DNA from: Planctomycetota bacterium
GTDB taxonomy: Bacteria > Planctomycetota > JAKEIC01 > DYIT01
NCBI GenBank assembly: GCA_041308285.1
Contig: JBFZBV010000402.1
Coordinates: forward strand, 1-35,233
Reading direction: 5' to 3'
Length of the DNA: 35,233 bases
Under the pieces are notes generated by a model. That model made no database searches. It saw only the letters and a list, made by a program, of their open reading frames with translations, and was not told where the DNA came from. Every line of letters begins with the position of its first letter. Positions within the stretch are counted from its first letter, which is position 1. Shown here piece by piece: positions 1 through 35,233 of this stretch. The translations under genes and the position numbers were made by a program.

Positions 1-16
1 AATCGAGACGGTACGC

Positions 17-334
17 ATGTTCCGCGCGCTCTCCGTCGACAAGCGCGTTGAAATCGTGCGGCTGCTCGCCGGAAGGACGCTCTGCGTGGGCGCCCTGTCC
101 AATCTCCTCGGCGTTTCTGCAGGGGCCGTGTCCCAGCACCTCCGAATCCTGAAAGACGCCGGGCTCGTGGATTCCGACCGGCGCGGGTACTACATCCATT
201 ACAGCCTCGCTCCCGGCGCCGCCCGCCGGTGCAGGGAGGCGCTAAATTCACTTTTCGATTCGAACGAGGCGAAGGAGAAAGGAGCAAAGAGTTGTGCTGC
301 GGGAAAACGAAGTGCCGGAGGCCGAAGGACCTGA
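17..334 (+). CDS. ArsR/SmtB-family winged-HTH transcriptional regulator, DNA-binding core. The frame is open to the left edge, so the true start may lie upstream of the window.
   Basis: The sequence FRALSVDKRVEIVRLLAGRTLCVGALSNLLGVSAGAVSQHLRILKDAGLVDSDRRGYYIHYSL has the typical ArsR HTH plus wing layout. The frame stays open back to nt 2 (IETVRM...). Confidence 0.75.
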   Translation: MFRALSVDKRVEIVRLLAGRTLCVGALSNLLGVSAGAVSQHLRILKDAGLVDSDRRGYYIHYSLAPGAARRCREALNSLFDSNEAKEKGAKSCAAGKRSAGGRRT

Positions 335-444
335 AAGGCAAACCCGAGAAGTGCTCGCCGGAGCAAATCAGGAAGTGCCACGGCGACGCTAAGGGCCACC
401 CCTGCGCGGCCCCGCACTCCAAGGGGCCAAAAAAGAAGCGCTGA
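283..444 (+). other. Cys/His-rich tail (ELCCGKTKCRRPKDLKGKPEKCSPEQIRKCHGDAKGHPC) in the -1 frame relative to the ArsR core. Probably the displaced C-terminus of that regulator.
   Basis: The overlapping ORF 229..444 has no convincing start or RBS of its own, but it carries a patterned Cys/His motif. From memory, this motif resembles C-terminal extensions of some ArsR-family proteins. Confidence 0.45.
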
Positions 445-559
445 CGATGCCTTTCCGGCGCATTCAGATCCGCAGGGCCTGCGTATCTGTTCAGGTCATG
501 TTTCACGGAGGCGGCCCGGCGCGCGACAGACCGCGAACGCTAAGAAGGAGCTTGACCTT

Positions 560-886
560 ATGTTCGTGATGGACGTGCAGAAATCCGTCGGCGCACCTCC
601 CGGAAGTCATTCGGCCGATGTGCTTTTAGAAGCCGGTTCCGTCAAAGTCAGAAGAATAGAGCTCGGCCCGGGAGGGACGATTCCTCCCTGCCGGATGCGG
701 GACGACGTGGTTTTCGTGGTTCTCGAGGGGCGTATCACATTCCGGGAGGAAGACCAATCGACGACCGTGGAGCCGCCGGGCGCTGTCTACATTCCGGGCG
801 GCGCCACCGAGCGGAGCATGGAGGCCCAGGTGCCATCCATCGTACTTGCTGTGCTGTGTAAATCCGTCCGCGAAGGGAACAAATAG
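560..886 (+). CDS. Cupin-domain protein
   Basis: 108 aa with a small beta-barrel style sequence (RRIELGPGGTIPPCRMRDDVVFVVLEGRITF...VYIPGG). AAGGAG lies 10 nt upstream of the ATG. Confidence 0.6.
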   Translation: MFVMDVQKSVGAPPGSHSADVLLEAGSVKVRRIELGPGGTIPPCRMRDDVVFVVLEGRITFREEDQSTTVEPPGAVYIPGGATERSMEAQVPSIVLAVLCKSVREGNK

Positions 887-1887
887 TGATTCATAGCGCA
901 CCGTTTGCCGCGATTGAAGTCCGCGGCCTGGCCAAGCGCTTCGGCGCGGTGCAGGCCGTCTCGAGCCTGGACTTCGACGTCGCCCTGGGGGAGATCTTCG
1001 GCTTCCTGGGGCCCAACGGCGCGGGCAAGACCACGACCATCAACATGCTCACGGGCCTCGCGCGGCCGGATTCGGGCTCCATCCGGATTTGCGGGACCGA
1101 CTGCTCGGGAAATCCCAAGGCCGCGCAGCACCTCCTCGGGGTCGTACCGGACGAGAGCAACCTCTACCCCGAGCTCACCGGGTTCCAGAACCTCTGCTTC
1201 TGCGCGGCGCTGTACGGCATGCTCAAGCCCGCGCGCGAGGCCAGGGCACGGGACCTTCTCGCGCAATTCGGCCTGGCCGAAGCCCAGGATCGCAGGTTCG
1301 CCGGATATTCGAGGGGCATGAAGCGCAAGCTAGCAATCGCGGCGGGCATCATCCACTCGCCGCCCGTCCTCTTCCTCGACGAGCCGACTACGGGAATCGA
1401 CGTCGCCGGTGCCAGGCAAATCCGGAAGCTCATCGCGGACATGAACGCCGCGGGCACGACAATCTTCCTCACCACCCACTACATCGAGGAGGCCGAGCGG
1501 CTTTGCGGGCGCATCGCCTTCATCGTAGCCGGCGCAATCGTGAGGACGGAGGCGGTTTCCAGCCTGCTCGCGCAGGCCGGCGGGCGGAACGTGCTCCTGC
1601 TGAACATCTCGAATGAAACCGCCGGACACCGGGAAGCCCTCGCCGCCTCGTTCCCCGATTTGGCCTTCGAGGCTGCCGGAGCCGGCGGCATACGCGTGGA
1701 ATCCTCCGGGAGAATCCGCGCAGGCGAACTGGTCCGATTCCTGGAGGATCGCGGCGCGGAAGTCGAGGAGGCGAGAATCGTCAGGCCCTCGCTCGAGGAC
1801 GTCTTCGTCCGCGTCACGGGCATCGAGGCGTCCGCCATGAAGCAGGACAGGCCCAAGAGCCCGGCCGGTGGGGGAGGCGGATCATGA
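886..1887 (+). CDS. ABC transporter ATP-binding protein (ABC-2/DrrA-like exporter type)
   Basis: Walker A GPNGAGKTT, signature YSRGMKRKL and Walker B LFLDEPTTGID. The GTG start overlaps the cupin stop (TAGTG). Confidence 0.9.
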   Translation: MIHSAPFAAIEVRGLAKRFGAVQAVSSLDFDVALGEIFGFLGPNGAGKTTTINMLTGLARPDSGSIRICGTDCSGNPKAAQHLLGVVPDESNLYPELTGFQNLCFCAALYGMLKPAREARARDLLAQFGLAEAQDRRFAGYSRGMKRKLAIAAGIIHSPPVLFLDEPTTGIDVAGARQIRKLIADMNAAGTTIFLTTHYIEEAERLCGRIAFIVAGAIVRTEAVSSLLAQAGGRNVLLLNISNETAGHREALAASFPDLAFEAAGAGGIRVESSGRIRAGELVRFLEDRGAEVEEARIVRPSLEDVFVRVTGIEASAMKQDRPKSPAGGGGGS

Positions 1888-2621
1888 AAGCCTGGATTGC
1901 CTTCTGGAACATCCTCGTGAAGGACATGCGCACCTACTACCTCAAGCCCCCGAACGTGAGCTGGGGCATAATCTTCCCCTTCGCATGGGCCGGCATGTTC
2001 TTCATCCGATCGGGCCGCGATGCCGGGGGTATCATCGAACTGCTGCCCGCCGTGACGGCCGTATCGGTCCTCTTCGGCACGACCAGCATGCTCGCGGTGA
2101 CCGTGACGTTCGAAAAGAAGGGCCGATCCTTCGAGCGGCTGCTGCTCGCTCCCATCCCGCTGTGGCTCCTCATGCTCGCGAAGACGTCCGGCGCGGTGCT
2201 TTTCGGAATCGCGAACGCCTTCGTCCCCGTGATCATGGCCGCTTTCGTCGCAGACCTGTCCGGGGTTTCCTTCGGCATGCTCGTCCCCGCAGTCGCGCTC
2301 ATCGCCGTCTCCTCCACGTTCCTCGGGCTCTTCATCGCGGTTTCGGTGAGCGAGGTCTTCGAGGCGCAGACGTTCTCGAACTTCTTCCGCTTCCCGATGC
2401 TGTTCCTGTGCGGGCTGTTCTTCCCAATCGAGATGCTCCCGATTTGGCTCCAGCCGCTTTCGTACGTCCTTCCGCTGACGTACGGCGCGGACGCGCTGCA
2501 CGAAGCCGTGCACGGCGCCGGCAGGATGAACCCCGGACTTGACCTCGCCGTGCTCGCGGGGTTCTGCGCGCTCCTGTTCGCAATCAGCCTCCGCAACATC
2601 AAACGCCGGTGGATTGCATGA
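1884..2621 (+). CDS. ABC-2 type transporter permease
   Basis: 245 aa with about 6 hydrophobic helices. The ATGA overlap with the ATPase gene indicates translational coupling. Confidence 0.85.
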   Translation: MKAWIAFWNILVKDMRTYYLKPPNVSWGIIFPFAWAGMFFIRSGRDAGGIIELLPAVTAVSVLFGTTSMLAVTVTFEKKGRSFERLLLAPIPLWLLMLAKTSGAVLFGIANAFVPVIMAAFVADLSGVSFGMLVPAVALIAVSSTFLGLFIAVSVSEVFEAQTFSNFFRFPMLFLCGLFFPIEMLPIWLQPLSYVLPLTYGADALHEAVHGAGRMNPGLDLAVLAGFCALLFAISLRNIKRRWIA

Positions 2622-2636
2622 CGCGGACTTGCGCCG

Positions 2637-3167
2637 ATGAATGACGACGACGAACTGATGCGGGCCGTCGCAGGAGGGGACCTCGACGCCTTCAACCCCC
2701 TCGTCGCCGGGCATCAGGAGGAAGCATGGCGCATAGCGTTCCGGTTCACCGGAGACGCGGCCCAGGCCGAGGACCTCGCCCAGGAGGCCTTCCTGCGAAT
2801 CCTCGAGGCTGCGCCCCGCTACCGGCCGGCCGGGGGCTTCCGGATGTACCTGATGCGCGTCCTCTCGCGGATCTGCATCGACTGGAAACGCAAGAAGCAG
2901 CCGGCCCCCGCAGGCGACGAGCTGCCCGATCGCGGGAGCCCAGGCGGCCCGGCCGACCCGGTCCTCGAAGACGAGCGGCGCACGCGCGTGCGCTCCGCCC
3001 TCGACGACCTGCCTTCGAACCAGCGAATCGCCGTGATTCTGCGGTATTACGAAGGGCTATCCGGATCCGACATCGCCCAAGCCATGGACACGTCCGCCAA
3101 GGCCGTCGAGCGGCTCCTCTACAGGGCCAGGGAAACGCTCGAGGGCCGGCTTCGGGACATCCGGTGA
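2637..3167 (+). CDS. ECF (sigma-70 family group 4) RNA polymerase sigma factor
   Basis: Region 2 (DLAQEAFLRILE...YRP...F..YL..V....CIDWKRK) and region 4 (LPSNQRIAVILRYYEGLSGSDIAQAMDTSAKAVERLLYRAR). Confidence 0.9.
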   Translation: MNDDDELMRAVAGGDLDAFNPLVAGHQEEAWRIAFRFTGDAAQAEDLAQEAFLRILEAAPRYRPAGGFRMYLMRVLSRICIDWKRKKQPAPAGDELPDRGSPGGPADPVLEDERRTRVRSALDDLPSNQRIAVILRYYEGLSGSDIAQAMDTSAKAVERLLYRARETLEGRLRDIR

Positions 3168-3186
3168 CGCGGCGCGTCGATTCGCA

Positions 3187-3249
3187 CATGACCCGGACGA
3201 GCCGGAACTAAAAAGACAGGGCTCCTCCGGGTTATGCCACGCGCTGCGC
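3187..3249 (+). repeat. Copy A of a 63-nt hairpin-containing repeat (copy B at 17252..17314)
   Basis: 51/63 identical to copy B with no gaps. The 12-bp stem 3192..3203 / 3220..3231 has 1 mismatch and a 16-nt A-rich loop. Confidence 0.75.
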
Positions 3250-3597
3250 CTCGAGGGCTCGTATCTCCCGATTGCGCATCTCGGCATCGGAGAGGTCGGA
3301 GCACACATGGACGAGCCGGCTTCCGCCGCCCGGCATCCGGGGTGAAGCGTGTAGTATTCCTCGATTATTATCTGCAGGTCGGTTGAACGTAATCCTGCAA
3401 GCCGTTCGTCCTCGAAGTTCAGAAGCATCAAAGCATCCCTAGGAGTTCCGGAAACGAGATGGGCTGACAGGCATTGCCGGATGTAGGTGGTTTTCCCGGA
3501 ACGTCGCATCCCTATAATGATAAAGGCTTTGCCAGGGACGGCCGGCAGCTTGATGTCCCTGCGAGTGAGCTTTGGGACTTTTGCAGCCGCAGTCCTT
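3232..3597 (-). pseudogene. Decayed AAA+ ATPase (AAA_14/DUF4143-like) remnant: an N-terminal Walker A piece plus a short C-terminal piece in a different frame
   Basis: The minus strand reads ...KLTRRDIKLPAVPGKAFIIIGMRRSGKTTYIRQCL...LLNFEDERL...EEYYTLHP, with no start and a stop upstream. A second frame then ends RLVHVCSDLSDAEMRNREIRALEAQRVA*. The middle of the roughly 400-aa family is missing. The rest of tracked ORF 3057..3509 runs antisense into the sigma gene and is not credible. Confidence 0.5.
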
Positions 3598-3674
3598 CAT
3601 GCCGCGCTGCGTCACCCATAGGTGGCCAGAAAAATCCGAGGGGGAAAACGTCTGCTTGTCCGTTTATATGTTCA

Positions 3675-4175
3675 ATGAGCGAAAAAACGCCAACTTCCTG
3701 CGACGAGGTCCTAAAAAACCTGGGCTCCACCCCGCAAGCGGTTATATCCCCTGCGCTCCGCCATGACGTCATGGCTCATTGCGCCTCCTGCGAGCCCTGC
3801 CGGTCAGCGCTTGCGGCTGTCGACCCCGTGGCCGCATCCCTGTCGATTCTTTCCGCACCACCGCTGCCCCGGGATTTCCACGCCCGGCTGATGGAAAAGG
3901 CCCAGGCAAAGGCCTGCGCCGGCGCTTCCAACCGATTGGCCCGCTTAGCGTTGCTGCGTAGGCGCGCCGCAATCGCGGCCATGATTGTCGTGGGCGCCGC
4001 GCTCGGCCTCGTCTTCGGCTGGATGTCGGCCAAATCAGCCCTGAATGCGCCCGACCGGTCCTCTGCGGATCCCGTGGACATGTATCGACTTGACTCGCCG
4101 GGCAACAGCCGCGACGTATCCATCCCAGGCAGCTACCTCGATCTCCTGTCCGAACCGGACGTGGAGGCCCGCTGA
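3675..4175 (+). CDS. Anti-sigma factor (zf-HC2 type, single-pass membrane protein)
   Basis: It carries an H-x3-C-x2-C motif (HCASCEPC) near the N-terminus and one TM helix (AAIAAMIVVGAALGLVFGWM). I chose the internal ATG at 3675, because the longer ORF from 3474 overlaps the ATPase remnant. Confidence 0.7.
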   Translation: MSEKTPTSCDEVLKNLGSTPQAVISPALRHDVMAHCASCEPCRSALAAVDPVAASLSILSAPPLPRDFHARLMEKAQAKACAGASNRLARLALLRRRAAIAAMIVVGAALGLVFGWMSAKSALNAPDRSSADPVDMYRLDSPGNSRDVSIPGSYLDLLSEPDVEAR

Positions 4176-4177
4176 CC

Positions 4178-4729
4178 ATGCGAAATGAAATCGCCGTCCC
4201 GCTTATCGCACTGTCGGTCGCCATGAACGTCGCCGTTATCGGTGTGTGGGCAGGCCATGCAGCACTTGCGGGCGGAGAGGCGGGCAGGGCCGCAGAAAAA
4301 ACCGAAATCCGCCACCCCCTGCACCATAGGCTCGACCTCACTGCCGGGCAGCAGCGCGCCCTCGAACCCAAGGTTTCGGAATTGAAGGACCGGACGAGGG
4401 ATCTCAACATGGAGCTGGGCCGCCTCAGGGCCGGGCTGCTCGACATGATTGACTCGGAAAACCCCGATCCTGCCGCCCTGGCCGCCAGGCAGGACGAAAT
4501 CACCGCAGTCCAGGCTCGACTTCAACGTCTTGTCGTTGAACAGCTGCTGGCGGAAAAGGAAATCCTGACGCCCGCCCAGAGGCAGGAGCTGTTCATGCTT
4601 CTCCGAGACCGATGCGGGTGCGCCGGCCACTCCGGCATGGGCGTTCCCTGTGACGGCGGTTCGCCCTGCGGCGAAAACAAGAACCCCGAATCCAATCCCT
4701 GTAAATGCACGAAAGGAGGATGCAGATGA
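4178..4729 (+). CDS. Periplasmic heavy-metal sensor / Spy-CpxP-ZraP-like protein with a Cys-rich C-terminal tail
   Basis: N-terminal anchor or signal (IAVPLIALSVAMNVAVIGVWA) and two LTxxQ motifs (LDLTAGQQ, LTPAQRQ). The tail RCGCAGHSGMGVPCDGGSPCGENKNPESNPCKCTKGGC has 7 Cys. Confidence 0.7.
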   Translation: MRNEIAVPLIALSVAMNVAVIGVWAGHAALAGGEAGRAAEKTEIRHPLHHRLDLTAGQQRALEPKVSELKDRTRDLNMELGRLRAGLLDMIDSENPDPAALAARQDEITAVQARLQRLVVEQLLAEKEILTPAQRQELFMLLRDRCGCAGHSGMGVPCDGGSPCGENKNPESNPCKCTKGGCR

Positions 4730-5109
4730 AGAAGATCGCCCTGTTCACACTGTTTATCCTGGTCGCAGCCGGAGGGGTCCTGTCAGCGTACTCAATCGCC
4801 AGGAACAACAGCGCCCAGCCCCAGGACAAGCCTGAAATCGCCAATCCAGCGCCAGCCCCTGTCGAAACCGGCAAACCCTGCCTTGGCGACGGCGCCTGCC
4901 CCTGCGCCGGAGAAGGCTGCGGCAAAGAGTGCGGCAAAGAGTGCAAATGCGGCGGCAAATGCGATGACGGATGCGGCGACGGCTGCAAGTGCGGCGGCGA
5001 ATCAGGCGACGGCTGCAAGTGCAGCGGTCACGGCAAATCCGGTTGCCACGATAAAGGCACCGGCCACGGATGCGGCGGCAAGTGCGGCCGCGGATGCTGC
5101 AACCGTTAA
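4726..5109 (+). CDS. Exported Cys-rich metallothionein-like protein
   Basis: GGAGG lies 6 nt upstream, and the ATGA overlap couples it to the previous gene. It has a signal-peptide-like N-terminus (MKKIALFTLFILVAAGGVLSAYS). There are 18 Cys in the last ~78 aa in CGKEC / GCKCGG / GCGGKC units. Confidence 0.7.
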   Translation: MKKIALFTLFILVAAGGVLSAYSIARNNSAQPQDKPEIANPAPAPVETGKPCLGDGACPCAGEGCGKECGKECKCGGKCDDGCGDGCKCGGESGDGCKCSGHGKSGCHDKGTGHGCGGKCGRGCCNR

Positions 5110-5130
5110 TCCATGACACGGACGAATCGG

Positions 5131-5167
5131 AACCCGCCGAAGCCTCTGCGTAGGCGGGTTCGCGAAC
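5131..5167 (+). repeat. GTAG-containing REP-like hairpin (AACCCGCC...GTAGGCGGGTTCGCGAAC)
   Basis: Stem 5131..5138 / 5153..5160. GCGTAGG..GCGG.TTCGCGAAC is shared with the minus strand of 22905..22930. Confidence 0.4.
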
Positions 5168-5248
5168 TTCCATGCTCGTCCGGGCCATTTCACGCCCTTA
5201 CGCCTCCGGTTCTCCGCATCGGGATTTCATGTCCCTGGATTGCTTCTT

Positions 5249-5277
5249 TTGCCATGGCTTTGCGGTCGTGATATAGT
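5249..5277 (+). promoter_or_regulatory. Candidate sigma-70 promoter for the efflux operon (TTGCCA-17-TATAGT)
   Basis: -35 TTGCCA at 5249..5254, a 17-nt spacer, and -10 TATAGT at 5272..5277, about 65 nt upstream of the ATG at 5342. Confidence 0.4.
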
Positions 5278-5341
5278 CCCGCTGCGGTTTCTTCTTCCTT
5301 TGCATGTTTCACGGGTCTTTGGAGATCAATCCTTGGGATTC

Positions 5342-6748
5342 ATGAAACCAGGCGAAAGCCTGTCATGGCTCTTGATTCTCGCCGCTGCGGGCTCCGGCTG
5401 CGCGTTAATCGACCCCACGGACCCGTTCCGAAGCGCGCCAATCGCGGATGCCGTTCCCGGTGAAGGCGGGATTGCCAGGAGAGCCGTGCACGCCGTTCAC
5501 GGGCCGCTGAGCCTGGAGGAGGCCGTCCGCGTCGCTCTCGCGAACAATCCCGGGCTGGCAGCGGCGGCCCACGAGGCCGACGCCGCATCCGCCCGGCGGG
5601 ACGAGGCCGCAGCGCTGCGCTGGCCGACGCTGCGCGCATCCGGCGCATACGGCCACCACCTCGACCCCCAGCGCATGGGAGCGGCGTCCGGCAACGGCGA
5701 ACCCGGCGTCTTCGGACGGGACCTGTTCGCGGGCGACCTGGCGATTAGCATGCCGGTTTTCACGGGCGGACGAATCACCAGCGAAATCGAAGCCGCCAGA
5801 CTGCTCGAAATGGCCGCCAGGCACGGACTCGCCCGGACCCGGGACGAGCTGGTCTTCAATGTGTCGAGCGTTTTCTTCGGCATACTGGCACAGCGGAAGG
5901 CAATCGAATCGCTCGAGTTCTCGCGCACCGCCCTGCAGGAGCAACTCAAACGGGTGACGAACCTGATGGAAGCCAGGAAGGCGGCGATGGTGGACCGGCT
6001 GCGCACCGAAGTCCGCCTGGCGGACATCGAGCAGCGCCTTGCGCAGCAGCGCAACGCGCTCTCATTCCAGACGCGATTCCTTGCGAACCTCCTCGGGCTG
6101 GACGAACAGGAAAAGCCCCTCAATCCCGCCGGAGAACTCTCCCGCCCCGGAGCCGCCGCGCAAACCCTGAATCAGGTGCTGGCCCGGGCTTTGTCGCGCA
6201 GGCCGGACTACCTCGGAGCCCGTGCCGCCGTGGCGTCCCAGGCCCGCACCGTCGACGCTGCCCGGGCCGGGCACTGGCCCGCGGTTTCGCTGCAGGGGAC
6301 CTACGGATGGCGATGGGCAGCGAACCCCGTCGAAAGGCAGGCCGGAACTCCCGAGGGGAAAGACGCGGGACACGTCGGAATCGCGGTTGACATCCCCCTC
6401 TTCGAGGGAGGGAGAGTGGAAGCCCGTGTCCGGCGCGAAAAAGCCCGCCTGCTGGCCGCTCGGGAGGGTCTCCGGCGCCTCGAGCTCCAAATCCGCCTCG
6501 AAGTCGAAACCGCGGTCCTGAACCTTGAATCGGCGCGGCTCAGGGCCGATGTCACGGAAAAAGCAATCGGACAGGCGGCCGAGAGCCTCCGCATAGAACG
6601 CGAGAAATACGACATGGGCAAGGGCGCGATCGCGGACGTCCTCGACGCGCAGTCGGCCCTGCTCGAGTCCCAGACGGCTCATATCCGGGCGCTGGCCGAC
6701 TGCAACGTCGCCATGGCCCAGCTGAAATTGGCGGCAGGTGATCAATGA
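5342..6748 (+). CDS. Outer-membrane efflux protein (TolC/NodT family lipoprotein)
   Basis: Lipobox-like LILAAAGSGC and two OEP-type repeats (...LSLEEAVRVALANNPGL..., ...LNQVLARALSRRPDY...). I chose the ATG at 5342 over the TTG at 5240. Confidence 0.85.
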   Translation: MKPGESLSWLLILAAAGSGCALIDPTDPFRSAPIADAVPGEGGIARRAVHAVHGPLSLEEAVRVALANNPGLAAAAHEADAASARRDEAAALRWPTLRASGAYGHHLDPQRMGAASGNGEPGVFGRDLFAGDLAISMPVFTGGRITSEIEAARLLEMAARHGLARTRDELVFNVSSVFFGILAQRKAIESLEFSRTALQEQLKRVTNLMEARKAAMVDRLRTEVRLADIEQRLAQQRNALSFQTRFLANLLGLDEQEKPLNPAGELSRPGAAAQTLNQVLARALSRRPDYLGARAAVASQARTVDAARAGHWPAVSLQGTYGWRWAANPVERQAGTPEGKDAGHVGIAVDIPLFEGGRVEARVRREKARLLAAREGLRRLELQIRLEVETAVLNLESARLRADVTEKAIGQAAESLRIEREKYDMGKGAIADVLDAQSALLESQTAHIRALADCNVAMAQLKLAAGDQ

Positions 6749-8094
6749 AAGAACATCCCAAACGCGAGTCCCGGTCCCTTCTCCCGGCTGTCGCCCCCTT
6801 TGCGCTGCTGCTCCTCGGTTTGGCCGTTCCAGGCTGCGGCGGGCAGGAAGCGGCCCCGTCCGGCGACGCGAAGAAGAAAGCCCCGGCCGTGGCGGTCGAG
6901 GCCGCCCGGAAGGAGCCGATTGCGCGTCTCATCGAACTGACCGGCGAAACCGCGGCGGTCGAATCGGCCGTCATCGCCTCAACAGTCGAGGGCCGCATCG
7001 GTTACCTGCCGTGGAGGGAAGGCGACCGCGTCGAGCCCGAGCAGGGCAGGCCCGTGAAACTCGTCGAAATCGACCGCGACCTCTACAAGGCCGAGGTCAG
7101 GGCGGCGGAGGCCGCGCTCGATGTCGCCAGGGCCAGGCTCGATGACATGAAGGCCGGCACGAGGCCGGAGGAGATCGCCAAGGCCGCCGAAACGGTCAGG
7201 CAAATCGAGGAGAGCGCCGCTTTCGCCAAAATCGACCTGGACCGCGTCGGGAAGCTGGCCGAAAGCGGCTCAATCCCCGGCGAGGCCCTCGAGAAGGCGA
7301 GGGTCGCCCACTTCGCGGAGACCGCACGCCTCGCCGCCGCCAGGCGCCACCTCGAGATGCTCGAGGCCGGGTTCACGAAGACCGCCGTCGCCGTCCAGGA
7401 AGCGATGGTGAAGGAATCATCCGCGCGGCTCGAACTGGCTCGCGCGAAACTCGACGAGTGCGTGATACACGCGCCTTTCAAGGGAACCGTCATGCGCGTG
7501 TTCGCCCGCGCCGGCGACATGGCCTCGACAAGGGCGCCGCTCCTCGAAATCGCTGACTTGTCCACGCTCGTCGTCAGGACCTCGGCGCCGGAAGCGTATT
7601 CCTCGAAAATAAAGGAGGGCATGAAAGCATACGTGACGCTGGACGCCGTACGGGGAAGCCAGCTCCAGCTGGAGGTGTCCAGAGTATTCCCCGGACTCGA
7701 CCGGGAAATGCGGACCAGGACCGTGGAAATCCGCCTGTCCGGCGCGGAGGGCGCCGCGCCCGGCATGTTCGCGCGAATCCGAATCGAAATCGAGCGAGAC
7801 GAGTCCGCGGTCACGATCCCGGCGCAGTCGGTCGTGACCAATCCCATGGGCGCCCGGGTGGCGTTCGTGGTCGCGGACGGCAGGGCGGCGCAGCGCATTC
7901 TTCAGACGGGCATCGAGCAGGGCGGCCGCGCTCAGGTCATCTCCGGCATCGCCCCAGGAGAAAACGTAGTAACCGCGGGCAACGAGAAACTGAAGGACGG
8001 CGTCGAAGTCAGGATTATCGAACCGGGCAAACCCGCGGGCAAATCCGGCCCCGGGACCGGAGCGCCACAGGAGAAGAAAGGCCGCGCCGAATGA
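6745..8094 (+). CDS. Efflux RND periplasmic adaptor (HlyD/MFP family) lipoprotein
   Basis: Lipobox LLGLAVPGC, a coiled-coil hairpin region and a beta-barrel C-terminus (APFKGTVMRVFARAGD...). There are ATGA overlaps on both sides. Confidence 0.85.
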   Translation: MKEHPKRESRSLLPAVAPFALLLLGLAVPGCGGQEAAPSGDAKKKAPAVAVEAARKEPIARLIELTGETAAVESAVIASTVEGRIGYLPWREGDRVEPEQGRPVKLVEIDRDLYKAEVRAAEAALDVARARLDDMKAGTRPEEIAKAAETVRQIEESAAFAKIDLDRVGKLAESGSIPGEALEKARVAHFAETARLAAARRHLEMLEAGFTKTAVAVQEAMVKESSARLELARAKLDECVIHAPFKGTVMRVFARAGDMASTRAPLLEIADLSTLVVRTSAPEAYSSKIKEGMKAYVTLDAVRGSQLQLEVSRVFPGLDREMRTRTVEIRLSGAEGAAPGMFARIRIEIERDESAVTIPAQSVVTNPMGARVAFVVADGRAAQRILQTGIEQGGRAQVISGIAPGENVVTAGNEKLKDGVEVRIIEPGKPAGKSGPGTGAPQEKKGRAE

Positions 8095-11000
8095 ACCTCA
8101 CCCGACTCGCCGTCAGCCGCCGGGTTTCCACCACCGCAATCGTCGTTGCGCTCGTCGTCCTCGGGCTCTACGGGCTCTGGCGCCTCCCCGTGGACTTCCT
8201 GCCGGACATCACCTACCCGATGATTAAAGTGTTCATCTGGTGGCGCGGCGCGACGCCCGAGGAAATCGACAAGAGCCTAGCCGACCCCATCGAGAGGCAG
8301 ATGGCCACCGTGGACGGCCTCGATTACATCGAATCATCCGCGATAGAAGGCATGTACACTCTGACGGTCAATTTCAAGTACGGCGTGGACGTGGACGTTG
8401 CGTACCAGGACGCGCTGGCTGCCATGGCCAGGGCCGCCCGGTGGCTGCCTAAGGACATCGAGCCGCCCTTCGTGTTCAAAGCGGACCCGTCCCAGCTGCC
8501 GGTCGTGCAGATGACGGCGTCCAGCGACCGATGGGACCTCGTGAAGCTCAGGACGTGGGCTGACGAGTGGCTCCAGGACCAGCTCCTTGCGGTATCAGGG
8601 GTCGCGGGCGCGGAAATCGTCGGCGGGCTCAAGAGGGAAATCCGCGTCCACATGGACCCGGAGGCCCTGGAAAAGCACGGGCTGACGCTTCAGTTTGTCC
8701 TTAAACGCCTGCGCGACGAGAACGTCGAGCAGTCCGGCGGAAGGGTGACTTCAGGACCCAGGGAGATTATCGCCAGAACCACCGGAGAATTCCGCAGCCT
8801 GGACGAGATCCGCGACGTCGTCTTGCTGAGCAGAGGCGGGTCGACCCTGCGCCTGCGCGACATCGCCGAGGTGCTGGACTCGCACGAGGAGGCGCGCGTC
8901 ATCACGCGCCTGGACGGAAACCCGTGCGTCAAACTGAGCGTGCTGAAGCAGGCGGACGCCAACACCGTCGAAGTCGCCCGCCAGGTCGAAAAGCGAATCC
9001 GCGAACTCGAACCGGCGCTGCCTGAAGGCGTGCAGCTGGGGCTGGTGGAAAACCAGGCCGACTACGTCAAATCGTCCCTGGACGGCGTCAGGAACGCCGC
9101 AATCGAGGCTGCGGTCCTGCTCATCTTCGTCATCTACCTGTTCCTGGGATCGTTGAGGCAGGTTCTGGTCATGGTGCTCGCCCTGCCGGTCACGCTCGTG
9201 CTCAATTTCGGGCTGATGAAAATCGCCGGCTTCTCGCTGAACATCTTCTCCCTCGGCGGGCTCGTAATCGCCATAGGCGTGCTCCTGGACAACTCGATTG
9301 TGGTGATTGAGAACATAACCAGGCTGCGCCGCGAACGCCCCGGGGAAGAGACGGGCGAGGTCGCGGTGGAGGCGGTCTCGGAAGTCGGCACAGCCATCGT
9401 CGCGGCGACGCTCTCCTTTCTCGCCCTGTTCGTGCCTTTCCTTCTCGTCCCGGGGCTCACCAGCCTGCTTTTCCGGGAGCTGATACTCGTGATCGCGGGA
9501 ATTGTCCTCATAAGCCTCGCGGTCGCGGTGACGTTCACGCCCATGATCACGGCCGCGATTCTGGGGAAGAGGCCCGCAGGGCCGGCGAAGCCGGGTCTCT
9601 TCGAACGCATGTTCGTCGCCGTCACCGACGCCTACGCGCTGGGGCTTGGGGCGGCGCTCAGGCTCCGATGGGTCGCGATCCCGGTTTTCGGGCTCGTGCT
9701 CGCCGCGTCGGTGCTCCTCGCGGGCCGGCTCGGCAGCGAATTCCTGCCGCAGACCGACGACGGCAGAATCATGGTGAAGGTCAAGCTGCCGACTGGTGCG
9801 GCCCTGGGCGAGACCGACCGCCTGCTGCAACGTATCGAGGAGAGCATCGGGCGGGACGAATCGGTCGAGAGCGTCTTCACGCTTTCGGGCGGAAGGGTCA
9901 TGGGGCTCAACACCTACGAAATCGCGAACGAGGGCGAGATCGACCTTCAACTCGTCCCCCCGTCGAAACGGCGGGTCAGCACGAAGCAGTTCATCGAGCG
10001 GCTGCGGCCGATAGTGGCGAAGATTCCGGTTCCGGGCGGAAACGCCATGGTGATGCAGATGAAGCTGAAGGGCATCCGCCAGGCCGGGACTTCCGACATA
10101 GAAGCCAAGATAAAGGGTCCGGACATCGCCACCCTGTTCGACGTCGCGCGCATGACTGCGGGCGTCATGAGCGAAATCGACCACGTCACTAACGTCTACA
10201 TGTCCATGGACATGACGAAGCCCGAGCACAGGGTGCGGGTGGACCGCGTCCGGGCCGCGGACATGGGCGTGCCGGTCCAGGAAGTAGCGGACACGCTTCG
10301 GTCCTTCGTCACGGGCGCGGTGGCCACGAGATACCGCGAGGGCGAAGAGTACTACAACGTGCGCGTCATGATTCCCGAAAGCCGAATCTCGTCGAAGAGC
10401 GACCTCGAGAACCTGCCGCTCAGCAGCGCCCGGGGGGGATACCTGAGGATACGGGACGTAGCAGTCGTAGAGCCCGCGGTCGGGCCGGTCGAAATAGTGC
10501 GGGAAGACCAGGTGAAGCAGGTAATCGTCCAGTGCGACAGGTCGGGCGCGAGCGTGGGCCAGGCCCTCGAAGAGGTCAGGAAGGCCATGGCGGGAAGGGA
10601 TTTGCCCGCAGGCTACGAGGTCGTCTGGGGCGGCCAGGCGCAGATGATGCGTGAAATGGCTGTCGACGTCCTGTCGGTCCTCGCATTCGCCCTGTTCTTC
10701 TCGTTCATAGTCCTCGCCGTGCAGTTCAACAGCCTCAAGCTGCCCGCGCTGATCCTCGGCAGCCTTCCCGTCTGCATGTCGGGCCTGGTCTTCATCATGG
10801 CAATCACGGGTCTGCCAATCGGCGCGACGGTTGTCATCGGCGTCCTGATTGTGGCCGCCGCGACTGTGAACGACGGAGTGCTGCTTCTCGCCTTTGCGCG
10901 CGAGCTGCAGGCGCAGAAAGGCATGTCTCCCTTCGAGGCGGTCCTGAGCGCTGCGAAGATTCGCCTGCGGCCGCGCGTGATGACCACTGTCAGCACCCTG

Positions 11001-11219
11001 GCAGGCCTGTTCCCGCTGGCCCTCTCGCTCGAAGAGGGCGGGGACATGCTTAAGCCCATGGCCGTGGCAGCAATCGGCGGACTGCTGATGGAAATGCCCG
11101 TCGCCCTGTTCCTCATGCCGTGCCTGTACGTCGCATTCTCGTCCGGAACGCCCGCTGCGCCGGGCCCCGGTTCTCACGCGGCGCCCCCGGCACCCCTGGA
11201 ACATGCCGGGGATCGCTAG
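8091..11219 (+). CDS. RND efflux permease (AcrB/CzcA superfamily)
   Basis: 1042 aa with a 12-TM plus two large loop layout. The TM4 motif is AIGVLLDNSIVVIEN. Substrate class cannot be assigned from sequence alone. Confidence 0.9.
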   Translation: MNLTRLAVSRRVSTTAIVVALVVLGLYGLWRLPVDFLPDITYPMIKVFIWWRGATPEEIDKSLADPIERQMATVDGLDYIESSAIEGMYTLTVNFKYGVDVDVAYQDALAAMARAARWLPKDIEPPFVFKADPSQLPVVQMTASSDRWDLVKLRTWADEWLQDQLLAVSGVAGAEIVGGLKREIRVHMDPEALEKHGLTLQFVLKRLRDENVEQSGGRVTSGPREIIARTTGEFRSLDEIRDVVLLSRGGSTLRLRDIAEVLDSHEEARVITRLDGNPCVKLSVLKQADANTVEVARQVEKRIRELEPALPEGVQLGLVENQADYVKSSLDGVRNAAIEAAVLLIFVIYLFLGSLRQVLVMVLALPVTLVLNFGLMKIAGFSLNIFSLGGLVIAIGVLLDNSIVVIENITRLRRERPGEETGEVAVEAVSEVGTAIVAATLSFLALFVPFLLVPGLTSLLFRELILVIAGIVLISLAVAVTFTPMITAAILGKRPAGPAKPGLFERMFVAVTDAYALGLGAALRLRWVAIPVFGLVLAASVLLAGRLGSEFLPQTDDGRIMVKVKLPTGAALGETDRLLQRIEESIGRDESVESVFTLSGGRVMGLNTYEIANEGEIDLQLVPPSKRRVSTKQFIERLRPIVAKIPVPGGNAMVMQMKLKGIRQAGTSDIEAKIKGPDIATLFDVARMTAGVMSEIDHVTNVYMSMDMTKPEHRVRVDRVRAADMGVPVQEVADTLRSFVTGAVATRYREGEEYYNVRVMIPESRISSKSDLENLPLSSARGGYLRIRDVAVVEPAVGPVEIVREDQVKQVIVQCDRSGASVGQALEEVRKAMAGRDLPAGYEVVWGGQAQMMREMAVDVLSVLAFALFFSFIVLAVQFNSLKLPALILGSLPVCMSGLVFIMAITGLPIGATVVIGVLIVAAATVNDGVLLLAFARELQAQKGMSPFEAVLSAAKIRLRPRVMTTVSTLAGLFPLALSLEEGGDMLKPMAVAAIGGLLMEMPVALFLMPCLYVAFSSGTPAAPGPGSHAAPPAPLEHAGDR

Positions 11220-11237
11220 AAATCCCGCGTCACGGTG

Positions 11238-11274
11238 TTGACGGGAAGCGGGCTAATTGTGAAACTATTTTCAC
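11238..11274 (+). promoter_or_regulatory. Candidate promoter (TTGACG-17-GAAACT) overlapped by the palindrome GTGAAA-N4-TTTCAC, a possible ArsR operator
   Basis: TTGACG is at 11238..11243. The perfect 6-bp arms are at 11259..11264 and 11269..11274, just upstream of the ArsR gene. ArsR/SmtB operators are typically TGAA..TTCA-type inverted repeats. Confidence 0.35.
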
Positions 11275-11297
11275 TCAATCACATTAGAGAAGGGACC

Positions 11298-11663
11298 ATG
11301 AAGAAAGAGAATGAAATCCTCTATGAGATGAAGGTCGGAATCCTGAAGGCGCTGGCGAACGTCACCCGCCTGCGGATTGCCGAGTTCCTGCTCGACAGAG
11401 AGTCGTCGGTCAACGACATCGTCTCCGCCATGGGCATCGAGAGGACGGGCGTCTCGAAGCACCTCGCGTCCCTGCAGAAGGCGAACATCCTCAAAAGCAG
11501 GCGCGAGGGGACCACGGTCTTTTATTCCCTCAAGATACCGTGCATCCTGAACGTCTTCGGCTGCATAGAGGACGTTCTCAACGAGCAGGTCAGGGCGAAC
11601 ATGTCGCTTTACATGAGAATCGGGAAGCGGCGGAGCCGAGGGCGGATTGGGGCTGGGCGCTGA
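11298..11663 (+). CDS. ArsR/SmtB-family transcriptional regulator
   Basis: LKALANVTRLRIAEFLLDRESSVNDIVSAMGIERTGVSKHLASLQKANILKSRREGTTVFYSL. I chose the internal ATG at 11298. Confidence 0.8.
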   Translation: MKKENEILYEMKVGILKALANVTRLRIAEFLLDRESSVNDIVSAMGIERTGVSKHLASLQKANILKSRREGTTVFYSLKIPCILNVFGCIEDVLNEQVRANMSLYMRIGKRRSRGRIGAGR

Positions 11664-11665
11664 CC

Positions 11666-13210
11666 ATGGACTGGAAAGCCGAGTGGAAGAAGCTCGCGGC
11701 CATTGCCGCGCTGTTCCTGCTCTTCTTCTGGCTCCCCGTGGACAGCGCGCGCTTCACCGGGAGCCTGATGGAAGCCCTCCATCTCGCCCGCTGGTACGCC
11801 CGCGAGCACGTGCTTCTCTGCCTCGTGCCCGCCTTCTTCATCGCAGGGGCCATCGGCGTCTTCGTGAGCCAGGCTTCCGTGATGAAATACCTCGGGGCAG
11901 GGGCAAACAAGGTTCTTGCCTACGGCGTGGCGTCCGTTTCCGGATCAATCCTCGCCGTCTGTTCCTGCACCGTTCTCCCGCTCTTCGCCGGGATCTGGAA
12001 AATGGGCGCAGGACTCGGTCCCGCCTGCTCGTTCCTCTACTCCGGGCCGGCAATCAACATTCTCGCAATCATCCTCACCGCCCGCATTCTCGGCCTGGAC
12101 CTCGGCGTCGCGCGAGCGGTCGGCGCCATCGGGTTTTCGGTCGTCATCGGCTTGATCATGCATCTCTTCTTCCGGAAAGAGGAGGCAGCCAAGGCCCTGG
12201 TTCAGGCCGCGCTTCCGGAGCCGGAGGTTGAGCGTCCCCTGTGGAAGAACGCGGTCTTCTTCGCAGTGATGATTGGAGTGCTCGTGTTCGCCAACTGGGG
12301 GTCGCCGAACGATTTCATGTTCAATCTCGCAGGCGGACGGTATGTCCGGGCTGCCGTGATCGAGGCGCCCGAGGATCCCCTTGCGGCGGGATCGCGGTGG
12401 CGCATCGAGGCCCTGGAAGGCCCGGACGCAGGGAAGGAACTCGTTGTCGCGTCCTCGGAGATTGAGGGAAAGACGGCCTCGCCGGGCGTCTGGACGGCCG
12501 TCTGGAAGGCGAAGTGGGCCGTCACGGCCGCGTTTTCGGCGGCGCTCGGGCTGATTCTGTTCGCCTGGCTCGGCATGGCGTGGTGGAAGCTGCTCCTCGC
12601 GGCGGTCCCGGCCGCCGCTCTGGCGCTGCTTCTGCCTGGTTCGGGCCTTTGGGTCCTGATTCCCTTCGCCGCGGGCATCGTCGGGATCTCGACTGTACTC
12701 GCGTCGGACAAGGGCGAGGGCGGCGAGTGGTTCGGATCGACCTGGACCTTCGCCAGGCAAATCCTTCCCCTTCTCTTCGCAGGCGTCCTGGTGGCTGGAT
12801 TCCTGCTCGGCAGGCCCGGGCACGAAGGGCTGATTCCGGGAAAGTACGTGGAGATGCTCGTCGGCGACAGTCCCGACCGGTTTCTGGAAATCACGGCGCT
12901 GGGCGGCGGGGGCTTCGAGGGCTTCGCCCGGACGGTCTGGCCGTTCTGGACGAACTTCTTCGCAGCGGTCTTCGGCGCGTTCATGTACTTCGCGACGCTG
13001 ACCGAGGTCCCGATTCTCCAGGGGCTCATGGGCAGCGGCATGGGCAAGGGCCCTGCGCTCGCGCTCCTGCTCGCGGGCCCTGCGCTCTCGCTGCCCAACA
13101 TGCTTGTGATTCGGAGCATCATGGGCACGAAGAAGACCGTGGTCTTCATCCTGCTGGTGATTGTCATGGCGTGGATATCGGGACTGATCTTCGGATTAAT
13201 CGCAAGATAG
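11666..13210 (+). CDS. Permease of the COG0701/PF03773 (ArsP/DUF318) family, longer than usual
   Basis: Characteristic ...SILAVCSCTVLPLFAGIWKMGAGLGPACSFLYSGPAINI... and C-terminal ...GKGPALALLLAGPALSLPNMLVI.... It has many TM helices. The ATG at 11666 follows the ArsR stop. Confidence 0.75.
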   Translation: MDWKAEWKKLAAIAALFLLFFWLPVDSARFTGSLMEALHLARWYAREHVLLCLVPAFFIAGAIGVFVSQASVMKYLGAGANKVLAYGVASVSGSILAVCSCTVLPLFAGIWKMGAGLGPACSFLYSGPAINILAIILTARILGLDLGVARAVGAIGFSVVIGLIMHLFFRKEEAAKALVQAALPEPEVERPLWKNAVFFAVMIGVLVFANWGSPNDFMFNLAGGRYVRAAVIEAPEDPLAAGSRWRIEALEGPDAGKELVVASSEIEGKTASPGVWTAVWKAKWAVTAAFSAALGLILFAWLGMAWWKLLLAAVPAAALALLLPGSGLWVLIPFAAGIVGISTVLASDKGEGGEWFGSTWTFARQILPLLFAGVLVAGFLLGRPGHEGLIPGKYVEMLVGDSPDRFLEITALGGGGFEGFARTVWPFWTNFFAAVFGAFMYFATLTEVPILQGLMGSGMGKGPALALLLAGPALSLPNMLVIRSIMGTKKTVVFILLVIVMAWISGLIFGLIAR

Positions 13211-13366
13211 GAAAAACGTCAGATGCGGATCCCCCTCGCCCCGCGGAGCGGGGAGAGTGGGATGGAGGGAACGCCTGACGGGCTTTTGCCGCGGACGTTT
13301 TCCGGCGGCCGAGAAAAAAAGGGGACAGGTACCTTTAATCGGGAACATCAGGCGCAAGGAGGCGAA

Positions 13367-13603
13367 ATGATAAAGATCCAGATACTCGGCACCGGATGCC
13401 CCAAGTGCAGGAAACTCACCGAAAACGCCGAGGCGGCGGCCAAGGCTGTTGGCGTGGAGTACGAAATCGTAAAGGTGACCGACATCAACGAAATCATGAA
13501 ATTCGGCGTCATGATGACTCCCGCGCTCGCCGTGGACGGCCTAGTCAAGTCCGTGGGCAAGGTGCTATCCACCGAGGAAATCCGGAAGGCGCTATTGGGT
13601 TGA
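13367..13603 (+). CDS. Small thioredoxin-fold protein (redox-active disulfide protein 2 type, CPKC)
   Basis: 78 aa starting MIKIQILGTGCPKCRKL..., with AAGGAGG 5 nt upstream. The ArsR-permease-thioredoxin trio is a commonly seen neighbourhood. Confidence 0.85.
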   Translation: MIKIQILGTGCPKCRKLTENAEAAAKAVGVEYEIVKVTDINEIMKFGVMMTPALAVDGLVKSVGKVLSTEEIRKALLG

Positions 13604-13690
13604 TACGCCCCTCCGTTCAGGATTTTTAAAGGGCTCGACGACGCCCCCGCGGGGGCGACCGAGATTCCAATGGAAGGCAAAGGAGAAACG

Positions 13691-14023
13691 ATGAGTAAGT
13701 TGCTGCCATTGTTGTCGGTGCTCCTGTTCGCTTCATGCGGAGTGAAGGCGTCCGCCCCTGCGCAGCCGCCCGGGAAGCCGGGCGGGGACGTGTGCCCGCC
13801 CTTCTTCCTCAAGGACGAGGCCGGCAACGTCATCAATCCCGTGACCGGAGAGAACATCGACAAGCCGTACAGCCCCCGCAAGACCTGCGGGGAATGCCAC
13901 GATTACGACCTCGTCGTCGAGGGCTTCCACTTCCAGCAGGGAAGGGGCGAGCCGGTGACAAAGGAACTCGCTGAACGCTACGCATGGGTCACAGGGCCAG
14001 GGCAGTACGGCGGCAGGTGGTGA
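13691..14023 (+). CDS. Multihaem cytochrome c, N-terminal segment (lipoprotein signal peptide plus first CxxCH), ending at in-frame TGA 14021
   Basis: AGGAG RBS, signal peptide MSKLLPLLSVLLFASC and CGECH. It is in the same reading frame as the downstream ORF. Confidence 0.8.
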   Translation: MSKLLPLLSVLLFASCGVKASAPAQPPGKPGGDVCPPFFLKDEAGNVINPVTGENIDKPYSPRKTCGECHDYDLVVEGFHFQQGRGEPVTKELAERYAWVTGPGQYGGRW

Positions 14024-14057
14024 ACGCCCGCCCCGAATTTTCGCCAGTTGGCGAAAA
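14021..14057 (+). promoter_or_regulatory. In-frame UGA plus a SECIS-like hairpin (TTTTCGCC-AGTT-GGCGAAAA)
   Basis: Perfect 8-bp stem 14038..14045 / 14050..14057 with a 4-nt loop AGTT, 14 nt after the TGA. It has the same architecture as 22622..22657. Confidence 0.5.
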
Positions 14058-16219
14058 AGAGCAATGCGAGCGCCCTTTCCGTGGATTTGACCTCCTACGA
14101 TTTCATGACCCAGGATTGCGGCGCCTGCCATCCCGGCGGAGGGCCGGCCGAACTCGACCGCAACGGCAAACGTTATGACCTGCATGCCGCCGACCCCGCC
14201 AACAACATCAAAGGCGGGGCTGACAACGGCTTCGACGGAGACTACTACAAGGCGAAATGGGCCGAGTCCGGCGTCATTGAGGCCGACTGCCTCCTGTGCC
14301 ACCTTCCCGGCTACGACAAGAAGTCCAGGGAGGCCCAGCGTGCGAACCTCAATTACCGGTGGGCTGCTTCGGCAGGCGCGGGCTTTGCGAAAATCACGGG
14401 CGCCGTCAAGAACGGGGAGAATCTGTGCATCCAGTACGACAAGGCCCGCTTCGACGAAAAAGGCTGCCTGAAACATCAAATCGCCCCGGAACCAGGCACA
14501 TCCGTGTGCTTGTGGTGCCACGGCGAGACCGACTGGAAGAAAAAGGGCGAAGTCTACGAGCCTCGCAAGGACGTGCATCTAAATGCGGGCCTGCGCTGCG
14601 TGGATTGCCACCCCGCGGGATCGAGGGCCGCGGACGAACGCATCAACAAGCCCGGAATGCACCAGTTCGCAAAGGGCGACGACCCGGGATCGCTGGTCCG
14701 CGACGACCTCGATGACACCATGGAAGGGTGCCAGGGGTGCCACGAGACGCGCAAACACGGTGCACCCCTGCCCAAGCATGCCGGCCTTCCGCCCGATCAC
14801 CTCGAGACCATCTCGTGCCAGGCCTGCCACATCCCCTGGCGGTACGGGCAGAGCGTGCTCGTGCACGACAGCACGGCCGACAACCCCCTGCCGCGCCATC
14901 CGGCCACCGGAAAGAAAATCTGGACTTTCTACGGCCAGAACCTGCGGCCGTGGAATTTTTACGGGGAAAAGGATTTCTTCGGCGCTCAGAACCAGCCGAC
15001 CGATCGCTTCAGGCCTCAGCTCGCCCGTTACAAGGGGAAGATCTACCCGGTCAACCGAGTTTATTCGCTGTGGGTCGGCATCGAGGAGCAGGGCAAACCG
15101 CTCGACATGGTCTGGATGCAGGACCTGCGCGGCATGTGGGCTTCTTTCGAAAAAGACCCTGCGTCTTTCCCCGAGCTTCAGAAGCTGAAGGACGACAACG
15201 GCGACGGCGTGACGGAAATAAACAGCCCTGAGGAAATAGAAGCGATTATCAAATCCGTGACAGCATGGCTCGAGTCGAAGAAGAAGCCGATGGACGGCAA
15301 GGGAATCGTTTTCGTGGACGGGACGAAGGTGCACAGGTCGGGCACGGAATCGTACGAGGTCGAGGCCCTGCCGCACGAGTACACCCCGTATGCCTCGTCC
15401 TTCAAATACTCCCACGGCGTGCAGCCCGCAGGCGCGGCGCTCGGAAGCGGCGGATGCACTGACTGCCATTCCGGCGGCTCGCACTTTTTCTTCCAGGCCG
15501 TGATGCAGCGGCCTTTCGGCGCGGACGCAAAACTGCAGTGGCAGGCCCAGTACGAACTCCTGGGGATATCGGGAAGCATGGCCGAGCTCGGCGCGTTCAG
15601 GGAGGAGACGCTCAAACCCGCGTCTTTCTTCCTGACCCTGCTGGCAGGAGCCATGGCCCTGATCTGGGTCTTGTCCGAGTTGATCCTGACCGCCGGATTC
15701 TTCGGCTCGACTGCCGGGGCCTCGACTCCGGCCGCAGTCCCCGGGCGCTTGCGCGCCGTGCAGGGCGTGATCCTCATGGCCCTCCTTCTGTCGGTAGTCG
15801 CGCTTTTCAGCAACGCCGCCATGCTGGAATACGTGACGGTTTCGCAGCGCTTCCTCAATTCCACCCACGCCGCTTTCGCGGGCCTTTCCCTGCTCCTTGC
15901 AATGGCGGCCATGTCCAGGATTGGCGTGTTCCGCGGGAAATCCGGCGGCGTCCTGGTCCTGGATCCGGTCATACGCGTCATTCTTGCCGCCGGCATACTC
16001 GCGATCGCGATCGGTGGCGGGACCATGTTCCTTAAATCCGGATTCAGGGTCGTGTTCCCCTTTGCCGGGTGGGTGCGTTTCTCCTACACGCTTTTCGACG
16101 CGGGCGTGTTCGCGGCCCTTTCGGGGATAGTCCTTTTCCTGGGCCGTGCAACGTGGCTGCTGCCCGTGAAACTCGCGGCCGCGCCGCAGGCGGATTCGAA
16201 TAAGGAGACGACAATTTAA
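14024..16219 (+). CDS. Multihaem cytochrome c continuation (7 CxxCH) fused to a C-terminal domain of about 5 TM helices. The conventional ORF call would start at TTG 14048.
   Basis: CGACH, CLLCH, CLWCH, CVDCH, CQGCH, CQACH and CTDCH, with hydrophobic helices from ~15610 onward. It has no signal peptide, ATG or RBS of its own. Confidence 0.8.
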   Translation, partial: TPAPNFRQLAKKSNASALSVDLTSYDFMTQDCGACHPGGGPAELDRNGKRYDLHAADPANNIKGGADNGFDGDYYKAKWAESGVIEADCLLCHLPGYDKKSREAQRANLNYRWAASAGAGFAKITGAVKNGENLCIQYDKARFDEKGCLKHQIAPEPGTSVCLWCHGETDWKKKGEVYEPRKDVHLNAGLRCVDCHPAGSRAADERINKPGMHQFAKGDDPGSLVRDDLDDTMEGCQGCHETRKHGAPLPKHAGLPPDHLETISCQACHIPWRYGQSVLVHDSTADNPLPRHPATGKKIWTFYGQNLRPWNFYGEKDFFGAQNQPTDRFRPQLARYKGKIYPVNRVYSLWVGIEEQGKPLDMVWMQDLRGMWASFEKDPASFPELQKLKDDNGDGVTEINSPEEIEAIIKSVTAWLESKKKPMDGKGIVFVDGTKVHRSGTESYEVEALPHEYTPYASSFKYSHGVQPAGAALGSGGCTDCHSGGSHFFFQAVMQRPFGADAKLQWQAQYELLGISGSMAELGAFREETLKPASFFLTLLAGAMALIWVLSELILTAGFFGSTAGASTPAAVPGRLRAVQGVILMALLLSVVALFSNAAMLEYVTVSQRFLNSTHAAFAGLSLLLAMAAMSRIGVFRGKSGGVLVLDPVIRVILAAGILAIAIGGGTMFLKSGFRVVFPFAGWVRFSYTLFDAGVFAALSGIVLFLGRATWLLPVKLAAAPQADSNKETTI

Positions 16220-16384
16220 TCCTTCGGACATTGCAGCTCGCCGGGAGAGCCGCAATGAGCGGGCATGGCGAGTCGAATGGATCGCCCTCTTGATGCGCCG
16301 GCGAACGTCGGCCAAAGGGCGAGTGCGCGACCGAATAGATGGCCGTACATTGCGGAATGCCCGAGTTTTCGAGAGGAGAGAACC

Positions 16385-16774
16385 ATGACCGAGAAAGAAG
16401 GATGCCTGTGTTCCGGCGGTCCCAAGATTATCTTCCCGTGTTCCGGCGCGGCCGACGTGGGGGCCATCGCCGACCTCGCCGCCCGCAAGCTGAACAAGGA
16501 GGGGGCGGGAAAGATGTACTGCCTCGCCAGCGTCGGCGGCCGCGTTGCCGGGATCCTCAAGACGACGGAGGCCGCCTCGCTCATCCTCGCCATCGACGGC
16601 TGCCCCCTCGAGTGCGCGAAGCACACGCTCGAACAGGCCGGCTTCAAGAACTACTCGCACATACAGGTGACCGCCCTCGGGCTGGAAAAGGGGAAGTCCC
16701 CGGCGACTGACGAGAACGTGAACCGGGTCGCAGGCAAGGCTCGGGAGCTGCTGAAACAGGGAGTCTGCTCGTGA
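16385..16774 (+). CDS. DGC-domain (PF08859-like) putative zinc-binding protein
   Basis: 129 aa with FPCSGAADVG...AIDGCPLEC motifs. GAGGAG lies upstream of the ATG at 16385. Confidence 0.7.
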   Translation: MTEKEGCLCSGGPKIIFPCSGAADVGAIADLAARKLNKEGAGKMYCLASVGGRVAGILKTTEAASLILAIDGCPLECAKHTLEQAGFKNYSHIQVTALGLEKGKSPATDENVNRVAGKARELLKQGVCS

Positions 16775-16923
16775 CGCCGAAGCGGATTCCGACCGCTGCG
16801 CTGCTCGCCTTCGTAGCCGCGAGCCTGGCGCGGATCGTGGTCAAGGAAGTGCGCCAAGGAAGCGGTGGAAACGTGGGGATCTACAACAGCCTGACTCAGG
16901 TCTTCGGGCTTTCATTTCTCTGA
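16771..16923 (+). CDS. Small hypothetical membrane protein (50 aa), possibly a truncated N-terminus
   Basis: Its GTG overlaps the DGC stop (GTGA). The sequence is VTPKRIPTAALLAFVAASLARIVV... and its third-position GC is coding-like. It is too short for the ORF track. Confidence 0.3.
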   Translation: MTPKRIPTAALLAFVAASLARIVVKEVRQGSGGNVGIYNSLTQVFGLSFL

Positions 16924-16936
16924 AACGAGGCGACTC

Positions 16937-17256
16937 ATGCTCGACTTGGCCTATCTGGGCTCGCGGATGAAGGAAATCCTCGGCCTTTCCACCGAACCCT
17001 TCGCCTTGTGCCCGCTGAAGGACGCTCCCGCGGCGCCCGACGTCGTCGTGGTCGAAGGGCCGCCAGAATCCTTGATGTGGCTCGCTCTGGCTGACCTGAA
17101 TCTGGAGGGAGGAATGCGCCTGCGCGCCGACACTGCAGTGTTGCAGGCGACCTGCGAGAAAAGGTTCTCGTCGAACAAATGGGGCTGGACTCCAAGATAT
17201 CGAGCCCGGTGACGCTGGCCCTGAGCACTCCCCAGGGGAAAATCGTGGGTTCATAA
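16937..17256 (+). pseudogene. DUF169-like remnant (internally deleted and frameshifted)
   Basis: MKEILGLSTEPFAL is N-terminus-like and joins directly to PDVVVVEGPPESLMWLALA, which is mid-domain-like. A second frame continues DLREKVLVEQMGLDSKISSPVTLALSTPQGKIVGS* to 17256. Confidence 0.35.
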
Positions 17257-17314
17257 TCCGGACGAGCCGAAACCAAAAAGGATGGGCTCGTTCGGGTTAT
17301 AACACGCACTGCGC
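17252..17314 (+). repeat. Copy B of the 63-nt hairpin repeat
   Basis: 51/63 identical to 3187..3249. Stem 17257..17268 / 17285..17296 is fully paired with 2 G-U pairs. One substitution restores a pair that is mismatched in copy A. Confidence 0.75.
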
Positions 17315-17437
17315 GCGTGAAGATTGGAATAGTTGGACTTCAGCAAATGCGCCATAACATCTGGGAATTTCGTTTCAACGGTGAACTTATTCATTTCCTG
17401 ATTGCCTGGCGCAGCCGCGTGTGTAAAGGACTGAACT

Positions 17438-17830
17438 ATGAATGGCGCCTTTCGAATCATGCCGGACGATGCGCTTTCAGCCCTCCTCGGGCAGGAAAGC
17501 CGCGCAGTGTCCGTCTACTGGGGCTGGAACGTCGTGGGCTGATGAAAGGGCTGGAAAACGCGGGTCGGTCGACTCGGCGAACCAGTCAAGGAAGGCGAGT
17601 ACTTCGTGGCGTATGACAGCGGCGTCGCGTGGTTCGTCGAGAAGCGGATGATCGACCGCCTCCCCCAGGCCGGATCCGTGGTCGAAGTCCAGATGGGCGA
17701 CCACGGCAGGTTCACGCTCGAAATCCGGCCTAATCCAGACTGCGCTGGCGCGCCGCCTGAAATCCGCTGGTTTCCGCCGGCCGATCCGTACATGGAAGCA
17801 TACTGCAGCAATGAAGACGAAACGGAATAA
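17438..17830 (+). pseudogene. Hypothetical ORF interrupted by tandem in-frame stops TGATGA (17540..17545). Its layout is loosely HesB/IscA-like.
   Basis: MNGAFRIMPDDALSALLGQESRAVSVYWGWNVVG**KGW...EYFVAYDSGVAWFVEKRMIDRLPQAGSVVEVQMGDHGRFTLEIRPNPD. The tracked ORF is only 17606..17830. Confidence 0.2.
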
Positions 17831-17841
17831 ACCCAGGAGTA

Positions 17842-18693
17842 GAAAAGGGGACAGGAGTCTATATACATCTCAAGCCCTGAGACATGAGAATGTTATAGAA
17901 TCATTTCAACATGATATACGACGAGGTGGACTGAAAAAAGCAGGCGGATTCTCAGTGCTTGCCTTTGGGTCTTCCTCGATCGCGCAGCGAATATTCTAGA
18001 TTATATCGGTAGGCCGTTCGGCGCATCCAAGCCGAATCTCCGAAGGGCCTTCCTCGTAGCACGCAGGTCCTGATGGATTCGAGTTCCATCTCGGTTTGAG
18101 GGTGATTGACTTTCCGAACCCAGTGTTTCATTTGGATTTCGACCGGCCAATCTGACAACAACGATTTTTCATCGGGCGACCCCGACATCCTGCAACCAAG
18201 GCTGGACCACCGCCAATCCTCAGCGCGATCTACGAGCCCGGCCCGAAGCGGATTCCGCTCTACGTAGCTGGCGACCGTGAGGAAGCTCTCGCCGCTTTGC
18301 ACAGGGAAAGCTTTGAAGCGCGCTTGATAAATGTGGCCCAGGCCTGACGTGCCCCGGAACGCATGCAGGCGCTGGGCGTGGGTCACCGTCAACCAATGAA
18401 GATATTGCGATAGTGTTCTGCCCTGGCGCGGCCCTGGACGCAACACCATGTGCCAGTGATTCGGCATGATGCAGTACGCAAGCATGGGAATAGGGTGCTT
18501 CTCCTGGGCTTGGCGAAGAATCCTGATGAAGGCGTCATAGTCCGCCCCATCCTCGAAAAGCGGGGATCTGTTGTTCGCACGGTTGAGTACGTGATAAATC
18601 ACCCCGCCCGCGATGAACCTGGCAGTCCTTGGCATTACGTAACTATAAAAGAATCCTAGTGAAAGGGCAATGAATGATTCCTGTCCCCTTTTC
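17842..18693 (-). mobile_element. RAYT/IS200-like Y1 transposase unit bounded by 18-bp inverted repeats
   Basis: GAAAAGGGGACAGGAGTC at 17842..17859 matches the reverse complement of 18676..18693 (GAAAAGGGGACAGGAATC) at 17/18 positions. Confidence 0.6.
17952..18635 (-). CDS. REP-associated tyrosine transposase-like protein (Y1_Tnp / IS200 family)
   Basis: HUH motif MPNHWHMV, catalytic-Tyr region SYVERNPLRAGLV, and the W..WSS motif typical of RAYTs. I chose the ATG at 18635 (MPRTARFIAGGVIYHVLNR...). Confidence 0.8.
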   Translation of the reverse strand: MPRTARFIAGGVIYHVLNRANNRSPLFEDGADYDAFIRILRQAQEKHPIPMLAYCIMPNHWHMVLRPGPRQGRTLSQYLHWLTVTHAQRLHAFRGTSGLGHIYQARFKAFPVQSGESFLTVASYVERNPLRAGLVDRAEDWRWSSLGCRMSGSPDEKSLLSDWPVEIQMKHWVRKVNHPQTEMELESIRTCVLRGRPFGDSAWMRRTAYRYNLEYSLRDRGRPKGKH

Positions 18694-18713
18694 ACCGCGA
18701 ACCGTGAAATCCC

Positions 18714-18762
18714 TTGCTGATCTTCTTGCATCCGCTATAATTCGCTTGTTGGCGAACTATAG
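18714..18762 (+). promoter_or_regulatory. Candidate ars promoter (TTGCTG-16-TATAAT) with an overlapping inverted repeat CTATAATTCGC-N6-GCGAACTATAG
   Basis: A perfect TATAAT at 18736..18741 lies inside 11-bp arms with 1 mismatch (18735..18745 / 18752..18762), 15 nt upstream of arsR. Confidence 0.4.
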
Positions 18763-18776
18763 AAGAAAGGGCCGTG

Positions 18777-19142
18777 ATGGACGAGTTGACCAGGCTTGCC
18801 AAGGCCGTTTCCGACCCGAGCCGCCTGCGCGTTCTCATGCTCCTCCGCGGCGGAGAGCTCTGCGCGTGCAGGATAATCGAAATCCTTGGGCTCGCACCCT
18901 CCACCGTCTCGGCGCACATGGCCGTGCTCGAGCGCTCAGGCCTGGTCCGGTTCCGCAAGGAGGGGACGTGGCGCCACTACAGGATTGCGGCGGACGACTG
19001 CTCCCCCCTTGCACGGAAAATGCTGGACCTCGTGCAGGGCGAACTCCGGAACGACCCCGCCTCCGTGTCGGACGGCAGGCGTCTCCGGTCCATAAAGGCG
19101 TCCATGAAGGCCTGCGGCGCGCAGGCCGGCAAAACAGCTTGA
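18777..19142 (+). CDS. arsR: Arsenic-responsive repressor ArsR
   Basis: LSDPSRLRVLMLLRGGELCACRIIEILGLAPSTVSAHMAVLERSGLV, where ELCxC is the As(III) site position. It heads the arsM-acr3 operon. Confidence 0.85.
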   Translation: MDELTRLAKAVSDPSRLRVLMLLRGGELCACRIIEILGLAPSTVSAHMAVLERSGLVRFRKEGTWRHYRIAADDCSPLARKMLDLVQGELRNDPASVSDGRRLRSIKASMKACGAQAGKTA

Positions 19143-19158
19143 TAATCGGAGGCTTACC

Positions 19159-20010
19159 ATGGGCAAGGGCTGCTGCGGTCCGTCCGGTGATCCTGTAAGG
19201 AAAGTCGTTAGGGAAGCCTACGGCGGCATAGCCCGCGGGTCGGGTTCCTGCTGCGGGCCGTCCAGGCCGTGCTGCGGATCGGCGGCCGCCGACAAACTCG
19301 CCCGCGGAGTCGGCTACGGGGAAGGCGAGCTCGCAGCGCTGCCGGAAGGCGCGAACCTCGGGCTGTCCTGCGGGAACCCGACGGCTATAGCCTCCCTTCG
19401 CGAAGGGGAGACCGTGCTCGACCTCGGATCGGGCTCCGGATTCGACGCGTTCATTGCGGCGCGCAAGGTGGGCCCCAAGGGCCGCGTCATCGGCGTTGAC
19501 ATGACGCCGGAGATGATTGACAGGGCGAGGAAGAACATCTCCGGATTCCGCTCCAAGAGCGGCCTGGACAACGTGGAATTCAGGCTGGGCGAGATAGAGA
19601 ACCTGCCAGCCGCCGACTGCTCGGCGGACGTGGTGCTGTCCAACTGCGTCATCAATCTCTCGCCGGAAAAGCAGCGCGTCTGGGCGGAGGCATACCGCGT
19701 GCTCAAGCCCGGCGGCCGCGTGGCCGTGTCCGACATGGCCCTGCTCAAGCCGCTTCCCGGGGATTTCCAACGTTCGGTGGAAGCCCTGGTCGGATGCGTG
19801 TCCGGCGCGGTCCTCGTCGAGGAGACCCGGCGCATGCTGGAAACCGCCGGCTTCTCTGAAATCAGGCTCGTCTCGAAGCCCGAGAGCATCGACGCCATGT
19901 CCGACTGGAGCGACCCGGTCTACAGGAGCATTCAGGCCCTGGTCGGGCCGTCGGGCCGCATGAGCGACTGGGTGACGAGCCTCGAGATTTCAGCGAGAAA
20001 ACCGCTTTAG
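19159..20010 (+). CDS. arsM: Arsenite S-adenosylmethionine methyltransferase
   Basis: N-terminal Cys pairs (GKGCCG, GSCCG), [10 protein letters not shown], the SAM motif [35 protein letters not shown] and [11 protein letters not shown] match ArsM throughout. Confidence 0.9.
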
Positions 20011-20021
20011 AAAACCGGCAG

Positions 20022-21212
20022 ATGAAAGAACCTGGAACAGACGGCAAGGGCCTGGGCTTCTTCGAGCGCTGGCTGACGGTCTGGGTGGGGCTCTGCATCG
20101 TCGGGGGCATCGTCCTGGGCAAGGTGGCCCCGCAGGCCGCCACGGCGCTCGACGGCATGGCCATCTATATCGGCGAGGCGCCCGTGGTGTCCATCCCCAT
20201 CGCAGTCTGCCTCTTCTTCATGATGTATCCCATCATGGTGAAGATAGACTTCGCCGAGGTACTGAAAGCGGGCAAGTCGGTCAAACCGGTCGGTCTGACC
20301 CTGTTCGTCAACTGGGCAATCAAGCCCTTCACTATGTACGCCATCTCGATTTTCTTTCTCGGGACGCTGTTCCTGGCCTTCATCGGGCCCGACGCCGTGG
20401 ACCTGGTCAAGATGCCACTGGGGCTCGACCTGGCGGTCGGCGCGAAGCACGGAGACGGCATCGTGGTCCTGCACGAGGGCGTCAAGATGCTCCAGATCCC
20501 CCTGTGGCGGAGCTATCTTGCGGGCTGCATCCTCCTCGGCATCGCCCCCTGCACTGCAATGGTCCTCGTCTGGGGATACCTCGCCCGCGGGAACGACGGG
20601 CACACTCTCGTCATGGTCGCCATCAACTCGCTGACCATGCTCTTCCTCTACGGCCCGCTGGGCGGATTCCTTCTCGGCGTGGGAAAGCTCCCCGTGCCCT
20701 GGCAGGCGCTTGTGCTCTCAATCGGAATCTACGTTGCTCTGCCGCTCGCGGCTGGGTTCATGACGCGGAAAATGATCCTCCGGGCCAAAGGCGAGGCGTG
20801 GTTCAAGGAGCGGTTCCTCCATCTTCTTACTCCGATTACGATAAGCGCTTTGCTGGCCACGCTCATGCTCCTGTTTTCCTTCAAGGGAGACGTCATCCTG
20901 GGAAACCCTCTGACCATACTCTGGATTGCCGTTCCGCTGCTCCTGCAGACCGCGCTGATCTTCGCCCTGGGGTACGTCCTGTCGAGAATCCTGAGGTTCT
21001 CCTATGAGGATGCCGCCCCATCTGCCATGATAGGCGCGTCGAACCATTTCGAAGTCGCCATCGCGACGGCTGTGATGCTTTTCGGACTGAGGTCCGGCGC
21101 CTCCCTGGCGACGGTCGTGGGAGTCCTCATCGAGGTCCCGGTCATGCTGATGCTCGTGAAGATTTGCATGGCCACCAGGGGCTGGTTCGCGGCCCGGGAA
21201 GGGGCGGCGTGA
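20022..21212 (+). CDS. acr3: ACR3-family arsenite efflux permease
   Basis: [23 protein letters not shown]... and the conserved [12 protein letters not shown]. There are about 10 TM helices. Confidence 0.9.
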
Positions 21213-21733
21213 AAAGCTCTCCGTGCGGACTCGTGTTCAACAGGCAGTGCGGACCCGGTTTGCTCGCATTCGCGCTCGCCGCTTCCGCCCTTCTCGCCCC
21301 GGCGGGATGCGCGGACAAGCCCGCAGGCGCTCCTGCCGGCACGCAGGAAAAGCAGACGGACGGGGCGGAGACGCCGGAGCCGGCCCCAGCCCGGAAGCCA
21401 GGGCCGCCCGCCTGCTCGTCGTGCCACGAGTCCCAGTGCAGGCTGTGGGCCTATGGCGGACACGTGGAGGTCGAGTGCGCGGCCTGCCACGGCGAACCCG
21501 GCAGGCACGTCCTGGAAGACGCGGACCCGCGGCCCAGGATGAAGACCGGCGGCAGGGAACTGTGCATGGATTGCCACGATCTCGCAGGGGAAAAGGACGG
21601 GAAAGACCTGACTCCGGACGAGCGCACCGAGAATCACATGCTCTTCCTCGAGAAGAAGCACGTAATCAGGATAAACCGGCTGAAGGTAGGAGGCAGGTGC
21701 ATACACTGCCACGACCCTCACCTCGGGAGATGA
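21209..21733 (+). CDS. Tetrahaem c-type cytochrome lipoprotein
   Basis: The GTG start overlaps the acr3 stop (GTGA). Lipobox LLAPAGC and four CxxCH motifs (CSSCH, CAACH, CMDCH, CIHCH). Confidence 0.75.
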
Positions 21734-21745
21734 AAGGAGTGGAAC

Positions 21746-22624
21746 ATGAATTCGCGAAAACTGCGCTGGGCCCATGCGGCCGCGGTATTGGCGTGCGCAA
21801 TCGCGCTCGCGTCCGGCTGCGGGGACGGGGCTGCGCCCCCCAAGCCGCCTGAAAACGAGGGAAGCTCCGCCGGAGCGGAAGCCAAGACGCCCGCCGGCGC
21901 CGGCTCGGCCCAGGCCGTGCTCGTCGCTGAAGGCAGGGAGGCGTACAAGTCATGCGGGATGTGCCACAGCGAGACCGACCCGAAGATCACCTGGGACGAG
22001 GACTGGGTGCTCCTCAACGAAAAGACCACGTGCATCGAATCAGGCGCTCCTGCGCCGCGGGTCAGGAAGGCGATAATGGCCTATCTCCGCGCGCCGGATA
22101 TCCTGCGGCCCGTCCTCGTCGGCGCGGACTGGAAGCCCCCGGCCGGGATGAAGACCGGGAAGATTACGATCCCGGCAATCGGGGGCAGCGCTTATCTCAA
22201 GGCCGAGCGCGAATCGATAAAGGAGGGCGCGCCGCCCATGGTCAGGCTTTACTGGGGCGAGGGCGGCGATGTGAAACAGCTGACCGCCCCTGCCGGCGAA
22301 TACACGGTCATCAACTACTGGCTCTACAAGCGGGGCGGTAAAGACGGCGGGGAACGATGGTCGGCAAGCTGCACGAACGTTGACGGATGCCAGAACCTCT
22401 CCATCGCCGAGGGAGAGGAATGCGTGTTCCAGACCGACCCCATCCTCAGGGGATCCTTCGACGTCCAGAAGACCGAGGGGAAGATCGCCCTGTCCTTCGC
22501 CCTATACGACATAGGCGGGAACCGCGTGACGCTTTCCAGGAACGGGAGAATAGTATTCCCCGCCTTTTCCGTGTTCGACGGCGGGGATCGCGAACTCGCA
22601 AAAGGCGAATTCGGGGTCTCCTGA
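21746..22624 (+). CDS. Monohaem (CGMCH) lipoprotein with a C-terminal beta-rich domain. The ORF stays open in frame past TGA 22622 to TAG 22753.
   Basis: AAGGAG RBS, lipobox ALASGC and one CxxCH. The 42 codons after the TGA have about 79% GC at third positions, which is coding-like. Confidence 0.7.
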   Translation: MNSRKLRWAHAAAVLACAIALASGCGDGAAPPKPPENEGSSAGAEAKTPAGAGSAQAVLVAEGREAYKSCGMCHSETDPKITWDEDWVLLNEKTTCIESGAPAPRVRKAIMAYLRAPDILRPVLVGADWKPPAGMKTGKITIPAIGGSAYLKAERESIKEGAPPMVRLYWGEGGDVKQLTAPAGEYTVINYWLYKRGGKDGGERWSASCTNVDGCQNLSIAEGEECVFQTDPILRGSFDVQKTEGKIALSFALYDIGGNRVTLSRNGRIVFPAFSVFDGGDRELAKGEFGVS

Positions 22625-22657
22625 GGGGCTTTCACCGCGGACTGGAGTTCCAGTCCG
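22622..22657 (+). promoter_or_regulatory. In-frame UGA plus a SECIS-like hairpin (CGGACTGG-AGTT-CCAGTCCG)
   Basis: Perfect 8-bp stem 22638..22645 / 22650..22657 with loop AGTT, 13 nt after the TGA. Confidence 0.45.
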
Positions 22658-22904
22658 GAAGTCATGAAGGGGGACCTGCAGGCGAGACTGGAATTCGACT
22701 CGGGACCTTTCAAGGCGGAGTGCGTGTCGGTCATTGACCTGCCCGGGGAGTAGGAGCGCGTCAATAGGCCGGACTGTTTCCGGCTGTTCGGCATCCGTAC
22801 GCGGCTCTGCCCCCGGACAGAGGGATGCGAATGCCCCGAGCGGGGTCGAGGGACTTCGCCGGTAGATGCCGCCATGGCAGCCTGTCAAGTCACGTTATCT
22901 ATCA

Positions 22905-22927
22905 GGCGGTTCGCGAACCGCCCCTAC
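22905..22927 (-). repeat. REP-like unit: GTAG followed by the perfect 18-nt palindrome GGCGGTTCGCGAACCGCC
   Basis: The palindrome is at 22905..22922. The minus strand reads GTAGGGGCGGTTCGCGAACCGCC. Confidence 0.45.
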
Positions 22928-22955
22928 GCGATGAAGCCCCGATGGGCACCCCGTT

Positions 22956-22992
22956 TTTTTCCGTCCGCAATGGTCGCGAGCGGGCGGAAAAA
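22956..22992. repeat. 13-bp stem hairpin (TTTTTCCGTCCGC / GCGGGCGGAAAAA) with an 11-nt loop
   Basis: Seen directly, with one G-U pair. The T-run is 5' and the A-run is 3' of the stem, so it is not a canonical terminator on either strand. Confidence 0.5.
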
Positions 22993-23077
22993 TGGAGCGG
23001 ATAGAGCAGCAAGCAGAAAGGACAGCACATCCTCTCCGCGATCTACCTTCAACTCTCTATTTTCAAAAAGAAAGCCT

Positions 23078-23123
23078 CTGCGGTACAGCCCCCGGAGAAG
23101 AGTCAAATGCCAAGCCGAAGGCT
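23078..23123 (+). repeat. Direct repeat unit 1 (CTGCGGTACAGCC..CGGAGAAGAGTCAA...CAAGCCGAAGGCT)
   Basis: About 85% identical to 23183..23229. The internal arms AGCCCCCGG / CCGAAGGCT have 2 mismatches. Confidence 0.6.
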
Positions 23124-23182
23124 CGAGTGCGTCTCGACTCGAAACTGGCAGCCCGCCTGCGATGGGCCCCTGAAGACATGAA

Positions 23183-23229
23183 CTGCGGTACAGCCTTCGG
23201 AGAAGAGTCAATTGGTCAAGCCGAAGGCT
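23183..23229 (+). repeat. Direct repeat unit 2, with a perfect 9-bp internal stem AGCCTTCGG / CCGAAGGCT and a 20-nt loop
   Basis: Seen directly. It lies 105 nt downstream of unit 1 and ends ~55 nt upstream of the next start codon. Confidence 0.6.
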
Positions 23230-23286
23230 TGTTGATTCCGGAACCCGGCTGAGTTATCATCACTTCATCCCCCTTCCCGGAGTTTG

Positions 23287-24327
23287 ATGGAGCCCAAGAT
23301 GATCATTCCCGCAAAAGCCGCGGCGGCTTTCCTTGCCGCGTTTTTCCTGGTGTCGAGCGCGCCCAGTCTCTGGGCCGGCGAAGAGGCCGGCGAAGGGGAG
23401 GAGCCCCCCCCGAATGCCACGGCCACGGCACGCGACGTTCTTCTCGAAGGCATAACCCTTTTTGATAACAAGAGTTACGACAAAGCCTCGAAATGCTTCG
23501 ACGCCGTAATCGAGAAGGAGCCTGAAAATCCCCTGGCAAGGTTCTACCGGGGGCTCATCAGGGTCGTGAAAATCGACTACGCCGGAGCGCTGGACGACTT
23601 CAACGCCGTCGTCAAAGCGAGGCCGAAGGCGGCGAGAGCGTACATCCAGAGGGGCAGGGCCTTCATGGCTCTGAACCGGTTCGCCGAATCGCAGGAAGAC
23701 TTTAAAAAAGCCCTGGAGACGGATCCAGATGCCGTCAAGACGGATTCGTACCTCAAGCTCGACCTCGAGCAGGCCGCGGACCTCGCCGAGGCGGACAAGA
23801 AGGTGGGTGTAGGCAAGGGGGCGCCGGACCTGAAGCTCATGTCCGCCTCCGGGAAGCCTGCCGCCCTCGCCGACCACAAGGGGAAGGAATACGTTGTCCT
23901 CGTCTTCTACACGACCTACGCTTCCCCCGAATGCCGGGCCCTCCTGTCGCAGTTCAACGAGTCGCAGGAGGAAATGGGCAAGCGGGGCGCCGTCGTCATG
24001 GCGCTGTCCACCGACGCCCTCAAGTGGGGCATAGAACTCGTCGAGAACAAGGGGTTCACAATCAGAATCCTTTCCGACGAGGACGGGAAGACGGTTGCCG
24101 GCTACGGCCTGTCGAACGTGAGGTTCAAGAGCCCTCCCATTTCCCTGCCCGCGACGGTCATCGTGGACAAGGAGGGCAAAGTCGCCTACAGAAAGGTTTC
24201 CTACGATCCGAGAGACAGGGACGGCCCCGAAAAAATCTTGAAAGAGCTCGACGGATTGATAAAAAAGGAAGCCGAGAGCAAGAAGAAGGAAGGGGAGAAG
24301 CCCGCGGAGACCGGCGGAAAGAACTGA
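23287..24327 (+). CDS. Secreted TPR-repeat plus peroxiredoxin/redoxin (AhpC-TSA-like) fusion protein
   Basis: Signal peptide (AAAAFLAAFFLVSSAPSLWA), TPR-like repeats (...ARFYRGLIRV...ARAYIQRGRAFMAL...) and a redoxin fold (VVLVFYTTYASPECRALL...) with a single Cys. Confidence 0.7.
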   Translation: MEPKMIIPAKAAAAFLAAFFLVSSAPSLWAGEEAGEGEEPPPNATATARDVLLEGITLFDNKSYDKASKCFDAVIEKEPENPLARFYRGLIRVVKIDYAGALDDFNAVVKARPKAARAYIQRGRAFMALNRFAESQEDFKKALETDPDAVKTDSYLKLDLEQAADLAEADKKVGVGKGAPDLKLMSASGKPAALADHKGKEYVVLVFYTTYASPECRALLSQFNESQEEMGKRGAVVMALSTDALKWGIELVENKGFTIRILSDEDGKTVAGYGLSNVRFKSPPISLPATVIVDKEGKVAYRKVSYDPRDRDGPEKILKELDGLIKKEAESKKKEGEKPAETGGKN

Positions 24328-24403
24328 GGCCCTGCATCCCGGGCGGTGCCGGGCCGCGTCCGAGCGGTACGCCTGCCTCGCCCGAACCTTGGAGGATTCC
24401 GGC

Positions 24404-25147
24404 ATGGATTTGAATGGGAAGATCGCCGTCGTCACGGGGGGGTCGCTGGGCATCGGGAGGGCAATCTGCGCGGAACTCGCGAGGCTCGGGGCCGACGTCG
24501 CGTTCACGTACAACAGGCATGAAGGCGAAGCGGCGGATCTCTGCAGGGAAATCGAATCCCTGGGCCGGAGAGCCCTCTCCTTCAAGCTCGACGTCTCGTC
24601 GTTCACGGCCGTGCGGGACATGATCACCGAAGTGGCGGCCAAGCTCGGCCGCATCGACATCCTGGTGAACAACGCGGGCATGAACCAGGACGGCGTAATC
24701 TGGAAGATGGAAGAGGACAAGTGGGACAGGGTCCTCGACGTCAACCTCAAGGGCTATTTCAACTTCATACGCCATGTCGCGCCGCTCATGAAGGAGCAGA
24801 AATCCGGCAAGATAGTGAACGTCACGTCCATCAACGGCCTCAGGGGCAAGTTCGGCCAGACCAACTACAGCGCATCCAAGGCCGGAATCATCGGGCTGAC
24901 GAAGGCGGTTGCCAGGGAGCTCGGCGCGTTCAACGTCAACGTCAACGCCGTGGCCCCCGGCCTCATCGAGACCGACATGATGAAGGACGCCCCGGAATCC
25001 GTGAAGGAGGCGGCCCTCGCCGAAATCCTTCTCAAGCGCCTCGGCAAGCCCGAGGAGGTCGCGCACGTGGTGGCGTTCCTTGCGTCGGACTTGGCCAGGC
25101 ACGTCACGGGCGACGTAATCAACGTTTCCGGCGGGCAGTACATCTGA
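24404..25147 (+). CDS. fabG: 3-oxoacyl-ACP reductase-like short-chain dehydrogenase
   Basis: VTGGSLGIGRAI, NNAG and the YSASKAG catalytic motif. A GGAGGA RBS lies upstream. Confidence 0.8.
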   Translation: MDLNGKIAVVTGGSLGIGRAICAELARLGADVAFTYNRHEGEAADLCREIESLGRRALSFKLDVSSFTAVRDMITEVAAKLGRIDILVNNAGMNQDGVIWKMEEDKWDRVLDVNLKGYFNFIRHVAPLMKEQKSGKIVNVTSINGLRGKFGQTNYSASKAGIIGLTKAVARELGAFNVNVNAVAPGLIETDMMKDAPESVKEAALAEILLKRLGKPEEVAHVVAFLASDLARHVTGDVINVSGGQYI

Positions 25148-25186
25148 CATCCGCGCGGGCCGGACGCCTGCGGAAGGAGGATTCCG

Positions 25187-25957
25187 ATGACGGAGTACAG
25201 GAACATCCGATTCGACACCGCGGGGGGGGTGGCCACGATTGGGCTCAACCGGCCGCCGCTCAACGTCCTGAACATCGAGATGATGGGCGAAATCAACTCC
25301 GCCCTCGAAAAAATCTCCCAGAATCCTGCGGTCAAGGTGGCGGTGTTCCGCGGCGAAGGCAAGTGCTTCTCCGCCGGCGTGGACGTGGGTGAGCACACCG
25401 GCGAGCTCGCAGCCAGGATGATTGACGTGTTCCACCGCATGTTCCGCCTGATGGACGCCATGCCCCAGCCCACTGTGGCGGTCCTCCACAAGTCCGCGCT
25501 CGGCGGCGGATGCGAGCTCGCGGCGTTCTGCGACATAGCCCTGGCCAAGGACGACGTGAAAATCGGACAGCCCGAAATCCAGGTCGGCGTCTTCCCGCCG
25601 ATAGCCGCGGCGGCCTTCCCCGCCCTCATGGGCGCGAAGAAGGCCTTCGATCTCATCCTGAGCGGCGCGGTGCTCGGCGCCCGCGAAGCGCTCGAAGCCG
25701 GGCTCGTGAGCCGCGTGTTCGCCTCGGAAGCCTTCGAGGCCGAATCGAAGAAATACCTGGAAAACCTCGCCGGCCTCTCAGGAATCGTCCTCAGAATCAC
25801 GAAGAAGGCAATCAAGGCCGGCAAGGCGCGGTCTTCCCTCGCCACGCTCGGAGAAATCGAGAAAATCTACCTCAACGAGCTCATGGCCACCCACGACGCG
25901 AACGAGGGCCTCAAGGCGTTCCTCGACAAGAGAAAACCCGTGTGGGAGGAGAGGTGA
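25187..25957 (+). CDS. Enoyl-CoA hydratase/isomerase (crotonase) family protein
   Basis: FRGEGKCFSAGVDV and GGGCELAAFCDIALA oxyanion-hole motifs. Confidence 0.85.
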   Translation: MTEYRNIRFDTAGGVATIGLNRPPLNVLNIEMMGEINSALEKISQNPAVKVAVFRGEGKCFSAGVDVGEHTGELAARMIDVFHRMFRLMDAMPQPTVAVLHKSALGGGCELAAFCDIALAKDDVKIGQPEIQVGVFPPIAAAAFPALMGAKKAFDLILSGAVLGAREALEAGLVSRVFASEAFEAESKKYLENLAGLSGIVLRITKKAIKAGKARSSLATLGEIEKIYLNELMATHDANEGLKAFLDKRKPVWEER

Positions 25958-26364
25958 TGCCCGACAAGGCGAAGGACCCCGCTCCCAAGGACAAGGGCGG
26001 CAAGAAGCCCAAGGACTCCGAGTTCTACGAAATCCCTCCGGACCTGAAGGGCGAGTTCGACATGCTCATGTCCGGCAAGCCCAAGGGCGGGCCGGGCGGC
26101 CCGAAGTTCGAGAAGGCCACCAAGGACCGCGTGGCCAGGAAGAGGAACGCGAAGCTCAGCGTCCTGTTCGGCGTCCTCGGAGGATTCCTGATGTTCGCAG
26201 GCCCGGCCCTCGCCGTGGTTTTCGGAATCATGTCGATGCGGAACCGCGCGGACGACAGGGAATCCCCGGCCGGACCGAATCTCGCGCTCGTCGGAATCGC
26301 CTTGGGCTGCGTCATGCTCGTCTGGAACGTCGTGCTGCTGCTCATCCTCCTCAAGGCAATCTGA
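25957..26364 (+). CDS. Small membrane protein with a Lys-rich N-terminus and two TM helices (DUF4190-like)
   Basis: The ATG overlaps the previous stop (TGATG). MPDKAKDPAPKDKGGKKPKD... is followed by LSVLFGVLGGFLMFAGPALAVVFGI and LALVGIALGCVMLVWNVVLLLILL. Confidence 0.6.
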   Translation: MPDKAKDPAPKDKGGKKPKDSEFYEIPPDLKGEFDMLMSGKPKGGPGGPKFEKATKDRVARKRNAKLSVLFGVLGGFLMFAGPALAVVFGIMSMRNRADDRESPAGPNLALVGIALGCVMLVWNVVLLLILLKAI

Positions 26365-26390
26365 CCCGGGCTGGGCGCGGCCCGCGAGCC

Positions 26391-26418
26391 TTGACGCGCG
26401 CGGCAGATCTCACATAAT
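26391..26418 (+). promoter_or_regulatory. Candidate sigma-70 promoter (TTGACG-16-CATAAT) for the Lon-like protease gene
   Basis: -35 at 26391..26396 and -10 at 26413..26418, about 50 nt upstream of the ATG at 26470. Confidence 0.4.
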
Positions 26419-26469
26419 AGCCCACTGTTGTTTCTCGTCTTCGCCCTCGCCGTTTGTTTCGGAGGAGCC

Positions 26470-29064
26470 ATGGCCGCCGTGAAAGCACACCGCCTCGGGC
26501 CGGACCAGCTGCGCTGGAGATGCGATCCCTCCATGTTCAAGTTCAAAAGCACCGAGGAGATAGACCCGATAAAGGGCACGGTGGGCCAGGCGCGGGCGAT
26601 GAAGGCCCTCGAACTCGGGCTCAGTCTCCACACACCCGGCTACAACATCTACGTTTCCGGAATCACGGGGACCGGCAAGACGACCACGGTCAAGAACATC
26701 CTCGACGAAGTCAAGCCCACCAAGGACTTGCCGCCCGAGAGGGCCTACGTGAACAACTTCGTCGATCCGTACAAGCCGAGGCTCCTCACGTTCCCCCAGG
26801 GCCAGGCCGTGAAGTTCCGCGACGACATGGCGGAGTTCCTGGACCACATCACGCGCAACATCCCGCTCATCTTCGAGAACAAGGGCTTCAAGATGAAGCG
26901 CGAGCAGATAATGAAGAAGTACGGCGAGCAGGAGAAGAGCCTCCTCGGCGTTTTCGGCGAGAAGCTCAAGAACGACTCGTTCACCCTGGCGCAGGTCCAG
27001 GTGGGGCCGTTCTCGAGGCCGGAGATATTCCCCGTCTTCGACGGCAAGGCCTACCCCCTCGAGAAGCTCGACGAGATTTCGGAGGAGGTCAAGCTCACAA
27101 AGGAGCAAATCAAGGCCCTTCAGGACAAGTACTCCGACTACCGCAACGAGCTCGAGTCGATACTCGAGAAGACGCGCAACCTCGCGAAGCAGATGGTCAG
27201 GGAGATTGAGGACCTTGCCAGGAAGATGGGCGAAATAGTCATCGACGGCCATTTGAGGGACCTGAAGGTCCGCTACAACAACCCGCAGGTGCACAAGTAT
27301 CTCGGGGAGGTGAGGGAGAGCATCCTCGACAACCTCGAGATCTTCGCGGAGACGGAGCCCGAGGGCAAGCAGAACCAGGAGCGGAGCCAGACCAGGAGCA
27401 TAACGCTCAAGAAGGAGCCCAAGTTCAAGGAATACACGGTCAACATTCTCGTGGACACCCGCGAAGCGAAGGAAGCGCCGGTCGTGATAGAGACCTCGCC
27501 GACCTTCGTCAACCTGTTCGGCACGGTGGATAGGACCTTCGACCACGCAGGCCGGTGGATTACCGACTTCACCATGATTAAAACCGGATCCCTCCTCGCC
27601 GCCGACGGCGGCTATCTCGTCGTGAACGCGATGGACCTTTTCTCCGAGCCCGGGGTCTGGAAGTTCCTGAAGAGGACGCTCAAGAACGGCAAGCTGCTCA
27701 TCCAGCCGGCGGACGCGTACTACTTCTTCGGCAGTTCGACCCTCAAGCCGGATCCGATTGACATCAACGTGAAGGTCATCCTCATCGGCGACTGGAGGCT
27801 CTACCAGATCCTCTACCACCACGAGCCGGACTTCAAGAAGATCTTCAAGGTGATGGCGGATTTCGACACGGTCATGGAGCTCAACGACGAGAACCTGGCC
27901 TACTACGCCGGCCTCGTGTCCAAGATATGCCGCCAGGAGAAGCTCACGCACTTCGCGCCGGCCGGGGTCGCCGCGCTGGCGGAATACGGCGTCTGGCGGG
28001 CGGGCCGAAGGGGCAAGCTCTCCTCGATGTTCTCCGACATCGCGGACATCATAAGGGAGGCGCACTACTGGTGCTCGACTTCCAAGGCCGGCCTCGTGAC
28101 CGAGGAGCACGTGCTCAAGTCCGTGCGCGAGGGAATATTCAGGCACAACCTCCCGGAGGAGAAAATCCAGGAGATGATCGAGGACGGCACGATACTGATA
28201 GACGTCAAGGGCGAGAAGGTCGGCCAGGTGAACGGCCTCGCGGTCTACAGCCTCGGCAACTACTCATTCGGCAGGCCGAACCGGATCACGGCCACGGTCT
28301 CGGCGGGCAGGACGGGCGTCATCAACATCGAGCGCGAGGCGAAGCTCAGCGGCCGCACCCACGACAAGGGCGTCCTCATCCTCTCCGGCTTCCTGCGCAG
28401 CCGCTACGGCCGCAGCAAGCCGATGAACCTCTCGGCAAGCATCTGCTTCGAGCAGTCCTACGGAGGAGTCGAGGGGGACAGCGCGTCATCGACCGAGCTG
28501 TACGCTATCATCTCCGCCGTTGCGGACATCCCGCTCAAGCAGTCCATAGCTGTGACCGGATCGGTCAACCAGTTCGGGGAAATACAGCCCATCGGCGGGG
28601 TGAACCAGAAGGTCGAGGGGTTCTTCAAGGTCTGCCGGGCCGTTGGCCTCGACGGGAAGCAGGGCGTGATTATCCCCAAGCAGAACATCGAGGATCTCAT
28701 GCTGAAGCACGAGGTCGTCGAGGCCGTCAGGGAAGGCAAATTCCACATATACCCCGTGAGCCACGTGGACGAAGGCATGGAAATCCTCACCGGCAAGGTC
28801 ATGGGCAATGCCAGGAAGGACGGCGCCTACCCCAAGGGCACAATCAACGCCATGGTGTTCAAGAGCATAAGCGGCCTCCGGAAGGTCCTCGCCATGGAGG
28901 AGAGCCCTGACATGGAGGAGAAGAAGGCCAGGGCCCGCGCGGGCCGAAGCAAGCGCAGGGGGAAGGCTCCGGGGAAGGGCGGGAAGAAGCCTCAGCCCGG
29001 CAGGAAACCGACTCCGAAAAAGCCTTCGAAATCCGGAGGAAAACGCCCCAAAGGCAGGAAATGA
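26470..29064 (+). CDS. Lon-like (LonB/LonC-type) AAA+ protease with a very basic C-terminal tail
   Basis: Walker A GITGTGKTT and a long helical insertion. The S16 protease domain shows GVEGDSASSTELYAIISA and VTGSVNQFGEIQPIGGVNQKVEGF. GGAGGA RBS. The tail is KKARARAGRSKRRGKAPGKGGKKPQPGRKPTPKKPSKSGGKRPKGRK. Confidence 0.85.
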   Translation: MAAVKAHRLGPDQLRWRCDPSMFKFKSTEEIDPIKGTVGQARAMKALELGLSLHTPGYNIYVSGITGTGKTTTVKNILDEVKPTKDLPPERAYVNNFVDPYKPRLLTFPQGQAVKFRDDMAEFLDHITRNIPLIFENKGFKMKREQIMKKYGEQEKSLLGVFGEKLKNDSFTLAQVQVGPFSRPEIFPVFDGKAYPLEKLDEISEEVKLTKEQIKALQDKYSDYRNELESILEKTRNLAKQMVREIEDLARKMGEIVIDGHLRDLKVRYNNPQVHKYLGEVRESILDNLEIFAETEPEGKQNQERSQTRSITLKKEPKFKEYTVNILVDTREAKEAPVVIETSPTFVNLFGTVDRTFDHAGRWITDFTMIKTGSLLAADGGYLVVNAMDLFSEPGVWKFLKRTLKNGKLLIQPADAYYFFGSSTLKPDPIDINVKVILIGDWRLYQILYHHEPDFKKIFKVMADFDTVMELNDENLAYYAGLVSKICRQEKLTHFAPAGVAALAEYGVWRAGRRGKLSSMFSDIADIIREAHYWCSTSKAGLVTEEHVLKSVREGIFRHNLPEEKIQEMIEDGTILIDVKGEKVGQVNGLAVYSLGNYSFGRPNRITATVSAGRTGVINIEREAKLSGRTHDKGVLILSGFLRSRYGRSKPMNLSASICFEQSYGGVEGDSASSTELYAIISAVADIPLKQSIAVTGSVNQFGEIQPIGGVNQKVEGFFKVCRAVGLDGKQGVIIPKQNIEDLMLKHEVVEAVREGKFHIYPVSHVDEGMEILTGKVMGNARKDGAYPKGTINAMVFKSISGLRKVLAMEESPDMEEKKARARAGRSKRRGKAPGKGGKKPQPGRKPTPKKPSKSGGKRPKGRK

Positions 29065-29223
29065 CCCGATTCCTGCCCCTCCGGCCCGGAACTGGGCAGC
29101 GCCTGCCGGGACTCGGGCGCCGGAGCGCGAACGCGTGAACCGCGCGCGAAGCGCCCCGGCCGCGAGCCTTCGCGCGAATCCCGCGTTCTCCTTCGCCCGC
29201 TTTCCCTCGGGCCATGCAGCGAC

Positions 29224-29251
29224 TTGACTTTCTCTTCCCTTTAATTAATAT
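29224..29251 (+). promoter_or_regulatory. Candidate sigma-70 promoter (TTGACT-16-TAATAT) in an AT-rich patch
   Basis: -35 at 29224..29229 and -10 at 29246..29251, about 120 nt upstream of the kinase ATG. Confidence 0.35.
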
Positions 29252-29371
29252 TTCACTATTACTTTTCGTTTGTTCACAAAGCGTATTCCGACGGGCTGAG
29301 GCCTTCCGGCAGGACGGCAGGGACGAGGGCACGGTCTCTCCGGGTTTTTCATCTGAGAAGAAGAGAAAGAC

Positions 29372-32300
29372 ATGTTCAATTCCGAAGAATTCCTGAGACA
29401 GGCTGCAGTCCAGCGGGCAGGCGCGAACGCTGCGGCGGTCGACAAGGCGATTACCGGGGCCCAGCAGGGCAGGGTTTCCGAAGCCATTGCCAAGGCGGGA
29501 ATTATATCCGAGCAGGATCTGGGCGCCCTGCTCGCCGATTTTGCAAGGAACGAACTCGCCCATGGCAGGAACGCATCGGCGGAATCCGTCCAGTTCGGAA
29601 TGACGCTTCTTCGCAAGGGCAAGGCCAAGGTCCATGACGTCTGGAACGCCGTCAGGGCGCAGGAGCAGGGCCGCGCCGGAGGCAAGGAGCGGTCCCTGGA
29701 CTACTACATCTCCAAGACCACCGACCTCGACCCTGCGATGACCATCGACATCCTCAAGGAAACAGGCAAGGACCTCCTCGTATGCCGCGACTGCGGGCAC
29801 CGCGAAATCGTGACCGGCGCCGAGACGACCGGCGATTTCACCTGCCCCGAATGCTCCGGCGTCCTGGTCCCAGCGGACCAGATACCCAAGGACGAGCTCA
29901 AGAACACCGAGAAGGACGCGGAACCCGATCCTCTGGTGGGCCAGATCATAGCCGAGTGCAAGCTCGAGAAGAAGCTCGGCCAGGGCGGGATGGGCTACGT
30001 CTACAAGGCCAAGCACCTCGCGCTGAACAAGCCCGTGGCCATCAAGTTCCTCTCGGACCACATCCTCAACGAAACCGCGAAGAAACGCTTCCTGAGGGAA
30101 GCCCGGGCCGCGGCCAAGCTCGAGCACGGCAACATCGTCTCCGTCTACAACACCGGCACCGACCAGGGCAAGCACTTCATCATCATGCAGTTCATCGAGG
30201 GCGAGAGCGTCGGCGACAGGCTCAAGCGCACCGGCGCCCTCCCGGTCGCGGAGGCGGTGCGCGTGTGCATCGAGGCGGGCAAGGGCATCGCCGCGGCGCA
30301 CGACGTGGAGATGATTCACCGCGATATAAAGCCCGACAACATCATGGTCGACCGCAAGGGCAACGTCAAAGTCGCCGACTTCGGCCTGGCCAAGGACCTC
30401 ACGGACGACACCGGCATCACGATCTCCCAGCAGGCCATGGGCACGCCGCACTACATGAGCCCGGAGCAGGCCGAGGACGCGCGGACTGCGGACAAGAGGT
30501 CGGATATATACTCCTTCGGCGCCACGATGTACGCCATCCTCGCAGGCAGCGCCCCCTTCCAGGGGACCACCCCGTGGGCAATCATCTCCCAGCACCAGAC
30601 CATGCCGGTGGCCGACATCCGCACGCGCAACACCAACGTGCCCGAAGGCCTCTGGCTCATCATCAAGAAGATGATGGAGAAGAAGAAGGACAATCGCTAC
30701 CAGGACATGAACGACGTAATCCGGGACATGATATCCGTGTACCAGAAGCTCGGCCCCTCCCTCGAGGCCATGTCCGGTCCGCTCCCAAGGGGGCAGTACG
30801 CGGAGATGAAGACTCCCGCGACAATCAGCCCGGACTATTCGCATGCGACGCAGAGCGGCAAGACCGCCGCGCCCGCGCCAGCCTACGCCGGAATGGCCAC
30901 GCCGGCCACAATCGCGCCCCAGGAGGCGCCTGCGAAGGGCAAAGGCAAGCTTCTGATGGGCATCGCCGCGTTCGTGCTTGTCGCGGCCGGCGCCGGAGCG
31001 GCGCTTTACTTCTCGGGCGTCCTCAACCCCAAGGGCGGCGGCGCAGGTGGAGGATCCGCCGACTCCAAGAATCAGAAGGACCCCAATGCCGGCCCGGGCA
31101 CGGATCAGGACAAGACCGGCGGCGGGTCGGGGACAGCCGTACCGGACAAGCCTCCTGCAGATTCCGCCATGGAAGACGCCGCCCGGGAATATCTCAAGGA
31201 CGTAATGACCGAGGTCGACACGCTCGCCGGATCGCAGGACTACGACGACGCCATGGGCAAGCTCGCCAGGTTCCCGGCGAAGTACGAAAAGACCCGGGCC
31301 TGGGACGAGGTCGAGTCGAGAAAGGCCGGGATACTCACGATGGCCGCTGCGACATACAGGAGCAAGCTCGACAGCCTCCGCGTCGACCCCGAGAAATGCT
31401 CCGACGCGCTGAAATCGGCCCGCGAATGGCTGGGCGCTCTCAAGTTCCTCGCCGACTCCTGGAACAAGTCCGGCACGGTGTCCGATTTCATGGCAATCAC
31501 AGGGAAAATCGAAGGCAAGGTGAAGGAAATCGAGAAGCTGGACGCCGAGATGAAGTGGATTTCCGGGACGCGCTCCGGCCTGGATAAGCGGAACGATACC
31601 GACCTCGCCGAGGACCTGAAACGCCTCGATCTCGACTCCAAGGGAGCAGTCCCGGGCTCTGAAAACGCCGCGCGCCTGGCCCTGGCCGACCTCTCCGCCG
31701 AGGCGGAGCGCCGCTCAAAGGCCGGCGCCAGGGAAGACTTCGATAAGGCCCTCGAAAAGGCGCGGAACCTCGCCAGGTCCGGGAACACGGCCGCCGCAAT
31801 CGACGAGCTGAAGCGTTTCGAGTCCTCGCGGGACGAGTCAATCAGGTCCGATGCGGCCAAGGCCGTCGCCGCGATGAAGCAGGCCGCGGACAAGGGCGCG
31901 CTCGACGCCGCCAGGACTGCGTTCGAGAAAGCCAAGGTTGCCGCCGAAGCCCATGCCCGCGCAGGCCGGATTCCCGAAGCGCTCGCTGAAATCGAGTCTT
32001 TCCTTAAGTCGCCCTTCGATGAGATTGCCAGGGCCGCGGAGGCCTTCGCATCCAGCCTCCGCGAACAGAAGGGCCGGCTGGCCGACCTGCTCGAAAAGGT
32101 CCGCAACATCAAGTCGCACCTCGAAACCGGAAAGTGGTCGGATATCGAAAAGGCTGAGGTAATCCTCTCTGCCATGCTCAAGGACGACCATCCCGAAGGG
32201 GTGAAGAATAGGATTTCCGAGGCCGTGAACGATGTAGCCGCGGCGAAACGGTCCAGGATAGAAGCCTTCGAAAAGAGGGGCCTCGTCGTCGTGGCGGCGG

Positions 32301-32914
32301 TCAAGGGCTCGCTTGGATCTGCCGAAACCGAGGACAACAAACCGCACGACGTGGATCTCAGGCCCTTCCTCATCGGCAGGTACGAAGTAACCAACTCGGA
32401 ATACCTCCGGTTCCTCAGGGACACCGGCCGGAAACCGCCGCAGGCATGGCGCAAGTCCGCCATGCAGCCGGGCGAGAAGGACCGCCCTGCAGCGAACATC
32501 TCAGCAGACGAGGCGATCGAGTTCTGCAAGTGGCTCGCGGGTAAAATCGGGCTGAAGCTCAGGCTTCCCACCCCCGACGAGTGGGAGGCCGCGGCGGGAT
32601 TCGACTCCCAGCCCCAGGCCATGAGGAAATACCCCTGGGGGGCCGCGTTCAAGAAGGACGCCGCACACCTGTCGGGCAAGTCCACGGTCGACGTCGGATC
32701 ATTCAAGGACGACCAGAGCCCCTTCGGGTCCTTCGACATGGCCGGCAACGTATGCGAGTGGACCTGCGAACCCGGCGGATCCTTCACTGTTTGCGGGGGC
32801 TGCTACGAGGACGCCGGCGACGAGAAGGCCGCCCGGTGCCACTTCAGGCAGTCGATGCCTAAGGACACGAGGGCGGCCTCCCTGGGCTTCCGCGTGGCCG
32901 CTGATTTGGACTGA
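29372..32914 (+). CDS. Multidomain Ser/Thr protein kinase: N-terminal domain, zinc ribbon, Hanks kinase, TM helix, long helical region, and FGE/SUMF1-type sulfatase-modifying domain
   Basis: CRDCGH...CPECSG, GQGGMGYVYKA, VAIKF, HRDIKPDNIM, DFGLAK and GTPHYMSPE. The TM helix is LLMGIAAFVLVAAGAGAALYF. C-terminal motifs are GRYEVTNSEYLRFL...GNVCEWT...LGFRVA. Confidence 0.85.
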   Translation: MFNSEEFLRQAAVQRAGANAAAVDKAITGAQQGRVSEAIAKAGIISEQDLGALLADFARNELAHGRNASAESVQFGMTLLRKGKAKVHDVWNAVRAQEQGRAGGKERSLDYYISKTTDLDPAMTIDILKETGKDLLVCRDCGHREIVTGAETTGDFTCPECSGVLVPADQIPKDELKNTEKDAEPDPLVGQIIAECKLEKKLGQGGMGYVYKAKHLALNKPVAIKFLSDHILNETAKKRFLREARAAAKLEHGNIVSVYNTGTDQGKHFIIMQFIEGESVGDRLKRTGALPVAEAVRVCIEAGKGIAAAHDVEMIHRDIKPDNIMVDRKGNVKVADFGLAKDLTDDTGITISQQAMGTPHYMSPEQAEDARTADKRSDIYSFGATMYAILAGSAPFQGTTPWAIISQHQTMPVADIRTRNTNVPEGLWLIIKKMMEKKKDNRYQDMNDVIRDMISVYQKLGPSLEAMSGPLPRGQYAEMKTPATISPDYSHATQSGKTAAPAPAYAGMATPATIAPQEAPAKGKGKLLMGIAAFVLVAAGAGAALYFSGVLNPKGGGAGGGSADSKNQKDPNAGPGTDQDKTGGGSGTAVPDKPPADSAMEDAAREYLKDVMTEVDTLAGSQDYDDAMGKLARFPAKYEKTRAWDEVESRKAGILTMAAATYRSKLDSLRVDPEKCSDALKSAREWLGALKFLADSWNKSGTVSDFMAITGKIEGKVKEIEKLDAEMKWISGTRSGLDKRNDTDLAEDLKRLDLDSKGAVPGSENAARLALADLSAEAERRSKAGAREDFDKALEKARNLARSGNTAAAIDELKRFESSRDESIRSDAAKAVAAMKQAADKGALDAARTAFEKAKVAAEAHARAGRIPEALAEIESFLKSPFDEIARAAEAFASSLREQKGRLADLLEKVRNIKSHLETGKWSDIEKAEVILSAMLKDDHPEGVKNRISEAVNDVAAAKRSRIEAFEKRGLVVVAAVKGSLGSAETEDNKPHDVDLRPFLIGRYEVTNSEYLRFLRDTGRKPPQAWRKSAMQPGEKDRPAANISADEAIEFCKWLAGKIGLKLRLPTPDEWEAAAGFDSQPQAMRKYPWGAAFKKDAAHLSGKSTVDVGSFKDDQSPFGSFDMAGNVCEWTCEPGGSFTVCGGCYEDAGDEKAARCHFRQSMPKDTRAASLGFRVAADLD

Positions 32915-33144
32915 TTCGGCGGTTTGGTTCTGGAGGGCCGCGAAGCCGCCTCGGGTGCATGCTTGCCCCTTCGGCGGTCGGCCGCGCAACCGGAGACCGG
33001 GTTCCGCAGCGCGGCGCGAAAACAAGCAGGCCGGGTCTGCAGCGGAATCAATATTCAAGGTCCGGCCCCCTCTGAATTCGGGACCGGAATTTAAGTCAAT
33101 AGTCAAGGTGTGACCCCCTGAAAGGGGCCATTGCTGGGGGAAAA

Positions 33145-34644
33145 ATGAAAAAGCTCGTCTGCGCACTTTTCGCCGCCGCGGCGCTCGCCGCGGGATGCGG
33201 CCTGTCCGAGCCGGTCACGAGGGGCTCCGACCCGGACATCGCGGCAATCAAGAAGGAGTACTCCTCGCCCAAGGGCTGGAAGGTCCGGGTCGATCCGATT
33301 GAGATGGCCATCGGGACCGAGCCCGGCGAGAAGGAGTGGGTTCTCAAGCTCGACGGGGCGGAAATCCAGAAGAACGTCGTGGAATCCCTCCGCGAGACGG
33401 GAGTGTTCCAGGAAATCTCCGCGGCGGGATCCGAGGCCGAGGCCGACCTCGCGCTCAAGCTCAAGGTGACGGGCGCAATCGGCAGGTTCGAGGGGACCAA
33501 CGGCAACGAAATCCTGCAGCTCCTCGTGTGGTGGGGCTTCTCGTCCCTGCTCGGCTGCCTGGTCGCGGACGAGGACTACAGCGCCTGGATTCAGGTCGAG
33601 GCGACTGTGGCCGACTCGTCCACCGGGGACACGGTCTGGAACTCGTCCTTCAAGCCGAACTTCAGCGGATCGCTCGACCACTACCAGAAGGGCATTGACC
33701 TCTGGGACCTCATACCTCCCGGGACCATCGTCTCGTCGCATGATCCGGACAAGGTCACGGAAAAGCTCCTGCCGCACCTCATGCGCAAGCTCGAGATCGA
33801 CCTCGTGCGGAAGCTCGCCTCGGAAGTGCCGCCCCCGCCGGTCGACGTGGTGGTGGTGATAGGGGCGGACGCGGAGTCGGGCGGCGCGAAGACGTCCCTC
33901 GCCGCTTCAGACGCTAAGCGGTTCGCTAACGCCTTCGGCCGCAACCGTGCGCGCGTCGAGGCGGTCGACCTCACGGGCAAGGCCTCGGACGCCGCCGCGC
34001 TGAAGCAGGCCCTGGCCGCTCTGGCCGCCAGGAAGGAAATCAGCATCCGCGACCTGGTCGTCTACTTCGCCGGGTGCGGATCGCACGCAAAGTCCGCTTC
34101 CGGCGCCGCCGTCCCCGCCCTCGTGCTGTCCGCCAAGGCCGGGAGCGTCTCGACGATTCTCCTGGCGGAGTTCATCGAGTGCGTGAAGGCGATACCCGCC
34201 GAATCGCGGGGCGTAATCCTCGACGCGAGCTTCGAGACCGGCAAGGGGCGGTTCATAGGCTCTGCAGGGGTCCCCGCCGGGCCGGTCGAATTCCCGCATA
34301 TTGATAAAATCGCTTTGCTCTACGCAGGCGGCGCGTCCGAATCCGCGGAAGCCGGCGGGGGGCTTCTCACGTCCTCGCTCGTGAGCCAGGACGTGCTCGG
34401 CGGAGACGCGAACCGCGACGGGAAAGTGGCTTTCGCGGAATACTCCCAGGGATTCGGATTCGGGCTCTCGAGAGCCATCCGCCGAGCCGGCGGCAGCGGG
34501 ACGATGAGCCTCTCCGGCGACGCGGTCCTGTTCAGGGTGCCGAAGACGGCCGACAAGCCGGAGGACAAGCCGTCGGAAACGCCCGACGCCCCCCCCGAAG
34601 ACGAGGGCGAAAAGCCCGCCGATTCGCCGGGGGAGGGGAAGTGA
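33145..34644 (+). CDS. Lipoprotein with a caspase (peptidase C14)-like domain lacking the canonical His/Cys dyad
   Basis: Lipobox LAAGC. VVVVIGAD...ASDAKRFANAF...DLVVYFAGCGSH...RGVILDASFETG follows the caspase-fold spacing, but GHG is replaced by GCGSH and D.C by DAS. A DxNxDG Ca-binding-like motif (DANRDGKVAFAEY) is also present. Confidence 0.55.
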   Translation: MKKLVCALFAAAALAAGCGLSEPVTRGSDPDIAAIKKEYSSPKGWKVRVDPIEMAIGTEPGEKEWVLKLDGAEIQKNVVESLRETGVFQEISAAGSEAEADLALKLKVTGAIGRFEGTNGNEILQLLVWWGFSSLLGCLVADEDYSAWIQVEATVADSSTGDTVWNSSFKPNFSGSLDHYQKGIDLWDLIPPGTIVSSHDPDKVTEKLLPHLMRKLEIDLVRKLASEVPPPPVDVVVVIGADAESGGAKTSLAASDAKRFANAFGRNRARVEAVDLTGKASDAAALKQALAALAARKEISIRDLVVYFAGCGSHAKSASGAAVPALVLSAKAGSVSTILLAEFIECVKAIPAESRGVILDASFETGKGRFIGSAGVPAGPVEFPHIDKIALLYAGGASESAEAGGGLLTSSLVSQDVLGGDANRDGKVAFAEYSQGFGFGLSRAIRRAGGSGTMSLSGDAVLFRVPKTADKPEDKPSETPDAPPEDEGEKPADSPGEGK

Positions 34645-34705
34645 TTGAAAGCCCGGGAGGGCGAGCCTCCCGGCGAGCCACTAGGCTGAATTCAAGGACT
34701 TGCTG

Positions 34706-35233
34706 ATGGACAAGGGAAGAACATCCAAAGGCGGGCGCGAACCCGATGCGAGACACTCGGATCCGCGCATCCGGGCAGTGCTCGCAATTTCGGCTGCCTT
34801 CATGCTGGCCATGTCTTCCGGCTGCGGGTTCATCGGGATCATACCGCTGGCCGCCGGAATCGGCATAGGCCTTTCCGCAGGCGGCGAGGACAAGGAGGTG
34901 GAGGAACCCGAGCCTACTGATCCCTTGGTATCCGGGGTATCCCCGGGCGTCGGATTGGCCTCGGGCGGCACGACAGTGGACGTCTACGGGAAGCGTTTCC
35001 AGAGCACGGCCACGGTCAGGTTCGGATCGGACAACGCCGCGAGCCACGTCTACCACTCGTCCACGTGGATTACGTGCACGACGCCTTCCCACGCGGAAGG
35101 CACGGTCGACGTGGTGGTGCTGCATCTGGACGGCCAGTCGGGAACGCTCGCCGGAGCGTTCAGGTTCGACGGCAGCCCTCCGGCGGACGTCACGTCGTTT
35201 TCCGCGAGCTTTTCGGGATCCGACATAAATGTG
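34706..35233 (+). CDS. IPT/TIG-domain protein, 5' partial (runs off the right edge)
   Basis: MDKGRTSK..., an anchor/lipobox (AFMLAMSSGC), then VSGVSPGVGLASGGTTVDVYGKRFQSTATVRFG...WITCTTPSHAEGTVDVVV, typical of IPT/TIG. It is open to the end of the window and is not in the ORF track because it has no stop. Confidence 0.65.
   Translation, partial: MDKGRTSKGGREPDARHSDPRIRAVLAISAAFMLAMSSGCGFIGIIPLAAGIGIGLSAGGEDKEVEEPEPTDPLVSGVSPGVGLASGGTTVDVYGKRFQSTATVRFGSDNAASHVYHSSTWITCTTPSHAEGTVDVVVLHLDGQSGTLAGAFRFDGSPPADVTSFSASFSGSDINV

Follow-up and report, generated by a model that had tools for sequence, protein, structure and literature searches.

Does an open reading frame that stops at a TGA after a signal peptide and one haem-binding motif, with seven further haem motifs in the same frame beyond it, represent two genes, one damaged gene or a single gene whose UGA is read as an amino acid? 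This question is raised by positions 13691-16219 of a contig from a Planctomycetota bacterium. An earlier interpretation made from the letters alone, called here the sequence-only reading, proposed selenocysteine (Sec) insertion or another form of programmed readthrough at TGA 14021, giving an exported octahaem cytochrome. We followed up this proposal in the window, meaning the whole stretch of 35,233 nucleotides analysed, and in its homologues. The features are collected in Table 1.

A reading frame continuing across UGA 14021

The gene structure that had been described from the letters was borne out. The first ORF ends at TGA 14021-14023, the eight codons up to TTG 14048, the first possible start, are open, and the frame runs on to TAA 16217-16219, so that the two same-frame ORFs joined at the TGA give the predicted octahaem-membrane fusion of 842 amino acids. 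One CxxCH motif precedes the TGA and seven follow it (C143, C200, C273, C303, C347, C376 and C589), and the downstream part has neither a signal peptide nor an ATG start, as claimed. The "about 5" transmembrane helices of the sequence-only reading agree with the 5-6 long C-terminal helices in the AlphaFold2 model of a homologue (P0053). The lipobox (LFAS-C) of the signal peptide was read by eye only, and many homologues carry an ordinary signal peptide instead.

Homologues were informative because the proposal would fail if they were two genes, with a signal peptide on the second, or if the UGA column was a gap or not conserved and no hairpin was kept. The joined protein had 1342 homologues, with 119 full-length proteins among the matches listed. 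Each of these is a single polypeptide of 790-860 amino acids that covers both halves and spans the UGA column, and Cys occupies that column in 119 of 119 (GGxW-C-SPAP). The column is invariant in the family alignment (A1), homologues can be aligned without a break across the UGA from residue 34 to about residue 830, and all family-invariant residues are present across the 731 intact codons that follow TGA 14021. In 56 other loci, 16 from genomes and 40 from metagenomes, an in-frame TGA is found at the same column. The closest relative, L049 (55% identity), has the same TGA and hairpin as the window gene; the other TGA-type loci form one Desulfobacterota clade (the delta clade), all of whose complete proteins keep eight CxxCH motifs across the TGA. 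At 45-54% identity, the majority of the close relatives have Cys at the column. One delta-clade sequence, L034 (identical to L097), was seen to carry an additional in-frame TAG, so damaged copies do occur in metagenome-assembled genomes (MAGs).

This comparison with homologues shows that 13691-16219 is one gene. In the public annotation of the contig, an internal start gives a protein of 712 aa (P0001), and an ORF from TTG 14048 does exist; the region could accordingly be divided into a 110-aa monohaem lipoprotein and a heptahaem membrane protein of 723 aa, initiated on its own at TTG 14048 or at a GTG beyond it, with an intercistronic hairpin of regulatory or terminator-like function between them. 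We give this division hardly any credence. Attachment of c-type haem needs export, yet the second protein would have no signal peptide; the Cys-type homologues are all single polypeptides; the eight codons between TGA and TTG are family-conserved (TPAPNFRQ aligns with SPAPLYRQ); and the hairpin lacks a U-tract and is embedded in coding sequence that is conserved. UGA has not been reassigned, since it ends 13 of the 18 Pfam-supported genes in the window and is the commonest stop codon there. Both proposed Sec genes terminate in TAA or TAG.

Table 1. Positions of the features discussed (residue numbers are those of the joined products)
Feature	Position	Strand	Support or remark
ArsR/SmtB-family repressor, operon head	11235..11663	+	NCBIfam NF033788
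ArsP_1-type permease	11540..13210	+	Pfam PF03773, E = 1.6e-61; synteny shared with Cys-type homologues
MTH895/ArsE-family thioredoxin-like protein, adjoining the cytochrome gene upstream	13223..13603	+	TIGR00412, 103 bits; synteny conserved
Shine-Dalgarno AGGAG upstream of ATG 13691	13681..13685	+	direct sequence reading
Signal peptide, possible lipobox (MSKLLPLLSVLLFAS-C)	13691..13738	+	translation; homologues begin with hydrophobic signal peptides
N-terminal coding part, residues 1-110, with invariant Cys35 (GVCPPF) and haem motif 1 (C66-H70)	13691..14020	+	
UGA, proposed selenocysteine, residue 111 (GGRW-U-TPAP)	14021..14023	+	aligns with invariant Cys or TGA of homologues
Downstream coding part, residues 112-842 and TAA stop	14024..16219	+	haem motifs 2-8
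SECIS-type hairpin of site 1, TTTTCGCC-AGTT-GGCGAAAA; 8-bp stem, apical loop AGUU (14046-14049)	14038..14057	+	core kept in TGA-type sequences, absent from Cys-type
C-terminal membrane domain, about residues 644-842, 5-6 helices	15620..16216	+	translation; AlphaFold2 model of homologue P0053
DGC-domain Cys-rich protein, adjoining the cytochrome gene downstream	16385..16774	+	Pfam PF08859
ArsM arsenite methyltransferase	19159-20010	+	NF008823, 315 bits
ACR3 arsenite efflux pump	20022-21212	+	TIGR00832, 378 bits
Small c-type cytochrome, 174 aa, paired CxxCH, just upstream of the second gene	21209..21733	+	Pfam PF09699
Second proposed selenoprotein gene, 335-aa lipoprotein monohaem cytochrome (C70-H74)	21746..22753	+	
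SECIS-type hairpin of the second gene, CGGACTGG-AGTT-CCAGTCCG; 8-bp stem, AGUU loop starting 21 nt past the UGA	22638..22657	+	

The hairpin at site 1 and a second UGA gene

The hairpin that had been reported 14 nt past TGA 14021 (site 1) is present, its loop starting 22 nt past the TGA. An exhaustive scan of the + strand of the window for perfect hairpins of at least 8 bp with a 4-nt loop gave only four (about 0.9 in mononucleotide shuffles). Only two of these have AGTT loops, each directly 3' of an in-frame TGA, in agreement with the earlier by-eye conclusion that the window holds no other AGTT hairpin of this type, and a wider scan of every TGA in the window turned up no further TGA-then-hairpin pair lying in frame with a real gene. 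The two loops do fall in different codon phases, as had been stated, with CAG-TTG at site 1 and TGG-AGT-TCC at the second site (site 2). Folding z-scores for 50-nt stretches were modest, at -2.2 for site 1 and -1.9 for site 2, and the evidence therefore rests on position and comparative data, not on thermodynamics.

For the hairpin the outcome was that the 10-nt core GCCAGUUGGC (14043-14052) was invariant in 39 distinct TGA-type sequences, and every TGA-type gene has GCC-AGUU-GGC 22 nt past the UGA. The apical 3 bp are the same throughout, and 3 further pairs have changed on both sides; with the core fixed, few covarying pairs can be counted at site 1. Hairpins of the delta clade contain a 2x2 internal loop. 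Codons +7 to +9 of the TGA-type genes showed no synonymous variation (AGC for 37 of 37 Ser, CAG in 39 of 39 and TTG in 39 of 39), whereas the codons flanking AGC-CAG-TTG use 2-5 synonyms each. TTG makes up 4.4% of the Leu codons in the genes of the window. Where a Cys-type gene encodes this Q-L, it does so with CAA or CAG and CTT, CTC or CTG, and with TTG in none of nine cases; the hairpin was not found in Cys-type genes. Taken together, these alignments show that the site 1 hairpin is conserved at the RNA level beyond what the protein needs.

At site 2, the claim of a second in-frame TGA of the same design held, with a hairpin of matching stem and loop after a 13-nt spacer. The proposed Sec293 of this gene, at TGA 22622-22624, is followed by a 42-aa tail in a frame that stays open to TAG 22751-22753. 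All 19 database homologues of the protein end at the TGA column; at the nucleotide level, the TGA, a conserved downstream peptide and the hairpin are present in all eight distinct sequenced loci. Compensatory changes were found at 5 of the 8 base pairs of the hairpin, with 91% of cells paired and a match in 0 of 500 shuffles, and an independent Logan assembly was identical across the site. The gene for the small 174-aa cytochrome is always just upstream (L043-L048, L129, L130). As judged from aligned loci, covariation gives the second site a validation of its own.

The hairpins resemble the SECIS of E. coli fdhF in lying directly 3' of the UGA within the coding sequence, with a G-U apical loop about 20 nt away. 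The loops seen across both sites and their homologues are AGUU, GGUC, CGUC and CGUGA, and GGUC is the loop of the fdhF SECIS. The bulged U of the E. coli SECIS is absent here, the elements in the window being simple tetraloop hairpins. An apical loop roughly 16-37 nt from the UGA and containing G/U is what bSECISearch looks for. The site 1 gene meets the sequence criteria for a selenoprotein, namely an in-frame UGA with conservation on both sides, a Cys/UGA column, the hairpin position and conservation at the RNA level.

The Cys/TGA column, the conserved hairpin and the ordinary use of UGA as a stop elsewhere thus support the Sec or programmed-readthrough interpretation first put forward, and SECIS-dependent recoding of UGA 14021 is very probable on these comparative grounds; selenium incorporation and the SelB mechanism are inferred. 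Every refuting condition of the sequence-only reading that could be examined in the data came out in its favour. A sequencing or assembly error, or a recent nonsense mutation of TGC or TGT in an ordinary Cys-type gene or fresh pseudogene, would need only one base change, and could be thought of since most of the close relatives are Cys-type, since the TGA has no confirmation from reads or a second assembly and since MAGs do contain damaged copies such as L034. However, neither event would place a perfect AGUU hairpin of 8 bp, built on a rare TTG, at the canonical distance; Cys-type genes never have this structure. The sharing of both TGA and hairpin with L049, the confirmation of a second UGA-plus-hairpin gene on the same contig in an independent assembly, and the intact downstream codons with every family-invariant residue kept also make such an origin very unlikely.

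The identity of the inserted residue is a separate matter. Hairpin-driven recoding might deliver something other than Sec, either Cys through a SelB-dependent Cys-tRNA(UCA) variant or Trp or Cys through near-cognate readthrough, and the amino acid cannot be told from sequence alone. SelB/SECIS-dependent insertion of Cys at UGA in some bacteria was reportedly described by Mukai et al. in 2016. The window contains no tRNA, tRNA-Sec included, and no selA, selB or selD among those of its ORFs that were scanned, a result that covers the window and not the rest of the genome. For Sec decoding by this genome, the second UGA-plus-hairpin gene on the contig is support of an indirect kind only. We nevertheless consider a non-Sec residue improbable, as a UGA/Cys column with a SECIS-like hairpin is the standard Sec signature and the G-U of the loop has been retained at each site and throughout the homologues. 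In addition, this signature has been experimentally proven for an analogous multihaem cytochrome, and the TGA-type clade belongs to the Desulfobacterota, a phylum with proven Sec users such as Geobacter sulfurreducens (PMC13510729).

With Sec as the inserted residue, UGA 14021 would be recoded co-translationally. The hairpin would serve as a bacterial SECIS element, an inference made without SelB-binding data, and its AGUU loop would be held by SelB-GTP-Sec-tRNA(Sec) while the UGA is in the ribosomal A site, leading to Sec insertion in place of termination. The 842-aa product would then be exported by means of its N-terminal signal peptide, receive its eight c-type haems in the periplasm and be anchored in the inner membrane by its C-terminal helical domain, each of these steps being inferred.

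Key residues and comparison with known multihaem proteins

We infer that Sec111 is a functional residue, either catalytic or a ligand, and not a passenger, because it replaces a family-invariant Cys. A second position of interest is residue 35, which is Cys in all 45 ars-type sequences and His in all eight delta-clade sequences; a ligand of haem or metal would be expected to alternate in this way, although ligation has not been shown. The AlphaFold2 model of the homologue contains no haems and is of low confidence around both residues. Within the membrane domain His726 is invariant in a 72-sequence alignment of ars-type proteins, but the domain has no Pfam match and no recognisable quinone or haem-b signature. 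Foldseek found no structural neighbours in the PDB, and a profile search and phmmer against PDB sequences gave no significant match.

The closest parallel is MccSep (ExtKL, GSU2937-2936) of G. sulfurreducens, a multihaem cytochrome c selenoprotein that acts as a polysulfide reductase and is a proven multihaem Sec enzyme in which a His/Cys-ligated haem is paired with the catalytic Sec (PMC13510729). As with the window protein, MccSep is a multihaem c-type cytochrome of the periplasm; its gene, interrupted by an in-frame UGA that a SECIS-like hairpin closely follows, was annotated as two ORFs, and its family has members of both the Sec and the Cys type. Its essential Sec lies beside a haem ligated by a second conserved Cys, to which the Cys/His35 position here may correspond. 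MccSep differs in having five haems and in being a soluble tetramer of ~49-kDa subunits whose Sec325 sits on an Ig-like domain at the C-terminus (PMC13510729). The window protein has eight haems, Sec111 between haem motifs 1 and 2 and a membrane domain at its C-terminal end; its genomic setting is one of arsenic rather than sulfur. Membership of the MccSep/ExtKL family (NF040886) was rejected, there being no NCBIfam match, no phmmer or profile match in the PDB and eight CxxCH motifs, not five. The GSU2204-family CXXCH selenoprotein (NF041027) was likewise rejected, without a match at E <= 0.001.

OTR (TIGR04315; PDB 1SP3) also has eight CxxCH motifs and is an octahaem family with Sec-containing members, listed as GenBank-annotated in a 2026 review (PMC13188914). 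Similarity to OTR is weak, 27-38 bits over the central haem motifs (26.7 for the window protein, 35.7 for L030 and 37.6 for L049), and membership was rejected against the curated cut-off of 375 bits. OTR is soluble and of about 440 amino acids, and the N-terminal region that bears the Sec/Cys column has no match in it. TsdA and SoxAX, His/Cys-ligated haem enzymes of sulfur metabolism (PMC13510729), provide a likeness only in that a conserved Cys outside the haem motifs is exchanged for His from one clade to the other, which would suit an axial haem ligand; they have no sequence relationship to the window protein. MccSep/ExtKL, GSU2204 and OTR are the three cytochrome families that are listed as selenoproteins, and the window protein belongs to none of them. 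The sequence-only reading was right that no canonical selenoprotein family is involved, since no NCBIfam selenoprotein model was matched, and the eight-haem family is not yet recognised as selenoproteins.

The arsenic neighbourhood and possible functions

The octahaem gene follows ArsR, ArsP-like and ArsE genes and precedes the DGC gene, with ArsM and Acr3 further on. The true start of the ArsP_1-type permease is probably downstream of 11540. Cys-type homologues are flanked by ars genes in 15 of 17 genome loci, in nine of which ArsP-like and/or ArsE lie directly upstream of the cytochrome gene, and this synteny recurs in Sumerlaeota, Planctomycetota, Ignavibacteria, Bacteroidota and Oligoflexia. 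The DGC gene is also found in L001, L002, L006, L011 and L055. By position and cross-taxon synteny, both drawn from gene order, the octahaem gene qualifies as a component of the ars operon. Conversely, no delta-clade locus matched any ars query, which rules arsenic out as a substrate for the family as a whole. The literature searched held nothing relevant on an arsenic phenotype, induction or activity.

We hold the overall explanation, of one recoded gene with an exported octahaem product, with good confidence. Its assignment to a periplasmic haem-chalcogen redox enzyme acting on an arsenic species is tentative, and the direction and exact substrate are unresolved. In such an enzyme, the selenolate or thiolate would bind or attack the substrate and the haem chain would carry electrons to or from the membrane. 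It is quite conceivable, if short of an even chance, that the recoding is real and an arsenic role absent, the protein being a general periplasmic electron-transfer or sulfur-compound enzyme (for polysulfide, tetrathionate or thiosulfate, like MccSep, OTR or TsdA) that merely lies on a metal-resistance island. The absence of ars neighbours from the delta clade fits this, as does the weak sequence similarity, which is with the OTR tetrathionate reductases alone; the only haem-Sec enzyme to have been characterised uses polysulfide and selenite and had no activity on arsenite (PMC13510729). A chance location is harder to reconcile with the recurrence of ArsR/ArsP-like/ArsE/DGC synteny across five taxa, and the ars-linked and delta clades differ at the ligand-type position, with Cys35 in one and His35 in the other.

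Should the arsenic assignment be right, we would speculate, with considerable doubt, that the GGxW-[C/U]-SPAP octahaem proteins are an unrecognised class of periplasmic arsenic oxidoreductases in the ars operons of several phyla, combining a haem chain, a Cys/Sec nucleophile and Cys35 as a haem/arsenic ligand in a mechanism parallel to that of MccSep. The octahaem family would then be a candidate for the unidentified Arr-independent arsenate (or methylarsenate) reductase or for an anaerobic As(III)/MAs(III) oxidase, and the copy in the window would be a rare Sec-boosted, membrane-anchored version of it.

Reading frame and UGA column of the octahaem cytochrome gene

The sequence-only reading had described the octahaem cytochrome gene as two open reading frames in the same frame, with a signal peptide and the first CxxCH motif before an in-frame TGA and a TTG as the earliest codon at which translation could restart after it, and both the sequence and its translation bore this out. 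Readthrough of the TGA gives a product of 842 amino acids (aa) with CxxCH motifs at C66, C143, C200, C273, C303, C347, C376, and C589 and a hydrophobic C-terminal third. A protein search with this joined product returned at least 1342 homologues. Whether these represent two genes or one was settled by the 119 full-length homologues among the matches listed, every one of which is a single polypeptide of 790 to 860 aa with 72 to 98% query coverage. The octahaem gene is currently mis-annotated, because the public record of the same contig has only a 712-aa product with an internal start (P0001). Searches for exact matches to P0001 and to the N-terminal open reading frames of 110 and 117 aa gave no record, and TGA 14021 is without independent confirmation.

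Coordinates and order of the features discussed
Feature	Position in window	Strand	Details
Octahaem cytochrome gene	13691-16219	+	Shine-Dalgarno AGGAG, ATG 13691 (sequence)
Open reading frame before TGA	ATG 13691 to TGA 14021-14023	+	signal peptide MSKLLPLLSVLLFASC, first CxxCH (translation)
Codon of residue 35	13793-13795	+	
Hairpin after TGA 14021-14023	14038-14057	+	perfect, TTTTCGCC-AGTT-GGCGAAAA; 14 nt past TGA; loop begins 22 nt past UGA
Earliest restart codon	TTG 14048	+	
P0001, public record	14081-16219	+	
End of stop-free frame	TAA 16217-16219	+	
Second Sec gene	21746-22753	+	in-frame TGA 22622-22624
P0121, public record	21746-22624	+	
Hairpin after TGA 22622-22624	22638-22657	+	CGGACTGG-AGTT-CCAGTCCG; 13 nt past TGA
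Island part 1			ArsR, ABC transporter, ECF sigma factor, RND efflux system
Island part 2	11235-16774		ArsR, ArsP_1-type permease, ArsE-family thioredoxin, octahaem gene, DGC protein
Island part 3			DUF169 fragment, IS200 transposase
DUF169 fragment	16937-17212	-	profile positions 109-163 only
IS200/Y1 transposase	17952-18731	-	
Island part 4			ArsM, Acr3, small cytochrome, second Sec gene
Small c-type cytochrome	21209-21733		174 aa, paired CxxCH
32-nt direct repeat	23078-23109 and 23183-23214		CAAGCCGAAGGCT next to each copy, 3'

At the alignment column of the UGA, all 119 listed full-length homologues carry Cys within the motif GGxW-C-SPAP, where the window reads GGRW-UGA-TPAP, and the column is invariant in an alignment of 72 sequences. 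Genome and metagenome contigs were scanned for octahaem loci, which were then translated. The codon at this column was TGT or TGC in 31 of the scanned loci (Cys-type), and 56 had an in-frame TGA at exactly that column (TGA-type, at least 57 loci when the window is included). Whether Cys or Sec aligns with the UGA in homologues had been left as a check on the proposal, and these two sets of counts answer it in the affirmative. One clade, at approximately 33% identity, contains 55 of the 56 TGA-type loci; the genome representatives of this delta clade are from Desulfobacterales and Desulfatiglandales MAGs, and its proteins are soluble, approximately 624 aa long, and have the full set of eight CxxCH motifs when read across the TGA. 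The closest relative of the window octahaem gene (locus L049, 55% identity) is also TGA-type and reads DYGGRW-TGA-SPGP. One delta-clade homologue, L034 (identical to L097), has in addition to the Sec TGA a TAG in frame where YYKSNW has its Trp. This TAG truncates the product to 183 aa, and either the gene is a pseudogene or the sequence is in error.

A global reassignment of UGA was ruled out by stop codon usage: TGA terminates 13 of the 18 Pfam-supported genes in the window, and the recoding is therefore local and not a change of the genetic code. The stop codon of each candidate Sec gene is itself TAA or TAG.

Hairpins and a second, probably recoded gene

The perfect hairpin that had been reported 14 nt past TGA 14021 is present. 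An exhaustive scan of the + strand of the window found four perfect hairpins with a stem of at least 8 bp and a 4-nt loop, with approximately 0.9 expected from shuffling. Only two of the four have an AGTT loop, those after TGA 14021 and TGA 22622, and this agrees with the earlier statement, made by eye, that the window holds no other hairpin of this type. The window scan found no comparable element after any other TGA in the frame of a real gene, and further Sec candidates in the window were rejected, none being in such a frame.

Conservation of the hairpin after TGA 14021 is seen at the level of the RNA, with a 10-nt core, GCC-AGUU-GGC, common to all 39 distinct TGA-type sequences at an equal distance from the UGA. 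The codons of this core had no synonymous variation (Ser AGC in 37/37, Gln CAG in 39/39, and Leu TTG in 39/39), while neighboring Ser codons are TCN, and each amino acid of the flanks (Pro, Ser, Asp, Ala, Arg, Lys, Val, and Asn) is encoded by two to five different synonymous codons. TTG makes up only 4.4% of the Leu codons in the genes of the window. Nine Cys-type genes with the same Q-L dipeptide encode it with CAA or CAG followed by CTT, CTC, or CTG and never with TTG (0/9), and no hairpin folds at this position in any of the nine. Among the TGA-type genes, the apical 3 bp of the stem are invariant and three pairs have changes on both sides; the two middle pairs are Watson-Crick closed in the window and in the homologous locus L039, but open into an internal loop in delta-clade sequences. 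The thermodynamic stability of this hairpin alone is unremarkable (z = -2.2).

TGA 22622 had been described as being of the same design, with an 8-bp stem, an AGTT loop, and a 13-nt spacer, and the sequence confirmed this. The frame is open for 42 more codons and then ends at a TAG, giving a 335-aa lipoprotein monohaem cytochrome that matched no Pfam or NCBIfam family. Only 19 homologues of this product were found, all of which end at the same alignment column. At each of the eight distinct loci that were readable for this gene, the stop is TGA, and the frame then continues into a conserved tail (U-G-[AS]-F-T-x-D-W, then G-P-F-[KE]) up to another stop. The hairpin loops at these loci are AGUU, GGUC, CGUC, or CGUGA, with G-U kept in all, and the stem has compensatory double changes at five of its eight pairs, with 91% of cells paired and none of 500 shuffles equal to it. 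An independent Logan assembly (contig L048) is identical to window positions 20746-23034, including TGA 22622; run SRR28346263 assembles a stretch identical to part of the window. When 1.84 billion representative proteins were searched with a profile, 210 matched (clusters at 50% identity), nearly all ending at profile positions 289-293, and the sole remote member checked (locus L131) has the TGA and the conserved tail containing G-P-F-[KE]. The public record of the second Sec gene (P0121) is a 292-aa product stopping at the TGA. The TGA, the conserved tail, and the covarying hairpin therefore indicate that the organism reads a UGA-plus-hairpin at a second, unrelated gene, whose family is probably an unannotated selenoprotein superfamily with database products truncated at the UGA column.

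The second Sec gene also follows Acr3 at loci L043, L044, and L127. A planctomycetotal origin of the window is only inferred, from its synteny with L043, from PSCyt2/PSD1 genes at L045, and from the source name of the protein P0135. In the window, the small c-type cytochrome gene and the stop codon of Acr3 overlap. Wherever the flank was examined (L043-L048, L129, and L130), a homologue of this small cytochrome lies directly upstream of the homologue of the second Sec gene, and because of this adjacency the two are probably partners. The intergenic region after the second Sec gene contains a 32-nt direct repeat, the copies of which are 91% identical and 105 nt apart.

The window contains no tRNA genes, no sel gene was found among its scanned open reading frames, and no Rfam family was found in it. 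An AIRS-domain gene of the related contig L043 was rejected as SelD, since it proved HypE-like and has the motif HGGGG. The data are consistent with the canonical mode of Sec insertion in bacteria, in which SelB with Sec-tRNA(Sec) would bind the apical loop and the hairpin would be spaced so as to place the UGA in the ribosomal A site; the SelB step is inferred and has not been shown. The original proposal, that UGA 14021 is a site of Sec insertion or other programmed readthrough, gains support from the Cys/TGA column, the hairpin core, and the second site, and we are highly confident that this UGA encodes Sec or is at least subject to SECIS-dependent recoding. The recoding mechanism itself is a known one. 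What is new is an octahaem, ars-linked family with a conserved Sec/Cys, which is absent from current selenoprotein catalogues, together with a second unannotated Sec family on the same contig.

Relationships of the octahaem protein

Pfam identified only generic multihaem domains in the octahaem protein. The cytochrome families listed as selenoproteins in a 2026 review are octahaem tetrathionate reductase (OTR), ExtKL/MccSep, and GSU2204 (PMC13188914). The NCBIfam model of the OTR octahaem family scored 26.7 bits against a cut-off of 375, and those of the ExtKL/MccSep and GSU2204 families gave no match, which upholds the earlier impression that this is not a canonical selenoprotein family. No related solved structure was found by phmmer or by a profile search of PDB sequences. 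The AlphaFold2 model of a Cys-type homologue (P0053) has a mean pLDDT of 79.8, with low confidence around both key Cys residues, and a Foldseek search of this model against the PDB found nothing below E = 1. The C-terminal membrane domain had no Pfam match, and its homologue search was empty.

Possible ligand residues that are invariant in both clades are H80, H296, H324, H363, H370, H575, K284, and C/U111. Residue 35 is Cys in 45/45 sequences of the ars-linked clade of the window and His in 8/8 of the delta clade; judged from the alignment, such an alternation is what axial ligands of haem, or metal ligands, typically show, and ligation has not been shown. In MccSep, the multihaem Sec cytochrome of Geobacter sulfurreducens, a haem-ligating Cys acts with a nearby catalytic Sec (PMC13510729). 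Residues 35 and 111 recall this Cys/Sec pair, but their co-location at a haem has not been shown. No natural haem with His/Sec ligation is known, and Se as an iron ligand here would, if present, be the first. A literature search for an active-site Cys in OTR found nothing relevant.

In a rough NJ tree rooted at its midpoint, L049 and the window are basal, between the all-Sec delta clade and a Cys-type crown, and they share one SECIS core with the delta clade. This branching and the shared core suggest, on the basis of the rough tree only, that Sec is ancestral in the octahaem family and was later replaced by Cys. Sec-to-Cys replacement has been reported for MccSep (PMC13510729).

Arsenic resistance context and significance

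The window is an island of metal and metalloid genes. ArsR is encoded twice in it, alongside ArsM, Acr3, and an ArsP-like permease, although none of the open reading frames tested was an arsC. The DUF169 fragment and the IS200/Y1 transposase adjoin, and an insertion sequence appears to interrupt the arsenic resistance (ars) island.

The ars proteins of the window were used as tblastn queries against all fetched octahaem loci. Of the 17 genome loci with a Cys-type homologue, 15 have ars genes next to it, and in nine of these 15 an ArsP-like and/or ArsE gene is directly upstream of it; the ars-flanked loci are from Sumerlaeota, Planctomycetota, Ignavibacteria, Bacteroidota, and Oligoflexia. Among the loci of Cys-type homologues, one is labelled Ignavibacterium album, and others belong to Bacteroidota and Bryobacterales. 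The recurrent operon order is ArsR, ArsP-like permease, ArsE thioredoxin, cytochrome, and sometimes DGC (L001-L017 and L050-L061). No delta-clade locus matched the ars queries, and the neighbors at one of them, L030 (a DUF1638 protein, a sigma-54 PAS regulator, TetR, and HlyD), are uninformative. A literature search for cytochromes in ars operons found nothing relevant and no description of an octahaem cytochrome as an ars gene. From the ars context of the window and the Cys-type loci we infer, only tentatively and with considerable doubt, that the clade of the window may act in the periplasm on an arsenic species; the activity itself is inferred, with both substrate and direction open. Arsenate respiration has been reported in organisms that lack arr genes (PMC4432346, PMC9751042).

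Both Sec genes of the window are publicly annotated as truncated proteins, and the second-gene set is even larger, with nearly all products of its 210 clusters stopping at the same column. Cys-type octahaem genes recur in ars operons without having been given a name, and this membership beside an ArsP-like permease and ArsE makes their product a testable candidate for periplasmic arsenic redox chemistry. MccSep, described in work that was posted in 2025 and appeared in published form in 2026, is the only haem-selenocysteine enzyme characterised (PMC13510729). The window adds two further cytochrome families with a conserved Sec, both unrelated to MccSep, and these therefore suggest that haem-chalcogen catalysis is more widespread than is currently known.

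Follow-up and report, generated by a model that had tools for sequence, protein, structure and literature searches.

In Geobacter sulfurreducens, the polysulfide reductase MccSep/ExtKL (NF040886) is both a pentahaem cytochrome c and a selenoprotein; its active site is a His/Cys-ligated haem joined to a nearby selenocysteine (Sec) (PMC13510729). Enzymes combining haem and Sec were first shown with this protein, in 2026 (PMC13510729). A Sec-type MccSep accompanied by a SECIS-like element is found in Ca. Brocadia sinica (PMC13510729), and several Planctomycetes carry full sets of Sec-insertion genes (PMC4807772). For bacterial SECIS elements, four constraints (bSECIS consensus) were taken from PMC13188914 (legend of Fig. 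2): an apical loop of 3-9 nt on an upper stem of 4-16 bp; a G at the first or second loop position, usually followed by G or U; a minimum free energy of -7.5 kcal/mol or lower; and a constraint on the distance from the UGA to the loop. PMC4605307 describes a stem of 6-8 bp whose loop, some 20 nt downstream, has a conserved G.

The locus described here is carried by a contig of a Planctomycetota bacterium (GCA_041308285.1, JBFZBV010000402.1), analysed over its 35,233 nt (the window). Gene 21746..22753 is, with high probability, that of an exported (lipobox-containing) monohaem c-type cytochrome of 335 residues in which UGA 22622..22624 is decoded as Sec; Sec rather than another amino acid would be the inserted residue. 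The protein would contain this single Sec, located 42 residues from the C-terminus. The features are collected in Table 1. As read in the earlier note, the upstream ORF (21746..22624) ends in ...KGEFGVS-TGA and its frame remains open for 42 more codons, GAFTADWSSSPEVMKGDLQARLEFDSGPFKAECVSVIDLPGE, until the TAG; the G/C content of the third positions of these codons (33/42, i.e. 0.79, vs 0.81 in the upstream ORF) was also confirmed. The extension includes G-A-F-T-x-x-W and S-G-P-F motifs and terminates in DLPGE-TAG. All public copies that were found of this haem selenoprotein are about 40 residues short and are either labelled hypothetical or unlabelled. No NCBIfam or Pfam model matched the family, which is also absent from the 2026 selenoproteome review. 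This family, in which the UGA is very probably a Sec site, is truncated throughout public annotation and is included in no curated list.

Table 1. Features of the haem selenoprotein locus and of the second UGA site of the window (all on the + strand)
Feature	Position	Strand	Remarks
Second site: in-frame UGA (14021..14023) within multihaem cytochrome gene 13670..16219, and hairpin (14038..14057)	14021..14057	+	
ArsR-family regulator, head of the arsR-arsM-acr3-cytochrome cluster	18774..19142	+	Pfam HTH_5, E = 6e-15
Tetrahaem cytochrome c gene, 4 CxxCH motifs	21209..21733 (frame 21164/21209..21733)	+	174-aa gene called; Pfam Paired_CXXCH_1, Cytochrome_C7
Selenoprotein gene (probable), upstream part, 292 codons	21746..22621	+	Publicly annotated as 292-aa hypothetical protein (P0001)
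Lipobox Cys25 of signal peptide	21818..21820	+	
Haem c motif C70-G-M-C-H74	21953..21967	+	
Cys96, invariant	22031..22033	+	
Cys215, core-family residue	22388..22390	+	
In-frame UGA, probably read as selenocysteine (U293)	22622..22624	+	TGA column in 24/24 loci, mixed terminal stops
C-terminal extension, 42 codons	22625..22750	+	In-frame conserved peptide, substitution bias, modelled tail of P0060
Probable SECIS upper stem-loop: perfect 8-bp stem CGGACTGG, loop AGUU (22646..22649), CCAGTCCG	22638..22657	+	
Candidate SECIS lower stem: 22627..22632 pairing with 22658..22663, 5-nt bulge	22627..22663	+	Tentative
True stop codon TAG	22751..22753	+	

The hairpin 22638..22657 begins 13 nt past the TGA. 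Bacterial SECIS elements (bSECISearch consensus; E. coli fdhF type) likewise lie within the coding sequence immediately 3' of the Sec UGA, and the hairpin has in common with them an upper stem of 7-8 bp and an apical loop of 4 nt in which the second position is G and the third is U. Its 4-nt loop and 8-bp stem lie within the bSECIS size limits, the loop G is G22647 (loop position 2) and precedes U22648, and the UGA-to-loop distance is 21 nt (spacer of 13 nt plus stem of 8 nt), in agreement with the consensus. The predicted energy also lies below the consensus limit, both for the 20-nt hairpin (-13.7 kcal/mol, z = -5.1; 0/200 shuffles equally stable) and for the hairpin with the lower stem (-18.9 kcal/mol over 40 nt of the window sequence). 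The description in PMC4605307 fits too. The conservation of the lower stem is weak: its UUC/GAA core recurs in the closest subgroup only. Unlike other bacterial SECIS elements, the upper stem is perfect, without evident bulged U, and is built round an invariant Trp codon (UGG). Several members of the family have a GGUC apical loop, which is that of fdhF too. The stem-loop is very probably a standard bacterial SECIS, to judge from these sequence features. No Rfam match was obtained over the window at gathering score, nor any match of Rfam SECIS families over 22560..22720 at E up to 10; as the Rfam models of bacterial SECIS elements are lineage-specific, a generic bSECIS is not contradicted by this result.

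The hairpin is conserved and its pairs covary. It is present at a constant offset from the UGA in each homologous locus with enough downstream sequence, with stems of 5-9 bp and loops of 3-5 nt. Among 17 distinct sequences, the loop G is invariant and the following U nearly so. In the alignment, 89% of cells are paired and compensatory double changes occur in 5/8 pairs; the covariation score is 0.544, vs 0.211 for shuffled alignments (reached in 0/500), and slid registers do not exceed 0.175. The covariation analysis proposed in the earlier note thus supports its recoding signal. The arms encode amino acids that vary between lineages (D-W..S-P, P-W..K-D, L-W..Q-R), which argues that selection acts on the hairpin RNA.

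A second site of the same kind is found in the multihaem cytochrome gene 13670..16219, the other selenoprotein of the window, which public annotation also splits (P0076). This gene scores 26.9 bits against TIGR04315 (cut-off 375). Its hairpin, TTTTCGCC-AGTT-GGCGAAAA (14038..14057; -9.7 kcal/mol, z = -4.0), begins 14 nt past TGA 14021..14023. Eight perfect 8-bp hairpins with loops of 3-8 nt are present in the 35-kb window. Only 22638..22657 and 14038..14057 have an AGTT loop, and both lie after an in-frame TGA of a cytochrome gene; the pattern is more than chance. The match between the two hairpins reported in the earlier note holds for stem length and loop but not for spacing (13 vs 14 nt). 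The common recoding signal that it proposed was retained as far as recoding at both sites is concerned and abandoned as regards a single sequence element common to both. With a covariance model of the SECIS alignment of the 22638..22657 family, that hairpin scores 44.2 bits, and 14038..14057 is missing from the matches with E up to 10; sequence homology of the two hairpins was rejected. By this comparison, they are best regarded as independent instances of the generic bacterial SECIS, sharing architecture and not sequence. A candidate third Sec site was also discarded: TGA 17253, on the minus strand, has open frame on both sides and a hairpin, but its translation is of low complexity and without protein character, and it was treated as chance.

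The organism decodes Sec, because Cys is found opposite UGA 14021 in 119/119 full-length homologues. Sec decoding is also on record elsewhere in the phylum (PMC4807772, PMC13510729). On the basis of the sequence features of the hairpin, the following mechanism can be proposed for UGA 22622..22624. With the UGA in the ribosomal A site, SelB carrying Sec-tRNA(Sec) would bind the hairpin located 13 nt downstream at its apical loop (G22647, U22648) and, competing with release factor 2, would deliver Sec. Translation would then run through the 42 additional codons, which would encode the last beta-strands of the second beta-sandwich domain.

TGA occupies the Sec column in 24/24 homologous loci examined, down to 26% identity (22/22 of the core family and two distant subfamilies), and 50/55 superfamily representatives terminate exactly there. 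Four distant relatives (P0051, P0060, P0068, P0071), aligned along the tail, read through the site with a sense codon encoding Q, E or S. Searches of 5.8 billion proteins and of 1.84 billion representatives yielded no orthologue of the Cys form. The comparison of the residue aligned with the UGA, suggested in the earlier note, therefore did not reveal a Cys. The customary (though not strictly defining) Sec/Cys pairing is missing, given the lack of a Cys form and the Q, E or S of the sense-codon relatives, and the family appears to be obligately Sec-dependent, which is unusual.

These data bear on a programmed read-through of the UGA without Sec, in which the hairpin would slow termination and a near-cognate or suppressor tRNA would insert Trp, Cys, Arg or Gly, giving a 335-residue chain without selenium. 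The coding continuity described below is silent on the inserted residue, the aligned residues include no Cys, and neither selA, selB, selC and selD (window and fetched loci) nor a tRNA-Sec (window and 13 loci) was found. However, the hairpin displays all the specific bSECIS features, including a suitably spaced loop G with a U next to it, and a hairpin of the same type follows UGA 14021, at which Cys is aligned in every full-length homologue. Moreover, were an ordinary residue enough at this site, some of the 50/55 lineages that retain the UGA would be expected to have exchanged it for a sense codon. To our knowledge, there is no established mechanism of hairpin-driven, non-Sec UGA read-through conserved over a bacterial protein family. 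Such a read-through is considered improbable, and the Sec reading of UGA 22622..22624 is strongly supported by the sequence comparisons.

The sequence downstream of the UGA is coding. The earlier note held that homologues ending at the TGA without similarity to the extension would speak against recoding. The annotated homologues do end at the TGA column, yet in each locus that is long enough the DNA continues in frame with similarity to the extension. An in-frame UGA with conserved coding sequence on both sides, as expected of a bacterial selenoprotein, is therefore present among homologues. The open frame past the TGA comprises 38-49 codons in each locus reaching that far, and the tails share the motifs U-G-[SA]-[FYL]-[ST]-x-x-W and [TS]-G-P-F. 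Tail substitutions at codon positions 1/2/3 amount to 82/68/135 (7 independent pairs). In the AF2 model of the sense-codon relative P0060 (pLDDT 89.9, pTM 0.82), the tail homologous to the extension forms four strands (pLDDT 87-96), and the extension of the window protein is likewise predicted to form the last beta-strands of the second beta-sandwich.

It is very improbable that UGA 22622 is a genuine stop ending a 292-residue protein and followed by a distinct element, for instance a small ORF or a hairpin acting in regulation or termination. All public gene calls end at this UGA, a GC-rich hairpin past a stop could resemble a terminator and, as fairly cautioned in the earlier note, 42 open codons are by themselves unremarkable, here in 63% GC DNA; the decisive evidence is comparative. 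The UGA is kept in every locus examined, whereas the true terminal stops of these loci are a mixture of TAG, TAA and TGA. Past the UGA, the peptide of that same frame is conserved although it has no start codon, and its substitutions are biased to third positions. The sense-codon relatives are continuous through the site, with a tail predicted as ordered beta-strands, whereas the AF2 model truncated at 292 residues loses confidence at its cut end. No T-run follows the hairpin.

An altered code in which UGA is sense everywhere (Trp or Gly; codes 4 or 25) could be evoked by the presence of two in-frame UGAs within 35 kb. UGA is nevertheless the normal stop in the window: it ends 17/24 of the other likely genes, including that of Acr3, which matches its full-length model end to end. 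SECIS-type hairpins follow both in-frame UGAs, and UGA 14021 aligns with Cys, not with Trp or Gly, so that an altered code is extremely improbable. A pseudogene, or a sequencing or assembly error creating a premature stop, has nothing in its favour beyond the internal stop itself and can practically be dismissed, since 24 independent assemblies, which differ in sample and lineage, have the same TGA and tails free of frameshifts.

The AF2 model of the 292-residue part includes a helical cytochrome c-like domain and a confident beta domain. A helical domain, with the N-terminal helix, CxxCH motif and C-terminal helix of class I c-type cytochromes, is found in both models, and a profile search relates the region GKxxF..CxxCH weakly to cytochrome c6 and to the cytochrome c subunits of bc1 complexes. 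Among the superfamily representatives, 53/55 have CxxCH and C96. No Met that could be the sixth haem ligand is invariant or nearly so; an invariant Cys is located in the loop before the last helix. Cys215 was considered as a universal partner of Sec and rejected, since it belongs to the core family only (30/55 representatives). The universal residues are the CxxCH site, Cys96 and Sec, without conserved Met or second His; the active centre is therefore likely to be a haem, possibly ligated by His and Cys96, working with a nucleophilic selenol. The sequence profile detected only a generic cytochrome c motif in the PDB. Fold search gave nothing significant with the truncated model; with the full-length relative, it gave only tandem Ig/FN3-like sandwiches and DUF3823 proteins (TM about 0.2). 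No relative of known activity, structural or by sequence, was found by these PDB profile and fold searches.

The tetrahaem cytochrome gene is located between acr3, whose stop its GTG start overlaps (GTGA), and the 21746 gene. Such a gene was found directly upstream of the homologue in 14/14 loci with enough sequence, with four CxxCH motifs in 12/12 copies examined. ArsR homologues are found near the two-gene module in 6 loci. acr3 synteny is restricted to the window and its closest relative (L001), and none of the fetched loci showed a detectable arsM beside the module; acr3 and arsM were rejected as defining neighbours. The earlier placement of the lipoprotein downstream of acr3, in an arsenic-type cluster, is accurate for the window, except that the tetrahaem gene intervenes, and does not extend beyond L001. 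Judging by gene order, the conserved partner is the tetrahaem cytochrome encoded directly upstream and not acr3, and the link with arsenic is loose.

The biochemical function is proposed with lower confidence than the recoding. The frequent ArsR-type neighbour points to a redox reaction in the periplasm, with a metalloid or a chalcogen as substrate, for which the tetrahaem cytochrome would supply or withdraw electrons. Selenium use and metalloid stress may also be linked in anaerobic Planctomycetota, as suggested by the ArsR association and by the window's arsR-arsM-acr3 operon. With a family model including the UGA, dozens of entries from metagenomes would be corrected and the prokaryotic selenoproteome would gain a family. 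The obligate use of Sec would make this family a useful case for what selenium, unlike sulfur, can do at a haem centre.

Several known groups of proteins resemble this one in part. TsdA and SoxAX, which are His/Cys-ligated haem enzymes, share with it a class-I-like cytochrome c domain in which the loop of the usual Met ligand carries an invariant Cys, and conservation suggests that such ligation may occur here; unlike it, they are not selenoproteins and lack beta-sandwich domains. The GSU2204 family (NF041027) and the octahaem cytochrome of the tetrathionate reductase family (TIGR04315), both listed in the 2026 review, are CXXCH-containing exported Sec proteins like the target, but neither model matched it or its relatives. 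In one subfamily (L004, L006, L012, L016, L021), the proteins end in ...G-C-U-G-[KN]-stop and a covarying hairpin is found 3' of the second UGA. These ends resemble the UXX-star and TrxR-type C-terminal Sec motifs (NF041114 and similar; GCUG of mammalian TrxR), which are absent from the window protein.

The closest parallel is with MccSep. Both are periplasmic c-type haem proteins with a single Sec, a probable one here, and in both a SECIS-like hairpin follows the UGA. The universal residues found here likewise correspond to a haem site, one extra Cys and Sec, as in the MccSep centre, their conservation being suggestive of a similar ligation. MccSep has five haems; the module has 4 + 1 = 5 haems and one Sec, with only one CxxCH in the Sec protein itself and four in the separate upstream polypeptide. 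The non-haem part consists here of two Ig-like beta-sandwiches, and Cys-type homologues are known for MccSep and none for this family. NF040886 did not match the target, 14 diverse relatives or the tetrahaem partner, i.e. there is no detectable sequence homology. The family would thus be a second, unrelated example of a haem and Sec enzyme. A more specific proposal, speculative and judged rather unlikely as a whole, is that the tetrahaem and monohaem Sec pair would be a convergent, split counterpart of MccSep, in which a His/Cys96 haem and an obligatory selenol would convert a periplasmic metalloid or chalcogen under ArsR-type control, for example by redox reaction of arsenic species exported by Acr3. 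If so, the pair would represent a new class of haem-selenium oxidoreductases and a new part of arsenic or selenium cycling in Planctomycetota.

The UGA at 22622..22624 in the haem lipoprotein gene (the target) is very probably recoded, as the earlier note had proposed, and read as selenocysteine (Sec): TGA occupies the site in 24 of 24 loci, the 42-codon extension past it (the tail) has coding character and the hairpin behind it covaries. The ORF end, the 42 open codons, the 8-bp AGTT hairpin and the G or C at 33 of 42 third positions were all found again in the sequence; this last proportion is 0.79, vs 0.81 in the upstream ORF.

Coordinates of the target, its neighbour and the twin site
Feature	Position	Strand	Remarks
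Target ORF	21746..22624	+	Ends ...KGEFGVS-TGA
Tail	to TAG 22751..22753	+	Frame open 42 codons past TGA; sequence reading
Site-2 hairpin	22638..22657	+	Perfect 8-bp stem, AGTT loop; begins 13 nt past TGA
Signal peptide with lipobox	LASGC25		Target protein
Small helical class-I-like cytochrome c domain	C70..H74		Target protein; one CxxCH
Two Ig-like beta-sandwiches			Target protein
Tetrahaem cytochrome c gene	21209..21733	+	Directly upstream of target
Twin site (site 1)	UGA 14021..14023; hairpin 14038..14057	+	Inside multihaem cytochrome gene 13670..16219
L, fetched DNA locus with a target homologue; P, protein relative.

The genetic code is not reassigned: 17 of the window's 24 likely genes have UGA as their ordinary stop, among them Acr3, which matches its model end to end. 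In annotation, all 19 homologues from a 5.8-billion-protein collection stop at the UGA column; so do all 24 recovered by family profile, and none covers the extension. This uniform end fits a real stop or truncation by gene callers alike. At the DNA level, the comparison took in the window, two loci from distant subfamilies and 21 other loci with homologues, drawn from genomes and metagenomes. TGA stands at the site in every one, and the terminal stops of these genes vary (TAG, TAA, TGA). The frame is open for 38-49 codons past the TGA in every locus with enough sequence, and all loci long enough encode the tail peptide U-G-[SA]-[FYL]-[ST]-x-x-W ... [TS]-G-P-F-x-[LFM]-x-G. Differences in the tail at codon positions 1/2/3 number 82/68/135 (seven phylogenetically independent pairs), a coding-sequence signature. 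Thus the annotated homologues do end at the TGA, which the earlier note had counted against recoding if the extension also lacked similarity, but similarity past the TGA is conserved in frame in the DNA.

HMMER, run exhaustively against 1.84 billion representatives, gave 48 relatives. In four (P0051, P0060, P0068, P0071) a sense codon stands in place of the UGA, and the chain continues for ~43 residues alignable with the tail. In the AlphaFold model of P0060 (pLDDT 89.9, pTM 0.82), the tail forms four beta-strands (pLDDT 87-96), the Sec-equivalent residue lying in a turn between two strands. The tail therefore belongs to the fold, and a UGA-truncated protein would miss it.

Family variants were also recorded. 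In a distant subfamily (P0043-P0061; ~26% identity), proteins end in ...[LM]-x-Y-G at the Sec column; at its sole locus checked (L022, 1909..2787 and downstream), TGA is followed in frame by a tail containing DTGPF, and the hairpin has a GGU loop and a stem without Trp codon. P0053 (642 aa), of the same group, carries a fused N-terminal domain of ~400 residues. The homologue in L014 and L015 contains a short in-frame tandem repeat, (ASSAER) x4, within a beta-domain loop. In one subfamily a second TGA lies in frame close to the C-terminus (...G-C-TGA-G/P-K/N-TAG/TAA; L004 6874, L006 6874, L012 1090, L016 3109, L021 1171), and a covarying 3'-UTR hairpin begins 13 nt past it (e.g. GTCTCTGCG-GGC-CGCAGAGAC vs GCCCCTGCG-GGT-CGCAGGGGC). 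Proteins of this subfamily resemble double selenoproteins, with a putative Cys-Sec-Gly-Lys/Asn tail of UXX-star or TrxR GCUG type.

The site-2 hairpin (MFE -13.7 kcal/mol, z = -5.1) recurs at the same offset in 20 of 22 loci; these 20 are all the loci that extend far enough downstream. Covariation, proposed in the earlier note as a check, bore the helix out: among 17 distinct sequences, 89% of its cells are paired and compensatory double changes occur in five of eight pairs (one is found as AU, UA and CG). The score is 0.544 vs 0.211 shuffled (0/500 as high); slid registers reach at most 0.175. The arms fall in different codons whose residues vary by lineage (D-W/S-P, P-W/K-D, L-W/Q-R) with pairing retained; the constraint therefore acts on RNA. 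The loop always has G, then almost always U. All four constraints of the bacterial consensus for SECIS, the RNA hairpin directing Sec insertion, are present (PMC13188914): a loop of 4 nt on an 8-bp stem; G as the second loop base, then U; UGA-to-loop distance of 21 nt; MFE far under the -7.5 kcal/mol limit. The hairpin also agrees with the SelB structure paper (6-8 bp stem, conserved loop G ~20 nt downstream of UGA; PMC4605307). No Rfam SECIS model matches it. This result was given little weight, since these models are lineage-specific.

The hairpins of sites 1 and 2, said earlier to match, share stem length and loop; their spacing differs (14 nt vs 13 nt). Of perfect 8-bp hairpins with loops of 3-8 nt, the window has only eight, and AGTT loops occur only at these two sites; since real SECIS loops must fit N-G-U-N, sharing AGUU adds only a little information. 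A covariance model of the site-2 family detects site 2 (44 bits) but not site 1. The two are thus independent instances of the generic SECIS rather than copies of a single element: of the common recoding signal, the generic architecture stands and a common sequence element does not.

The site-1 multihaem cytochrome has more than 1,300 full-length homologues; in all 119 examined, the UGA column is occupied exactly by Cys (...GNYGGNW-C-SPAP...). On alignment, this Cys column beside a SECIS-type hairpin is the classical Sec/Cys signature and the strongest independent evidence for Sec decoding. The cytochrome, which has a C-terminal membrane region, is thus itself a predicted selenoprotein, whose Sec form appears rare among these homologues; its public annotation is only a 712-aa C-terminal fragment (P0076). 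It is flanked by an ArsP-type permease, a Thioredoxin_3 protein and a DGC-domain protein (11540..13603 and 16265..16774). A REP-associated tyrosine transposase (IS200/Y1 family; 17952..18731, minus strand; 78.3 bits vs cut-off 80) lies between the two arsenic-type clusters. A third UGA with hairpin (17253, minus strand; 7-bp stem, GAGTG loop, frame open on both sides) was attributed to chance, its translation being low-complexity and unlike protein.

Sec use in the phylum has support in the literature: the full Sec-insertion gene set is found in several Planctomycetes (PMC4807772), and Ca. Brocadia sinica is reported to have a Sec-type MccSep (ExtKL, NF040886) with a SECIS-like element (PMC13510729). 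Neither sel genes nor tRNA-Sec were found in the window or fetched loci. All named relatives of the target are Planctomycetota. The closest, L001 (DYIT01000024.1), is labelled Ca. Kuenenia stuttgartiensis; the label looks doubtful because the locus has 62% GC and the reference Kuenenia genome is much lower (~41%).

Neither the target nor any of 14 diverse full-length relatives has a match among Pfam or NCBIfam models (June 2026 release). The haem-related families in the 2026 prokaryotic selenoproteome review are only ExtKL, GSU2204 (NF041027) and the TIGR04315 octahaem cytochrome; the target matches none. Every copy found is publicly annotated as a truncated hypothetical protein. The target is classified as a new selenoprotein family using the standard recoding mechanism; its unusual feature is that Cys-form orthologues are completely absent.

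Among 55 superfamily representatives, 53 have CxxCH and Cys96, 50 end exactly at the Sec column, and Cys215 is restricted to the core family. No conserved Met or second His was found among target homologues. Cys96 is modelled in the loop before the cytochrome domain's last helix, the usual Met-ligand place in class I cytochromes. With universal conservation confined to haem site, Cys96 and Sec, we infer that a haem, possibly His/Cys-ligated, acts together with the selenol. That haem and selenol together carry out redox chemistry on a metalloid or chalcogen substrate is a reasoned hypothesis, itself rather doubtful.

The tetrahaem gene is the invariant neighbour (14/14 loci with enough sequence; four CxxCH motifs in 12/12 copies checked). 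Its GTG start overlaps the acr3 TGA stop (GTGA, 21209..21212), which suggests translational coupling in an arsR-arsM-acr3-cytochrome-selenoprotein operon. Across loci, the arsenic setting claimed earlier recurs only in part: ArsR-family regulators occur close to the module in six loci, acr3 adjoins it only in the window and closest relative, and arsM was not detected beside it in any fetched locus. ArsP and Thioredoxin_3 homologues recur nearby in two distant loci (L009, L019), and a multihaem/cytochrome b fusion lies downstream in one distant locus. The link to metalloid genes is looser than that to the tetrahaem gene.

Homology of the module to MccSep is not detectable. The tetrahaem and monohaem Sec genes together give five haems and one Sec, the cofactor count of MccSep, here split over two genes. 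The combination of His/Cys-haem and Sec is established structurally in MccSep (PMC13510729); the same pairing is proposed for the target from conservation.
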